Assembly (NCBI GenBank): GCA_017654855.1
Contig: CM030335.1
Span: 2,232,001-2,296,000, forward strand
Reading direction: 5' to 3'
Length of the DNA stretch: 64,000 nt
Source of the DNA: Podospora anserina
Taxonomy: Eukaryota
A program made the translations under genes and the position numbers. This document shows, one piece after another, positions 1-64,000 of this stretch (position 1 is its first letter; each line of letters starts with the position of its first letter). Below the pieces are notes generated by a model. The model was not told the origin of the DNA. It ran no database searches and saw nothing but the letters and a program-made list of their open reading frames with translations.

Positions 1-753
1 GGTGGTGATGCCGAGCAGCATCACAATGCTGGCAGCTGTCCAGCAAATCAGACCTAGCAAAACTGAGGTGAGAGACCTGGAGTTTGTCTTCGCAGCACCG
101 CCACTCGAGTAGGCCTTCTGGATCAGAAGAACAATGATGATAGCATCCAAAGCCAACACAGCAACGCCGACAGGGAGAGCCGAGGTCGTCGCGAGGCAAT
201 AGTCGTCGGTCTGAGGTCGAGCGAAGCCGACAAACACGGCACCGGCGAGGAACCGGGCCAAAACGAGAATCTGGGGTAGCAACTGCACCACCGAAAGCTT
301 GCCCCCCTTGTTAGAATTCAAAGCCCACAGCAAGAACTGTTCGATCGAGAACCTCGCCAACTGGTCGAAAATAGAAGCGAAAATAACACCGATTTGACAT
401 GGCATCGATGAGCCTGTGGTATCGATGAGCGTCGTAACAAAATCGATGGCAGCCCATAGGGCCGAAGAAATAAGAAATAATACGAGGACCAGCCTCTGGC
501 TGTCGCGGAATACCGCAGCACCATGGCCGTTGATGTAAAGAACGAGAGCCGCCGAGGCAGCATAGACCACGCTTCCGCTATACCAGTATGTTAGCTAACC
601 TCCTTCACGATGTCCATCCTCATCCTCCGTCTTCTTCACCACCGCCCCCAACAGACAACACCTCGACTCGGGATAGGACACATAGAGTGGCGAGAGAACT
701 GACAAGGTAAAGGCCCCAATGAGGGCCTGCGTGGTGGTACCGTTGTTCGCCAT
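1..753 (-). CDS. Hypothetical multi-pass membrane protein, 5' part; runs off the window start
   Basis: ATG at 753. Intron 703-578 (GTCAGT...GCTAAC...TAG). Spliced frame MANNGTTTQALIGAFTFGSVVYAASAALVLYING...FRDSQRLVLVLFLISSALWAAIDF...FDQLARFSIEQFLLW stays open to base 1 and has several hydrophobic helices. Not in the ORF track. Confidence 0.8.
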
Positions 754-3138
754 GATGGACGATGATTAGCAGTATAAACGAGACAGAACGAGTACAGAGA
801 GAAACTCAAAAGGCCCAATCAATGGGGGGCAAAAGTATTAAGGTAAGAATAGAATAGAATGTTAGTTGAATGAGCGTCTCATAGTGATCGTTTCCCGCAC
901 GTCACGGCGTTGATGTTGTGAATAGTGTCAATGACAGGCAGACATGTCAGGGCCCATGCCGTGTCGTGCCAAACAAACAGAAGGAGAGCAAAAGGCAAAG
1001 GAAAAGAGAAAAGAGAGGCGGTTCTCGAAGGGAGTCCCGGCCGGGGCTGCTGGTGCAACGCTTGACGGTCAACGCCCCCGGATCAGCTGGGTTCCTCACG
1101 GGGTGGGATGGCGGACATGGGACAGTGGAGAAGGGGTTGATGAGAGGAGGTAGCAGAGAGGCTGCCAAGGCAGAGCTTGTCGCGCTTGTTACAGAGCCCC
1201 CCTAATCGCCATCCAGTCAAGGCCCGCGGCGAAAAGTTCCGTCTGGACTTCGCTTGCAAAATCGTTTCCTCTGGTAAACGGGAGCTAAGCCCAGTCTCGC
1301 CATCTGTTGTTCATGCTGGCGCGAGGCATGGGCAGGCATTGGACGAGAGGCGAGGCTGACAAGGCCAATGCTCGGCGGTTGCATCGTAACCCCGTCCTTG
1401 GTGTTTCACTTGAAACCTGAGATGTCGCATCTCGCACAGACTCATTGCAGAAACTTCAGCATCTGGCAGTAGCGATAAAAAAAGAGTAAAAAGAGGGGAG
1501 ACCCTGTCGTCGTCGCTTCTTTTCTCCTGAGCTTGGGATGCCCAGTCTGTCGTCCCGAACGGGCTGTCCGTGTGCCCAAGCAGCTGGGAGGAGGATGCCA
1601 GTTGGATGGGCAGACGCTGTGACTCGTGACGAGGATAGCTAACTGTAAAAGGGCGGCGAAACAGCCATCAGGCGCTGGATGATGTGACGATGTGTGTGTC
1701 TGTCTATGAGCGTTGATAGGATAATTGCTTCGTCATCGCCCGCGGCCGAGTTGGTGGGAATGGAACACATTTGCAACGCGCCCTGGGGTTGGTCTTTGTT
1801 TGGAGTGATATGCTGTGTATCTCCAGAATCCATCCGAAGGCCTACTCAAAGGCTCATGTATAAGACTGAGGTGAGCCTTCTGGTGCACGATGTTGGACGC
1901 GTCTAAGCAGCGGGACCACCCCTCCCGGTCGTTAACAGAGAGCTTATCGAAGCAGTGCACGGACCTTCTGCTGCTTGCACTGATAAGGAAGCTGTGGATA
2001 ACTGATAAGCTTCACTATCTCTTGACATCCAAGTCAACAACATCCTAAGGCTTTAGAACTTGAACTTTTCGCCTTGCAATTCGATCAGTGTTATTCATTA
2101 ATCTCAGTATACAGCTTCCAAGGATTATTCTCAGTCACCAAGCATTTAACCCACAACTTATCATTTAGTCACCGGCCGCCTGCCGTTCAAGGCCAAGGTG
2201 TTCCAATAGCCTCAAGATGGAGTGTGTCATGATTTAACCGCTCTTGCCTGGCACGAGATTCATTCGCCGACGAGATCTAAAACATGAACACATCAAGGTC
2301 ACAACAGCCGCGTACAGTTATCAGCCTTGACTACGTCTTTTAACGTAACGAAACAGCAACCCTCACACAGTGTCCCTCGTAGTCCTGTCATGAGTGAGGG
2401 GTAACAATGAGGGGTTGAGGCTCCAAGTCGTAGCTATCTGGAATACCTACTTCGTAAAAGGAGGTGACCCGAGTAAACTACAAGGCTTATTTCATCCCGA
2501 GTCTCATTTTGTCGACGATCCAACGGCCCGGACCGGTAGGCCAATCCGATGACCTGTATGCCGACGGCAAAGTCATGACAAAGGCGCAATTCTGGCCGCA
2601 TATCCCACCACCGCCTCGCAGTCATCAGAAAGGCGTACCGATATGTAGGCCAGCCCCATCGGCATCTCAACGCCGTGTTCTCGGAAAGCAGCGGTCCACG
2701 GAGCAGCCGATGGCTCCCGAGGAGGGGTTCGCATCCGGGACCAATCATTTTATCGCCATTTCCAGTTCCTACATCTCCATGAATGCTGTTATCTCATGCT
2801 TGAAGATAAAATATATACCCACAACAAATACATCTTGAGCCGCTGTGTCATTTGCTTAGTATTTACCTGTCTCGGTGATGCTAACCGTCCGTGTTAGTCT
2901 CGAGGTAACCGAGTTGGCATCAGACCAACAAATCTCGTATCACATCTACACATCACCAACACCGACAGGGATAAATGACTGTATTCCGTGACTCATTGTA
3001 ACCACACGTCTGTCTCATAAGCATTAGGATCACGTATAAGACTCTCGTCATCCTCTCCTACTCACGAGCCTGTTTATACACATCCCAATCATCTCACAAC
3101 CCCTCGCCTCCCTCAAGGTCCCTCACACCACCGCCAAC

Positions 3139-4010
3139 ATGCCTCGTCAAGACCTCGAATACCCAAAAGAAGCTCACAACACCGTGAAGCGCTACAACCA
3201 CCTAGGTCAGTTTCCCCCCCCCCTTTTTTTTTTTCCCCTCCAACCAACACCAACAAACTAACCATCCCCCCAGCTGAATACTCCCTCCGAACAATCCACT
3301 CCATAATCAACTCCACCCCCCTCCTCCACATCTCCTTCAACACCCCCAACACCCCCTACCCAGCCACAATCCCCATGATCGGCCAAATGGGCTCCTTCGA
3401 CCGCCCCTCAGCCGACCTAGGCGACGTCCTAGACCTCTACATCCACGGCTACATCTCGGCCCGCCTCACCAACCTCACCCGCACACCCTCGGGCCTCCCC
3501 ATCACCGTCTCCGCCTCCACAGTCGACGGCCTCCTCCTCTCCCTCACCCCCTTCTCCCACGGGTACAACTTCCGCTCCGCCGTCCTGTTTGGACACGCCA
3601 CCGTCGTGACAGACCCGGCAGAGAAGCTTTACGCAATGGAGCTCATCACGAATAAGGTGGTTCCAAACCGGTGGAATGAGGCCCGGACACCGCCGACGGC
3701 CGGCGAGATGGCTGCCACGGCGGTGATGAAAGTCAAGATTGATACCGGCAGCGCCAAGGTGAGGACCGGGCCGCCGAAAGATGACAAGGGTGATTTGGAG
3801 AATGAGGAGGTGAGGGAGAAGGTGTGGGTTGGGACGGTGCCGGTGTACACTGTGCTTGGGGAGCCAAAGGTGGCAGAGTATAATCTGGCAGAGGAGGTGC
3901 CAAAGACGTTGGTGGAGTGGAGGAAAGAGGTGAACCAAGACGCAAAGGAGTATGCTGAGCTCGCAGCGGTGAAAAGCTTGGCTCCAGAGAAGAAGCAGGA
4001 TGATAACTGA
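3139..4010 (+). CDS. Pyridoxamine 5'-phosphate oxidase-like / NimA-like flavin-nucleotide-binding protein
   Basis: ATG 3139, intron 3206-3273 (GTCAGT...CTAAC...CAG). Motifs LYIHG, HGYNFRSAVLFG, SAKVRTGPP and VWVGTVP are typical of this split-barrel FMN-binding family. Confidence 0.85.
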
Positions 4011-4226
4011 GCTGTGGTGAAAAATGGAAAAGTTTTATGCTTGTTTATGAGTCAAGGAAGTATTTGGTGATGAAAAAGAGAAGGAACTCCTGAGCTTCCG
4101 GTATCCCTGTATGCCAACACAATGAAGCGTGAATAAACAACATTCAAACAACCCACCCAATGATACACCTCTCAAATGCACCCCTCCATCAAAAGTGACC
4201 ACCTCTAAACCCCTCTAACCCCCGAT

Positions 4227-6024
4227 CTATTCCCCATCATCCTTCCCAAGCAACACCAAATTCGCCACATTCATCACCGTAATAATCAACCAAACCAACA
4301 CCCCAAACCCCGTGATCCACCAACTATTCCCCATCCTCACCACCCCCCCCTCCCCCTGCCCACCTCCCCTCCTCAAGAACCTCCTCAGCCGGCCCTTAAC
4401 CCCCTCCTCCTCCTCCTCCCCCTCCCCAGCAACCTCACCCCCCTCCCCCCCAAAATGCCCCCCAAACCTCGCCATCCCCGGCCTGACCATCATATACCTA
4501 TCCCTCCCCGTAAAATAAATCAACGGCGCCGTAATAAAAGGCAAAACCACACTCAGCGCCACCTGGCTCCCATTCAACGCAGCATCCAACCCCTCCCTCC
4601 CCACCGCCGCCGCGATGACAATACTAGGCACAACACTGATCCCCCTCGTCACCAACCTCCTCAACCAAGGCCTCATCCTCCACCTCAACGCCCCCTCGCT
4701 AACCATCTGACCAGCTATAGTACAAACGATCCCGGCACTCACCCCCGAAAACAACAACGCCAACGCAAAAACCGTCCCCGCCACCGGCGCGATGCTCCTA
4801 GACAACAAATCATGTATCCCAAACAAATCCGCATCCACCGCCTCCCCATACAACGCCGCCCCAGCCACAATCAAAATAGCGCTATTCACAAAAAGCGCAA
4901 AACTAAACAGTGCCAGCGCCAGCTCCGCAACAGAGTACTTCATCGAGTGTCGAATCGCCTCAAGGCTGGGTATATACCCCTTCAACCCATCCTCCTCTTC
5001 CCTTTCCCCCTCCCCCGTTGCCGGCACCAACCCCATCCTCTTGTCAAACTCCCACAACCTAGCCTGCACAACCCCACTCCCCAAATACAAACTATGCGGC
5101 ATCACCGTCGCCCCCAAGATCCCACAAGCCTGATACATCGCCCTCCTCTCCACCAGCTCCCTTGACGGTACATACCCCCTGAACACCTCCCCCACCTCCA
5201 CCCCCTTGACCATTCCCAACTGCAAACAAAAACACACCACCACCGCCACCACCAGCCCCACGACGAAATACTCAAACGTTCTCAGCCCCCTCATCCCCTT
5301 TTCCGGTGCGTACCAAATCAGTATAAGCAACACCTCTGTTATGCTAAGCGCACACCCCGCCACGAGGGGGATTTGCGGAATCAATAAATTGATCGCTATA
5401 GCTGTCCCGATAACCTCGGCGATGTCGGTGGCAATGATTGCGCCTTCGGCGAGGAGGTAGAGGGGTATGTTTAACCACCACGGCAAAAAGGCCCGGCAGG
5501 CCTCGGCTAGGTTGAGGCCGGAGACGGTGCCGAGTTTGATGGAGAGGGCTTGGAGGAATATGGCAAAGATGTTGCTGAGCAAGACGATGAAGAGGAGCTT
5601 GAACTGGTAGGAGGAGCCGGCTGCGATGTCGGTTGCGTAGTTGCCTGGGTCGACTACATTCCGGGGTTGTTAACATGCTGAAGAAACGGAAAGGGGGACG
5701 GGGCTTACTATAAGCAACAGCAACCATGAACCCTGGGCCGACAAACTTTGCAAAGGTAACAACCGTTTTTTTGAGGTTGGACATTTTGGACTTGAAAGAG
5801 GAGGAGGTTGTTGTTATTGTTGTTGGTGGTGAGGGGGATGGCGGGGGCGCGGTGCAAAGGCGCTGGTGGAGGGAGCGGATTAGGGGTAGGGCGTCGCCTT
5901 CGGGGTTGGGGAGGGTCGTTTTGCTGGTGTTATTGGGGGTAGGGTCGTCTGCGGTGCTGATGACTGGGGTAGAGACAGCCGGGCTTCCGCCTCCGGGGTC
6001 ATCGGGAACGGCGGTGCTGGCCAT
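4227..6024 (-). CDS. smf1: NRAMP-family divalent metal (Mn/Fe) transporter, SMF1/SMF2-like
   Basis: FVGPGFMVAVAY|IDPGNY across an intron (~5707-5655), plus ATDIAEVIG, GATVMPHSLYLGS and AGQMVSEG motifs. CACAATG start context. Confidence 0.93.
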
Positions 6025-7012
6025 TGTGGTCTATCTCTGTTCTGTGCGAGATTGCTGTCGTGGGATGATGGTTCGTGATGGCAGCTACTATCGTCCAAGT
6101 TCGTCGTCGGCGTTCGCGATGTCGCACTCGACGATTGTACAGCGTCAAAGGCAGCAGACAAAAAGCGCACCTTCCTGATGTTCCAGTCAAAAAGATCACG
6201 AGAAGGGACGAAAATCAAGAGCAAGGCGGACACCCGCTCACCCAACCGCGGAGTTTTCCCCGAGCCACTCAAACCCCTCGCTATTTTCCCCAAACAGAGA
6301 AGGGACGACTGAGTACACTCGGATAGGTGTGCAACATGCGGCTCTCGCTCATCAGACTTCCGGATTCGGAGCTAGAAGACGAAAGTCAAGCCTGCAACAG
6401 TCAGCCACAGCCACCAGATGGGGATCAAGAAACAAATTGTCACCTGGGGAAGCCTCCAAAATGATGCCGTCATGCCCCAAAGCTAACGATTTAGCAGACA
6501 TGTCCAACTGCAGTGTCGTCAACAGGGTCCGTGTAGCGCAAACCTTGTGTCCTGTGATGCTGCTGTGTCTGAGGCCCTGCATATGTCGGACATTTCCCGG
6601 CATAGAATGGTTGAGAGACCAAAAAGATATGGGCAAATAGATCATGTTCAATCTATCTGAATATCTAACTTGTCTGGTTTGGTTTCGTTGGGCCAGTTGA
6701 TGACCAGCGACATCGGGCCGGCCCTCCTCGTAGGTAAGTAACCCTCGGAATGGCCGGTCCTCTGTCGGGTGCTCCTGCACCACAACCACCATCGTTGAGG
6801 GGAGAGATCCCTTATCCATATCATTTCTGCCAAATAACCTGGCATCAAATAATTCCTGCTCGCTGGGCCGCAAGGGCCGTCTGCAAAATGCGTCATCAAA
6901 AGCGTCGAGAATGCAGACGGCGTGCCCTGCCGGCTGTCGGATCTGTTCCGAAGCCCAGCGCTTCTCCCGCGTCTAGTACACCTGGGCTGCTTCCGCCGTG
7001 GCAGCAGCAAGC

Positions 7013-7782
7013 TTAGAGCTCCTTCTTCTCCTCGTAGCCACCGGCCTTGGCCCTCTCGCGCTCGCGCTTGGCATAGATGCCGGAGGTGAAGGGGTTCTCG
7101 AACTGGATGGCGATAATGTAGACGATGAGGACGTGGAGAGTCAGAAGGATACCGGCGGGCTTTCCGTAGAGCAGAGCGCTGCCGAGGAAGCTCATGGTGG
7201 AACCGTAGTACATGGGGGCGCTGGTGATGTTGAAGGGGAAGCCGGTGACCATCTTGTCCATCAAGATGCCAAAGTAGTCACCCAGGAAGGTGCCAGTGAT
7301 GCCAAGCTGCCATGTCGAAGAGATAACCAAGATGTTTCCAAGAGCCAAGAGAGCGTAGGCAGCGTAGGTGACATTCTCGCCCTCGAGGGCGGGGTGCGAT
7401 GGCTGGTCACGGAGGGCACGCTCGTAGAGGAAGTCGCGGACGAGGCCGAGAGAGAAGATGGTGGCGGCGAGAGCGTAGCATCCTTTTTGGGCGCTGCCAA
7501 AGGCACGAGTGATGAAGTGGTCACGGTACTCCTTGCGAGCAACGATGCTGTTCGGAGTTGAGCTGTTAGCAGCAGTCGGATGACGTTGGATCCCAAGGGA
7601 GGAGAGAGCTCACTTCCAGAAGGTAGGGTTGAAGGCAATGGCAGCAGCAGAGACTATCGCAGCGGTCAGAGATGATCGTCCGGCATAGCTATTGGGCACA
7701 AGCGCATGAACATACTGAAGAAGCTGCGCTGGTTGAAGTCAACGTAGTCGACGAACCCGGTGAGAAGCTGAGGGATAGACAT
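7013..7782 (-). CDS. opi3: Phosphatidyl-N-methylethanolamine N-methyltransferase (PEMT family)
   Basis: Two canonical introns (~7715-7654 and ~7613-7550). Motifs FNPTFWNIVAR, LGITGTFLGDYFGILM, GFPFN, PMYYGST and ENPFT. Confidence 0.93.
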
Positions 7783-8270
7783 GATGGGCAGATCTGGCAG
7801 TGGTATTCTCAACAAGATGGAATTTGCAGAGGGAAAAGAACAAGTAAAAAGAAGCTTGTGATCACGAGCGGCACAGATCACAGGTGGATGTGGATGGACG
7901 CGGGCAGAAAGAAGCTACCCGGGCTGTCCCCGTTAAAAAATTGTGTGATGCTGTTTGCTCCACAAAAACTTCTCAAAGCGTCATCGTCCCCCCCACACTC
8001 TTCCCCGCGGCAGGCAAACGCTCAAATGACAGGGGTAGCTACAGCGGTCCGACCCCGCTGTTCCCAACCTGGCGCGGCGGGACCAAGAGCTCCTTGATGT
8101 CGCATCTCAAAACCAACCACCAGCCAATCATTCCAAGTCTTGGACATAAATGAGACCAGATTGCGCTTCACTCATCGATTGAACATCATGGAATAACCTC
8201 ACTCGTTCTTTTTTCTCGTCTTGTCTTTGTTTACTGTTGTGCTTCGATGAGACCTTGATGACCACAAGCC

Positions 8271-10199
8271 ATGGCGCCTAAACAACGTAAACCCACCCCA
8301 GGGTCCTCCTCAGCTTCGGGGTCCGCCCCCGCAAAAGCCATTCCCCATATCGACCCCAACAGTTCCTTCACCCCCGAATCTTTCAAGAAGGAACTCGAGT
8401 CTCTCGCTCAAAAAGCACAGTCTGAGACGACCTTGCATTACTTGACAGAGCAATCCATCATCTATCTCAAATCAGCCGCCTTGCTCTCCCTCATTGCGCT
8501 GTACTCCACCGTCTCTCAGCTCAATCTCTCCCCAACTTACGGCTCCATTCCATCATCGAAATGGCACTCCAAGCTTATCATGGCCGGGTGTTTCGCTGGT
8601 TGGTCAACTAACCTCACTCTCAACCGGTTCTTGCCGTTCAAGCCTGAGAAGCTATTGCCCCTGCTGGCCGTTTATGTCCCCGTCGTCCAGTTCTTCTTGG
8701 GGAAGGTCAGCTCAACACTGACGGCACAATGGGGACCTTTGATCACGGAGGGACTGACGCTATTACCACTGGTGACAATCAGTGCGGCTTGTGTGGCTAC
8801 CTACCTCGAGGGTGCAGATTTGCCCGACTTCTTGCCAAGTTGGATTCGGGACGCCTTGCCAGGACTGGGCGGTTATGGGTTTTACAAGCTTTCAGAACAG
8901 ATTCTGGGCGGGTTGGCCGAGGAGCATATTGGACAGTCAGTGTTAAACACAAGAGTGGGCATGGAGCTGGCATTGGCCGGAAGTTATGCGGCTTTGGCGC
9001 CATCAAAGTTGCTGGTTTTTGCTTTGCCAGCCCTTTTGCATACGGCGCTGCTGAACACACATCTTCCTACTGGAAATGCGCTTGCGAACTTGAACAAGGG
9101 TTTGGAGAGCGTTGGTTATGTGGTTTTGGACAGGAAGGAGAGTTTGACGGGATACGTCTCGGTTGTGGACAGCCCGAAGGAGGGATACAGGGTCATGAGA
9201 TGTGATCACTCTTTGTTGGGTGGTGAGTGGGTCAAGTTCTTGAACCAGGGACAGTTCAAGGGCAACCAGGTTGCTGAGCCTATTTATGGTGTTTTTGCCA
9301 TGCTCGAGGCAGTGAGATTGGTCAAGACCCCTGAGAAGATCAAGGATCATGAGGCGAAAGCTCTCGTCATGTAAGTGATGTTGCTGTCTGTGGCTCCATG
9401 GACGGTGGAAAGCTAACATTCATCAGCGGTCTCGGCATCGGCACCACCCCCGCTGCTCTTGTGGCACATGGCATCGACACCACTGTCGTCGAAATCGATC
9501 CTGTGGTGCATGAATTTGCCCTCGAATATTTCCAGCTCCCCAAGAACCATACCGCTGTCATTGAGGATGCGGTCACTTACACCTCCCGTCTGGCAGCTGA
9601 CGAAAAAGGGCAGCGCTTCGATTACATCGTCCATGACGTCTTCACCGGTGGCGCTGAACCCATTCCCCTCTTTACTCTCGAGTTCCTCCAGAACCTGAAC
9701 GCGCTGCTCAAGCCAAACGGAGTCATTGCCATCGTACGTAACACATTCTTATTTTACTCTTGCTAACTTGCTAACACCATGGCAGAACTACGCCGGAGAC
9801 TTCGCCCTCCCCCCACCCCGCATCGTCACCAACACTATCCGCTTTGTCTTCCCCGCTTGCCGTGCCTTCCGCGAGCACCCGCGCGACATGGAGGATTTCA
9901 CCAAGAACCAGAGGGACTTCACCAACATGGTCATGTTCTGCACCAAGGATACTTCTGGAGAAGTCAAGTTCAGGCATCCTAACAACAGAGACCTGCTAAA
10001 CAGCCCGTCGAGACAAGCGTTCTTGTATCCTCAGCATGAAGTCAAAGAGGAGGACTTTGTCAAGGCTGAGGGAGAGGCTGAGGGAGTGTTGAGGGCGAAT
10101 GCTACCGAGAGATTGGTCAAGTGGCATGAAAGCAGTGCGATGGGGCACTGGGGCATCATGAGAACTGTGTTGCCGGATGCGGTTTGGGAGGAGTGGTGA
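8271..10199 (+). CDS. Membrane-anchored spermidine-synthase-like SAM-dependent methyltransferase
   Basis: Introns 9371-9426 and 9734-9785 join three ORFs. N-terminal TM helices, ESLTGYVSVV, RCDHSLLGG, SAM motif ALVIGLGIG, VEIDP and DYIVHDVFTGG. Confidence 0.88.
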
Positions 10200-13100
10200 G
10201 TGTTGGTCGAGGATATTTGTTGTAAATTCTGTGTAAAAGGGACTTGGGGAGGTAATTTCTGTTTTGTCACCGTGCTGGCTTTGGATGCTGTGCGTTTGAT
10301 CAGTTTGGCGAAGCTGAACTGAGGGGCGTTGGGGCGTTCTTCGTTTGTTGGGTATGTCGCTATCGGAACATTGTTGGATATCGTCGGTTTGAGCAATCCT
10401 TTCATGCTTGTTTATGATTCCCAACGTCTTGCCAGCGGACTGAAATATCAGCTAGCTCGCTTTGCAGCTGCTTCCCTCCTGGTCAGGAGCTATGTGGTCC
10501 CGTGTCGCCAAACCCACTACTGTTTCTCCCAGCCAGCAGCTCAGTTTCCACCTGACAAAGAGGTTTCTATCAAAGCGCCATCATTCTGCCAATTACAGCT
10601 CAGCACAAACGCTGCCACCAAACAAGTTCCAATGCCAAACTCTCATGGCACACCGTACGCTTTCACCCTGTTGCCAGCAAGCAATCAACGCTTGTTAGGA
10701 AGTGGTGACGTAAAGCAGACACCGCCAGGGCAAGAGCATATAATCCCCCAGCTGCCCCCGCTCAATCCATCCATCCACTGCATCCTGAACAGAGTTGACC
10801 AAATCAGATACCCTTCTCATCCCCTGGATTTATCGACCAATTGATCATGCTGGCTCGAAGTTTTAGATAAAATCACATCTCAACAACACAGACATCTACC
10901 TCATCCACCAGATCCCACCTCACCTTGCCTAGCCACCTCACCTCACCTTCCACCCAACAACAATTCACCTTACACGACTGGACCCCGAGCATCCGTCAAT
11001 CAGCAAAGGAGAATGGGCCAAGGAGGAGCTAGGGACAGGAGTTCAATTAGGGTGTGTTAACCCGAATGGTGCGTTACTAACCTACAAACTTTGCTAACTT
11101 GACCCTGGAATGTGTCAGAGCTCTGGTATGGAGTTGGTCTGAGAGACAGGAGGCTATCATATCATCCTTCACCTCGGCTGGACTTTATCCAGTGCAGCAG
11201 GCTCAGGATGAGGCGTCACCTAGCAGCCACAATACCGCTCCAAATCCAAGGCCATATACCTAGCCCGTCAGCTCTACATTTGAGTAGCAGTATGTGAGTC
11301 TAGCAGAGCTGTGATGAGCGCGTTGGTTGTGGTGGTTGGGGGGCTAATAATGGGTTAGGGCGGGATGCCTGGACGATTACCTACTGGCTAATGGGATGCG
11401 CCTTCGGAGCAACGCTGTGCACATCGTTGTTGGTCCTTGGCTTGAGCTATCAGACATCTTACCAACTAAACAAGCACACCGCATTCGACATCTTCAGAAT
11501 TGCAGCTCCGTCCGCAAAATTCAGGCCGCCTTTGTCTGCGTTCAACCTACCAACCAGCGTATTTGACGCCACAGTTAACACCAAACGAAGTATGGCTACC
11601 TGTATATATTGATCTTCTTCATTTTTGTTTCCACCTACTTACTCGCCAACGGAAGAGGTCTTGCTATACAGGATCGTCTCCACTGCAGAATAATGCCGCA
11701 CGAGTGTCTGCTCCGGCGACTCTGAATCTGGCAGACTTAGCCTTTACCAGGACCAGCCTCCCTCCAGTCTCTTGAATCATACACCATACACCTGTATCGT
11801 TTCAAGCGCGGTCGTGATGACTACGAAAGAAACCTCCGACAACTTGCAATTCTCATGACGACTATCTCCTCACTGGGCAAGCCCAACGGCACCACTTTTA
11901 CTTCTCGGGGATTTCACAACTTACCTTATTTCACCATCAACACACATCAGTGCCTATATAGAACCCCCTTTTTCCTATGTCAGATGGTGGCCGCACTCTG
12001 ACGGTCTCCAGTAACCACCAACATCCATACCGTCTTACCTTATCTTTCCTACCATACAAGCCAACCGCTTCCACCGATGCCACCTCTGCGGATATCCTCC
12101 ACCAAGCACCGAGTGTTCAACTTCTCCCAGCACCAAGATCTGCTTCAGGATGTCAGGTAACTACTTGAAACAGAACCATCGGGAGATGTTGTTCCCCTGG
12201 TTGAATGGGTCAACCTCCGGTCGGCAAGACATCGTCTTACCAAGAACCAGGAGGAAGTTGGATTTCTTGAGTCTGGGGCCCATTACATGCGGGTGAGACT
12301 TTTCTTTCCCATTCATTTATTCCTACCTACCTTATCTTAGTTGCCATTGCCGCTTTCCTTCAAAGAGAGAACCGGTAACAAGAGCCCGATACACAAGCTG
12401 AACAACTGGAGCAAGCACTACCTTCGCGACGTCAACCTCGGGACAGGCGTGTCATGGCAGTACGATGCACTCTGTCAGGATATGCTCCCAGGCTCAACAG
12501 GACCCTTTGGCGGAACTTTTCCAGAGTCACGGCAACTAATTTACCAACTACGTGTTTTATCGAGACACATTTCCGACAGAGGAGCTGATGGCCAAAAGAC
12601 TTCCTCTGACACGGACCTGGGGACTGATGGATAATGAGATTCTTGTTCAGTTCCGGATTCTTTTATACTTATCCTGATTTCATTTCACTTGCCTCGTTGG
12701 AGCACACTTTACTTTTGTCTTCACCCTACCTACCTACACAAAGGCATACCTGGCCGCCACATGATCATGCCCAACCTGTCAGGCCCCGCCACTTGGAACC
12801 GAAACACGAACCTGACCTACACCTACCTACCTGCAACTACAGCCTCCGCAGTGTCGTCCCCCTGAGCGTGGAAGGATAAAATGGAACCAACACAGCTACG
12901 GGGACGCAAACCCCATCCAAGAACAAACACATACAGGTACCCATGCCAGATTTGGATGAGCTTTCTCTGTCCTTCAGCCTACACATGGACATTAAGCAGT
13001 CTGCGTCTCATAACTACTTATTCTTGGACACCGAGTTCAAGATTCAAGGCGCGGGCCGCAGAGACACCTACCTGGCCTTTCATACCTACCCTGGGCATGA

Positions 13101-15197
13101 AGCAAAGTGTCTACGTGGAAAGTCTGAGAAACCTTTCCGACGTCCGAGTTGCTGTCATATCTTGGCAGCTCCTAGTACGTGAAGCTTTTTTGGTCGCGCG
13201 AGTTCACTTTCGTACTGACTTGAAATAGGGCAAGATCCTTGATGCGCACCGCCGACTGGAATCCTAACCAAGAGTGCTGGTTGACACAGTGACAAGAACG
13301 ACATACGTACCTACCTATGTGGGGCACCTGCAAGGCCCACCTTTCACCAGACCCCACACTGGTGTTTGCTTTAAGGCTGTGTGGGGCAATAAGTGGGGAT
13401 TGGTGGAGAACGATAATTTATAGGCTTTGCTCAGTTTTGGGGGGGAAACTCTCTCTCTTATCAATACAACGCTTTTCCTCCTCAACTTTGATGATATTTT
13501 GCCTGGTGATTCGAGCCCACGACGACCTCCTACAGCTGTTTTCCTGTTTACCTTTTACACTCAGAACTCTTACTAAGAACAACTCTGTAATACCAATTTT
13601 GTTGATCAATTTCTTGCTTTCCTGACCTCACTTTCGCCGGCAACGACTTTCCTAGGCCGTTGCCCAACAACCTAGTTCTTGCTCTGGAGTCTTGGGCAAA
13701 GGTCAGAAAGCCGAGGTAGTGCACTACTACTTTGAGGTAGTCCATCCACCCATTTACATCTTATTTTGGATAGCAGTTGGTTGCACGTCTCGATGAGGAC
13801 GGTGAAGTCAGCAGCTTGTGGACGCAGCTCCTGCAGCAAGTTGTCGGCAGTCATCAGGTCATTGGCGCTGGCAAGCTCATTACAACCCCATGTCGCAGGG
13901 GCAACATGGATTGATTACAGATATTTGGACACATTTTACTGCTTGGTGTGCTACCTGGGATGCCACGATTCCCGCTGAATGTCGCATTTTGGGTTTGTTT
14001 TTAACACTTGTAAGTTTTCTGTTGGCTGTGCCAAGTCAATGTTGACATTGCCCCTTATTTCCCCTGAGTGCCAAGGCGTTAGTGGTTGGGTTAGGGTTAC
14101 TGTACGAGACAGCGAGGGTGATGGAAGGAATGTTTTGAAATCATTGGGATCAGGGTTTTGTCTATTGAGCGAAAGGTTAAGAGGAAGGAAGTAGAATATT
14201 TTGAGTCAGATTACTCTTTAAACCAAGAGAAGGATTTAGATAATTTTTGTTTCTTTGGAAGGAAGTTTAAGAACTTCAAGGTGACCATCCAAGCTCTCTT
14301 CGTCATCGCCCTCGTCAGCATTAAGATCCGGCCGTTATCAATGGGATTGTTGCCATCAACTATCATTCTCTTCCTCTTCATAAAGATCCCAGCATTGTGG
14401 ACAGGATGTCCAATGGCACATATCGTTCACAGCTCGTCGCCAGAAGAATCACTATTTCGTCTGAACCTACCTCGGGGCTCAATAGGTGCGGGAAGGAAGG
14501 AGCAACAAATCTTCTGCGCCTACCCACGCTGGAGGCCAACGGAGCAGCGAGACGAGACGAATTTGAGTCGGGTGACTTGGGGATGTTGAATTTCAGGGTG
14601 TGCATGTATATAATCTGGTTATCCCGATGGACATTACGATCCTGAATAAACAGTCTCAGTAGTCTCTTGAATGCTTTGGGAAGGCATGCAATGGGAACTC
14701 TGTTGGGCCAAATGCTAGCCGAAGTGGCCTCAGGGATTCCGGCCTGGTCAAAAGACTAGATTTCAAAAGAAATGGGTGCAGGGCGCGAAATCTAAAGGCC
14801 ACGCAACCAGGTTTCACTGTACGGGCAGCCCGACGGCTTTTCTTTTCATCCCAGCAAGCAATTTGAAAATTTGCATTTCGTCGCCTTTTTTTTCGCTGCA
14901 CCTCTAAAGGTCTAGTCCTTACAGTTCTTATTGACCTTATATACTATCTACGCGCATAATAATGGGGTATATTAACACAGTGAAGCAGCTCGTTATAGAG
15001 GCGATTGTGCTCCATACCTACCTCGCTTACCTCTATGTAACCTGACAACTGTTTCTGGCCTCAGTCCCAAGTTCGATTGCCGTTCCCTTACCCACGGCAC
15101 CTCCCCACGCCACTCTATGGTCATGATCCAAACCGCATATCTTATCCTCTTCTCACACTGAATTGTGTCGAAGGAAGATTGTCGTATTCGACTCCAG

Positions 15198-15425
15198 ATG
15201 GGAAACCCAAGGGGAGCTTTTAGAACCGCCCTGGTAATCAAGAACAAAAGACCCCCGGCAGCGAGCGTCACGGCAACCATGACGACGCTTGGATTCGCCA
15301 AGGGGCCAAGGCAAGACGAAAATCATTGTACCCTCTCTCCTCCCTGGTACACGACGAGGTTCAATCGACACTCGCGCCCCATAGCGTGGATCAAGAACCG
15401 GGAGACAGGCCCAGGAGGTCGTTAG
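15198..15425 (+). pseudogene. Divergent copy A of the ~87-aa Cys/Trp domain family
   Basis: PPWYTTRFNRHSRPIAWIKNRETG aligns with PPGFYAHDWKHTGRPVR(W)KKDWETG. The N-terminal Cys motif is absent. Confidence 0.55.
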
Positions 15426-16488
15426 ACGATTCTCACAAGGTGTGAAGGTACCGGTAAGCTGGGATGCTTTTGTTTTTAGCTGGCCGATTGCTTGGACATG
15501 AGAATCGACGTAGTTGATAGAGCGATCCTACTAGACAAGGTCATTATGAAACCAAGAGTCGTCGAGGATGTCACTTTGACAATGAAGAAGGACATATACA
15601 AAAAGGATGACTGCAACGGAGGTAAGCTGCTTGATAGTAGCCTTGAGTATCCAGATAGGCATGTGTTGCACAAGTCCTCGGACCAATTATGCATAGTATA
15701 TTTGCGGCTTAAAGCTAACTTCTAGAATAAGCCTGAGCCTTGGTGGGGGGCTGTCTGCTGCATTCGTGTGGCGTCTTAACTCTGGTCTATGGAATTAGAT
15801 CTTTAGCACCCTCTATCAATGTGTTGACACAGAGAAACATACTCCAGGTAGAAATAGGATGGGGAGGTATAGGTATATGTCTATGAGCTCCTTTCGCAAA
15901 AATACTAGATCCTTCTTACTTGGGAAGGTACCTGTATCTCAGTCGTGAGAGTCCCGGACGAAGTCTTGTTAGTGCAAAGCAAACTTACTGCCAGCGAGAG
16001 TTTATATCTCTATTCCTTCAAAACTACCACCAAAGTTCAATAACCACAAGGTAAGCAAGCTATTGATGCAGCGGATTGTGAAGTAAACTGACAGTAATAT
16101 CAAAGGAAGAGCGACTTAACATCAGAACAGCAAGTACATCACCTCTCTTTTGAAGATACCCACGAACCACTGCCATCTGATATTAGTTTTGGCGGCGTTC
16201 TTGGCTTTGGTTTCAACTTGCGTCCAATGTATCTAGTCTGAACTGCTTGTTATCCCAACAGGCATATAAATAGGTATTCAAGGGAATGGATCCTATTTTG
16301 GGTCCGGCGTCAAGTGAATTTTGTCCTGCGGGCTTGCTCCTGTCCCCACAATTCCCTCCGTCCAGCAGCGCTCTTGAGCAGCTCTTATCCCCTTCTTCTG
16401 TCCGTTTCCTCGCGACTGTCACCAAGACCTCCAACCACGCAAAGAAAACTCCAATTCGACTACACACAAATACAGATTTTATCACAAC

Positions 16489-16755
16489 ATGGCCTCAACT
16501 ACCGACAACTCCACGTACCTGCGCCGCTGCCAGTGTGACCGTGATGAGTGTGAAAGAAATCTGCGACGCCTTGCGATACTAATGATGACGAATTCATCAC
16601 TTCATAAGCCTAATGGCGCTACCGTCACTCCCCCCAGTTTTTCCACGCGCGACTGGCTACACATCGGATGACCCGTCCGTTGGATCAAGGACTGGGACAC
16701 TGGGGTGATTCGCAGACGATGTCTGATGGACGACCTCTGGGATAAGCAGGAGTGA
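16489..16755 (+). pseudogene. Copy B of the ~87-aa Cys/Trp domain family, with an internal TGA
   Basis: CACAACATG start. MASTTDNSTYLRRCQCDRDECERNLRRLAILMM...KPNGATVTPPSFSTRDWLHIG*PVRWIKDWDTGVIRRRCLMDDLWDKQE*. The TGA at 16669-16671 replaces the conserved Arg. Confidence 0.8.
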
Positions 16756-17372
16756 ATTCGGACCTCAGGTAAGTCAACATCATCAGAAACTATCGGTTTA
16801 GGGCCAAGTATCAGAGGCTAGTGACGAATGATCAAATCATGTTTCATTTTGGGTTATTCGGAGCGGCGGCAACGCGAAGTTGCGGATATGAAGCCACCAA
16901 AAGTGTCACCAAATCATTCTCTACGTACGTATCGCCTCAATTTAATAAGCAATTAAACTTTCATTGAGCATATTTCCTAACCATAATATGTAGAATTGAA
17001 CTACCACGCTGAATCGACTGCATAGAGACATGAGCTTCAGGTTGTTTTCAAAAAGGAGCTCGAGGAGGAGTCTGGGAGTTGAGAGCAAGAGAGCATTTGA
17101 TAACAGCACCCAGCATGTTGTATTTTCCATTTTGCGAAATTTGTATTGTAGAATGAGTGTTCGACATTGCCTACCTACCTTACACCGGCCTTGCATTTCA
17201 TAAATACATCAACCCGCAAACAGTCCCCTGTTTTTTCTATTTTACCCTCTACGTAAGGTACGCACAATCCTAAACGTGTGGTCTGCTCGACATGTCCAGA
17301 ACAGACAATCGCATGCATCATCTCGAGCCCTGTTCACCACGGCCACCATTACCGCGCATCTATAAGAGATAG

Positions 17373-17660
17373 ATGGAACCCAGCTTCAGCCCGCCTAAGG
17401 TACCTTCGGTTTCTCTTACGAGCAAAGTCGTCACTATCGACAAAATCAAGGAGATGCCGAAGGAGTCCAGGACCACGAAAACCTGGGACATAGAAGAAGA
17501 GACTGAAAATGTGTCTTTGGGCAGCGCTTATCGTCGGACGCCATACTCACTTTCGCAAGTTCCGAGGGGGGCCTGCCCACCTCACCTTGGCTTTTGGAGA
17601 CATGATTGGCAGCCTAGGCATTGAACGTCCTGTTCGCTGGATCACTTGGAGAAGACAGGT
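17373..17660 (+). pseudogene. Degenerate copy C of the Cys/Trp domain family, frameshifted
   Basis: GFWRHDWQ followed, after a frameshift, by IERPVRWITW, matching the family core. Confidence 0.55.
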
Positions 17661-18149
17661 AGAAGACTTTGACTTTAGATAACTTCAATGACGAGGACCT
17701 CGAGAGTACAAAGTAAACAATGACTTCATTTCACACATCAACAGCGTGAAACTAGCTGTGACTGAAAGGATAGAGACATCGGGATTCTTCAGATTTGAGA
17801 GCTTGACTAGACGTCTTATGTGGTTTGTCGAGTCATCATTCATAACTGTGACTGAGCATTTGTTTATCATTCTACAGTTACGCCGGGGGCCAGGTCTCCA
17901 AAGACCTGTACCGGACTGCTAACATCCGCGTAGGAATTGCTGTTGGTCTGTCAGCACGTGCATCGTTGCGTCTGGATTGCTCGGTTTATGCTTCCGGTCA
18001 ATATTTCATCTGAGCACTCTTCCTTTTTTTATTAATCCCCCCACTTGTTAGTGCAAAAGAACTATTCCCATCGGCAATCACACTGGTACTTGCAACCACA
18101 CTTCCTGACGCAACTTCAGTTGCTTCACCCACATAAGGTAGCCACAAAA

Positions 18150-18668
18150 ATGACCGCAAACACCACCGAGGACCACAAGCTCCGCTGCCAATGCGGCAGA
18201 AGCGAGTGTGAAGAACGAAACCGGAGAATGGCCAAGATCGCGATGGCCGTTGCCTCGGCCTTCCTACCCAACGGCGCGACGCTGGTCCCTCCCGGCTTCT
18301 ACGCCCACGACTGGAAACACACCGGTCGCCCGGTCCGCTAGAAGAAGGACTGGGAAACCGGTGTTGTCCGACCCCGCAACTTGATGGATGATCTCCATGA
18401 TCAAATATCCATGTCCGTCTCAGAAGATCATCAGCCACGCTGCCAGTGTGGCAGGGATGGATGCGAAGCAATTAATAAACACATGGCCACAGTCACGATG
18501 GCCATCGCGTCAGCTTCGCTTCCGAACGGCAGCACCGTCAATCCCCCGACCTTTTACCAGCGTAACTGGCGACACACCGGACGTCCGCTGGTTTGGAAGA
18601 AGGATTGGGATACGGGCGTTGTTCGACCACGCTGTCTCATGGACGACTTCCGCGAGAAGGATAGGTAG
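18150..18668 (+). CDS. Two-domain (2 x ~87 aa) Cys/Trp protein interrupted by one in-frame TAG at 18339-18341; edited gene or pseudogene
   Basis: CACAAAAATG start. Domain 1 (18150) and domain 2 (18411) are in one frame, 261 nt apart, and align end to end. The TAG falls where domain 2 and copies A, B, C, E and F have Trp. Confidence 0.8.
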
Positions 18669-19223
18669 GTGCAGAATTAATGTCTTGATTCTTCGCGTAG
18701 AAGGAATTACATCTGACTCTGTCATAGAAAACCACCAAATCATGAAGATCGTTGAGTTGCTGTTGGTCACGAAGGTCCAGTCTGTGGTCAGAGCCTGGTG
18801 AGTGGCAAAAGAGACTCGGTTCTGACTTTTGAGTAAAATCACAGCACAGATTTCATTAACGGTTCTTGGGATATATCCTCAGATTATGGCAACCAACTAC
18901 AAGTCGATCGTAATCACCGGAAGAGCTAGTACGATAGGGCACTAGGTGGAAAGGTTGAGTGAAGGTACGGTTTGAGTGGGACAGTGTAGGTAGGATAGGA
19001 AATGGGAGAGTGTACGATATGCCTATCTTTCAATTCTCTCTCGAGTGCCCTTACTTTTGAACCTAGACACTCAGAAACTCGGGTCTATACCTTTAACAAG
19101 TTAAACCTGTCAAACTTAGAAAAGTGGGAATCTTTAACCCCCTTCCCCACTACACGTTTATATCCTACAATACTCGCCAAGCCACTCGAGAAAAACACTT
19201 AGACTTAAGATTTTGAGATTCTT

Positions 19224-19313
19224 CCCTTCTTTCCCCTTCTTTCCCCTTCTTTCCCCTTCTTTCCCCTTCTTTCCCCTTCTTTCCCCTTCTTTCCCCTTCT
19301 TTCCCCTTCTTTC
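19224..19313. repeat. Tandem 10-mer (TTCCCCTTCT) x ~9
   Basis: Pure pyrimidine tandem array, directly visible. Confidence 0.95.
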
Positions 19314-19669
19314 TTTCCTTTGCTTCCACAGCACAGTACTACAAGACGACAATCCCAGCTTGTCTTGATATGACTCCAGATCTTCGGGGAACCATATCAT
19401 ATCTCTCAACCCATCCCTAGAATGTCACAGCCACAAAGCTCTCACCATGGCGACCCCTAGCATCCACCGCAACAAACGACACTCTAATGGTGAACACCAA
19501 AGAGAACCGGCGGATGACCGGTCATCGGGCCCGAAGTGGGTCCGGAAGATGATCACCGCCAATATATTTCACCCTCGTTGTCCAACCTCTCCTGAACATG
19601 ACGAAGTGGCAGAATGATGAAAACCAACTGAGCCGCCGCTGCCGACACCCATCGAAGGTCATGTGGAGC

Positions 19670-19748
19670 CAGGGTGGGCAGTAAGTCAAGTCAAGCCAAG
19701 TTTGGAGTCTTACTTGGTTTGACTTGACTTGACTTACTGCCCACCCTG
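19670..19748. mobile_element. 79-bp hAT-type MITE (non-autonomous DNA transposon)
   Basis: Perfect 26-bp TIR CAGGGTGGGCAGTAAGTCAAGTCAAG at both ends. 8-bp target-site duplication TGTGGAGC at 19662-19669 and 19749-19756. Confidence 0.9.
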
Positions 19749-20031
19749 TGTGGAGCTTGATGCCAATTGGATAGCATTCAAAAGAAGGAGGGCTGATGAT
19801 GACGCATATTGCGATCACAGAAACTTGAATACACCCGGCCAGAGTAGAAAAAAGGTTGTGGAAGAAATTAAGTTTAGGGATTCACGATAAGAACTTATTT
19901 GTCTGCCTATACAGTCTCGATGAGTAAGATCCCATTTCAACGTCACCCCTTCAGCTCTTCATCTTTTCAGACATCTACCCCTTTTTCTTGCGTCTATTTC
20001 TTCAGCCAACAGTCACCTAGGTAGCTGTAAG

Positions 20032-21420
20032 ATGCTTCACAGGGGACTGGCATTACACTCGCTCAAGACCGCCCTGGAATCATATGGAGGTCAACATTCA
20101 GCTTGTATTGATATGTATGCAATTAGTAAGATTTATGATATATTTATTCATTCCACACCCATACCAGCATCAGGAGACAGCCATCTCTACAGAATGCAAG
20201 GCCCTGCTGGGACTCGTCCCTCCAACGGTAGAAAATAGGGATTTCTTGACGCAACGAGCGACTTTGCTAATGGTTTAAGGTGGTGGTATAGAGTATTTAT
20301 GAATATAACCAGCCCTGGAACAACGATCCCTTTTGACACATTCAAAACTCATCAAGACATATTGAATCAGTCCCCCGCGTGGTTGGAAATTGGACCACAA
20401 TTGAAAGTCTGCTAGTTTCTTCCCCTCTCTTTTGTCTGATACTGACGCGCGCTGGTACAACACGGAGTTGGCTCACGCTACCAGAATTGCGTCCCCCCCC
20501 CAAACGATCCGAAGCGTTACCGCGCGGTCCGCGAATCCGTCCCAGTCTCGCAAAAAGAAAACAAACATTTCCAAAATTCAAAAGAAATGGCAAGATGTAT
20601 GTATCGGATTCCCAGAACTTGAATCTCCTGTCATCCTTCTGACATAAATACCAACCAGGGGCAGACCTCAAATGCGCAGAACCCCGGTCACCAGAAGACC
20701 GATGATGAGGAGAAAGCCTCAGATTTGGCGGAGAGCTTTCCTGAGTTTGAGCATGTGATCGGCTGTGTTTGTGGCGAGATCTATGAGGGAAGACTACGAG
20801 CATTAGCGATCACAGTGATGACTCATGATTTCCCTCGGCGGCTACTGATTTGGAAGAGAGACTGGAAGTCGGGGAAGATCAGTTCCCGCAACAAAATGGA
20901 CGACATATATGAGAAATGAAGCCATGCCGCGAGATTCCATGGCGATTTCAATTTGGTATCTCAAGGTACGATACATGACCAGTCGTTCCTTTTCAGTTTC
21001 TCTTATGACAGATGAAAGTCTTAACATGTTGGAAATAGGTGACCTGGACTTTCCAAAACCCTCTATCGAGGAGAAGAACCTTACAGCGTTGGAAGTTTGC
21101 GGCAGGAGAGGGTGACTGTGGTTGTGGTCCAATCTGCGAGGCACGACTTTGGTCCCTTGCTATCACTGTCATGCCACATCAAGCGCGCCATAAACCCAAT
21201 GGAACTATAGCATCGCGCCCCCTAAGCTCGATAAGAGGACTCGCAAGTTGTCGAGGCGGCCTTTGATGTGGAAGCAGGACTGGACTCCCAGAAGCTCAGG
21301 CTCACATTGGAATGACAGAGGTACGGCGTTTTGTCCGTCACCGGGCGAGAGTCCTTGCATGGAAAGACCATACGAAGGAAAAGGGCAAAGGGCTGAACTT
21401 GGAGGATGATTCCTATAGGA
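20032..21420 (+). pseudogene. Degenerate multi-exon gene ending in copies E, F and G of the Cys/Trp domain
   Basis: Intron 20597-20658 (GTATGT...CTGAC...CAG) joins KKWQD to GQTS...CVCGEIYEGRLRALAITVM...RRLLIWKRDWKSGKISSRNKMDD (E, ends 20919). F: CGCGPICEARLWSLAITVM...KPNG, frameshift, RRPLMWKQDW (21110-21283). G: RHRARVLAWKD...NLEDD (~21320-21420). Confidence 0.6.
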
Positions 21421-21492
21421 TACCCAAGGGACGGGGTCATGGATCAAATCTCATGTTCACATTGCGCTTTTAGAACTTCAGGCTCTCATTAA

Positions 21493-22554
21493 GTGCTTAT
21501 GCAGGAACCTATAAGGTCATCTCAGCTTGATTTACTTGGCATTCATCCAAAGATCTATAATACTAACGAGTGGGTACCAAGAATAGCGGCTTCAGTCCTC
21601 TGTCGAAGGATGGCTTGTTCCAGCCTTCCGTCTCTAAATCAGCAACTGCCTTCGCTTTCCTCGGCCTTTTGCTCCAGAAAACCCCAACCAGACACAGTTG
21701 AAAGCGACCACCTCATTACAGAAACCTCGCATGGTAAGGTTTGCGTCATCATGAAGTTGCCCAACATCGCCGCCCCAGCGTTGATGCCGTCTCCTCACAT
21801 ACTTCCGTCCAGCTTCGGCCTTGAGGCCACACCTTGAACTCCTCGCCAGGGCACAAAGAGACACGTAAAAGTGTCCTCAGAATCCCTTAACCAGGATCTC
21901 AAGCGTCGTACCACCGCATCCTTACCGCCGTCCTCCGAACTACTCCCGTCCGGCCGTACCCGCGAGGAAACGGAGGCCCGTCCTGCTCCCAAGGCGCACC
22001 AAAAGGAGTATCAACTCATCACCGCTTTCACGCACCAGATACAAGCGTCGCAACACCGAGGACTTGGACAACGACCAAGGGAACTTTCATACAGCCAAGC
22101 CTCCGGTCAAGCAACAACGCGTGACGGAATGTGTCCTCTCAGCTCGTTCCAAGCGTCCTTGCCTGTGTCATCTACACCCGCTCACAATGACACCCCGGAT
22201 GCGACTCAAGCTTCACAACAACCCAAATGTCCGACTCCTGATCGCGAGATTTAGGTTCCTGCCAGCCCAAGCCCCGTGATTTACTCTCTTGTCTCGTACA
22301 AGCTGGGGCCAGAGATCAGGGAAAGCTCTCCGGGCAATGCGCAGCGGATTCTGCTCAAGTAACAAGACGAAAGATTATCACTGCTTCGATCTCGGCAAAT
22401 GTTTGTCCCATTACAGGCTATACGACAAATGAGTTTAGTGAGCCGGAAGAGGGATATTGCTAAGTATCTTGAATGTGATACTTGCAAAATGGGCTTGGAT
22501 CAGGTCAGTTGGATCTCGATCGTTCTTTACAACTGGGGCATGACCGAAGACTGA
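21493..22554 (+). pseudogene. Possible pseudogene: long S/P/T-rich frame with three in-frame stops
   Basis: ORFs 21493-21837 and 21871-22254 and the downstream sequence share one frame broken by TGA, TAG and TAA. No family recognised. Confidence 0.35.
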
Positions 22555-24122
22555 CAGTGTACAAAGCAGCTTCTTGATTGAGTATATCGACCTCAATTTC
22601 AACCTGTCTTTGAGCCGACGACATCATGAAGAAGAGCTCTACTGGACCCTACTGAGAATCAGTATTTGCAAAGCGGAAGGAGATAAACCTCCAGTCGTGA
22701 TTCGAAGCTGATCTGGAGCGGAGGGGACAAGATCGTGTCAAAAAGGTGGAGGCTTAATGGAATTTTATCCACACAATTTGGGTCGTGAAGTTGCTCTGAG
22801 ATGGGTGTTTGCGATTTGTGAGGAAGCACGGTGAAGATGAAATGATACTGTAACGCAGTGCTCTTGTCACACTTCATTGTGTGTACATATTTGCTTGATA
22901 GCAACTTTGCCTATGAAAGTGACAAAGCAAATGCATGCTGTGAGCACGAAATAATGTTGGAGCATGTGCAATAAGGCCAGCTGGAGCTGGGCCGGCAAGA
23001 GATGATGGTGCAAACGTCAGGGCCTAGAGTCATGTGGGCGAGAGCATCTGACAAGTTTGTAGTTATGATTCCTCGGCGGAAAAGCAAAGAGGGTGGCTAC
23101 ATCATGGTAAAGATACGAACGCCACAGACGCGGGACTGCGGGTTTGGGCTGTGGATAGTGTATTATGTGCAGTATTGACTGATAGCGTTTGCTCACAAAC
23201 GGACGAGGCTGACCGTAACTGTGAGTGGTCCACAGCAACTCTCGGAGCTGGGGCAGGACGCCGGTTATGTGGCTGCCCGTCAAAGATCATCTCGGCGGGA
23301 TGACCCTTCTCTGATAACAGCTTGTGAATGACAACAGATGATGTTACATATAAAGAGAAGCCCGGAATATTCTGGTGTTCCCGGAAGACGTATCCGAGAC
23401 ACCCATCCATCCAATAGCGCAGGGCTGCAAAAGAAAGGTCAACTTCAATACCTGCAATAGCGGTGTGTAAGACGGGACGACTGTGTGCCACACACCAGCC
23501 AGTTGCCTCGGCCACGTCATTTCCTTCTCCTGATTGGTGACTTAATGCTTCCTTCCTTTTTGTCCAAATTTTGAGCCATCACCAGAAAACCACAAACATC
23601 TATGAAGACAATCGCCTCGGGCAGCTATGCCGCGGTGAAGCAGCTGTGTTACCGACCTTGTGGTAACTCCCGAATCCACCATTCGAGTGTGCCAAGATTG
23701 GGGGCATTTTCAACCGTTAAGCTCAATTCAGTAGTAAGCTGGTACACTAGGTACGTTCCTACGTTGACGCACAGACCACACACCGTTCATCGTTTATTGC
23801 GACGTCAATGATATTTGTTGCCCACTTACTGCATTGAGGCCTACAAGAAAACAGCAGCTGGCATGCAGCTCTTGTCGCTGCCTGACGTTGGGCAATCACT
23901 CATTTAATTTCTACTATATATACTCTCCACTCTTTTATCCTGTTGTTGTTTCTTCACGTTGCCATCTCCTTCCTCCTTCTATCCCGGAACTCTCGTTTGA
24001 GCTTCTGTTTCTCTGCCAACCCATCAAGTGGTGTTTGGAAGGGATTGAGAAGTAGTCCGCAGCAGTATTGTTGAGGACTCACCTTCCAACACCTACCGGC
24101 GTATTGATGCCCAACATTTACA

Positions 24123-27100
24123 ATGTCCGACGTTCAGGGTCGTGACATAGGCCGCCTGGGACGTGGCCGCGGGGGACGTGGCCGCGGTGGGTTTGAAGAT
24201 AGAGGCGGCCGAGGCGGAGGTGGTTTTGGGGATAGAGGCGGCCGTGGCGGTGGAGGAGGCGGTGGTGGAGGCCGCGGTGGCTACGGTGATCAACGCGGTC
24301 GTGGTGACCCCCGCGGCGGCTTCCGAGGTGGTCGTGGCGGCTTCAATGATCGTGGGCGCAGAGGTGGAGGTGGCTATGGTGGGGGTCGAGGAGGAGGAGG
24401 AGGAGGAGGTGGTGGTGGTGGTTATGCTGGTGGTCCAGATGTTTACACGTAAGTATCACGGCACCGTACATTGTCATGATGAATGACAGGCGCTAACATC
24501 AAATCAAGAGGAGCGAACAACGTCATCCCCCCGCCAAATCCCGACATCACAGCTCTGGAAGACCGCGTCGTCCAGCAAGAAAACTCTGCATTGGGACAGT
24601 TGAGCAAGCTTTCCGTCAGTGATGAGTCCAGCTTTTTCCCACACCGGCCTGGCTTTGGCACTGGTGGTGCTCCGGTTGTACTGTGGGCCAACTACTTTGA
24701 ACTGAACGTCAACACAGCCTCGCTATTCAGTTACAATGTGCTGGTGGCCCCGGAGGAATCTAGCGAGAAGAAAGAGGCCGAACCGAGCTCTGCTAAGGGC
24801 AAGGGCAAGGGAAAGCCCAAGGAGTCCAAGACCAAAGAAGCCAAGGGTACCAAACTCGCCAAGATCATCAAGGCTGCGCTCGACACACTCCCGCCTACCG
24901 TCGTTGTTGCAACCGAGCTGAAGATGAGCGTCGTCTCCAAGGCGAAGCTTCCTCTGCCCCCCAACTCAGTTATTACTGTGGGCATCCCCAGGTCCAATGG
25001 TGGTGAGGAGCGCTGGGATGTTAAGTTCAACGACCCTGTCTCGCTAGATATTGGACGCCTCAAGCAGTACATTCAGAACTTTGAAGACAAGGGTAACGAG
25101 TCTGTCTTTCCCAAGTTCGCGGCCGAAGCTGATGCGCTGGGCGTTGTGCTCGGCCACACCGCACGAAGCAACTCCAACACCGCTGCCGTTGGCAAGAGTC
25201 GCTTTTTTGCTTTCGACGCCAATCGTTCCGAAGTCGGCCCCGTATCGCCAGGCAGTATGATCGATATCCTTCGCGGTTACGTTCAGAGTGTGCGGTTGGC
25301 CACCGGTCGTCTGCTTTTGAACGTCAACGTTACCCACGGTGTCTTCCGGCCGCCCATGCCCTTGCCTGACCTGTTTCAGAGGGTTGGTAACCTCAACACG
25401 AATACACTCAAGCGCTTGCATGGGCTCTTGGCCAAATCGAGAATCCAGTGCCGGGTTCCCACCGAGAAACCTGGTGAGTGGGTGAAGGTTGAGCGCTCTA
25501 TGGCAGGATTCGGCGGGGTTAGAGATGGCAGCGGCGAGGAACGGAGGCCCGAGTTTTTGGAACCCAACGAGTACTTCGGCAAGCCTACCAACGTCAAGTT
25601 TTTTCTTCGGTCGCCCAAAAAGCCGAGACCGGCACCCAAGGGGCTCAAGTATGACACCATGGTATTGGTGTCTGACTATCACATTGCCAAATACAGCGAC
25701 TCCCACGGGGTGCGCAAGGTCGAGACTTTCCCACTGATCAACGCGGGCAGTCCAGCTAGGCCCATTTACCTGCTGGCTGAGTGGTGCTCCCTTTTGCCGG
25801 GACAGCCTATCAAGGCTAAGCTCAGTGCCAGCGAGGCTCAGAGCATGATACAGTTTGCATGCCGAAAGCCATCCTTGAACGCTGTGTCCGTTACCACCAA
25901 TGCCAGAGCTGTTCTTGCACTGGACAACAACAAACTCCTGGAGAAGTTCGGAGTGAGTGTCGATAAGCAGCTCATCACAGTCAAGGGTCGTATGCTTCCA
26001 CCCCCGGCCATGGCGTACCCCAAGAGGAATTCGGTGGAGCTGATCAAGCCCCAAGATGGCGGCTGGCTGCTCAAGGGTGTAAGGGTTTCAAAGCCTGGTA
26101 GGATGATCAAGAACTGGACGCTCTTGGAAGTACAAGGCCAGGCTGATCAGCATGTCAAGGCCACCATGGGCGAGTTTGCGGTATTCATGGCGCAGAGCAT
26201 GGGCATGGCTATCAATAAGAATGCCACACCGGCAAGTGGCTATGAGGTCGCTTCTATGGGTGAGCAAGACTTGAGAGCCGCTTTTCAGGGGATGAAGCCC
26301 AAGCCCGATCTGGTGATCGTTGTGCTTGGCGACCAGGACGCCAACGTATACAACACGGTGAAGAAGCTAGGCGATGTCGAGTTCGGCATTCAGACGGTGT
26401 GCGTGGTGAGGAACAAGATAACGAACAATAAGGGATACTTTACCAACGTCGCGCTCAAGGTCAACCTCAAGTTTGGCGGCGTCAACCACAAACTGCAGAA
26501 CGCTCATCCTCTGCTGAAGGGTGGCAAGACCATGGTGGTGGGTTACGATGTGACACATCCTACCAATCTTCCAACAGGTGCTGGAGAGAACGCGCCCAGT
26601 CTGGTCGGTCTTGTAGCCAGCATCGACTCGGATCTCGGACAGTGGCCTGCTATCGCTTGGCAGAACCCGGCTTCGTGTGGAGCAGCTTGACGTCAAGCTG
26701 GCTGAGAACTTCAAGTCTCGGCTGCGTCTGTGGCAGAAGCACAACGGTGCCAAATTACCTGAAAATATCCTCATTTACCGCGATGGTGTAAGTGAAGGGC
26801 AGTTCAACATGGTTCTGACGTCAGAGCTGCCGCACATCCGGACGGCTTGTAGCCAGATGTATGGCAAGCAGCAACCACGCATCACCCTTATCGTGTCAGT
26901 CAAGCGCCACCAGACTCGATTCTACCCGACTGATCCCCAGCAAACGCACTTCAGGTCGAAGAGCCCCAAGGAGGGCACCGTTGTTGACCGCGGAGTGACC
27001 AATGTGCGATACTGGGACTTCTTCCTCCAAGCCCACGCCTCGCTGCAGGGCACCGCTCGTCCGGCCCATTACACGGTGTTGATCGATGAGATTTTCCGGC

Positions 27101-27351
27101 CTTCATATGGTGCTCAGGCGGCGAACAACCTCGAGCAAGTAACGCATGATATGTGTTACCTGTATGGTCGGGCCACGAAGGCAGTTAGTATCTGCCCCCC
27201 GGCGTCCTACGCAGACTTGGTCTGTGATCGGGCTCGGATCCATAAGCACGAGCTTTTCGATGACTCCAGCACCATTGCCTCTGGGGCACAAGACACGGTT
27301 GGAAGCAGGAAGGTGCACCCGAGCTTGGAGAATTCCATGTACTACATTTGA
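24123..27351 (+). CDS. qde-2: Argonaute, QDE-2-like, with RGG-rich N-terminus and a +1 frameshift near 26672
   Basis: RGG exon 24123-24448, intron 24449-24508. Motifs RPGFGT..LWANYF, RLLLNVNV, GQP, LKVNLKFGGVNH, GYDVTHP, YRDGVSEGQF, KRHQTRF, QGTARPAHY, RATKAVSICPPA.YADLVCDRAR and the C-terminal MYYI. Confidence 0.93.
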
Positions 27352-28086
27352 GCGTGCATGTTGAAGAGGGGGATGAGGCAGGGGATATCTGGGACATTTG
27401 CGTGCGACATGTCACTTCTTTTTTTTCCATCTTTTCCCTTCAGTGGGGTTTGTGGGTTGGATGTAGACCAAGCCGGTTATTCACATAGTCTTTGAAATCG
27501 CTGTCCTCTGGCTTGCTAGCATTTCTTGGCAAGGTACGAGGGTGGTGCTTTTGGTGGCTTTGCGGGTGGGCAGCGTGGTAGCGGATAGGGATGGGATGTA
27601 GTCTTATTTTATCATGAATTGACTTTATGATGGTATACTCGTCGCTTGATGGTGATGTTTGGTGGTGGTGTGATGTTGATGTCTCCAATTGCCCAACTCG
27701 ATACACATTATCATTTCCCCTCTGGTCTGAAATCAGGAGTCATATAACCAGACAATTTGACCTCCGATCAAACGTAAACCCACTCTCTTGACATCAATCC
27801 CATCCCCTGTGCTGTCTGAGTGTGCCAAAAGGGCATCACGTGACCTTCCCCAGAAGCCGAGCTTTGACCACCACACCCCGCCAAGGAGCAGTCACTCTCT
27901 CTTGGCATTTTGCCCTGTCGCCGCTTTGCGGGCGTTTTTGGCCTTCTCTCGGACTCCACTACTACGTGTGACGAACGACCGACGACGAACCTCACCTACC
28001 TACCTACCTACCTTGCTTGCGGTGGTCAACTCTGACTCTTTTCCACCACCACCACCAATTAACACGACAACCTCGAGCGATTTACA

Positions 28087-28639
28087 ATGTCAGCTCTTCG
28101 CACCACCCTCCTCCCCCTGACCCGCAGGGCGGCGGGATTGGCGACGACTACAAGCAAGAGGGCGTTCTCCGCGACGGCGGCAAAGAAGGGGGGCCACAGC
28201 CCCCAGTACGACCCGCCGACGGGGTGGCTTTTCGGTGTGAAGCCTGGGGAGAAGTATGTCAACGAGGGGTGGGAGAATCTGTACTTTTATGGGTTTTTGG
28301 GGAGTTTTGTTGTTTTCGGGGTTGCTTATGCTTGGAAGCCCGATACCTCGTAGGTCATCATCTATCTCTTTGAATCCTGCTATTTTTGGCACACTCTGCT
28401 GGATGGGGGGGGGGAGGGGGGAAAGGAATAGGCAAGGGAAGATCAGAGCGGAAGGGGTGGTGGGGGGGCGGAATGAGCACGAGAGGGGGTAGTGGTGGAA
28501 AAGAACTAGTGGGGGATAAACAAAGACACGAAAGATTCGCTAACGCTCACACAGCATCCAAACCTGGGCTCTCGAAGAGGCGAGGAGGAGATTAGAAGCC
28601 GAGGGCATCCTTGAGGATCCCGACAACAAGAAGAACTAG
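28087..28639 (+). CDS. NDUFB11: NADH:ubiquinone oxidoreductase ESSS subunit (NDUFB11)
   Basis: Mitochondrial presequence, YDPPTGWLFG, EGWE and one TM helix. Intron 28350-28554 gives KPDTS|IQTWALEEARRRLE. Confidence 0.9.
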
Positions 28640-28836
28640 GATGTTTTTCTGATCGGTCAACTCGAAACTCCAAGCAAACAACGACTACGACTTGGCAGCA
28701 ACAAGAGGGCATAGCAACAAGGGACAGCAACTTGAACCGAAAAAAAAAAGCTGGGAGATGGGCGTGGGATATATGTAAATACAGACGGGCAGACGTGAGA
28801 GAACAGGGCGATCGATAGAGGAGGATCAATTCACAG

Positions 28837-28868
28837 ACCAACCAACCAACCAACCAACCAACCAACCA
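28837..28868. repeat. (ACCA)n microsatellite
   Basis: Directly visible, about 8 units. Confidence 0.9.
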
Positions 28869-29100
28869 AACAAGAACTAGACGGGGGTGGGAAATTCTAT
28901 TCTTTTTTCGGTGTTTTTGGAGATATGACGTAACTTGGACAGAGAGAGAGAGCCCAAGGTGTAATGATGTGTTTTGTTCGCAAGATCTATATTCACAGGA
29001 TGAACGCTGTCATAGAAATTCAGTGGGTATAAACTTTTTGCTTTTACCATTCGCCTTGCTCCCCACCTATATCCTATATACCCAACCCAAAAGACACACA

Positions 29101-29160
29101 CATCTCTCTCTCTCTGTCTCTCTCTCTCTCTTTCTCTGTCTCTCTCTCTGTCTGTCTGTC
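29101..29160. repeat. Imperfect (CT)n microsatellite
   Basis: Directly visible, just past the BAT1 stop codon. Confidence 0.9.
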
Positions 29161-29186
29161 CTCAAAAACCCATTAGAAACAAAAAA

Positions 29187-30505
29187 CTAGCAGATATAGC
29201 TCCAATCACTCTCCTCATCACCATACTGCCTCGCCTCCATCCACTCCTTCATCTTCATGGCAATCTCCCCGCTCTCCTCATTATCCTTCAACCCACAGTT
29301 GACCAGCTGTCCCTTCCAGCTGATCGCCCTGACAGGAGACACAATCGCCGCAGTTCCCGCGCCAAAAGCCTCAATCAATCTCCCTTCAGCAGACGCCTCA
29401 GCAAGCTCGCCCATGGTGTACTTTCTCTCCTCAATCTTCCACCCTTCCGGCGCCAGTCTCTCCCTCGCCAGCGCAAGAACACTATCTCTTGTCACGCCCT
29501 CGAGAATAGTACCGTCCAGCGGAGCGGTGATGAGCTCCTTCTGACCGGTCTGCTTGTTCTTGATCGCGACGAAAAAGTTCATCGTGCCGACCTCGGTGAC
29601 GTACTCCTCCTCCCCAAACAACCAGAGATTCTGCTGAAAGCCCCGGGACATGGCCTCCTTCTGCGGCACGATGCAAGGCGCGTAGTTGGCGCCGAGCTTC
29701 TTGTCGCCTACACCTCCTGGCCAGGCGCGGACGGCGTAATCGGTTGCTTCGAGACTGACGGCCTTGAAGCCGGTTGGGTAATAAGGGCCAACGGGGGAGG
29801 CGATGACGTAGAGCAAGGCGGAGCCAGGGGGGCCGACGCCGAGGGTTTTTTGGGTGCCGATCATGGTTGGTCTGAGGTAGAGGGAGTAGCCGCGTTCCGA
29901 GGGGATGAACCTTGATTCGAGCTTGGCAAACTGGGCGATGAGGGAGGTGAGGGCTTCGGGGGAAAAGGTTGGGAGGGCGATGCGGGCGGCGGATTTGTTG
30001 AAGCGGGCCATGTTTTTGTCTGGGCGGAAGAGGCGGATTTGGCCTTTGGTGTCTTTGTAGGCTTTCATGCCTTCGAAGCATTCGAAGGCGTAGTGGAAGA
30101 CGCAGGTGGCGGGGTCGAGGGAGAGGTTTTGGTAGGGGAGGATTTTGGGGGCGGACCAGCCGGATTCTTGGGTCCATTCTATGGTGAGCATGTGGTCTAG
30201 GGGGCAGGTTAGCTGGGGGGGACTGGGGATAAGATGAGGAGGAAAGGGGAGGGAGACGGACCGGTGAAGTTGCGGCCAAAGACGAGGTCTTTGGAGGGGA
30301 GGAGGTCCTTGGGCTTGGAGGTCTTCTCAACGACGAGCTTGGAGGGGTCGATGTCGAGGAGCTGGGAGGTGGAGGACTGGGGGGTGATGCTATATTGACG
30401 ACGCTGGACAGCAGACTGGGCTTGGATAGCAGCACCCAGGCTTGCGGAGCGCTGGGCGTTGAAGGCTGCCCTGGGAGCGCATCTTGGGAGAAGACGGCGC
30501 ATCAT
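29187..30505 (-). CDS. bat1: Branched-chain amino acid aminotransferase, mitochondrial
   Basis: Presequence, LVFGRNFT|DHML across an intron (~30261-30197), HYAFECFEGMKAY, PLP lysine in DKKLGANY, EVGTMN, ILEGVTR and GAGTAA. Confidence 0.95.
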
Positions 30506-31407
30506 TTTGGAGGTTGTATTTGTGTGCCGGTGTACTAAAAAGATGAAATCTGATAATGACTGAGGAAACAACGAAAAGCAGCAATTGGCTTTTGTAAGCC
30601 ACGGCAACGGGCACAGACGGACTCCTGGACGCGAAGGCGCACAATGGCGAATGGCAAACCCCAGGTTTTAAACAGAGAGCAAGGCGCAAAGACTCATACA
30701 ACGGGGGCACCACGCTGGCGAGTAATTGCAGCTGGAGCCCTGGATGCTCTCTCTTCTCGGAGTTGGATCGGAGGTTGCATGGTCGCTGGACAGCAGTTGA
30801 CCAATCAGGGCGCCCCTGTTGAGCCAGCTCTGGACCCTGGCCGTTGATCAAGGAGCGGCTTGCAACGGCATCGCGGGTGGACCCGGCAGATAACGAGTTC
30901 GTCGAGATCTGTGCGGGTATGCTGTGGGGGCAGGTATCTCTTAACAATTTGCTGCTGCATGTCTGGCATCGACGTGGGAAGCTAGACCAGCCCGAGAGAC
31001 TGGACCAATGCTGCAGAGATACTGACAATTTGACAGCATCATTCAGTTATGGTTCGAGTTGAAGATGCCATCTTATGATCTTCTCAAGTCCAATGGCAAA
31101 CAACCTTTGAGCCACGTCCGTTGCGGTTGTAAGGCTTGGCATAATTAGATATCAAAATCTTATCTAATCAGCCAGCCTTATTCAAGCTGCGTCAGTGCTT
31201 GGCCAGCGCCCAGACATGCCGAAGCTGACAGCTTGTTGCGCCCACCCAACACATCCATGATCGACAGTTACGCCTTGCGCGCATCTCCTCAGCCCTTGAA
31301 TTGCAAAAGATAGGTGTCTGTTTGACAATAGTACGCCTTAAATTGAGCATATTACACCTCCCACGTCCACCGAATAGCCCCGCGATGACAGCTAGAGCCG
31401 TGCAACC

Positions 31408-34400
31408 ATGTTCGCCAACGCCTTGAAATCGATAGGCGCCTCCAGCAATATCAACACCAACTATTCGATTTCCTCCACTTTGACAGCCACCGCTGGGCCA
31501 TGGAAGATCTATTCGGCGAAACGAAAGGCCACGGGCAAAGAATATTCCGTCTTTGTATTCGATAAAAAGACCCTCGATGCAGGAAACAATGGTTTGGGAG
31601 GGAGACAGTCGGCTTCGTCGCAAAAGAGAGTGGTGGAGGAGGTGGTGGAAAGGCTGAAGAAGGAGGCATCATCTCTGGCGAGGCTACGACATCCGGGAGT
31701 GCTAGAATTGGTCGAACCGGTCGAAGAAACGAGGGGAGGAGGACTGCAATTTGTCGCCGAGCCTGTGACGGCCTCGCTCTCGGGTCTTTTGCAAGAAAAG
31801 GATGACCAGGAACGGGGCGGAGGGTTTGGAGGCAGGTCGAGCCGATATGTTACCGAGGACGCGAACGGCACACGGCGACGGCGAGAGCTCGAGATTGACG
31901 AACTAGAAATCCAAAAGGGTCTGCTGCAAGTCAGTAAGGCACTGGAGTTCTTGCACGACAACGCCGGGCTAGTACATGGAAATCTGACGCCGGATGCCAT
32001 TTTAGTCAATGCAAAATCGGATTGGAAGCTGAGCGGCCTGGCGTTCTGCAGCCCCCCAGAGCCATCAACGATCCCCACGACTATTCAACCGATCATCCTG
32101 GGCGAGGTCTTGAATCCAGATCCTAGAATACCAAGGACTGTACAGCTGAATCTGGATTACGCATCGCCAGATTTCGTCCTGGATAACAACCTGACGACCT
32201 TTGCCGATATGTTTTCTCTGGGCCTGCTCTGTATCGCCTTGTACAACTCCCCACACCGGTCGCCAATCGAGTGCAATACCAGTATCTCAGCTTATAAGCG
32301 GGTGTTCCAATCGTCACAAAGCGTCCCAACCGCTACCAACAACTACCTGTCCTCCCGGCCATTACCCAAGGAACTCGGCCAACATGTGCTACCCAGACTG
32401 CTTACACGCCGGCCGGCCCAACGCATGACAGCGAAGGAGTTCCAAGAGAGCGAATACTTCAACAACGTCCTCATCTCTACCATCCGCTTCCTCGAGGGCT
32501 TCCCCGCCAAGACGCCCAATGAGAAGCAGCAATTCCTGAGAGGGCTGATCAAAGTCCTTCCGAACTTTCCAAAGTCTGTCATGGAAAAGAAGCTTTTACC
32601 GGCCCTCCTGGAGGAGCTGAAGGATAAGGAGCTGATATCGTTGATCCTCCACAACGCCTTCAAGATTATCGGTCTTCTTCCAGCGGGGAGGAGGGCTTTC
32701 AACGAAAAAGTCAGACCCAAATTGAAGGAAATCTTTGTTACCAACGCCAAACAACCTCAGGAAAAGGATGCCAATCGTGATGCCGGTTTGATGATTGTCA
32801 TCGAGCAGCTGTCTGTTATAGCTAGCAACTGCAATGGGAAGGAGTTCAAGGATGGTAAGTACCTCTTATTTTATCATTTTAAGGCCCTATTTGGCACCCC
32901 AAACGCCTCATCACTCTCTTTATGTGCCTTGCCATTATCTGTGAAGGCCTTCCAACATGGCTGAGACGCATAACTATCATCATTTGATGTCTTATCCCTA
33001 TTTTAAAGGCCTTGGTGATTGTTATTCCTCTTTTGAGATATTTGAGATATACGACCAATTGCTTTGGACGCTTCGTTACCATCCTCATACCCCTTGATTG
33101 GAGAGTTAAAGGCCTTTTTCTTTCTCTCAAACTCCTTATTACTATCTTTCTACCTCTTGTTACCATCTTTTTACCCCTGATTCGGATAGTGATAGGCCTT
33201 GTGTTTTCATTTAGTCGCCTTATCACTATCTTTTACACCTTCTCACTGTCTTCAGATGCCTCGTAACTATCTTCTGACCTCCTATATGTGCTAACTTATG
33301 TCTTTTTTAGATATCCTACCCATATTTTACACGGCCCTCGAATCACCCACCCCGTCCCTGATTAACGCCGCCCTGACCAGTTTACCAGTGGTCCTGCCTG
33401 TGTTGGACTTCAGCACCATCAAGGGAGAGCTTTTTCCAGTCATTGCTACAATTTTCAGTAAAACCAACAGTCTGGCCATCAAGGTCCGTGGTTTGGAAGC
33501 CTTTGTCACACTTTGTGGAGGTGCCGGCAGCGGTGACGATGGCTTGGACGGGCTCGCTACAGAACAGAAGAAGGCCACATCCTCCACGGCCCTCGACAAG
33601 TTCACCATGCAAGAAAAAATCATTCCTCTAATCAAGGCCATTAAAACCAGGGAACCAGCCGTCATGATGGCTGCCCTGAACGTTCTGAAGGTCGTCGGCA
33701 GGGTGGCTGATGGGGATTTTGTGGCACTGGAAATGCTTCCACTGCTTTGGAGCATGTCGTTGAACCCTCAGTTGAACCTGCGGGAATTCCAGGCCTTCAT
33801 GGAGCTTATCAAATCACTATCAAGCAGAGTGGAGGACGAACAGACAAAGAAACTACAAGAGCTCACCGGCGGCGCTGTCACATCGCCCGGCCTCAAGGAC
33901 GATTTTCTGTCGTTTGGGGCGATCGCGGGCTCTTCTCTCGAGGCGAACGGGACATCGGAGACGGATTTTGAGGCGCTGGTCAAAGGCAGGGCAAGTACGA
34001 CCAACACCAACCCACTGGACAGCTGGGACACGAAGCCATCAGCGGCGTCTTCCTCCTCCAGTGTGAGAAATTCCACACCCACGCCCACGTTTTCTTGGTC
34101 TACACCACCGGTATCCTCACCGGTAGCCACTTCACACCTCAAAGCCCAGACCGGAGGCTTCAGAACGGTAACCCCAGACCTAGCGGCCATCCAGCCCATG
34201 GCCCCAACAATCACCCAGTTCTCACAGCCCTTGCAACCACAATCGAACACAACATCGTCGCAGCCGCAGCCGCAGCCGGCGTCATTCAACTGGTCCAGTG
34301 CCAGCAGCGCAACCACGCCCAGTAATATCTGGGCGACCCCCTCCGCCAGTGCCCAACCCGCTTCCAATGTATGGGCATCATCTACAACCCAGCCCAGTCC

Positions 34401-34767
34401 GAATGCCTGGGCCTCTCAACCATCCACATCGGCCTTTAGTTCTCTAAGCTTGAATCAGCAGCAGCAACAGCGTCCGCAGCCGACAACATCCTCTTCTTTC
34501 GCCCTGCCTCCGCCACCTGGCGCGCCTAGCGCTAGCTCGGGAAATTCGGGCTTCAGTCTGCCCCGGCCACCAGGAACATCCTTCACGACTTCAGGACTGG
34601 GCGGAACGAGCAATATGAATAGTCTGGCATCACTTGGGGCTGCCAACAGGACCGGCACAGGCATGGGAATGAGCATGAACAGCATGATGGGAGGCATGAG
34701 CCAGCAGCAGAAACCGCCTCAACAGCAGCCAAAGGGGGGTTTGGATAAGTATGAAAGCCTATTGTAG
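31408..34767 (+). CDS. scy1: SCY1-like pseudokinase with HEAT repeats
   Basis: LARLRHPGVL, HGNL, WKLSGL, LDYASPD, HEAT region and S/T/Q-rich tail ending GLDKYESLL. Intron 32855-33310 (456 nt) joins EFKD|DILP. Confidence 0.92.
32865..33285 (+). repeat. Degenerate ~21-bp tandem array inside the SCY1 intron
   Basis: Units such as cttattactatctttctacct, cttgttaccatctttttaccc, cttatcactatcttttacac and ttgccattatctgtgaaggcc. Confidence 0.7.
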
Positions 34768-35572
34768 TTGTCTTTCCAGGGGTGTAGTCATTATATATAT
34801 ACCCGTAGCGAATCATTGAACCTTGTCTGTCGGGGTTCCCTGAAAGCATTTATTAACCTCGAAAGGCGTTGATCTTCTAATAACTAACAGACATGTTGGC
34901 CTGGCTAAACGTCATCAGCTGGCGTCTTGTTAGAGATTTGCGTGGTGTGAGTGACATCAACAAAGTATGGGCCCCCTGTGTCGCTTGGCTCGTGCGTTAC
35001 TCTGTGAAGCTCTCCTTGCCGGTGATCCTTTTTCCCCTTTCTTGTCTCACACTGCCTTTTAAATTTTTGAGTGATTTCGAAGAGCTGCAACCCAGCTATA
35101 GCTACCGGTTCTGGTGGACCTTTTAAGAGCCCGAAACACTCACTTCCGGTGCCTGCCGTTTCTTGTCGCCTCCGCAACCCACGTACATCCGGGGCAGCGG
35201 CGCTGCTGCAACGTTTTGTTCAAGTTTGCTTGTGCATAAGAATAAGGTAGATCGACTCTTTTTTGCTCGCTCTCTCTCGCGCACGCCCGGTCAGGCCACC
35301 CTCGAAATCCGGCATTGCCGTCAACAACCCACTCTCTTCCCGAAACTCGAGCTTTTTCTTCTGACACAATCCGGAACCGGCTGCCCGACCGACAACCTTG
35401 TGCGTGTGCGCGACTTTGCAAATTGGGACCCTCGCATACTTGTCAAATCGATTGCCACGCAACTCACTTCACTTCACTTTGAACAACCATCCATCTTGGG
35501 GTCTTTTTGCCAAGACCCACCTTGGAACTCCCTAGCTTCCTCCTCGACTTTCTTGTCTCTCACTTCCTCCTG

Positions 35573-35603
<31 letters not shown>

Positions 35604-35622
35604 TCTCTTTCTCTCTCGCTCT

Positions 35623-35659
<37 letters not shown>

Positions 35660-35660
35660 A
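35573..35660. repeat. (CT)n microsatellite upstream of SIR2
   Basis: Directly visible. Confidence 0.95.
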
Positions 35661-35973
35661 CTCTCGTCAACTCTGGCAAATCTCACTCTGTAACAACAAC
35701 ATCAGCCGCGTTTGGGACGCACTTCAACAACAACAACAAATCACCTGTCTTTTTTGCCGACCCCCGTCTTTTTTCTTTGAACACCTTACAACTTTTTGCG
35801 ACTTATCGTCGCCACGGTTGACTGGCTGCATATGTTGTTGTCATTATTTGTCTTTTAACTCGCATTTTCCGCTTTTGCCTTTTCTCACTTAGCTTCCACT
35901 CACTTTCCGACTTTTTTTTCTGTTCTTTGCCATCAGAACAACCCACCCGTCAGCGACTTTTATCGCGCCCAGA

Positions 35974-37877
35974 ATGGAGGCCACAAGTCGCACCGCCCTC
36001 CCTGATGGCGGCGGTCAGAAAAAGAAGGTCAAGGGTCGCAGCAAGTCGCCCAAGTCGCCCACCACCACTTCCAACGGCGCATCATCTGAAATCGCCAGAA
36101 AGTCGAGCACTCGTGTCAGGAATGTTGTCGACTACGACGAAAAGAGGGCTTTTGTCGGCTTGGACAGCGATCCTGTTGTCCCCCCTCCTCCTCCCCGCCG
36201 GCAGTCGCCCCCCTCTGCTCACCAGAATGGCAGCAACGGCAGCGCTGCTGTCAAGAAGACTGCTCACAACTCTGGCAACGGCAGTGGCCTCACTGAGCTC
36301 GAGGAGCGCGTCCAGGATTTGGGCGACTCGTGGGAGACGGAGTCTCTGCTGAACGACATTCTTGGCGATGTTCACGAGGATAGGTTCTTCACCGATGGTT
36401 TGTCAACCCCTGCCTACTACCCCGGCTGCTTCGCTCCAGGAAATACTATCTTCTCCCGAGGCCCTCCTCTCCCAGGCCCGGGGAGGATGAAGATGATGAG
36501 GAAAACTCTACCGATGATGACGATCAAGATGCTAACTCCCCTCCAGACGCCGATGCCTGCACCCCAGAAGAGGCAATCCAATACCGCCAAATGCTCCGCG
36601 CTTTGGGTCCTGAGATCTTTGTCCAGCGCACCGTCGACGCCGGCCGCATCACAGCCAAGAAGCTTCTCACAGCTTTTGGCGTCCGCCCACCGGACTTTTT
36701 GGAAGGCCAAGACGACGACGCCTACTTTTCTCTCCTGAGCTATGCGTTCACGAGGGAGCTCAAAAAGCGCGCCAAACTGACACGGTACAACACGGTCGAC
36801 GACGCCGTCGCCCTCCTCAAAGAAAAGAAGAACATCATCGTCCTCACGGGCGCGGGCATCTCCACCTCGCTCGGCATCCCCGACTTCCGCTCGGCCGGCA
36901 CGGGCCTCTACAGCAAACTCGCCCATTTGGGACTGAACGATCCGCAGGAGGTGTTTGACCTGTCGGTCTTTAGGCAAGACCCGACGATTTTTTACTCGGT
37001 GGCGAAGGATATCTTGCCGAGCGAGGACCGGTACACGCCGACGCATCAGTTTATCAGGATGCTTCAGGAGCGGGGGAAGCTGTTGACGAATTACACGCAG
37101 AACATTGACAACTTGGAGTCCAAGGCAGGGATTTTGCCCGAGAAGCTGGTTCAGTGTCATGGGAGTTTTGCCACGGCGAGTTGTGTCAAGTGTGGGGAGA
37201 AGGTTGTGGGCGACAGTATTTTTGCGGAGATCAAGGCGGGGAAGATTCCTCGGTGCAGGAAGTGTCCTTCTGGGCAGTCTCGATCTCAGTCGCGAAAGAG
37301 AAAGACAGCCAACTCTTCCAACTCGAAACGTCGCCGGGATTTCGACCGGGACAGCAATTCCGACTCGGAATTTGATCTTGTCTCTTCATCAGCGGGGGTG
37401 ATGAAGCCGGATATTATTTTTTTCGGGGAGCCGCTCCCGGATGAGTTTAGTCAGAGGCTGACGCAGCACGATGTCGACAGGGTGGACTTGGTGATTGTCA
37501 TCGGGACGAGCTTGAAGGTTGCGCCGGTGAGCGAGGTGGTGCCGTACCTGCCGAGCCACATACCGCAGATTTACATCAGTCGGGAGGCGATTGGGCACAA
37601 TAATTTTGACATTGACTTGTTGGGGGATTGTGATGTTGTTGTGGCGGAGCTGTGCAGGAGGGCGGGGTGGGAGTTGGGGCATGAGATGGTGCCGGAGGGG
37701 CAGGTGGTTGAGGTTAAGGCTGTGGAGGGGTGGGGGAGCAGGTGGGTTTTTAAAGAGGTGAAGGACGGGGATAAGGAGGATGGGGTGAAGGATGGGGTGA
37801 AGGATGAGATGAAGGAGAAGAATGGGGAGAGTGGGAAGGGGAAGAGGGGGAAGAATGGCGGCGGGGGAAAGAAGTAA
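35974..37877 (+). CDS. sir2: NAD-dependent histone deacetylase, Sir2/Hst1 class I sirtuin
   Basis: Intron 36398-36546. Motifs [27 protein letters not shown], CxxC...Cxx[10 protein letters not shown] and GTSLKVAPV. Confidence 0.95.
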
Positions 37878-38880
37878 ATTGGGGTGGGTGGGAGTTGAGA
37901 TAGGGTATGGCAGGTTTATTATGGCCCGGTAGAAGAAATGCATGGGTGGAGTTGGTGAATGGACGGTTGGGACTGTCTGTCTGGATGGTTGGGTTGGGTT
38001 GGTAAGGCAAACATGCTACGAATTGACTGGGAGGAAGGAAGCTTGACAACATTTTGGGCGAAGGTGTCTTTTTTCTTCTTTTCCAGACAAAAAAGCAGAG
38101 AGGGGACAGACATGATACCCGGGTTTTTTTTTCATCTACTACATCTTTTAGTCTTAGCTTTTTGCTGTTTTTTTTTTCGGTTTTTTTTTTCGGTTTTTTT
38201 AAGTATTATACAGATTTTGGTTTTTTTTTTTTGGTTTTTTTTTTCGGTTTACCTCTCTCTCTTCTCCTGCTTTCATTCCGGGAAGAGGTATTTTAGATAA
38301 TGTTGGACTACCCATTTTCTGTAAATCCTTTAAACTTTGCGTGATGGTTCGTGGTGAACAAACTAGCGGGAACATAATGACCGATTTCAGTCAAAATACT
38401 CAAACACCAAGGCGCACAGTAAATAGCACAAGTCCACACACATAACATCTTTTGTATTCTTCTTATTCCCCCATCCACCAACCACACTCCCAACTTTTTC
38501 GGCGCAGATATACATATATATATATATATATATATAACACCCGTGCGCGCGCGCTATGATGATGATACTGTAATCTAAGATTGGTAACGAACGACAGCGG
38601 AAAAGATAAAAAAACGCCCAAATTTCATCTATCACTTTCTTCGCTCAAACGCCCCCATGATTAAGAAAAAAGAGAGATACATGACAGCAATACCACCACC
38701 ACAACCAAACCAAAAACGCCTTAAAAAGAAAAACAGACATGTTGACTCAAAAGAGGAAATATTAACGATAGAAAAAAGAAATGAAAACGCCCTACAGCAG
38801 CAGGGCTGACACTGTGATATTGTTATACACACTTCCACAGGCATTAATAATACATTTTATCTGTTTTCCTCTCTACCTAC

Positions 38881-41800
38881 TCAAGGAGTAGGGGTAGAAG
38901 GCGACTTTGGCTTGGGCACATTAATAATCGGAACATCCTGGGCACTGGATGAAGACGACCCCTCAACCTCCCTCCTCTCATCCGTCGACACCCTTCCCGC
39001 CTGATCATCCTCGCCAATCTCCTGACCAAGAGGCGACGGCTTGGGCGGGAACTGGCCAAAATCCGGCTCGCCCCTCTTCTCAATCGGTGACCAGCCCGCC
39101 GCAATAGAACCAGCAACAATACCAGTCATGACCGTCGCCGCGCCCAACACGCTGTTGGAGCGGGAGCGGTTGCTTCTGCTGCGGCGGCGGGACTCAGGAG
39201 TAGGAGCGGTAGACCCATGGCTGTCCTCGCGGACAGGGGTCTGGGGGAGGCGGTGGATCGAGTTGGATCGGGAGTGCTCCCTGCTCGGGACGGGGCTGCG
39301 GTTGAGGAAGGTTTCGCGGGGGTGCTTCATGGCGAATTTGAGGTTGTTGAGACGGCCGCCCTTGACGCGCTTGAGCCAGGCGAGCTCCTCGTGAATGTCG
39401 GCGAGGGGCGCGGGGTAGGCGGTGAAGCGTTCTTCGTCGTCGGAGACGTTGATGCCGGGAACCTTGGAGCTGTGCTTGCGCTTGAGAACGCCGGGGACCA
39501 AGGCGACAATGATCTCGTCGGGGATGAGGCGGATGATGACGCCAACGGGGATGGAAAGGAGACCAAGAACGATGGCAGTCGCCCACATGGTCGGTGATTG
39601 GCCCTCATCGGCAATGCGGAAAGCTGTACCGCCAACCATGACAATGAGGACTTGACCGCCGCACATGACGGCGCTGATGCCAATGAACAGCCAGTTCTTG
39701 GTGAGACCCTCAAAGATGTTAAACTGGTTGTCAAGACGCCGGTTGCTAGTTGCTGTTAGTAAACGATCCGCCAATGGGCAATTTGTGGAAGGGCACGACT
39801 TACTTCCACTGGTTGAAGATCTGCATCCACACAAAAGTGTTGAAGACCAAGGTGTTGATCTGGCTGTCGGGAATGATCTCTGGTCCAGGGTACACGGAAG
39901 ACTTTCCGAAATAGAGCAGGAAGCAGATGAGAAGCTGGAACACGGCCTGTCCGAGGATCATCTTCCACATAGTAGGTGAGATGATCGAGGAACCCTTGCG
40001 CTCGGGCTTGCGGTTCAGCACACTGTCCTGAGGGGGGTCGGTAGCCAGAGCCAAGGCAGCAAGAGTGTCCATGATGAGGTTGACCCAGAGAAGCTGAACG
40101 GCGGTGAGCACAGCGGTAGCCTTTTCCTCGGGATGCGACTGGGTAACGGCAGAGTAGATGGCGGAGACAAAGGTCAAAACAACAGCCGTGACGTTGACGG
40201 TGAGCTGGAACTGGAGGAAACGCTTGACGGCATCGTTGACGGCACGACCCCATTTTAAAGCCTTGACGATCGAGTTGAAGTTGTCGTCCATGAGGATAAT
40301 AGCGGAAGCCTCCTTGGCCACCTCGGTGCCAGCGATGCCCATCGAAAAGCCAATATCAGCCGTCTTGAGCGCCGGGGCATCGTTGGTGCCGTCACCGGTC
40401 ACGGCAACGGTTTCGCCCTTGTCCTTCAACCGCTTAACCAAGATGCGCTTGTCTTCGGGGCTGGACCGTGCGAGAACGTGGAGGCGGGGAATGATCTCAT
40501 CTTGCTGAGCCTTGGTCATGTTGCGGAACTCGGGGCCTTCGAGAACCACGCTGTTGGGCTGGAGAATGCCGCAATCCCGGGCAATAGCCTCGGCAGTCAA
40601 CCTGTTATCACCAGTAACCATGCGCACAACGACACCGGCCCGCTGGCAGTCTCTGACAGCCTCGGGCACACCAGGGCGAAGAGGATCCTTGATGCCAACC
40701 ATACCGACAAAGACCATGTTGCGGCAGATATCCTCAAAGACAATCTCATCCTTCTCGGCATCGACGCGGCGGGCTGGCTTGGGGGGCCACTTGTCAAAGT
40801 CGCGGTAGATCAGGCCGATGGTACGGAGCGAGTTGCGGGCGTAAGTCTCAATCAGATGCTTGATGGTCTCGCGGTTTTCCTCGTGGAGAGTAGCCGAGGC
40901 CAAGCCCTGAGAAGGATCGCGGAGGATCTGGGTGCACTTCTCCAACATGATTTCGGACGCACCCTTGACATAAAGACGAGCCTTGCCATTCTCCAGCTGA
41001 ACCACGACACCCATGCACTTGCGTCCAGAGTCGAAGGGAATGAGGTGAAGGGTCTTGCTGCCGGAGCGCAGTTCAGCAACGGGGCCCATGGCAAGGTGCT
41101 CGCGAGCCAGAATAAGCATGGCGGTCTCCGTCTTGGAGCCGATGAAGGTGTGCTCGCCATCGACATCCCCCTCGAAGGCAGTCGAGTTGAGCGCGATAGA
41201 CTTGAGCAGCAGATCCTTAGCCTCGGGGCTGAGCATCTTCACCACTTCCTGGGCCTCCACATCCTTCTCGCTCCGAGGGCTCTCGCCCGGGATGGTGGAA
41301 GTACCAAAGCGGTGGCTTGTGCCGATGGTGCCAGCAACAACTTGCATCTTGTTCTGAGTCAAAGTACCCGTCTTGTCAGAGCAGATGGTGGTGGCATTGC
41401 CCATGACTTCGCAAGCCTTGAGGTGGCGGACCAGGTTGTTGTCCTTGAGCATGCGAGTCGTGGCAAAAGCGAGGGCCAAAGTGACAGCCAACGGAAGGCC
41501 TTCAGGAATAGCGACGACCACGATTGTGACGACCATGATGAAGATATCGATAAACTGCTGGCCCTTTTGCGCGGGGGTGAGCGGAGCGAATTGGCGGGGA
41601 AGCTTGACCAGGAAGATGATGAACAGAATCAGGAAGAGGAGGAGGGCGATGGCACCGCCGAGCTTGGCGATGGACTCGGCAATGACATTGAGCTTCGACT
41701 GCAAGGGGGTGATCTCGGGGTCTTCGTTGAGCGACATGAGCGTCTTGCCATAGCTGGAGTAGACACCGGTCGAGGTAACCATGAATGTACCGACACCCTC

Positions 41801-43215
41801 CATGACGCGGGCGCCCGACTGGATAAAGGGGTCCATCTTCTTCAAGTTCTCGCCATTCTCGATTGCCGCAAAGACCTCGTCGGAGGCACGCTTCTTGATA
41901 ATGTCGGATTCACCAGTGGCCTGAGACTCGTCGCACTTGACGTTGAAACCCTCAATGAGAACACCATCAACGGGGATCAAATCGCCGGGCTCCAAGTGCA
42001 TGACATCGCCAACCAGAACGTCAAAAACCGAGATTTCCACAGTCTTTCCGGATCGAACAACGCGAACCACACGATCCTGCTTCTTCTTGTTCAGCTTGGC
42101 GAATTGGCGTTCCTTCTGGAAGTCGTTCAAAGATCCAACAATAACCACGATGGTGATGGCGGCAATAATGGCAACACCCTCGATCCATTCTACACCGGGG
42201 TTTGTGGCGTCGTGCTCCTGACCGAATGTTTGATATAAGCCAATGGCCAGAGAAATGACGGCGGCAACGGACAGCAGGATCAGGACCTTGTCGTTATACG
42301 TGATCCACATGAGCTGGAGAAGATTCTTGCCCTTCTTGGCAGGAAGCCGGTTGTCGCTGAAGACGCGCTTTCTCGAGGAGAAGGCCCCCGAGTCCTGCCT
42401 GCCGGAAGCCGTCGCATGGCTATCAGTCTGGGCAAGCTTGGTGTCGGCCGAGCCGACGTGAGCGGTAGCCTCCTCAAACGTGACGCGCCCAGGAAGAGTA
42501 GCCTCGTCGGCGCCAAGACCAGTCGACCGGTTGGATCGCAATCCCTTCTCGATACCGGCGAGGCCACCCAGCTTGTAGAAGGCAGACAAGCTCTTGGGGT
42601 CGAACATCTTGTTCAGTTGGCCAGGGGCAAAGGCGAAAGGGTTGTCGTTGACCTGGAAATCGGCCTCCTTGCCCTGGTCGGGCTTCAAAGCATCCGGATC
42701 GTTCTTGATGCTGTCGTTGTCGGCAGCACCTCGGCTGGCCTTCTCCCCCAACGTAGAACCCCCTGCTACCGTGGTGTCGCCAATGGACGAGGTGATGGAG
42801 CGGTCATCATCAGAGTTGACAGAGTCCTGGCGAGGTCTTGGGGCGCCAGGGACGGTGAGCAGTCCCGGATTTGGACCGCGGAAGGAAGCAAAGGGGTTTG
42901 ACACATTGTGAGGACTTGTCGGCCTGCTCTCTCCAGAGAGACTCCTCTTGTGAGAATTTGTTGATGGTTCTGGCGTGGTGCCGGGTGATATTGGTGAGTT
43001 GGCGTCCACCTCTGGCTCGTTCGTGACAGGACTCGGGCTCACGGCCGTCGTGTCGATATTAATTGTTGGTCTGTATGACATTGTTAGGTGGGTGGTTGTG
43101 AGAGAGCAGTTGCGGCTCCCACGACGTTGTGAGCAGACAGGAAGGGGAATACATACGCTCTTCGGCGTCCGGAGGCGAAGTCTCCCTCCTTGGGACCATC
43201 CTGTGGTTCCGCCAT
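38881..43215 (-). CDS. pmc1: P-type IIB (PMCA-like) calcium-transporting ATPase
   Basis: Extra first exon 43215-43157 (MAEPQDG...RRRA|PTINID), introns 43156-43071 and 39803-39746. Motifs TGES, PEGL, DKTGTLT, KGASE, TGDN, GDGTND and LWVNLIMDT. Confidence 0.95.
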
Positions 43216-43909
43216 GTCCAGCTGATGGTGCGGGTCACAGTCGTCAGCGAGGGCGACGGATGTGAGCTGCGCCTACGGTGACACGAGGTCTAGAAAGCCT
43301 CTCCTAGTGGCGATGGGAGACGCGAAGGGGTGGTGTTGCGCAGATGTACGGTTGAGGTCGTCAGCTCTGAGCTCTCTGCCTTGTGTGTACTGCCACACTT
43401 GGGTCGGCAAACACAAACAGGTCTCAGGAACGGAGACTCATGGAGTGTGAGGTGAGTTGAGGTCGCCGGGTCTCGATCTGCGGGGTGCTATCTGCAGGCC
43501 TCCCTTGGGGAAAAGGTAAAAGAATTAAGAATTGGAATTGGGTTGATGAGGCAGAGTCGGTGAGGCAATCGGGGAGGTCCCCTGGGGTCCAGAGCGGCAG
43601 TTGGACGGTTGTTATGGAGTTTTTTGAGGGTGAGGCAGTGCAAGCAACGCTATAACATTTGTTTCGAGGTCCAAGATGTCTGGCGCGTGCAGTTACCAAG
43701 GTCGTACTCCAACAAAAGAGCAAAGGAGCGTGATGAATGGAAAATGGGACGAAACAAAGCAGGAAGCAGCAGGGAAAGTGAAGCCGCGCAGAACCACTGA
43801 CGACACAGCGGCTACGAAATTGGACCTGACCTGACCTGGAGACGGAATGGCCTGGGATGAGATGGGAGCTGTGTTTTCCCCTGTTGTTGGGACCCAAAAG
43901 GTGCCAAGA

Positions 43910-46408
43910 GAGGCTGTGCAGCGCCAGACGAATCAGAGACAGCGTGGATTTGCCATGTCACTTTAGCACCTGCGTACAATTTTCCCCATTCCCTACAGTG
44001 TGGGGTGAAAACAGAATGCCAAGCACGACAAGCTCAATGGGCCATTTCACCACGGCGACTCATTCCAATGCGTTGCGGCAGAAGGGCATGCTGCTACTCT
44101 CCCTGGGAGATCACCTTGTTCGGAGGGATCATGTTGGTGGGAGGTTACCTGCCTCTGTCTGTGTCACCACCACTACCGGGCAGTGCTTGACCCTCGGGGA
44201 GTACCACAGTATGTACCTACCACGACAGCAGGGCGAGCACTTCCCAACTCCTGTGCTCCTGAGCCCAGGGAGGGTGATATCCAAAACCCCAGTCACTAAG
44301 TTAAAAAGTAAAACTGTGCCGCCGTTATGCATCAGCCGCTCTGAGATGCCACCCTTTGGACGGTTGCCCCGTGCGCAAATCTGCCGAGACCGCCGTTTCG
44401 CACAGTGCTTTCCATCAATTATACAAAAAGAAGCTCCGTTCCACCTGCCACCACCCATGCATGGGGTACCAGCATCGAAATCGACTTGGAATTTGGACGG
44501 TTGTCACCTTCTACACTAGCCACGACCAGGTTCATCAGATTGCATCATGAGAGGAGTCCCGTCTCGCGAATCTCAACATCTCCAACAAAACGGTGTGTTG
44601 TCAGTTACGTTCCCTGACGTGTAATTTGGCTGGTGGACCTGATGCTAGCGTGCCCGCTGCATCGTCCTTGAACATTTCCCGTTTGCATCGGTGGTGCAAC
44701 ATCACAGCTTGATCATAGCTCGATCATAGCAACAAGAGTTGAAACATAATTTGAATAATAACTACTACTATTTCCTAACAACCAAGCACTCCTGTCACGC
44801 CCTCAGCCATGCTGTCGGTTCTACCTTCCAGAGACACAGCCAGCAGAAACAAGCTCCCAAGTCTGGTACCAACCCCACAGTCCGGGGGTGATCGTCACAG
44901 AAACATGCACACATGCATGCGCTCGGTCCAAGCAACACTCGACCAGCACAACCGCCGGCTTTTTCTGCAGAACCATCGATGCCCGTCTCACCATGTTCCG
45001 AATTGTTACATCTTGCACAGACGGGGCATCCGATCTTCTTGGCTGAGTGAGGGGTTCGTCTGAACTTGAACATGCAGAAATCGGCTCGACTTGCTCTCGA
45101 GGAGGGCATGAAACAAGACTTCCCCTTTCTCACTACCGATTGGCCAGCACCTGACGCCTCGACAAACATCCTACTCCCCATCAACTGACAGCTGATCATA
45201 GACAGGAGCTTTCCCATGACAGACTACACCTTTGGCTTTGACAGCAAACAGCAAAGCCAACCATCATATGGGTGCCCTTCATCATGCACAGTGACGGCCG
45301 CTTGGCCTCGTGGGCCCAACCCGACAGCCCACCCCCCCCAATTTGTCTGCGCTGCCAGCAAATGTAGGTGGCCCGATATTGCCAGGCCTATCAATATGTG
45401 TGTCGTCGGCATTTCCAAACTTTAGATGTCGATATCTGGCTATCAACTATCGCCCAATAGCATCACTTTTCCAAAGCCTGAGAATGAAACGCGGGGCACA
45501 ACGCAAGGCTTCAAAGCAAGATGACGGCACGGCTTCTCGATCACCATTGACAGCCTCATACCGTCAACATCCAACACCTCCCTCCCAGACCGAGACGGGT
45601 TGGATATTCGATTGGAACTCTAGCGCCAGGCTCGGTCCCATCCAGACCATCGAGTTTACCGGCTCTCGACCGTTCCGAGGTGGGCGAAACGGTAATCCCA
45701 AGCGGCTTTGATGGCTGAGCCGTCTCAAATTCCAAACCGTCCAGATACTCCATAGGCAAGGCAGCTATGGGGCGGCACTGCGGAGCATCTTCAAGATATC
45801 TTACAATAATGCGCGTGCTCGAAATCCAAGCCTCATCCCAGGTCCGCCTTGCTGGTGAAGGCACCGGGCATCCCCAATTGACTATAAAGGAGCATCCCGC
45901 CCGTTGGCACTGACAAAGAAGTTTTGAACCACCCAAGGCATCATCAAGGCACTTCCTCAGGCAGGCGGGGCTGGGAAACCGGGAAAAGCTTGAATGACTG
46001 AGGCATATCTGCCGAGACAGTCTCCAAGGCATATGATGCAACTCTGCTGAACAATAGTTTTTGGCCATCCAGGCACGTGTGGTCTAGAACAAGCTTGACC
46101 CATGCTCCTTCTAGAAGGTTGCAGGCACGCATTTATTCTTTGATTCCGACAACTACATCGAAGACGAGCTGCCTCAACAGGCAAGTCGCCGCCTGAGGCT
46201 TAGACGATCGAGATGTTCCAACAACAGCGATAAGCTCAATGTCCGGAACGTACCGACCATTTTTATTACATGTGTATTCTCGGGGAATCTCCCGGTCAAA
46301 CGGAGAGCGCAGCGTTTGCGATGCAAGGTTTATCACTTTACCAGTGGACGTCAGTCTCTCCCAAGGCGAGGCATACAAATCCACACGAGCTTCCTGATTG
46401 GCACAGCC
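43910..46408. promoter_or_regulatory. Candidate Crz1 (calcineurin-responsive) sites upstream of PMC1
   Basis: GAGGCTGTG 43910-43918, CACAGCC 44835-44841, CAGCCTC 45551-45557 and CACAGCC 46402-46408. PMC1 orthologues are established Crz1 targets, but these short motifs can occur by chance. Confidence 0.35.
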
Positions 46409-47568
46409 ATCCGATGGGATAGACATCGGCAGTCAGTCAGGCGATCACCACTGCAGGTGTAAGGAGACCCTCACGCATGTATACATATCAAATATCGGAC
46501 TTTAACTTTCTCACCATCGTCTTCTAAAGCTATCATATACACTCACTCGCCGCCCGGCGCGATAGAGAAAACGGGGGGTCTCCATTTCACCAGCCCTCTC
46601 GGACTTTGCAACTTCAAAATTCCCTCAGCGGGAACGGCGAATTTTCTCTCTCTGAGTTTTGGCCAGAAGAGGCAAAAGACAAACGCCGTGCTCGCAACCG
46701 AAGGGGGCTGTGCAAATGCAGACAAGAGTTTCGAGCTCCGCTCACCACCAAACAACTTGAAAGGGAATTTCTTGGCACACGAATGCCAACAGCCGCTGGA
46801 ATGGAACTGTGAAAGCATGGCATGATGGGTGGAAATCTGGAGAGATTGATGGCGGCATGTCTGATGATGATGAGATGTGGAAAAGATGGATGGGGTGTTG
46901 TTCGTCGTGATGTTGGCTTACAGCGAAGATGGTGGTGTTCGTACTCGGGAGCTAGCTAGGGAGAGACACGTGGGGATTGGGGAGAGTAGAGCACCAACAA
47001 GAAGATGAGAATATCAACTCAAGATCACATAACATCAACCAGCGGCGGCAGGCAATCTAGTCCTCATGCAGAACTGTCCCACAGAGTGGGTTTTGTGTAA
47101 CGTGGTCCCTGACCAGGACAACTGCGCTCAAGTTCTTGGGAAGGGAAGTCTAAACCAAAACCAGCATTGCCTGTTACAACTGTCAATGTCCAACAATCAG
47201 TATCTCGGACCCGATCCCGGCTATCAACCTCCACCGTCTCGGATCACCCAACTTAATCCTCCGGCTCCTTGTAAGTGCTCTGGACTGGACTGCCAAAACC
47301 GGAAGTCCCGGACAACCGGTTGGGAATGAGATGAGGGGGGAGAGAAAAAGTCTAAGCCACGATGCCAATGCTGTTTCTCTTGTTCACTTTTGCCATCTTC
47401 CACGTGTCGAGGTCGGCGCAAGTTTGGGCTGGTTGGGGAGGAGGAGAAGGAGGAGAAAGTAAGATGCCACGCGTTCGTTCTTTGCCAGGCGGACTTGACA
47501 ACCTGACCTGTATGCGACAACTCCTTTGGTTCATGATGAACTATGTCTAACTTGCACTGCCCTCTTGC

Positions 47569-47617
47569 CTCTCTCTCTCTCTCTCTCTCTTTCTCCCTCT
47601 CTCTCTCTCTCTCTCTC
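47569..47617. repeat. (CT)n microsatellite
   Basis: Directly visible. Confidence 0.9.
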
Positions 47618-49474
47618 GGGTTCCGACCGCTTGATGGTAGGTTATGGGAAGCGGAGGTCGAGACACTTGTTGAAGGGCACCCTGTCAAACACACACCATG
47701 TCAATATCAGAACGCAGTTACCTCAAGCACAACTCACCCAAACCCTTGAACGGTCAAACCTTGATATCTCTATTGTATTAGAGAGTGCTGCCACCTCAAA
47801 GACAATGCGTTACCTACTCAAAAGGCAGCTGATAGCAGACTTCACATTCTTCCTGACCACCAGGGTGGGGTGATAACACAAACCACCACGCCGCCCGCCG
47901 GTCACTGTCACCGTAGCCAAGAGAAAGCTCAAACTTTGCAATATCCAACTGCCTTACTGGCTTGGTATTTTTTTTATGCAAGAGCTCGGAGATCATCTCT
48001 TGCACTGCCTCTTCCTTTTGGTGGTAGTCTACCTTGGCCTTGGGTAGGGTCGGTGTTCTTGCGTACCTGCCTCGATGCCCGGTGACGAGCTCAACTCTAC
48101 CTTGGCGAAGGCGTGATGGAATGGAGCAATGTGGCTGGGATGAGGGGGGGATGTAGTTGGCACTGCCGTTTTGGTGAAGGAAATTGCCTCGTTCAATAGG
48201 TACCTGAATGGAATGTCAATTGTTTGCTGTCGGGGAAGAAGAGGGGTCCCTGGCTGCTGGATTGTGATGGGCGCTTCGGGGTGGTGTTAACATCCGGGGA
48301 TCTCTCCACTGGGCCAAGAGAAGATGGGAAGGTGTGACTGGCATATGATGAGGAGGATGAGAAGAGGGGTTTTGCACAGCCTGGGTTTGCGTGGTCTGGC
48401 TGGGAGATAGATGGTAGGGGAGGGTAGGTAGCAGTGGTTTGAGGTGTTGGCCGAGCCGTCTTTTCTGGAGATCACTGTCGCGGTGTAGGCTTGAGGAATA
48501 TTGAATACACACGCATGTTGTGGAGGGGGTAGTGGAGATAGTAACGTGAAGCTAAGGCCCTCGAACATAATCGACAGGCAATGAAAGATACTCGAAAGGC
48601 GTATGGACTATCTCCTACACCCTTGATATTTCATTGCAGTCTCTATTTTCCTCTCCATAGCGTGACAGGTCTTGACTGTATGGAAATTCTCAGTCTGCCT
48701 GTCGAAACTCCTTGGAGACCGGCGCGGCTAATGGCACAGCCTCTGAGTGCATCGATTGACGGGCAGACATCTCGATCGTGGATGTTGACAGGCAGACTGG
48801 GAAGAGATATCCCAGCCAGTATCTCAAGCAACCCATTCTTGCAACACAATACCTGGTTTTCCTGGCATGCGTCCCACAAACCTGGTACATGAATTGTCTC
48901 TACTTGTGAGTTTGCCGCCGGGTCACGATGATGAGCTTTGAGCTGGATACCTAGATACCTATCCTTTTCATGTCCTGTCGGTTATTTTGAGGGATGTGCT
49001 TTTTGGGTAGGCATATATCTAAGGTTTTTAACGGCCAGGGAAAAGTTTGCTCTTTTGGGAAGAAAACATAATTTTGAAGAAATGAAGAAATACATGTGAA
49101 GTTTCTTTGTGGCGTTTGGATTATACAAAATAGGCCAAAAGGGGTGCATCTAATTGGACTCAATGTCTGTGCAATCGCGACCCTCGTGTTAGGAAAACAT
49201 CCATATTCATGAGGCCTTTGGTTAACTAAATTTCTCATGGCGTTTGGAAGAGATGGTGTGATGGCTGAGTATCGGCAACTCGGCCTCCTGGCAGCAGACG
49301 AGGAAGTCTGAGGTATACCGGCCACAAAGACCTTGGTTGGTGCCCGTGGGATTGGAACTGTTGTGGACATCGTCGTGACACTCTGCAAGTAATGTTTTGG
49401 GCTATCCAGTGATGATCAGCCGGTGCTGAAGGATAGGCGTGGAAGCATCAAAGAATAATACATGCCTGAGAGGC

Positions 49475-49655
49475 ACCTCTATTATCTTTTGGGGTCTAAA
49501 GATTGTAGTTTAAGGCCTTCATCATTCAAGACCTAGTTGTTATTTTTTTCAAGGACTACTTGTTATTTTTTAAGGCCTACTTATTATCTTTTCGGGCCTA
49601 CTTGATATCTTCAAAGACATATATTTCCATCTTTTGAGGCGTCGGTTTTAGCCTT
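49475..49655 (+). repeat. Degenerate ~21-bp tandem array, consensus ~TACTTRTTATCTTTTAAGGCC
   Basis: Consecutive units tacttgttattttttaaggcc, tacttattatcttttcgggcc and tacttgatatcttcaaagaca. Confidence 0.8.
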
Positions 49656-50157
49656 TTTGCTATTTTGACTGGGCTGCAGGTACCACTGGATTGTGAGTTG
49701 AAGTCATTTCCATCTACCACTCTGCAACAACAGAGTGTCTTGGAATCTGTTATACCGCAGATAGAACCTGGGACGCAGAGATTTCTGGTGGCTGAACTAT
49801 CGTGAATATACCTTTTCTCATTCCGTATATAAATCGCGTCGAAATGATCATCTCACCTGACTTTCTTCTCTTCTCTGATCGTCTTTTTCTTGGAACGTCA
49901 CATCTCTCCGCATCTTCGTCGCAACAACACGATAACCACCATCTCGCGGGCATGTGAGTGCATGAGAACAGTGCCTTCTCAGGCTTCTCTGTTGATACCT
50001 TATACTTTCAACATGCCTTCCAACTCGGATAACCTTCACTACTTATATTTTCCCCAAGACAGAAGAGCCGTAGCTTCCCACCCAAAAAAAGCAAACTTTT
50101 ACCTGACCGTTAAAACCCCTTATGACCTCGTTTTCACCCTCACCTTGCCCCCCAACT

Positions 50158-51997
50158 CTAAAACCTCCTCCCCAAATCCACCTCCCTAACCAACTCCATC
50201 CCCTTCACCTCCTCCCCCTCCTCCCCCGTCACAAACGGCCTAACAGCCCTATCAACCACACCCCTCCAAAACCCCTCCACCACCCCCGTCAACCTCCCCG
50301 TCTGCTTAAAATCCGGAAAACTATTCACCTCCAACAACCACACATTTTCCTTCCCATCCACCAAAAAATCAACCCCCCAAACCTCAAACCCCTGCTCCAG
50401 CGGCTGAAAGTGAACCATCATCTCCCTCGCCGCCGCCTCAAACACCTCCCCCGTCACACTCCTAACCTGCTCCCAAATCCTCTCCTTCTGCCCATCCGGC
50501 AAATCATCAACACTCAAATCCCAAAACCGACGCACAGAATCATTATACTCCGGCTCGCCCTGCAAACACGTATTCGTCAAATGCCCCTCCAGACCCTCCA
50601 CCCCCATCTCAGGGGGAAAAGAATATTCCTTGCTCGCAAAAAGCGCCAGCACATCCCTGTAAACATAAACCCTCATCGCCCCGACGGTGAGAGCATACAC
50701 CCGGAGGTGAAACTTCCTGTTTCCCATGCTAGGGAGGAGCAAAGGGGGGTGGATGTACGGTTGGGCGATGAAGTGCCTCAGATGGCTCGTCATGATCCCA
50801 TCCCCCTCCTCTTCCCCCCCCTCACCACCCCCTTCCTCCCCCTCGTCATCAGACTCGGGCTCCCACCCATCAAAAATCCCCTGCAGCTCCTCCATCGTGC
50901 TAAACAGCCTGATCCCCTGCCCCCTATCACTCATCCCCGGCTTCAAAATCCACCACTCCCTCTCCTCTTCTTCCTCCTTCTCCGCGTTCCTCTCCATACT
51001 CTCGTTCAAATCCCACGCTTCAACCAAGGCATCGTCCAAAAACTCGGCAAAATCAACCTCAAACGCCTCAGATCTCTTGACATGATCCTTTAGCACCGAG
51101 TCCGGGTTCTTGACGAGATAGTTCTCCACTGTCTTGGCCAGGTAATGCTTCCTGATGAGCGCCTTGCGGATCATGTAACTATTAACAAGAGAAGTGGCAG
51201 GGTGGGAGGAGATGTAGTCAAAATCAAGAGATTCATATGGCATAATCTGCAGGACTTTGGCCTCGGGAAAAGGAAGCAGCGAAGGGAGGGAGATGTCCGG
51301 GTTGGTGTTGGCGTCCCAGGTGGACGGGGTGGGGAGGTATGTCAGTGACCCCTCTGGGAGGAGGGAGGAGAGGGCCGAGGTGATGAGTGGTTGGACGTAG
51401 GTGTCGCCGTAGTTGACGAGGGCGTAGACTGGCGGTTTGGCGTCCTCGGGGGGGTGGATCGGGAGAGTTGTCGTCGTCGTCGTCGCCGTCGCCGTCGTCG
51501 TGGCTGGGGCATCCTCGGTTTTGGTCGACTCTGCCTCAGTCTTGGTGTTGTTGGTTGACTCCTGCTCATTGGCGGCGGTGACACCAAAAGTTGAGCTTCT
51601 AGATGGACCCCTGAACAAAAGAAATGGTAAGAATATAGTCTTTTACGAAAACTCCAAAGCAAAGCAAAGGACAGAGCGGTTGGTTTGGGTCTTTTCTATT
51701 TTGGATAGAATGCCTCTATGCTCTATCTGATCATCATTATGGCGTTGTGTTTGGCGTGTAATCATCCCTCATTTGCTGCCGTACTGTTCATATCCGACTC
51801 TTCATCTGTCCTGTCTCTTTCTCTTTTCTCTGTCTCTTTCTTTTGCGTGCTTCAACAAACCAGGGTATGTTCACTTACAGTTGCAACTCTCCGCCATGAA
51901 GGTGGGTAGCAGCCTGGAAGAAGTTGGCTTTCAGGGGCGTAATACTATCATCATCAAAGTTAGCTTTCCATCCACACCCATCACAACTCATCAACTC

Positions 51998-52037
<40 letters not shown>

Positions 52038-52976
52038 ATACCTCGTATGCCCCTCTTTAACAGCCCACCCATCATTCCCCGGCCCCGCCTCATCCACACT
52101 CTTGTAAACATCCGTAAACCTCGGACTCCACTTGAAATGCTTATGCGTATGCACCCCCCCCTTCACCAACATCCCCCCTTCCTCCCCCTCCTTCTCAGGA
52201 CTCTTCTCCCCCTCTCTAATCCTCTCCTCATCCTCCACCTCCCCATCCACACTCCCATCCACCTCGGTAAAACAACTCCCCTCCCCCCAATAATTCTGCA
52301 ACATCCCCGTCCAGAGCACCCTCCCCCCCTCCAACCCCTCCACCAACGGCACATTAACACTATACAAATCCACACTCCCATCCTCCGGCCACTGCTTCCA
52401 AAGCGCCTCAATCACCCTCACACTTTGCCTCGACGCCTTCAAAATAATCTCCGTATCATGATTCCTCGTGAAAAAGGCATAACTCAACGCCACCGCCCTG
52501 CGCTTACAAACCGCCGCCTCCAACGCTCCCCCCAACGTCCCACTGCTCAACGCAAAAACAGCCGTGGAGTTCCTCCCGTAGTTCGGTCCCGAAACCACCA
52601 AATCCACCGGACCGCGGTCTTGAAAAAAGTGGTACAGCCCAATCTGGACGCACGACGCAGGCGTCCCGTCGACGAGGATCCACTCCTCCGTCCCAGGGAC
52701 GGACGACGGTCTCGTGTGCGTGGTGCCGTGGCTGTCGTTCCGTTCGTCCTCGTGGACCAACCCCGCGGCCGGCTCGGAGAGGGGGGGGGGCCGGTAGTAG
52801 AGCGGCTTGACGGTCTGGCCGATCATGTGCGCTTTGCCTATCCATGAGCGTTGCGTGTGCGGGAGGCAGACGCTGACAGTGTGTCCGTAGTCCTGGAGGG
52901 TTCGGACAAGGGAGTGGACGTAGGGGGACGAGTGAGGGGAGGGAGGCCCGTCGTCGTTGGTGACTAGGATGTGCAT
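50158..52976 (-). CDS. pby1: PBY1-like SurE nucleotidase / tubulin-tyrosine-ligase-like (ATP-grasp) fusion
   Basis: SurE motifs HILVTNDDG, VDGTPASC, VSGPNYGRN and SSGTLG. Introns 52041-51945 and 51878-51611 join in frame to the TTL domain (WILKPGMSDRGQGI, RKFHLR, HLTNTC, LLEVN). Confidence 0.9.
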
Positions 52977-53932
52977 TTTTCTTTGCTTGCTTGTTTGCTA
53001 TCGTCGAAACTCGAGATTGATGTTGAGGGGTTACAAACGGGAAACGAGCAAGAGGGGCAGAGAGATAACAAGCAGTATATAGTTCTGTTGATAAGAAAAG
53101 CCCAGTAAAAAAAAAAAAGTTAACAAAAAGAAGAAAAGAAACTCGGCCTTTTATCTAATGGTTTGTCAGGTTTACTTAACAGCAACACGAAAGCTGCCCC
53201 TCCATTGACGTTTTTTTTTAGCCCGGTCATGTCGGGTCGACTGGGCAGCGTTGTTCGTTGACAAGCCCAAGGAGAAGTGCGGGGGTGGGGTCACTCATAA
53301 TCGATTACGCCGGAGTGGGGATCAAAGTCAAGTCGAGTGAGTTCAAGTGACAACAACAAAAATGTTCTTGATTGGCTTGCCTGTGTTTCTGTTGCTGTGC
53401 TTCAACTAATCTACAAATATTGACGTAGCGCATTCCCAGCTACCCGATTCTTCCTAATTCTGACATGACCCAACAATCAATCAATCCCATCCATCCCTTC
53501 ATAGACTCCTCATGTCCCACGATTAGACAAGCCCAAAACCCTCAAGTGTGATAACAACCAAGTGTGTTCAAGGACTCCCCCCCATCCCCTTTCGATACCC
53601 TTGCGTACTGGTGTCATCAAGGTTATCCCCGTCGTCGTCGTGAAGAAAGGACAGGAAACAAAAAGAAAAAAAAAGGAAAAAAAAAAGAAACGAAAAAAGG
53701 GCAATAAAACTCTTATGTCGTGAGCTCAATATGGCTTCACAACCCAGCTGAAGAATAATAACGAGAATGTAGAATGCATGCTGTTAACCTATGCCGAAAA
53801 GAAAGAACCCAAAACAAGATAACCCGTAATTGCATTTGCCAAACTCCGAACCAATGTCGCCAAACTTTGTCGTCGAATATCAGATGGGAGTTTTTTCTGC
53901 CGAAAACCTGCGCCAACAACACCTAAGCCAAA

Positions 53933-55305
53933 TCAAATCCTAGCACGCTTTGATGGGCCGGCCACAGGCAGAGGCTCTGCAGACCGTTTCTGGCTGGTGG
54001 TTGTGGGGGAAACGCCAGCCTTGGTTTGACGCCAGCCCTTAATTGTGGCTTGCTTGCTGGCTTGCTTGCCCCTCGACGCCGCTGTTGGTGTGGCCTTCTT
54101 GCGAGTGGCACGCACTGTGGTGGGCGGCGAGGCTGGAGCAAAACGCGGGGCCTCGGGCGTACCGGGAACCTTCTCGACTGCTTCGGCTGGGGTGATTGGG
54201 AGAGTTTGGGCGGCTTCCTCAACCACGTGGTCCTCGATGTCGGTCTCCGCCTCTTCATCTTCAATCGAGATGGCGGGCACATCGGGCTTGGCAACAGGGA
54301 AGAGGAGTCTGGGCTTGACACTGGCGCGGGTGAGTCTTCTCACGGGCGCCTCGACAGCACTTTCCAAACCACCCTCGATATTCTCTGAGGCGCGCTTCTT
54401 GAAGAGGTGGAATTGCTTCTTGCCACGGCTGTTTCTTGTGTTAGCCGAGTGCACTGATGAAAACACAAACAGGGAGCGACGACTTACAATACGGTGACCA
54501 AACCATCCTCGCGCTGAATGGCCTCTTCAATTGTGATCTGGCCTTCGCCGGGAACACTGACCATCTGGCGCTGGCTGCGGCGAGGAGCCGAGGGGGCAGC
54601 GGCCCTTGAGGGCTCGACATAGAAGGGGTTGTCAATGCTGCGGTCGACCTCGGGAATGCGCTCATGCGAGTCGACGTGGATATGGAACGACTCATCCGAG
54701 CCTTGCTCAGTGAAGCTGTCCAAGGTGTGGGCCTGGGTGCGGGCCCTTCTAGGGGAGGGCATGACCTCATCCTCGGCGCGGAACAGGGTGCGGGCAAACG
54801 CTTCCACCTTGGCCTTGGACTCCTCGGTAGGAGGCTTCTGGGGGGTCTTGGCGGGGGTGATTAGCATCCCGGTGCTGCTGCTGGCGACAGTGGTGCGAGG
54901 CGCAAGAAGGCCGGCTGACTTCTTGGTGAAGCCAAGGGCAGAGGCGGCATCGGAAACACTGGCGGCGGTGAGGGTGCGACGAGGAGAATCCATGGCGGCG
55001 ATGCGCTTCTTTTGAAGGGAAAGGCTTGGTGTGCCCATGGTCGACTTCTTCTTTTGGTTGATTGACTTGGGAGAACCCTCTGAAGTTTCCTCGGGCCGGT
55101 CGGAATGTTGCTGATGTTGGCGACGCGATGATGGAACTCTGGGAGAGGGAGTTCGGTTGGCAGCGCGGTTGGCAATACGGGATGACTTGCGAGGAGTGTA
55201 AGGCTCGTAGGAGTCGGAGTAGCCCAGGTGAGGGGCAGGAGGAGTTCTGACTCTGGAGCTGGGAGAAGGAGTCGCCGGGTAGGGTGGCTCCATGATTTCC
55301 GCCAT
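53933..55305 (-). CDS. Hypothetical low-complexity protein rich in S/T-P (CDK-type) sites
   Basis: Two ORFs joined by intron 54487-54429 (GTAAGT...GCTAAC...CAG), giving DGLVTVFRGKK. Motifs LITPAKTP and VKPRLLFP. Confidence 0.8.
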
Positions 55306-56239
55306 TGTTCGATTGCTTTGAATAGAGAGACAGACGTCAATTGAATTGGCAGTGGGGAGCAGGTGACTATTGTCGTTGTTGTTGTTGTTATTGTGAGGGC
55401 GCAGAATGGAGTGGGCGCGAAGTGAGGGTGCTCCCAGGCGGGATGAAAATGCGTGGTCGGCGGCGGGTGGTGGTACGGATCAAAGAGAGTCGCAAGAGCC
55501 CAAGAGTCGCAAGGTGAGAGGTTGGACGGCGAGGTGAGGTTGCGTGACAGCGACAGCGATGTTCAAATCAACAAATCGCGCAAGGTAGCAGGTGATCGTG
55601 TTGATGTTGACAAGTCAAACAAGCGACTCGCACCGGGGCAACAAACACAGCAACTCCTAGGATTCCCTAGTAAAATAAAATATGGGAGGGTTATGGAGGA
55701 GGACTGAAGCGTTTGGCAAGTCTCAGGGTTTGACACGATTGGAAAATTGTGATGCTGGATGGAGAGGTTGGAGCAGGAAAACGGGCGGATGCAAAGAAGG
55801 GGCTGGGACAAGTGGGACTGGGAGCCCTTGATGAGGATTGATTGGACAATAATCTCCATCCCATCCCTGTCCTCTCTCTTAAGACGCGCTCTCGACGTGT
55901 CAGTCTCGCGTTTTTTGCAGCCCTGCCTGCCCAATGGAACCCCAACGGCCAGCCCCCCACCACTTTGGCTAGCCAATACCGCTGTAACAGCGCATTTGTG
56001 GGGTGGTCGAACTGGACCTGCAGCAAAAACATCAACGTCATCCCATGAGCCTTACCAGAATCAGACCTGCCCGCCGTCAATCACTATCAAAGCCGAGACA
56101 TAGTCCAGCCTTACGGATGCCACACGCTGAAATAGAGACATACAATTGACAGCCTCAGCCTTGTCCACCACCACCACAACCACCACCACCACCATCACCA
56201 CCACAAGAACATACAACCCCACACAAACCAAACATCACC

Positions 56240-57094
56240 ATGCCCTCCCACCACCGCTATCCCTCCTCCCCCAAACTACCCCCCTCCTCAGACGATGAAT
56301 TCTCCTTCTCCGAAGTCCAATCCACCACCCCCTCCCGTCCACCCCCTTCTTCCCGCCAGCAATCCCAATCCCAATACCCCCCCTCCAAACCAAAAACCCC
56401 CATCACCCACAATGCCGCCCCCTCATCCCCGGACGACCCGGAAACAAAAGAAGCAACCCTCCAACGCGAACTCCAAGGCGTCCGCGCAATCAACACAGCC
56501 ATCGAATCCATAATCTCAACCCTCGAGCGAGCAAAAGGCAACATGGGTGTATGTACCCCTTACCTAGGTCAAACCCACAAGGCTAACTTCCTACAGACCG
56601 TCTCCCAAACCGTCACCAACGCCTCCACTCTCCTCAACACCTGGACCCGCATCCTCTCCCAAACCGAACACAACCAACGCCTGATCCTCAGCCCAAACTG
56701 GAAAGGCGCATCAGGCGACATAGCCGACATGGAGCACGAAGCCCTCCTCAAACAGCAAGAAGAGGAGCGCAGAGCAAGAGAGGCAGAGAGGAGGAGGGAG
56801 GAGGCGAGGAGGAAGGCTGAGGAGGAAGAAAGAAAGCGCGCTGCTGGGACGGTGTCAGCAGGTAGTGGGACGACAAGGGGGAGGGGGTTGGCTAGGGGGA
56901 CCACGACGGGAAGAGGGAGGGGGGCCGGGTTGGTTAGGAGCACCTCTTCTGCTGGGAGGACTACAACCGGAACTGGGATTGCCAGGGGGGGGGGTAGTAC
57001 CTCCTCGAGAGGGACGAGCGGGATTGGGAGGGGGGGTTTTGGGTATGGGCGGGTTGGGGCGCCCGGGACGAGGGGGGCTAGGAAGGAGACTTGA
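56240..57094 (+). CDS. duo1: DASH/Dam1 complex subunit Duo1
   Basis: LQRELQGVRAIN...TVTNASTLLNTWTRILSQTEHNQRLIL.PNWKGA. In-frame 48-nt intron 56549-56596. Confidence 0.88.
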   Translation: MPSHHRYPSSPKLPPSSDDEFSFSEVQSTTPSRPPPSSRQQSQSQYPPSKPKTPITHNAAPSSPDDPETKEATLQRELQGVRAINTAIESIISTLERAKGNMGVCTPYLGQTHKANFLQTVSQTVTNASTLLNTWTRILSQTEHNQRLILSPNWKGASGDIADMEHEALLKQQEEERRAREAERRREEARRKAEEEERKRAAGTVSAGSGTTRGRGLARGTTTGRGRGAGLVRSTSSAGRTTTGTGIARGGGSTSSRGTSGIGRGGFGYGRVGAPGTRGARKET

Positions 57095-57304
57095 TCGAGG
57101 TCATATCACACCTAAATATTGAGGAAGAAAATAAAATCGGAATAATATTATTTTGATCAGGCTGATAAATTTCAACGCCGGATTTTACCCCTTCGCCCAA
57201 AAAAAAAAAAAAAAATAAAATAAAATAAATAAATCCTGTCCAAACGTCTGATCCAGTACAGTTACCGAACATATACACCTGATCCTCTACACACATCATA
57301 CAAC

Positions 57305-58597
57305 CTAAGCCTTCTTAAAAAACGCAGACAACTTCATCATCCCCGCGGTATTAACCTTGGCCAGCTGCTTCACCCCCCTGCTCGTATTCGCCTTCTTCAC
57401 CTTTTCCTCCTGCTCCATCTTGCGCTTCTTCTCCAGCCTCTCATCATCGTCCTCGTCTCTGGCGCGTTTCCCTCCATTAATGTCAATATTTCTCGAAGCA
57501 GCCGCTTCGGTCCGGAGTTTGGACAGTTTTGTCAGATACTCCTCCAATTCTGTGAACGTTTCAGATGGAAGGGATGATAGCACGGTTTTGGAGAGAAAAG
57601 GGGGGAGGTAGGACGAAAGAATAAAGTTGAGGGATGTGCGCAGTCGTTGGAGGGAGATGGTGGCTGGGGAGGCGGTTATTGCTGGGGCAAAAGCTGGTTC
57701 GGGGGCTTCTTCGGTGGCTGGGGTTGTGACGGCTGTTGAGGGGGTTGTACCACTGCTGGTGGTGACGGTAGATTGGGACTCTGAGGCGGATGGGGAGGCG
57801 GTTTCTTCTGGGGAAGAGGTGGAGGTGGTTGGTGGTGGTGGTGGTGGTGGTGGTTGGTCTTTGACTACCCCCATGACTGGCGCCTCCAACGCCTTTTTGA
57901 TAAACTTCTCTTCCATGCTTGGGGGGAGGTTCTCGGCCATTTTGCTGGCTTTGGAGAGGATGATGGTGGAGAGTTTGGATTCGTTGGGGCGGTACATTTT
58001 GTCGTCGCCCATTTCGACAAGGTCGCATACGCTGGCTAGACGGGCTTCGAGGACTTTTTCGATGCGGCTGTTGGGGAGGGTGAGGATCTCGGAGAAGTGC
58101 CGGTCTGTGTTAGGGATTAGGTCTAGGTAGTCGTCTAGGGAGAGGTATTGACGTTGTTGGTTGTCGGATTTGGAGTTGGAGGAGGACTTGAAGAGGGCTG
58201 GGAGGAGGAGGAATAAGGGGTCGTAGGGGGTTGCGAGGTAGAGGTCGGGGGATTGAATGGTTTGAGATTCTAGAGCGGGCTCCTTTTCGGATTTCTCGCT
58301 TGAGAGCAGCCAGCTTCGGGGGGTGGATTTGTTTGGGGGTGCGGCTTTGGTGAACTCGTAGAAGGAGCCGGTTTCTGGGCAGACGAGATATCGGGTTGGA
58401 TTGCCATATCGAGGGTTCTCGAGGGTGATGATGCGTGCTGAGGAGGAGGTGTTCTTGGGGAGGACGAAGAGCTTCGGTGGGTTGGTTGACTCGGCGGGCA
58501 GAGTATATGTAGATGTTGAGGCGGCTTTGGCTGTTGTCGAAGCGGTTTTATCGGCGCTCGTCGAGGCAGGGCCGCCTTTTGATCGTGTTCGTGCCAT
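57305..58597 (-). CDS. rnh202: Ribonuclease H2 subunit B (Ydr279/Rnh202 family)
   Basis: KLFVLP, PRSWLL, ATPYDPLFLLLP, and a C-terminal LAKVNTAGMMKLSAFF PIP-box. Confidence 0.88.
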   Translation of the reverse strand: MARTRSKGGPASTSADKTASTTAKAASTSTYTLPAESTNPPKLFVLPKNTSSSARIITLENPRYGNPTRYLVCPETGSFYEFTKAAPPNKSTPRSWLLSSEKSEKEPALESQTIQSPDLYLATPYDPLFLLLPALFKSSSNSKSDNQQRQYLSLDDYLDLIPNTDRHFSEILTLPNSRIEKVLEARLASVCDLVEMGDDKMYRPNESKLSTIILSKASKMAENLPPSMEEKFIKKALEAPVMGVVKDQPPPPPPPPTTSTSSPEETASPSASESQSTVTTSSGTTPSTAVTTPATEEAPEPAFAPAITASPATISLQRLRTSLNFILSSYLPPFLSKTVLSSLPSETFTELEEYLTKLSKLRTEAAASRNIDINGGKRARDEDDDERLEKKRKMEQEEKVKKANTSRGVKQLAKVNTAGMMKLSAFFKKA

Positions 58598-58751
58598 AGT
58601 ACGGTTGAATGAATGTGAAGTCCAAAATCCAAAATCGCCCTTCTATGCCTATCGCATTGGTCCAAGATAGATGCCGCAGGTAGATTTCTTGTAGTATAGT
58701 GTACGGAGAAGAGTAGCTGCTTAAGCGCAATCCCTGCAATTAAAAGAGAAG

Positions 58752-58839
58752 ACGCGTCACGGCCGTTTTAAGACGCGTCGCGCTATAGTGCTTCCACCCC
58801 CTGTCAAGCGGGCGCACTAAGCTAAGCCAGCTTTTCGCG
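58752..58839. promoter_or_regulatory. MCB (ACGCGT) x2 plus an SCB-like site in the RNH202/MCM10 divergent promoter
   Basis: ACGCGT at 58752-58757 and 58773-58778, both inside AAGACGCGTC. TTTCGCG at 58833-58839. Confidence 0.7.
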
Positions 58840-59316
58840 AATTCCTCCCACTGGCATCACACCCGCCGGACATCCCACACCACACAACGTACCCAGAACA
58901 CACACCTTATCGACCCAGCCATTGGGCTTATCGGTTTTCTACAGCGGCTTTTTCGATACCTCTATTGGAAAGTAAACAACATAACTCAATCCTGAAAACG
59001 GATTATCGCCTGGTACATGATCTTCTGCAGCCCGCCGGCCATGTCGTTCATGTCCCACAGTAATTGGTCGATATAGCGGGCAGTAACCCTGGCACAGCAG
59101 GAGCTGGCAGAGAACAACTCTTCCTGCATATGCGCTTGCTCCTGCATACTACCTACTACATACATACATCTGTCCCGAATAAACAAGCCCAAGTTCACCT
59201 CACCCACCCTCTCCCGACCAAGTCCCAAGGAATAGTTGGTTATTTGCGCACATCGAAATCCACGCCAAGGCAGCCCTTGACGCAGTCCGGCGTGCGACTA
59301 CCACCCCCCCAAAGTT

Positions 59317-61935
59317 ATGGCCGCCCAGTGGCCCCCGAGATCGCCCCGCGAAGCCCTCCTCAGCACTCCCGGCGGACGAGAAAAACTGCGTCGCTTGGCT
59401 GACCGCTCCTCTCCCTCACCATCACCCTCCAAACTCCGAAACTCGCGATCGCAACCATCCCTGGGAATGGGCGAACAACCAATGTACGACGGCGCAATGG
59501 ACCTGGACGACGAGGAGGAGGATGAGGAGATGTTGCAGCTCAAGCTTCAGGCGATCCAGGCAAAGCTGAAGCTGAAGAAGCTCCAGGCGGCAAGGGCACA
59601 CAAAAAAGCGTCTTCCCTGTCAGAACCTGGGCCACAAAATGGAGGAGCAGTTGGAGCAGGCGTTACGAGAGAGATTCCCTTTCAGTCAAGACTGGCATTG
59701 GCCCGGGAAAGGATAGAAAGACCACCAACACAAGCCCCTGTTGAAGTTCCAGCCTCTCCAGTCCGGAAGTCGGCGACAATGTCGAATCTGGACGCCTCTC
59801 CGAAACGAGTTCTGCTAGGCATTGACAAGGGACGAAAAGCAACCGAGATGTCACTGAAGCGACCGGCAAGTCAGAGGCAGTTGGGAACCAACAACCACCA
59901 GCAGACCCAGAGCGGGAGCGGCATGTCCAACTTTCCCCGGCGCGCGAAATCACCAGAAGCCGCCCGCCCTCTCAGTTTCAACGAGCGTCTTGCTTCAGCC
60001 AGGACAGAGGAAGCCGCCCGTCAGGAACAAGCGAAGAGAGTCCAAAAAGCGAGGAGCACAGCGTTCAGCATTGGCAGGCAGGAAATGGAGGAGTATAAAG
60101 CCAAAGCGGAGGACTTGCCAGAGGTGCCGTATAAGCCGGATGAGCTCTCGCGAGATCAGCTGTTGTCTGCGCTTGGGAGAACAAACAGCACTGCCACTGC
60201 GCCTACCGGTGCACCGACGGGATACCTGAGGAGAAGTCGGACTGCTTCTGACTTGCGCAACACCATCACCACGAAGAACCCAAATGCGGACTCGTCAGAC
60301 TTGTTTCTTGGCCCGTCATCAGTCAGCTCGTCGTTTTCTGCCCCGGCGAACAACAACAACAACAACGCGAGTGACTCGTCTTTCGAGATCTTTTCTAGCT
60401 TTCACCTCTCTAAACGGATATTACCCCACCCTGTTTTGGCGAGGGCGGTTTCGTCAAAGAAGATATACCAGCTTAAAGACCTACTCAAGCACGTCAAGGC
60501 CCCTGATTGGAGTCTGCCGGATGTAGAGTCGGATATTGTCGTGTTTGCGATTTTGGCATCGAAATCCGACCCGAGGTCTCACCGGCCCGGACCGAGCGGG
60601 ACGCAGTCTGATAGGGGGAAGTACATGGTGCTCACGCTGGTTGATTTGCAGTTTGAGGTCGAGCTGTTTCTCTTCAACAGCGGGTTTGACCGGTTCTACA
60701 AACTGACGCCCGGGACGGTGGTGGCGATTCTGAACCCGAGTGTTTTGCCGCCGCCGAAGGGGAGGGAGGATACGGGGAGGTTTGGGCTGGTGATTAATAG
60801 TGATGAGGATACGATCTTGGAGGTGGGGAAGGCGAGGGATTTGGGGTACTGCAAGTCGGTGAAGAAGGATGGGCAGCTTTGTAATGGGTGGGTGAATGGG
60901 AGGAGGACGGAGTATTGTGAGTTTCATACGAACGAGGCGGTTAGGAAGGCTAGGGGGGGGAGGATGGAGTTGAACAATACTGTTGGGAGCGGGATGGATG
61001 GGGCGAAGAAGGCTAATTCGAGGGAGTGGTATGGGAAGAAGGAAAAGGATGTGAACCAGGGGTATGATAGGTTTACGGGGACGAAGTATTTTGTCAGTAG
61101 GGGGACGGCGGATGGGGATGATGGGGATGAGATGGGGATGGCGGATCGGGTGGAGAGGCAGGAGGCGCTGAAGAGGAGGTTGTTGAAGAGGGAGAAGGAG
61201 AGGGATATTGCGAGGCAGTTGGGGAGTTGGGGGGGTGGGGCGGGGAAGGATTACATGAGTAGGGCCGCTGGAAAGGGGGGGCAAGGAGGGGGGAGTTTTA
61301 CTAGTTCGACTGTTGGGTCTTCACAAACACAACCGCAGACGGGGAGCTCGGTGAATGGGAGTGGGAGCTTTGGGTCGACGGTGGGGACGAGTTTTGGGAG
61401 TTTGGATGGGGGGGCTGTGATGGGGAGTCAGCAGAGGGAGAGGAGGTATGATGCTGCCGCGTTGGGGTTGACGGGGAGGAGAGGGCAGGACGCGCCGAAG
61501 GTGGAGCTGGGTCCTGTCAAGAGGAAGAGACCGGTGTCTTCGGCCAGTAGCTCGACGGTTAGTACTATGAGTGCGAGTGTCCAGGGGGTGGCGGAGAAGG
61601 CACAGCCAAAGGTGGCGTTGGGATGGGGATCGGGGTTGACGACGAAGTTAGGGAGGATGAGGGAGGGGGAACGCCTAGATGGGAGAAAAATGGAAGTGGA
61701 AAGGTTGATTGCTGCTTCCAGGGCAGCGAGAGACGACAAATCCCCAGTCAGAAAAAAGACGAGATTTGTAACGGAGAAGGGGATACGAGAGGCGGGGAGG
61801 GATAGTTTAGGAGAAGGGTGGGGGGTTTCGGTTGGCAGTGGGACGGCTTTGCCAGCGGCGAGTGTGTTGAGCAGGAGCAGGAGGCGGGTGATGTTGGATG
61901 ATGATGATGACGATGATTTGATTATTGTCAAGTGA
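59317..61935 (+). CDS. mcm10: DNA replication initiation factor Mcm10
   Basis: FSSFHLSKRIL, OB-fold (KYMVLTLVDL, GTVVAILNP, ILEVGKARDLGYC) and CCCH finger CKSVKKDGQLCNGWVNGRRTEYCEFH. Confidence 0.92.
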   Translation: MAAQWPPRSPREALLSTPGGREKLRRLADRSSPSPSPSKLRNSRSQPSLGMGEQPMYDGAMDLDDEEEDEEMLQLKLQAIQAKLKLKKLQAARAHKKASSLSEPGPQNGGAVGAGVTREIPFQSRLALARERIERPPTQAPVEVPASPVRKSATMSNLDASPKRVLLGIDKGRKATEMSLKRPASQRQLGTNNHQQTQSGSGMSNFPRRAKSPEAARPLSFNERLASARTEEAARQEQAKRVQKARSTAFSIGRQEMEEYKAKAEDLPEVPYKPDELSRDQLLSALGRTNSTATAPTGAPTGYLRRSRTASDLRNTITTKNPNADSSDLFLGPSSVSSSFSAPANNNNNNASDSSFEIFSSFHLSKRILPHPVLARAVSSKKIYQLKDLLKHVKAPDWSLPDVESDIVVFAILASKSDPRSHRPGPSGTQSDRGKYMVLTLVDLQFEVELFLFNSGFDRFYKLTPGTVVAILNPSVLPPPKGREDTGRFGLVINSDEDTILEVGKARDLGYCKSVKKDGQLCNGWVNGRRTEYCEFHTNEAVRKARGGRMELNNTVGSGMDGAKKANSREWYGKKEKDVNQGYDRFTGTKYFVSRGTADGDDGDEMGMADRVERQEALKRRLLKREKERDIARQLGSWGGGAGKDYMSRAAGKGGQGGGSFTSSTVGSSQTQPQTGSSVNGSGSFGSTVGTSFGSLDGGAVMGSQQRERRYDAAALGLTGRRGQDAPKVELGPVKRKRPVSSASSSTVSTMSASVQGVAEKAQPKVALGWGSGLTTKLGRMREGERLDGRKMEVERLIAASRAARDDKSPVRKKTRFVTEKGIREAGRDSLGEGWGVSVGSGTALPAASVLSRSRRRVMLDDDDDDDLIIVK

Positions 61936-62307
61936 AAGAGAGGAAGGGGGGTAGAAAAAGATGTTTATGATACAGCACACACACAGTAGATACACAGCGC
62001 ATCCGTGGGCCGTTATTCTGGGTTTGGGGGCTGGGTACATTTGTTTGTATACTACGACTTTGCATGTGGTTGGCATGGCGTTTGAGCTTTTTGATGTTGG
62101 GGATTTGCATGGTCCAAGCATTGTTTGGTAGAGCTTTGAAGTATAAAGCAGAGTGTGCAAGCGTTGATGATGTTTTCTGTGGACTGTTTACTTGAGTGCT
62201 CAACTATGTCTTCTGTGATTTGAGGTTTGCTTGGTGACCCCACGTCGTGGACAAAATAATACAGACTGCAACGCATAATGAAGGGCTTAAAAGATGATAG
62301 AAAACAT

Positions 62308-62525
62308 ATTCGACTATCTTTTCAAGGCCTTTGGGCTCTCTTTTCAATGCCTTTCGACAATCTGTAAAGGTCGATTAACTGTGACTGAATACCTATCATG
62401 TTGTCTTCAAGTCCTGTTGACGATCTTTTCAGGCATACTGGCTATCAGTAAAGGTCTATTTCTTTTCTATCCGCAGCATGGTGACTTACTCAGGAAAAGT
62501 GACAACCTGTTGACTTCTCTATACT
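62308..62525 (+). repeat. Degenerate ~21-bp tandem array of the same family as 32865 and 49475
   Basis: Units gactatcttttcaaggcc, ggctctcttttcaatgcc, gacaatctgtaaaggtc, gacgatcttttcaggca and ggctatcagtaaaggtc. Confidence 0.7.
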
Positions 62526-63224
62526 TCGCCAGGTACACGTTCAGGCACCAACGTCATCCGCGGGGGTCTAATCTGCATTTCTATCCAGCTCCCAGTCCTC
62601 TCCCACAGCATTGAACTCCCCTCTCAACATCATGTGAGAGTGGTCACAAGGTCAGTTGGATTTTTCCTCCTCCTCAATTCAGCGTAATGATTGGTTACTT
62701 CATCGCACTGTGCCATAATGTACCTACTTGGAGAAGTTGGGGTAAGTAAGACTCGGGGTTCTTCCAAGCTCTCTGTATGGTGATGACGATGTTGACTTTC
62801 TGCGGGGTACCTGTAAAACCAAGGCTGTATTCATTTGTTGAAAAGTATCTGTAAAGGAAAATACCTAGTAGGTATAGACATCGCACAAAGACATACGTGG
62901 GCTGTCGAAAGCTGATGATGCACTTCCTAAGGTATGCTCACTATACAACATAATGCTTCCGATATATGAGAGTATTCTCATGCCAGTGTATGCTTCCTCC
63001 ATGCTCATGCCATGCTGTCATGCTGTCATGCTCTAGTATATCCCTTGAGACCGCTTGCTATACCTGTTTCCCTTGCCTTGTTGCCAATGACACCCAAACA
63101 CCCCTGTATAATACAAAACTTTAACCTGATAACCTCTATCCTAGACTGAATCCCCAATAATGATTACCAAACATGAATAACAGTATACCCTAACAAACCC
63201 CCTCCCCAAACCATACCCATAATC

Positions 63225-64000
63225 CTAACCCATCAACTCATTCAAAATATCCCTCACCACCGGCCCCCCCTTAGTCAACATCCTCTCCCCAATCCTCTTC
63301 CTCCCCATCGTCGGCTGCTTCGACACCCCCCCCCTAATATTCTCCTTATTCCTATCCCCGACCCTATTCACCCCCACCCCCCCAGCAACAAACCTCTCTA
63401 TCAACTTCCTCCCCTTCAACGGACTCTCCTCCACCATCTTCTTCACCACCGCCGACCTCCTCACCGGCGTCCTCCCCTTCGCCGGACTCAAATAATCCTC
63501 CACAAACGAAAAATAATGCCCCTCAAACTGCTCCCTCCCCAAATCATACACCCACTGCCTCTGCACCATCAACTCCACAAACCGCTTGATCATGTCCTTC
63601 TCCCCTTCTTGTCCCTGTTGTTGCTCTGACCCCTCCCCCAAAAGCGTCTTCTTACTCCCTACCACCAATAACTTGACCTTCGCCCTGGTAAACGCAACAT
63701 TGATCCTCCTCCAATCCTTCAACAACTCGCCAATGGAGCCAGAGTCATTGCTGCGGACGAGAGAAAGTAAAATAACAGACTTGTCCCGACCTTGAAAACG
63801 ATCGGCGGTGTGCATCTCGACATCTCTCCCCCCGGTGCTTCCCCTCAGGTGGTACTTCAGCAGCGCGAGCTGAGAGCGGTAGTGAGTCATTACTCCGATT
63901 TCTTCCGCGGGGACACCGCACAAAACAAGGGAATCGACCAGCTGGGTGATGATTTTGGCTTCGGTGGGGTTGACGATGCGGTTGCCTTTTGCTTGCTCCT
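63225..64000 (-). CDS. dna2: DNA2 helicase/nuclease, 3' end (SF1 helicase C-terminal domain); 5' part lies outside the window
   Basis: NRIVNPTEA, IGVMTHYRSQL, EMHTADRFQGRDK, SLVRSN and LLKDWRRINVAFTRAK. Confidence 0.9.
   Translation of the reverse strand, partial: EQAKGNRIVNPTEAKIITQLVDSLVLCGVPAEEIGVMTHYRSQLALLKYHLRGSTGGRDVEMHTADRFQGRDKSVILLSLVRSNDSGSIGELLKDWRRINVAFTRAKVKLLVVGSKKTLLGEGSEQQQGQEGEKDMIKRFVELMVQRQWVYDLGREQFEGHYFSFVEDYLSPAKGRTPVRRSAVVKKMVEESPLKGRKLIERFVAGGVGVNRVGDRNKENIRGGVSKQPTMGRKRIGERMLTKGGPVVRDILNELMG

Follow-up and report, generated by a model that had tools for sequence, protein, structure and literature searches.

A decaying tandem cluster of a Sordariales domain family in Podospora anserina, with a proposed two-domain gene whose in-frame TAG is a candidate for RNA editing

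Copies of one domain between 11.8 and 21.3 kb

The window analysed here is a stretch of 64,000 nucleotides of Podospora anserina DNA (contig CM030335.1, positions 2,232,001 to 2,296,000, forward strand), and all positions refer to it. From 10.85 to 24.1 kb it contains an island with G+C below that of the flanks and without a long frame in a sensible gene, where diverged copies of one protein domain are found (Table 1). An earlier note on this DNA had listed eight copies, A to G with two in D. Six of them (A, B, D1, D2, E and F), as well as an N-terminal half-copy that had been overlooked upstream of the range described, scored above every shuffle with the family profile (10 window shuffles, top score -0.6); copies A, E and F were scored with a family HMM built without these three. 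The remaining two, C and G, never reached a positive HMM score. For C, the DNA alignment to B scored 31 against 32 for the best shuffle (z 2.8-3.1), and for G the sole TBLASTN row had an E value of 2.1.

Table 1. Features of the domain cluster, in positions of the window
Feature	Positions	Strand	Evidence and remarks
N-terminal half-copy, B-like, Cys positions lost	11789..11920	+	HMM and DNA alignment to B
Copy A, full-length remnant, at least one frameshift	15174..15430	+	TBLASTN in two frames; family HMM
Copy B, single-domain gene, strong copy	16489..16755 (domain 16489-16752)	+	TBLASTN, RNA contigs
Copy C of the earlier note, collinear with B, doubtful	17547..17665	+	Not above chance
Proposed D1-D2 gene	18150..18755	+	Exon 1 18150-18664, GT..AG intron 18665-18727, exon 2 18728-18755
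Domain D1, strong copy	18150..18404	+	21/22 conserved family positions kept
Predicted RNA hairpin presenting the D1 TAG	18313..18369	+	Folding, shuffles, synonymous recoding
Domain D2, strong copy	18411..18665	+	Only copy with unbroken frame and every conserved position
Copy E, long-N-terminus type, transcribed	20500..20919	+	TBLASTN, RNA contigs X1, X2
GT..AG intron linking E and F in one RNA	20966..21038	+	Joint in X1, X2, X3; splice ends checked
Copy F, two frames, tail decayed, transcribed	21117..21286	+	TBLASTN, family HMM, RNA contigs 21037-21483
Copy G of the earlier note, unsupported	21335..21409	+	No positive HMM score

Copy B starts with an ATG at 16489 and has its normal stop at 16753-16755, and it carries three lesions: an in-frame TGA (16669-16671) at the invariant Arg of the family, Y49S and P73R. 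RNA contigs of runs X1, X3 and X5, from two studies, span 16443-16907 with zero differences, and therefore the TGA is present in the RNA; a 3' intron (16925-16993) was seen in run X2. We regard copy B as very probably dead.

The half-copy at 11.8 kb matched an HMM of B, D1 and D2 with an E value of 1.5e-8 and aligned to the DNA of B with a z of 22.8. A spliced RNA with good expression (contigs of runs X5, depth 73, and X2; introns 11051-11117, 11290-11358 and 11590-11655) has the half-copy in its final exon (11656-12106), and the frame of the half-copy is closed by upstream stops. Copy A reached 13.0 bits with the family HMM at 15333-15410 and has lost the conserved P38, G40, D65 and W66; no RNA contig among runs X1, X2, X3 and X5 was assigned to it. 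Copy E is without a start codon, contains a TGA (20620-20622), has lost the third Cys and shows a gap of 21 codons over PNG..PP..Y, where intact relatives have the domain core. The family HMM gave 17.5 bits for its positions 20824-20916, and two intact proteins of other species, P0012 (E 9e-23) and P0011, aligned to it in TBLASTN. Copy F, with at least one frameshift, scored 10.4 bits (21132-21221) and 9.3 bits (21209-21286) and was matched by intact proteins of other species at E 6e-17 (TBLASTN), the closest being P0012, of which two pieces aligned at 80% and 60% identity. Copies A, E and F and the half-copy are dead. Transcription persists over B, E-F and the half-copy, although most copies are wrecks.

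Nearly all copies had been described as hit by a stop, frameshift or deletion, and this was borne out: apart from the intact D2, there is a single TAG in D1, a TGA in B, the gap in E and at least one frameshift in each of A and F. Among the 9 copies or candidates, 5 to 7 are broken. With D2 as TBLASTN query, D1 was found at 60% identity (E 1e-33) and B at 54% (E 7e-26), and at the DNA level the copies of the cluster are 69-75% alike. Because synonymous sites between duplicates are saturated (pS 0.60-0.85) and pN is 0.24-0.31, the duplicates are old and were shaped by purifying selection, and most have decayed since. Past purifying selection and tandem birth and death, both proposed in the earlier note, thus hold. 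We are confident that the copies between about 11.8 and 21.3 kb are paralogues from a single gene family and form a tandem cluster in decay.

The cluster holds two lineages, both old: a long-N-terminus type (E, F) and a short type (B, D1, D2) that occurs, among database proteins, in Podospora only. In the tree, the Cys-bearing clade had a support of 97/95, D1 and D2 were sisters (95/92) and E grouped with P0011 and P0012. RIP is recognized by a raised TpA/ApT and a lowered (CpA+TpG)/(ApC+GpT), with thresholds of about 0.89 and 1.03. Over 10-24 kb no RIP signature was found, the two ratios being 0.63-0.90 and 1.12-1.37 as in the flanks.

A C-terminal domain of Sordariales proteins

A phmmer search with D2 against 1.8 billion representatives gave 35 matches at E<=1e-3, ten of them at E<=1e-10; two, bacterial repeat proteins, were dropped. 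The motif is no orphan and has its core in the C-terminal domain of uncharacterised, hypothetical proteins across the Sordariales (33 related clusters), and the named members belong to this order without exception. The homology search suggested in the earlier note thus brought up intact homologues in other species and matched no well-described domain or transposon protein.

The domain is basic, about 65 aa long and has the consensus E..LR..A...M, then PNG....PP.(W/F)Y, then RP..W(I/K)KDW.TG.(V/I)RPR..DD. Eight core columns are invariant (E19, G40, P46, R58, P59, D65, R72, P73); conserved at 90% or more are A26, M30, P38, K64, G69, R74, D78 and D79, and nine columns were tallied as nearly invariant. 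D2 matches all core columns, D1 all except for the TAG at W62, and B fails at three positions; the match is partial in A, E, F and the half-copy. The median pI of the core is 9.75; of the 34 rows, 10 have a basic cluster upstream of the core and 9 an acidic tail after it.

Cysteines had been counted among the consensus positions of the domain, a view that has to be given up, as the three-Cys triplet was present in 6/34 aligned rows, all from one Podosporaceae clade. The H-x3-C-x-C-x4-C knuckle is an addition before the domain in the Podosporaceae subclade that includes all copies of the window; C-x-C-x4-C was read in D1, D2, B, P0008, P0009, P0011 and P0012. The same core and H/C knuckle as in the array copies occur in Apiosordaria backusii KAK0742479 and KAK0742480, Cercophora samala KAK0673015 and Triangularia verruculosa KAK4198630; further members are Neurospora tetrasperma NEUTE1DRAFT_112581 and N. 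crassa GE21DRAFT_8675. The Sordariales homologues listed are intact, single-domain proteins with long disordered N-termini, including the long-N-terminus type in Apiosordaria, Cercophora and Triangularia, whereas their counterparts E and F are broken here. The consecutive accession numbers of the two A. backusii proteins suggest a tandem pair like E-F.

UniRef labels four proteins of the family, P0003-P0006, as Post-SET. The Post-SET motif of SET-domain methyltransferases comes after the SET domain, which supplies the fourth zinc ligand, and its C-x-C-x4-C spacing is identical to that of the knuckle. Unlike Post-SET, however, the knuckle stands in front of another domain, at its N-terminus, and is limited to a single clade, and none of the 34 members matched a SET family at E<=10. 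Most likely, UniRef assigned the label by automatic pattern matching.

The domain was predicted to fold as one helix, a beta-hairpin and one helix. Structure prediction of D2 followed by Foldseek, also suggested earlier, gave an AlphaFold2 model with a mean pLDDT of 85.5 and a pTM of 0.70, for which no similar solved structure was found (best Foldseek E 2.5; best VIA Z 2.8 among 48,161 chains); a sequence profile search of the PDB with the domain reached E 1.5 at best. D2, B and D1 were without a Pfam family, and no Pfam family was common to the 34 rows at E<=10. The earlier statement that the domain cannot be assigned to a known family therefore stands. As a guess, and a doubtful one, it might be a module by which nuclear proteins bind other proteins or nucleic acids.

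The proposed D1-D2 gene and the predicted hairpin around its TAG

The proposed D1-D2 gene ends with TGA 18753-18755. Its product has 180 aa when TAG 18339-18341 is read as Trp, and otherwise 102 aa from the ATG at 18384. The splice was observed in one RNA contig of run X1; among the contigs of runs X1, X2, X3 and X5, which leave out minor variants, this is the only one near D1, and it spans the end of D2 and the intron. The 102-aa model is 96% identical to P0003-P0006 of four Podospora species, where the frame is likewise open. Intact two-domain relatives also exist (P0007 and P0013), and P0007 aligned across both the D1 and D2 halves (E 2.4e-25). In the structure model of the two-domain protein, the D1 half had moderate confidence (block pLDDT 45-83).

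D1 has a single defect, the TAG in place of the Trp conserved in the family (W62). In this column, 34 family rows have W in 30 cases, Y in 3 and F in 1, and both B and D2 have TGG. D1 has accumulated 7 private amino-acid changes against 11 in the intact D2. We infer that D1-D2 is a single live two-domain gene.

The RNA around the TAG was predicted to form a hairpin with stems 18319-18326/18357-18364 and 18329-18336/18347-18354 and a loop of 10 nt (18337-18346), in which the A of the TAG lies at 18340. Over 41 nt the folding energy was -21.7 kcal/mol (z -4.0) and over 61 nt -34.4 kcal/mol (z -5.8), values reached by 0/200 shuffles in either case. For hairpin stability at 41 nt, the D1 TAG ranked first among the 973 TAG sites of the window. 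Synonymous recodings of D1 were as stable as the hairpin in 1/5000 and 0/5000 cases and, in a further test, in 3/4000, whereas the same segments of D2 (3512/4000) and B (1391/4000) were ordinary. As six stop sites had been folded, correction raises the P of about 2e-4 to 8e-4 to no more than about 5e-3. The bases around A 18340 (U at -1, G at +1, A at +3) fit the editing preference, of which +3 is the only independent one, since the TAG itself fixes -1 and +1. The hairpin could also be due to chance or serve another purpose.

Proposed editing and alternative explanations of the D1 stop codon

Sexual-stage mRNA editing has been reported from Neurospora, Sordaria, Fusarium and Pyronema, and the A-to-I editing prefers hairpin loops with U at -1 and A/G at +1 and +3; in F. 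graminearum, 71 genes need a UAG-to-UGG correction (PMC11156358). On the basis of the hairpin and the position of the codon, TAG 18339-18341 is a probable target of such UAG to UGG editing in the sexual stage, which would gate D1-D2. The intact two-domain relatives, and the gene models of four sister species that begin with the first ATG past the TAG, also speak for this reading. In vegetative cells, translation of D1-D2 would end at the UAG, or the next ATG would serve to make a 102-aa D2 protein. During the sexual phase, ADAT-type A-to-I editing as known from other Sordariomycetes would turn UAG into UIG, decoded as Trp, and thereby bring back the conserved Trp of the family and a two-domain protein of 180 aa; the hairpin with the UAG in its loop would serve as recognition element. 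The stop in D1, which the earlier note had counted as decay, is thus probably not decay. For the explanation as a whole, a decaying cluster plus a live D1-D2 gene gated by editing, we see slightly better than even chances.

The putative edited gene resembles the premature-stop-correction (PSC) genes of Sordariomycetes, such as PUK1 and 70 more in Fusarium graminearum. These genes (PMC11156358) have an in-frame UAG at a Trp position within conserved coding sequence, U at -1, A/G at +1 and +3, the adenosine in a hairpin loop and a genome copy that looks like a pseudogene. Unlike those genes, D1-D2 belongs to an uncharacterised family, its editing is predicted from sequence and a downstream ATG allows a shorter unedited product. 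A second likeness, drawn from the published description, is to rfk-1 of Neurospora Sk-2, a gene for a 130-aa killer made only once an early UAG is edited (10.1101/2020.12.30.424869). Both are genes of small Sordariales proteins with an early UAG and A-to-I editing, here presumed, that yields a longer product during sexual development; however, the edited stop of rfk-1 lengthens the C-terminus, whereas in D1-D2 editing would join two domains, and D1-D2 is not known for drive, toxicity or an antidote.

The main alternative, which we consider rather unlikely but still of weight, is that the D1 TAG arose recently from TGG by an ordinary nonsense mutation, a G-to-A transition, that the gene comprises D2 only (102 aa, ATG 18384) and that the hairpin is coincidental or unrelated. 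In the adjacent copy B, one transition of this sort has turned an Arg codon into a stop, and single nonsense hits thus do occur in the cluster, which counts against editing. So do the gene models of four sister species, which comprise D2 only (102 aa), and the RNA contigs of four runs, which reach the end of D2 and the intron but not D1. Moreover, no report of mRNA editing in Podospora was found in the literature searched, and its presence is extrapolated from relatives. A coincidental hairpin is hard to reconcile with its extreme rank and with the recoding results, in which the D2 and B segments were ordinary. In addition, it is precisely a Trp codon that was hit and a TAG that resulted, and editing could repair no other case, and D1 lacks a second lesion whereas B has three.

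Improbable is the death of the entire cluster, including a D2 that has merely not yet been hit, with transcripts as read-through or noise of a gene-poor island. The many broken copies, the lack of a long frame in a sensible gene, the reduced G+C and the low RNA depth over B, D2, E and F (contig depths 3-9) would agree with this, but D2 keeps every conserved position, is spliced precisely (one contig), has an open frame that is 96% identical in four other species and gives a model that folds with high confidence.

Least probable, by a narrow step, is the conflict locus (allorecognition, spore killing, antiviral defence) that the earlier note had in mind, perhaps acting with Argonaute and with copies turning over in an arms race: small lineage-restricted proteins with tandem birth and death, a stop possibly edited only in the sexual phase, which is reminiscent of rfk-1 (10.1101/2020.12.30.424869), and an array ending about 2.8 kb before the first coding bases of Argonaute (24108) speak for it, but the duplicates are old and conserved instead of fast-diversifying, the family is widespread in Sordariales and often single-copy-like, scans of the aligned family proteins and of B, D1 and D2 gave no HET, NLR, toxin, transposon or further Pfam family, the RIP signature is absent, and the copies inspected contain no GW/WG-rich disordered stretch. 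A functional tie of the array to Argonaute or RNAi is pure speculation, and the two are separated by at least one more transcribed unit (21792-22528).

Copies of the domain and their state

The earlier note had described eight diverged copies of a Cys/Trp domain, and this observation was largely right as a whole: six of them (A, B, D1, D2, E and F) stand, C and G are unsupported, and one further piece, a half-copy at 11.8 kb, had been missed. The motif was present in + strand stop-to-stop frames at the places that the note named. When D2 (18411-18665) was used as tblastn query, D1 (60% identity, E = 1e-33) and B (54%, E = 7e-26) were recovered, along with weak matches to copies E, A and F and to a previously unlisted place, 11789-11917, which an HMM of B, D1 and D2 detected with E = 1.5e-8. 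A second HMM, made with 33 homologues from other organisms plus B and D1 and hence independent of the decayed copies, gave positive scores over the whole window on the + strand only (see table); its top score on ten window shuffles was -0.6. Intact proteins from other species matched copy E with an E-value of 9e-23 and copy F with 6e-17. Neither copy C (~17590) nor copy G (~21335) obtained a positive HMM score, and the DNA alignment of C to B scored 31 vs 32 in the best shuffle.

Domain copies and neighbouring features (window positions; scores of the second HMM in bits; conserved positions refer to the 34 aligned family proteins)
Feature	Position	Strand	Score	State
Half-copy	11789-11920 (HMM match 11807-11902)	+	3.8	N-terminal half only, without its Cys
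A		+	13.0	at least one frameshift; four conserved positions gone
B	16489-16755	+	92.6	TGA at an Arg invariant in 34/34 rows; Y49S and P73R
D1	18150-18404	+	86.2	21/22 conserved positions kept; TAG (18339-18341) at the other
D2	18411-18665	+	102.5	open frame, every conserved position kept
D1-D2, proposed two-domain gene	18150-18755	+
E		+	17.5	no start codon; one TGA; 21-codon core gap; three further substitutions
F		+	10.4 and 9.3	two frames, tail decayed
Stray match	43757-43813	+	0.8
Argonaute	24483-27348			Piwi, ArgoL1, ArgoL2 and ArgoN matches

Pairwise DNA identity of B, D1 and D2 is 69-75%. Synonymous sites are saturated among the copies (pS 0.60-0.85) while pN is low (0.24-0.31), and therefore the duplications are old and the copies were long under purifying selection, as the earlier note had suspected; dN/dS was 0.34 for the one pair with a computable dS. 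D1 and D2 are mutual closest relatives (support 95/92 in one tree, 85 in another) with B as outgroup, and copy E clusters in the tree with intact Apiosordaria, Cercophora and Triangularia genes. Two-domain proteins also occur elsewhere (the database homologues P0007 and P0013); the two domains of P0013 are likewise sisters, thus the doubling of the domain arose more than once. RIP was rejected as the cause of decay, since the indices over the array resemble those of the flanks and the lesions of the half-copy include transversions.

A domain family of the Sordariales

A word-index search yielded one cluster of 102-aa hypothetical proteins, 96% identical to D2, from four named species of the Podospora anserina complex; the window hence stems from a close relative of these. 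Their UniRef label, 'Post-SET domain-containing', agrees with the Cys spacing and nothing more, given the absence of any SET domain. When 1.84 billion representatives were searched exhaustively with phmmer, 35 matches were obtained at E<=1e-3, 10 of these at E<=1e-10, from which P0033 and P0039 were removed, being bacterial repeat proteins on reading. All members with names, among 20 looked up and others named besides, are hypothetical proteins of Sordariales, from Podosporaceae, Chaetomiaceae, Lasiosphaeriaceae and Sordariaceae, Neurospora crassa included; the locus tags of four members occurred in no paper text. The domain family thus belongs to an entire fungal order and is no local oddity, and the scope given in the earlier note was too narrow.

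The note's statement that the domain belongs to no known family was right. Neither D2 nor the N-terminal parts of B and D1 preceding their stops had a Pfam match, and even at E<=10 there was no Pfam family common to the 34 rows. A sequence profile search of the PDB gave a single row (E = 1.5), two ESM Atlas look-ups gave no usable match, and Rfam gave nothing usable over 10.8-24.5 kb. No fused forms of the family were found among proteins of 644-2000 aa, which is weak evidence. A relation to MAT1-1-2 proteins, whose PPF/HPG motif 'PNG..PP.F' resembles, was considered and dropped because no Pfam family of that kind appeared among the matches.

In the C-terminal core that the members share, 8 columns are invariant and 9 nearly so; in most cases a long low-complexity N-terminus precedes this core. 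The three Cys are found in only 6 of the 34 rows, and these six together with the window copies form one clade (support 97/95); the Cys are a lineage-specific addition to the domain. All six Cys-bearing database rows, as well as D1, D2 and E, have a His four residues ahead of the first Cys, which is absent in B, and the resulting H-x3-C-x-C-x4-C knuckle is a putative zinc holder.

AlphaFold2 modelled D2 confidently from the 34-row alignment (pLDDT 85.5, pTM 0.70), with helices at 16-33 and 76-84 and strands at 62-64 and 71-73. Foldseek found no PDB match to this model at E<=0.001 (best 2.5), and VIA-align found none with Z>=5 among 48,161 chains (best 2.8). Since the predicted fold is confident and unlike anything solved, the domain would merit a Pfam entry of its own as well as structure determination; regardless of editing, the analysis defines an unannotated Sordariales domain family. 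The predicted fold is small and bears conserved Arg, Asp and aromatic residues. The core is basic (median pI 9.75), with a basic cluster upstream of it in 10 of the 34 members and an acidic tail after it in 9, and our guess is that the domain might be a binding module in nuclear proteins. A complex prediction with two D2 copies scored 0.00, from which we draw no conclusion.

The premature stop of D1

The TAG of D1 lies in a column with W in 30, Y in 3 and F in 1 of the 34 rows, and B and D2 have TGG there. When the surrounding 41 nt are folded on their own, the TAG is held in a 10-nt loop on a stem of 8 bp (-21.7 kcal/mol, z -4.0, 0/200 shuffles), to which a second 8-bp stem is added when 61 nt are folded (-34.4 kcal/mol, z -5.8, 0/200 shuffles). 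The equivalent places in D2 and B are unstructured (z +0.9 and +0.4, respectively). The window has 973 TAG trinucleotides when both strands are counted, and of these the D1 site folds most stably at 41 nt; with 61 nt only a single other site is equally stable, and the A of that site is located outside any hairpin loop. When synonymous codons were drawn at random with the peptide fixed, the stability of D1 was reached in 1/5000 (codon-usage weighted), 0/5000 (uniform) and 3/4000 draws (second seed), and that of the equivalent segments in 3512/4000 for D2 and 1391/4000 for B.

Next to the A of the TAG stand U (-1) and G (+1), with A at +3. According to a review of A-to-I editing in the sexual stage of fungi, the process favours the loops of hairpins, with U as the -1 base and A/G at +1 and +3; it is present in Neurospora and Sordaria, both Sordariales, and PUK1 and 70 further F. 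graminearum genes require UAG-to-UGG correction for full-length proteins (PMC11156358). None of the papers that our literature searches returned deals with this locus or with editing in Podospora.

The earlier note had counted this stop among the signs of decay; it looks instead like an editing site that is built in and marked by RNA structure, and D1-D2 is thereby a candidate for a gene gated by stage. D1 has not drifted like a dead copy: it has fewer private amino-acid changes than D2 (7 vs 11) despite more private nucleotide changes (41 vs 30; Tajima chi-square 1.7). With the TAG read as Trp, both predicted halves of D1-D2 show the same secondary-structure order, D2 being modelled very confidently and D1 moderately; most alignment rows fall on D2. 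The gene models of the sister species start at the first ATG downstream of the TAG, which fits a shared stop, although these species are very close. We rate it as somewhat probable that D1-D2 is a gene with premature-stop correction by A-to-I editing, with a predicted A-to-G change at 18340 in perithecial RNA.

If editing holds true, D1-D2 would be a clean, structure-marked case of a 'pseudogene' that is in fact gated by stage, from a model fungus without an editing survey among the papers found, the hairpin would offer a ready substrate for testing recognition by the fungal editing enzyme, and annotations of the Podospora complex with only the 102-aa D2 protein would be incomplete.

Transcripts and genomic surroundings

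Four runs marked 'RNA?', three from one study and one from another, were analysed as contigs; these carry GT..AG joints and therefore the runs hold spliced RNA. Copy B is covered by contigs from three runs and both studies that are identical to the window, thus its TGA is present in RNA, and further 3' comes a 69-nt intron. As an editing site this TGA was rejected: editing would place Trp at the invariant Arg, position -1 is occupied by G, and no hairpin forms. A 63-nt intron at the end of D2 (one contig, one run) yields exactly the C-terminus of the sister-species proteins. Copies E and F are joined in one RNA with a 73-nt intron between them, seen in three runs, and the half-copy falls in the final exon of a spliced RNA that is well expressed, the frame of the half-copy being closed upstream. 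From the stretches devoid of RNA contigs (A, C, D1, 14.6-16.4 kb, 17.4-18.2 kb and 19.2-20.1 kb) we draw no conclusion. Relative to the window the RNA shows C>T at 11883 (in the half-copy), another difference at 13388 and a 3-nt deletion at 20493, and is therefore probably from another strain or strains of the same organism, sharing the TGA of B.

The RNA ending in the half-copy exon (9699-12106, ~2.1 kb spliced, depth 73 in one run) spans two frames that have no Pfam match (9699-10196 and 10323-10841) and has at least 3 introns in its 3' part, where no continuous frame was found. At 13388, just 3' of an 8-bp inverted repeat (13352-13359/13379-13386), RNA contigs of three runs have G and the window A, with C at -1; either the strains differ here or the RNA is edited. 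Among the best-covered RNA of the island is 13480-14325 (contig depths 18-35, three runs), partly over a 155-aa frame (14122-14589) without Pfam match. Within it, at the 52 nt of 13618-13669, contigs of three runs from two studies depart from the window on both sides, with loose ends of up to 255 nt before 13618 and behind 13669; this piece is either common to another locus or joined to distant exons.

The island (10.85-24.1 kb) is lower in G+C than its flanks and contains only four stop-to-stop frames of at least 150 aa, none matching a family. Between D2 and E a C/T-rich unit of 10 bp is repeated nine times without mismatch (19224-19313; local GC skew -0.46). The flank genes are ordinary (Nramp, pyridoxamine-oxidase-like, Argonaute, aminotransferase, kinase, Sir2, P-type ATPase and others), and so are the tandem array and its proximity to the Argonaute. 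That gene was confirmed, and the link to RNAi that had been raised for the array found no support: an Argonaute hook was rejected, as the copies are without GW/WG repeats in a disordered stretch, and the interval between array and Argonaute holds a further transcribed unit (21792-22528) as well as the leader of the Argonaute gene itself (from ~23418).

The proposal of a conflict locus was likewise unsupported. By analogy with rfk-1, the Neurospora Sk-2 killer gene with an early UAG edited in the sexual phase, D1-D2 would be a selfish or conflict gene gated by editing and restricted to the sexual phase, its long two-domain isoform acting as a poison, or as an incompatibility factor, while asci or ascospores develop, the wrecked copies being remains of an arms race, and fold and function being new to biology; we regard this as very improbable.

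The start of the Argonaute, ahead of the Pfam matches, is a Gly/Arg-rich frame from 24108 that is built on 15- and 33-bp repeats (24108-24452). One RNA contig omits 66 nt there (joint 24201/24268) with the non-canonical ends GA..TG, which resembles a difference in repeat length, or a slip in assembly, more than an intron.

Follow-up and report, generated by a model that had tools for sequence, protein, structure and literature searches.

A premature TAG at a conserved tryptophan codon in Podospora anserina, placed in the loop of an exceptionally stable predicted RNA hairpin, as a candidate site of restorative A-to-I editing

When a single stop codon interrupts a gene that otherwise looks sound, has the gene begun to decay, or is the stop corrected in the mRNA before translation? 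The question is posed by a forward-strand reading frame at 18150–18668 of a 64-kb stretch of Podospora anserina DNA (hereafter the window, to which all coordinates refer). From the ATG at 18150 the frame runs through 172 sense positions to a TAG at 18666–18668, with one internal stop, the TAG at 18339–18341 (CGC-TAG-AAG, codon 64). With 63 codons ahead of this stop, unedited translation from the ATG yields a product of 63 aa. A previous interpretation made from the DNA letters (the sequence-only reading) had proposed that the TAG may be edited to UGG in the sexual stage, citing a 172-codon frame with a single TAG, a two-domain protein and a 63-aa unedited product; on all three points the reading frame and its translation bear it out.

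The protein is made up of one domain of ∼85 residues repeated in tandem. The two copies, D1 (18150–18404) and D2 (18405–18665), are 58% identical in protein sequence and align without gaps at the DNA level. D2 is intact, and D1 is intact save for codon 64; apart from the TAG the frame is unbroken, is backed by homology and retains all the conserved motifs of the family, those of D1 included. The ORF has a GC content of 0.58 against 0.44 in its flanks, and its coding-like composition carries on beyond the stop. GC3 is 0.79 before the TAG and 0.57 after it, the latter value coming from only 21 codons, too few to interpret. An intron that would skip the TAG was considered and ruled out, as the D1–D2 alignment is gapless through the site and no consensus donor flanks it.

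The residue lost at codon 64 can be read from the family. A profile built from D1, D2, a paralog in the window (B, described below) and the closest database protein (P0001) was searched against 1.84 billion representative sequences and retrieved 48 proteins at E≤0.001 (13 reaching E≤1e-10), the family pattern being PNG..PP.[FW]Y...RP..W[IK]KDW.TG.[IV]RPR..MDD. Of the 46 other rows of the family alignment (A5), 42 have W in the column of the TAG, three have Y and one has F. Within the window, W also occupies the aligned position in all five other copies that retain the segment, in four of which the sequence-only reading had noted TGG: D2 reads GRPLVWKKDW, B (the 16.6-kb copy) PVRWIKDW, the 15.3-kb copy RPIAWIKN, the 20.8-kb copy RLLIWKRDW and the 21.2-kb copy RPLMWKQDW. 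On the strength of these alignments the ancestral residue at codon 64 is tryptophan, and a G-to-A change has converted the conserved Trp codon of D1 to TAG. The candidate edited adenosine is 18340, and the UGG that editing would create encodes the residue of the homologs.

Most homologs carry a single C-terminal domain behind a variable N-terminus, while two relatives, P0003 and P0008, have two domains. The named relatives, obtained from word-indexed protein searches (the third of which scored only 8,000 candidates, dominated by low-complexity words), all belong to the Sordariales: Podospora bellae-mahoneyi (P0001), Cercophora samala (P0002) and Apiosordaria backusii (P0006). A Pfam scan of the window protein and 47 homologs left the domain without a family, a sequence search of the PDB gave no matches, Foldseek searches of the PDB with the full-length and D2 models gave none at E≤0.001, and the ESM Atlas held no usable match for the domain. 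AlphaFold2 modelled D2 (pLDDT 89.6, pTM 0.74) as a long helix, a β-hairpin and a C-terminal helix, with the first strand of the hairpin starting at the Trp equivalent to the TAG codon; D1 was resolved poorly in the full-length model. Judged by the D2 fold, a stop at codon 64 would cut the β-hairpin and the last helix from D1. Long-term purifying selection is evident in the sequence comparisons, with pN 0.24 and pS 0.85 (saturated) between D1 and D2 and a dN/dS of 0.32 between D2 and B.

The terminal TAG (18666–18668) overlaps a GTAGGT donor and lies inside a probable intron of 63 nt (18665–18727, + strand), which has a CTGAC branch site and a TAG acceptor and is located 3′ of the premature stop. 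Exon 1 (18150–18664) opens with a start codon that has A at −3 (ACAAAAATGACC) and passes through the two tandem domain copies; exon 2 (18728–18755) finishes Arg172, codes for KPPNHEDR and stops at TGA 18753–18755. Since the spliced tail matches the C-terminal tail of the annotated P. bellae-mahoneyi protein P0001, we regard the intron as probable and the full CDS as one of 180 codons ending at 18755. A bacterial-type promoter scan returned nothing, its model being bacterial and irrelevant to a fungal host.

Do relatives share the stop? P0001, the closest database protein, is the hypothetical protein QC761_0067300 of P. bellae-mahoneyi (102 aa, with three further members in its sequence cluster). 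Its start, MDDLHDQ, corresponds to the first in-frame ATG past the TAG (M79), and the protein spans D2, which is open, and the spliced tail. A start placed after the TAG suggests a lesion upstream in P. bellae-mahoneyi too, though not necessarily the same TAG. The annotation pipeline for that species is described as using transcript models with TransDecoder together with ab initio predictors (PMC10936905), and a protein of 102 aa is what a longest-ORF annotator would return if P. bellae-mahoneyi also had a stop there (102 aa against 63 aa). The 61-aa model P0002 from Cercophora samala begins mid-domain. The two truncated public models reflect either recurrent in-frame stops in the lineage or systematic mis-annotation of these small genes. 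Among the annotated proteins searched, no full-length ortholog with W was found.

Taken as annotated, P0001 would suggest that the functional product is the single-domain protein of 102 aa translated from M79, D1 being a dead leader or an upstream ORF. The prevalence of homologs with one C-terminal domain behind a variable N-terminus would fit, and D2 by itself folds confidently. However, M79 has a weak context, with T at −3 and four ATGs ahead of it, one of which is M1 with its A at −3. An A at this position of the start codon is favourable in fungi, and the difference between M1 and M79 favours a D1 that is translated over one that serves as a leader. Moreover, D1 keeps every family motif, two-domain relatives exist, and a transcript stopped at codon 64 would itself produce the 102-aa annotation as its longest ORF. 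We consider translation of D2 on its own as the functional product to be improbable.

The surroundings of the gene bear on the main rival to editing, that of an ordinary young pseudogene in which TGG>TAG is the first disabling mutation within a birth-and-death cluster and in which any RNA structure at the stop is incidental or a mutational hot spot in the DNA. The gene lies in a 15-kb island (9400–24400) that contains no stop-to-stop frame of at least 200 codons, between the Nramp-side genes and an Argonaute gene; the genes outside the island encode Nramp, Argonaute, a protein kinase, Sir2, a P-type ATPase, a tubulin-tyrosine ligase, RNase H2 subunit B and MCM10. The island contains six loci of the one small domain family; all lie on the + strand and five are damaged. 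Paralog B (16489–16752) is a single-domain ORF, whole except that the Arg codon of its G-R-P motif (CGC in D1, CGT in D2) reads TGA. Rescue of this copy by editing is unlikely, because UGA would become Trp and not Arg and because the −1 base is G. The remaining four are a degenerate relic at 11789–11917 (E 0.035), a frameshifted relic at 15174–15436 (E 4.9e-7), a relic with an internal deletion at 20785–20916 (E 9.8e-9) and a frameshifted relic at 21117–21286 that resembles P0006 of Apiosordaria backusii.

The decay of neighbouring copies, already remarked upon in the sequence-only reading, is therefore confirmed: stops, frameshifts, deletions or heavy divergence mark the five other copies, all within 10 kb, and with these five dead or damaged, decay is the local norm. 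The island looks like a tandem birth-and-death cluster, of which the TAG gene is the best-preserved member. While the neighbours fit the definition of a decayed pseudogene, the TAG copy has one lesion and differs from the sister species at 4 of 102 residues. That similarity is no sign of recent constraint, since genic DNA in the species complex is reported to be >98% identical (PMC10936905) and four replacements in 306 nt are about the neutral expectation. The count thus sits comfortably with a young pseudogene, as do the incomplete gene models of both P. bellae-mahoneyi and Cercophora samala. Nor is TGG>TAG a rare type of nonsense change: of the 21 transitions by which a codon of this CDS can become a stop, 6 are of this kind. 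Weighing on the other side are the single lesion and the coding-like composition past the stop. If the stop is common to P. bellae-mahoneyi, it has also survived speciation while the copy in the window gained no other lesion, an argument that is weak at <2% divergence. An ordinary young pseudogene is in our judgement possible, if somewhat improbable.

Other features of this region and its family were recorded alongside. About 1 kb 3′ of the gene, at 19670–19748, lies an inverted repeat whose 30-nt arms are 97% complementary and 19 nt apart (hairpin of −30.3 kcal/mol); in an Rfam search of 9000–25000 it gave just two sub-threshold miRNA-like matches (32.6 bits, where the gathering score is 75). 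At 24171–24395, directly upstream of the Argonaute frame (24483–26690), stand four degenerate, GGN-rich direct repeats of 33 nt, which possibly represent a Gly/Arg-rich N-terminal region of the Argonaute gene. A weak family match at 43754–43807 was inspected and proved spurious.

A gene duplicated both internally and in tandem is also a possible target for repeat-induced point mutation (RIP), and TGG>TAG, being CpA>TpA on the opposite strand, is the classic RIP change; the sequence-only reading had accordingly raised RIP as the alternative origin of the TAG. The dinucleotide indices and the absence of DNA repeats between the copies give this origin no support. The ORF has a TpA/ApT of 0.41 and a (CpA+TpG)/(ApC+GpT) of 1.11, for a composite index of −0.70, and the composite RIP index is positive in none of the 64 bins of 1 kb into which the window was divided. 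No direct DNA repeat of at least 25 nt joins any two copies within 9400–24400. Aligned as DNA, D1, D2 and B average 77% column identity over ∼260 nt, and RIP needs higher identity and length than this. The signs of a RIP-mutated duplicate, namely clustered transitions, shifted indices and a near-identical DNA partner, are missing; what is present is one transition with no cluster around it, and a single G>A transition requires no special mechanism. RIP acting on the internal duplication or on the tandem paralogs is thus very improbable as the source of the stop.

We then compare the site with what is known of fungal editing, bearing in mind that the cis rules applied here come from Fusarium and Neurospora and that the host is Podospora. 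Editing is termed a common feature of Sordariomycetes (PMC11087585), and the enzyme is described as Tad2/Tad3 with the sexual-stage cofactor Ame1 (PMC11087585, PMC11156358). In Fusarium graminearum the reported preferences are C or U at −2, U at −1, A or G at +1, +3 and +4, and G at +2 (PMC9600606). The context here, C-U-A-G-A-A-G, agrees with them at five of the six flanking positions (−2 to +4) and includes the U-A-G-A-A string exactly as the sequence-only reading gave it. The exception is +2, where the site has A, the depleted base; this position is reported as the sole one at which the depleted state left the number of F. graminearum sites unlowered (PMC9600606). At least five preferred flanking positions are found at 181 of the 973 TAGs in the window.

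For Podospora itself, up-regulation of ADAT genes during sexual development of P. anserina has been described (bioRxiv 10.1101/2024.12.09.627484), and the species has NMD and EJC components (Lelandais et al., PMC9801653); the latter article makes no mention of editing, and the literature searched contained no Podospora editing site or catalogue.

The surroundings of the adenosine are more distinctive in structure. The transcript is predicted to form a hairpin over 18319–18364 (+ strand), with an outer stem (18319–18326/18357–18364), an inner stem (18329–18336/18347–18354) and a loop at 18337–18346 (GCUAGAAGAA). A18340 lies in this 10-nt loop, closed by the two 8-bp stems, and the MFE over 51 nt is −31.3 kcal/mol. 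With eight flank sizes from ±15 to ±100 nt, the P(unpaired) of A18340 was 0.99–1.00, always in the same hairpin loop. When 51-nt windows were taken in 3-nt steps along both strands of the 64 kb, 42,634 in all (mean −8.7, SD 4.7), the one with the TAG hairpin had the lowest MFE. When the 973 TAG trinucleotides on both strands were folded with ±30 nt, the TAG at 18339 came second by MFE (−34.4), and it came first among the 297 that are inside hairpin loops. An Rfam search of 9000–25000 gave no match at the TAG hairpin.

Controls by synonymous recoding locate what is unusual in this structure. The 16 flanking codons were varied synonymously with the TAG held fixed, and none of 2,000 codon-usage-weighted and none of 2,000 uniform recodings was as stable as the actual sequence; when a larger set of 30,000 weighted recodings was made, 7 matched its MFE (mean −13.1, SD 4.0). 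The corresponding segment is unremarkable in D2 (−12.3 kcal/mol, 61% of recodings as stable) and intermediate or marginal in B (−17.3 kcal/mol, 6.9% as stable). From these comparisons the stem appears to be made from synonymous positions. The site stays in a hairpin loop in ∼70% of synonymous recodings, so its loop position is not special in itself and the stem is the exceptional part.

Two further TAGs on the + strand, both within local structures of high stability, were noted in the survey. The TAG at 54751 is in a hairpin loop with six of six preferred flanking bases (MFE −27.4), and that at 54829 is paired (MFE −34.6). Both are non-coding on this strand, as the + frames there are full of stops and the long frames are on the − strand.

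More than 62% of F. graminearum editing sites, folded with ±30 nt, are reported to be in hairpin loops, and editing level is reported to rise with hairpin stability both in this species and in N. crassa (PMC9600606). The frequent occurrence of the site in a loop among recodings speaks for the young pseudogene. That reading leaves unexplained, however, why synonymous positions should combine into a hairpin that is centred on the stop and surpasses in stability every other 51-nt stretch sampled across the 64 kb. A version in which the hairpin is a mutational hot spot would close this gap: in single-stranded DNA the hairpin may expose the loop cytosine of the opposite strand and so favour its deamination, and the coincidence of stop and hairpin would then be accounted for without editing.

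Restorative editing is the reading that we favour, on account of the single lesion, the W column, the flanking context, the hairpin loop, the start of P0001 and the context of M1. The Trp column, the five of six context positions and the exceptional hairpin all fit, and strengthen, the editing proposed in the sequence-only reading, whose interpretation is partly supported; its RIP alternative is not supported. The site is, by analogy with known cases, a credible candidate for the restorative A-to-I editing of other Sordariomycetes. Against it count the loop of 10 nt where the anticodon loop has 7, the depleted base at +2, the dead neighbouring paralogs, the four residue differences from P0001 and the failure to find an annotated full-length ortholog with W. 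On balance we regard it as an even question whether the TAG is a premature-stop-correcting editing site that gives a full-length protein in sexual tissue.

If it is, the mRNA would offer the enzyme a UAG in a loop closed by a very stable stem, preceded by U at −1 and followed by purines at +1, +3 and +4, a combination of loop and context expected to be a preferred substrate of the sexual-stage Tad2/Tad3/Ame1 deaminase of Sordariomycetes. Deamination of A18340 to inosine in developing perithecia would let the UAG be read as UGG (Trp), and a full-length two-domain protein of 180 aa would be made. In vegetative hyphae, translation would end at 63 residues, ahead of the β-hairpin and last helix of the first domain, and the unedited mRNA would probably be a target of nonsense-mediated decay, as its stop lies upstream of the 3′ intron. 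A stronger form of the proposal holds that the double-stem hairpin of 46 nt is an evolved, dedicated cis-acting enhancer of editing, the synonymous sites of eight flanking codons per side having been selected after or while Trp became TAG, with the protein strictly perithecium-specific and the unedited mRNA cleared by NMD. This stronger form we consider unlikely.

Restorative editing of premature stops is established yet debated, as either adaptive or harm-permitting, and has been characterised mainly in Fusarium and Neurospora. Restorative editing itself is thus already known, and what is new in this analysis is the exceptional RNA hairpin at the TAG. If the stronger form is true, Podospora would gain its first described switch by restorative editing, and the locus would be one of the few whose coding sequence visibly records selection for RNA structure at an editing site. 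As a site in a genetic model, it offers a clean test case: the stem apparently consists of synonymous positions, so that it could be broken without changing the protein and both editing and fitness could be measured. It also opens a question of order, in that a hairpin older than the stop would speak for the harm-permitting view and a hairpin younger than the stop for the adaptive one. Apart from editing, the locus flags an unannotated fungal domain family that folds confidently, and it may illustrate how editing sites yield truncated gene models in public annotations.

Three known systems invite comparison. The first concerns the protein. UniRef has given P0001 an automatic name that places it with Post-SET motif proteins, and the likeness is a C-x-C-x4-C motif in D1, D2 and B. 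In contrast to such proteins, the SET domain is absent and there are zero Pfam matches, and the motif is missing from most homologs. The name therefore reflects a motif match and not family membership.

The second is the tRNA anticodon stem-loop, the native substrate of Tad2/Tad3 (ADAT2/3), in which, as described, the target A likewise follows a U and is exposed in a loop on a G+C-rich stem (PMC11156358, PMC11169179). A tRNA scan of the 64-kb window found no tRNA gene. The hairpin studied here differs in having a loop of 10 nt as against 7, and stems of 8+8 bp as against 5 bp.

The closest parallel is with the PSC (premature stop codon correction) pseudogenes of F. graminearum and N. crassa, such as PUK1 and CHE1, which have a TGG-derived in-frame TAG in an otherwise intact ORF (PMC10776026, PMC11169179). 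In F. graminearum, 71 pseudogenes are reported in which perithecial editing changes a premature TAG to UGG; the TAGs of these PSC genes are mostly TGG-derived, and 43 of the 71 genes encode hypothetical proteins (PMC10776026). Editing sites are described as leading to truncated or falsely spliced gene models in relatives, and the mis-annotation of PSC orthologs as truncated proteins (PMC11169179) may have its counterpart here. The Podospora locus further resembles them in having U at −1, purines at +1 and +3 and a target in a hairpin loop, and in encoding a hypothetical protein apparently confined to filamentous ascomycetes. It differs in belonging to Podospora and in being surrounded by dead paralogs; and its hairpin is far stronger than the generic preference for hairpin loops, and apparently built from synonymous sites.
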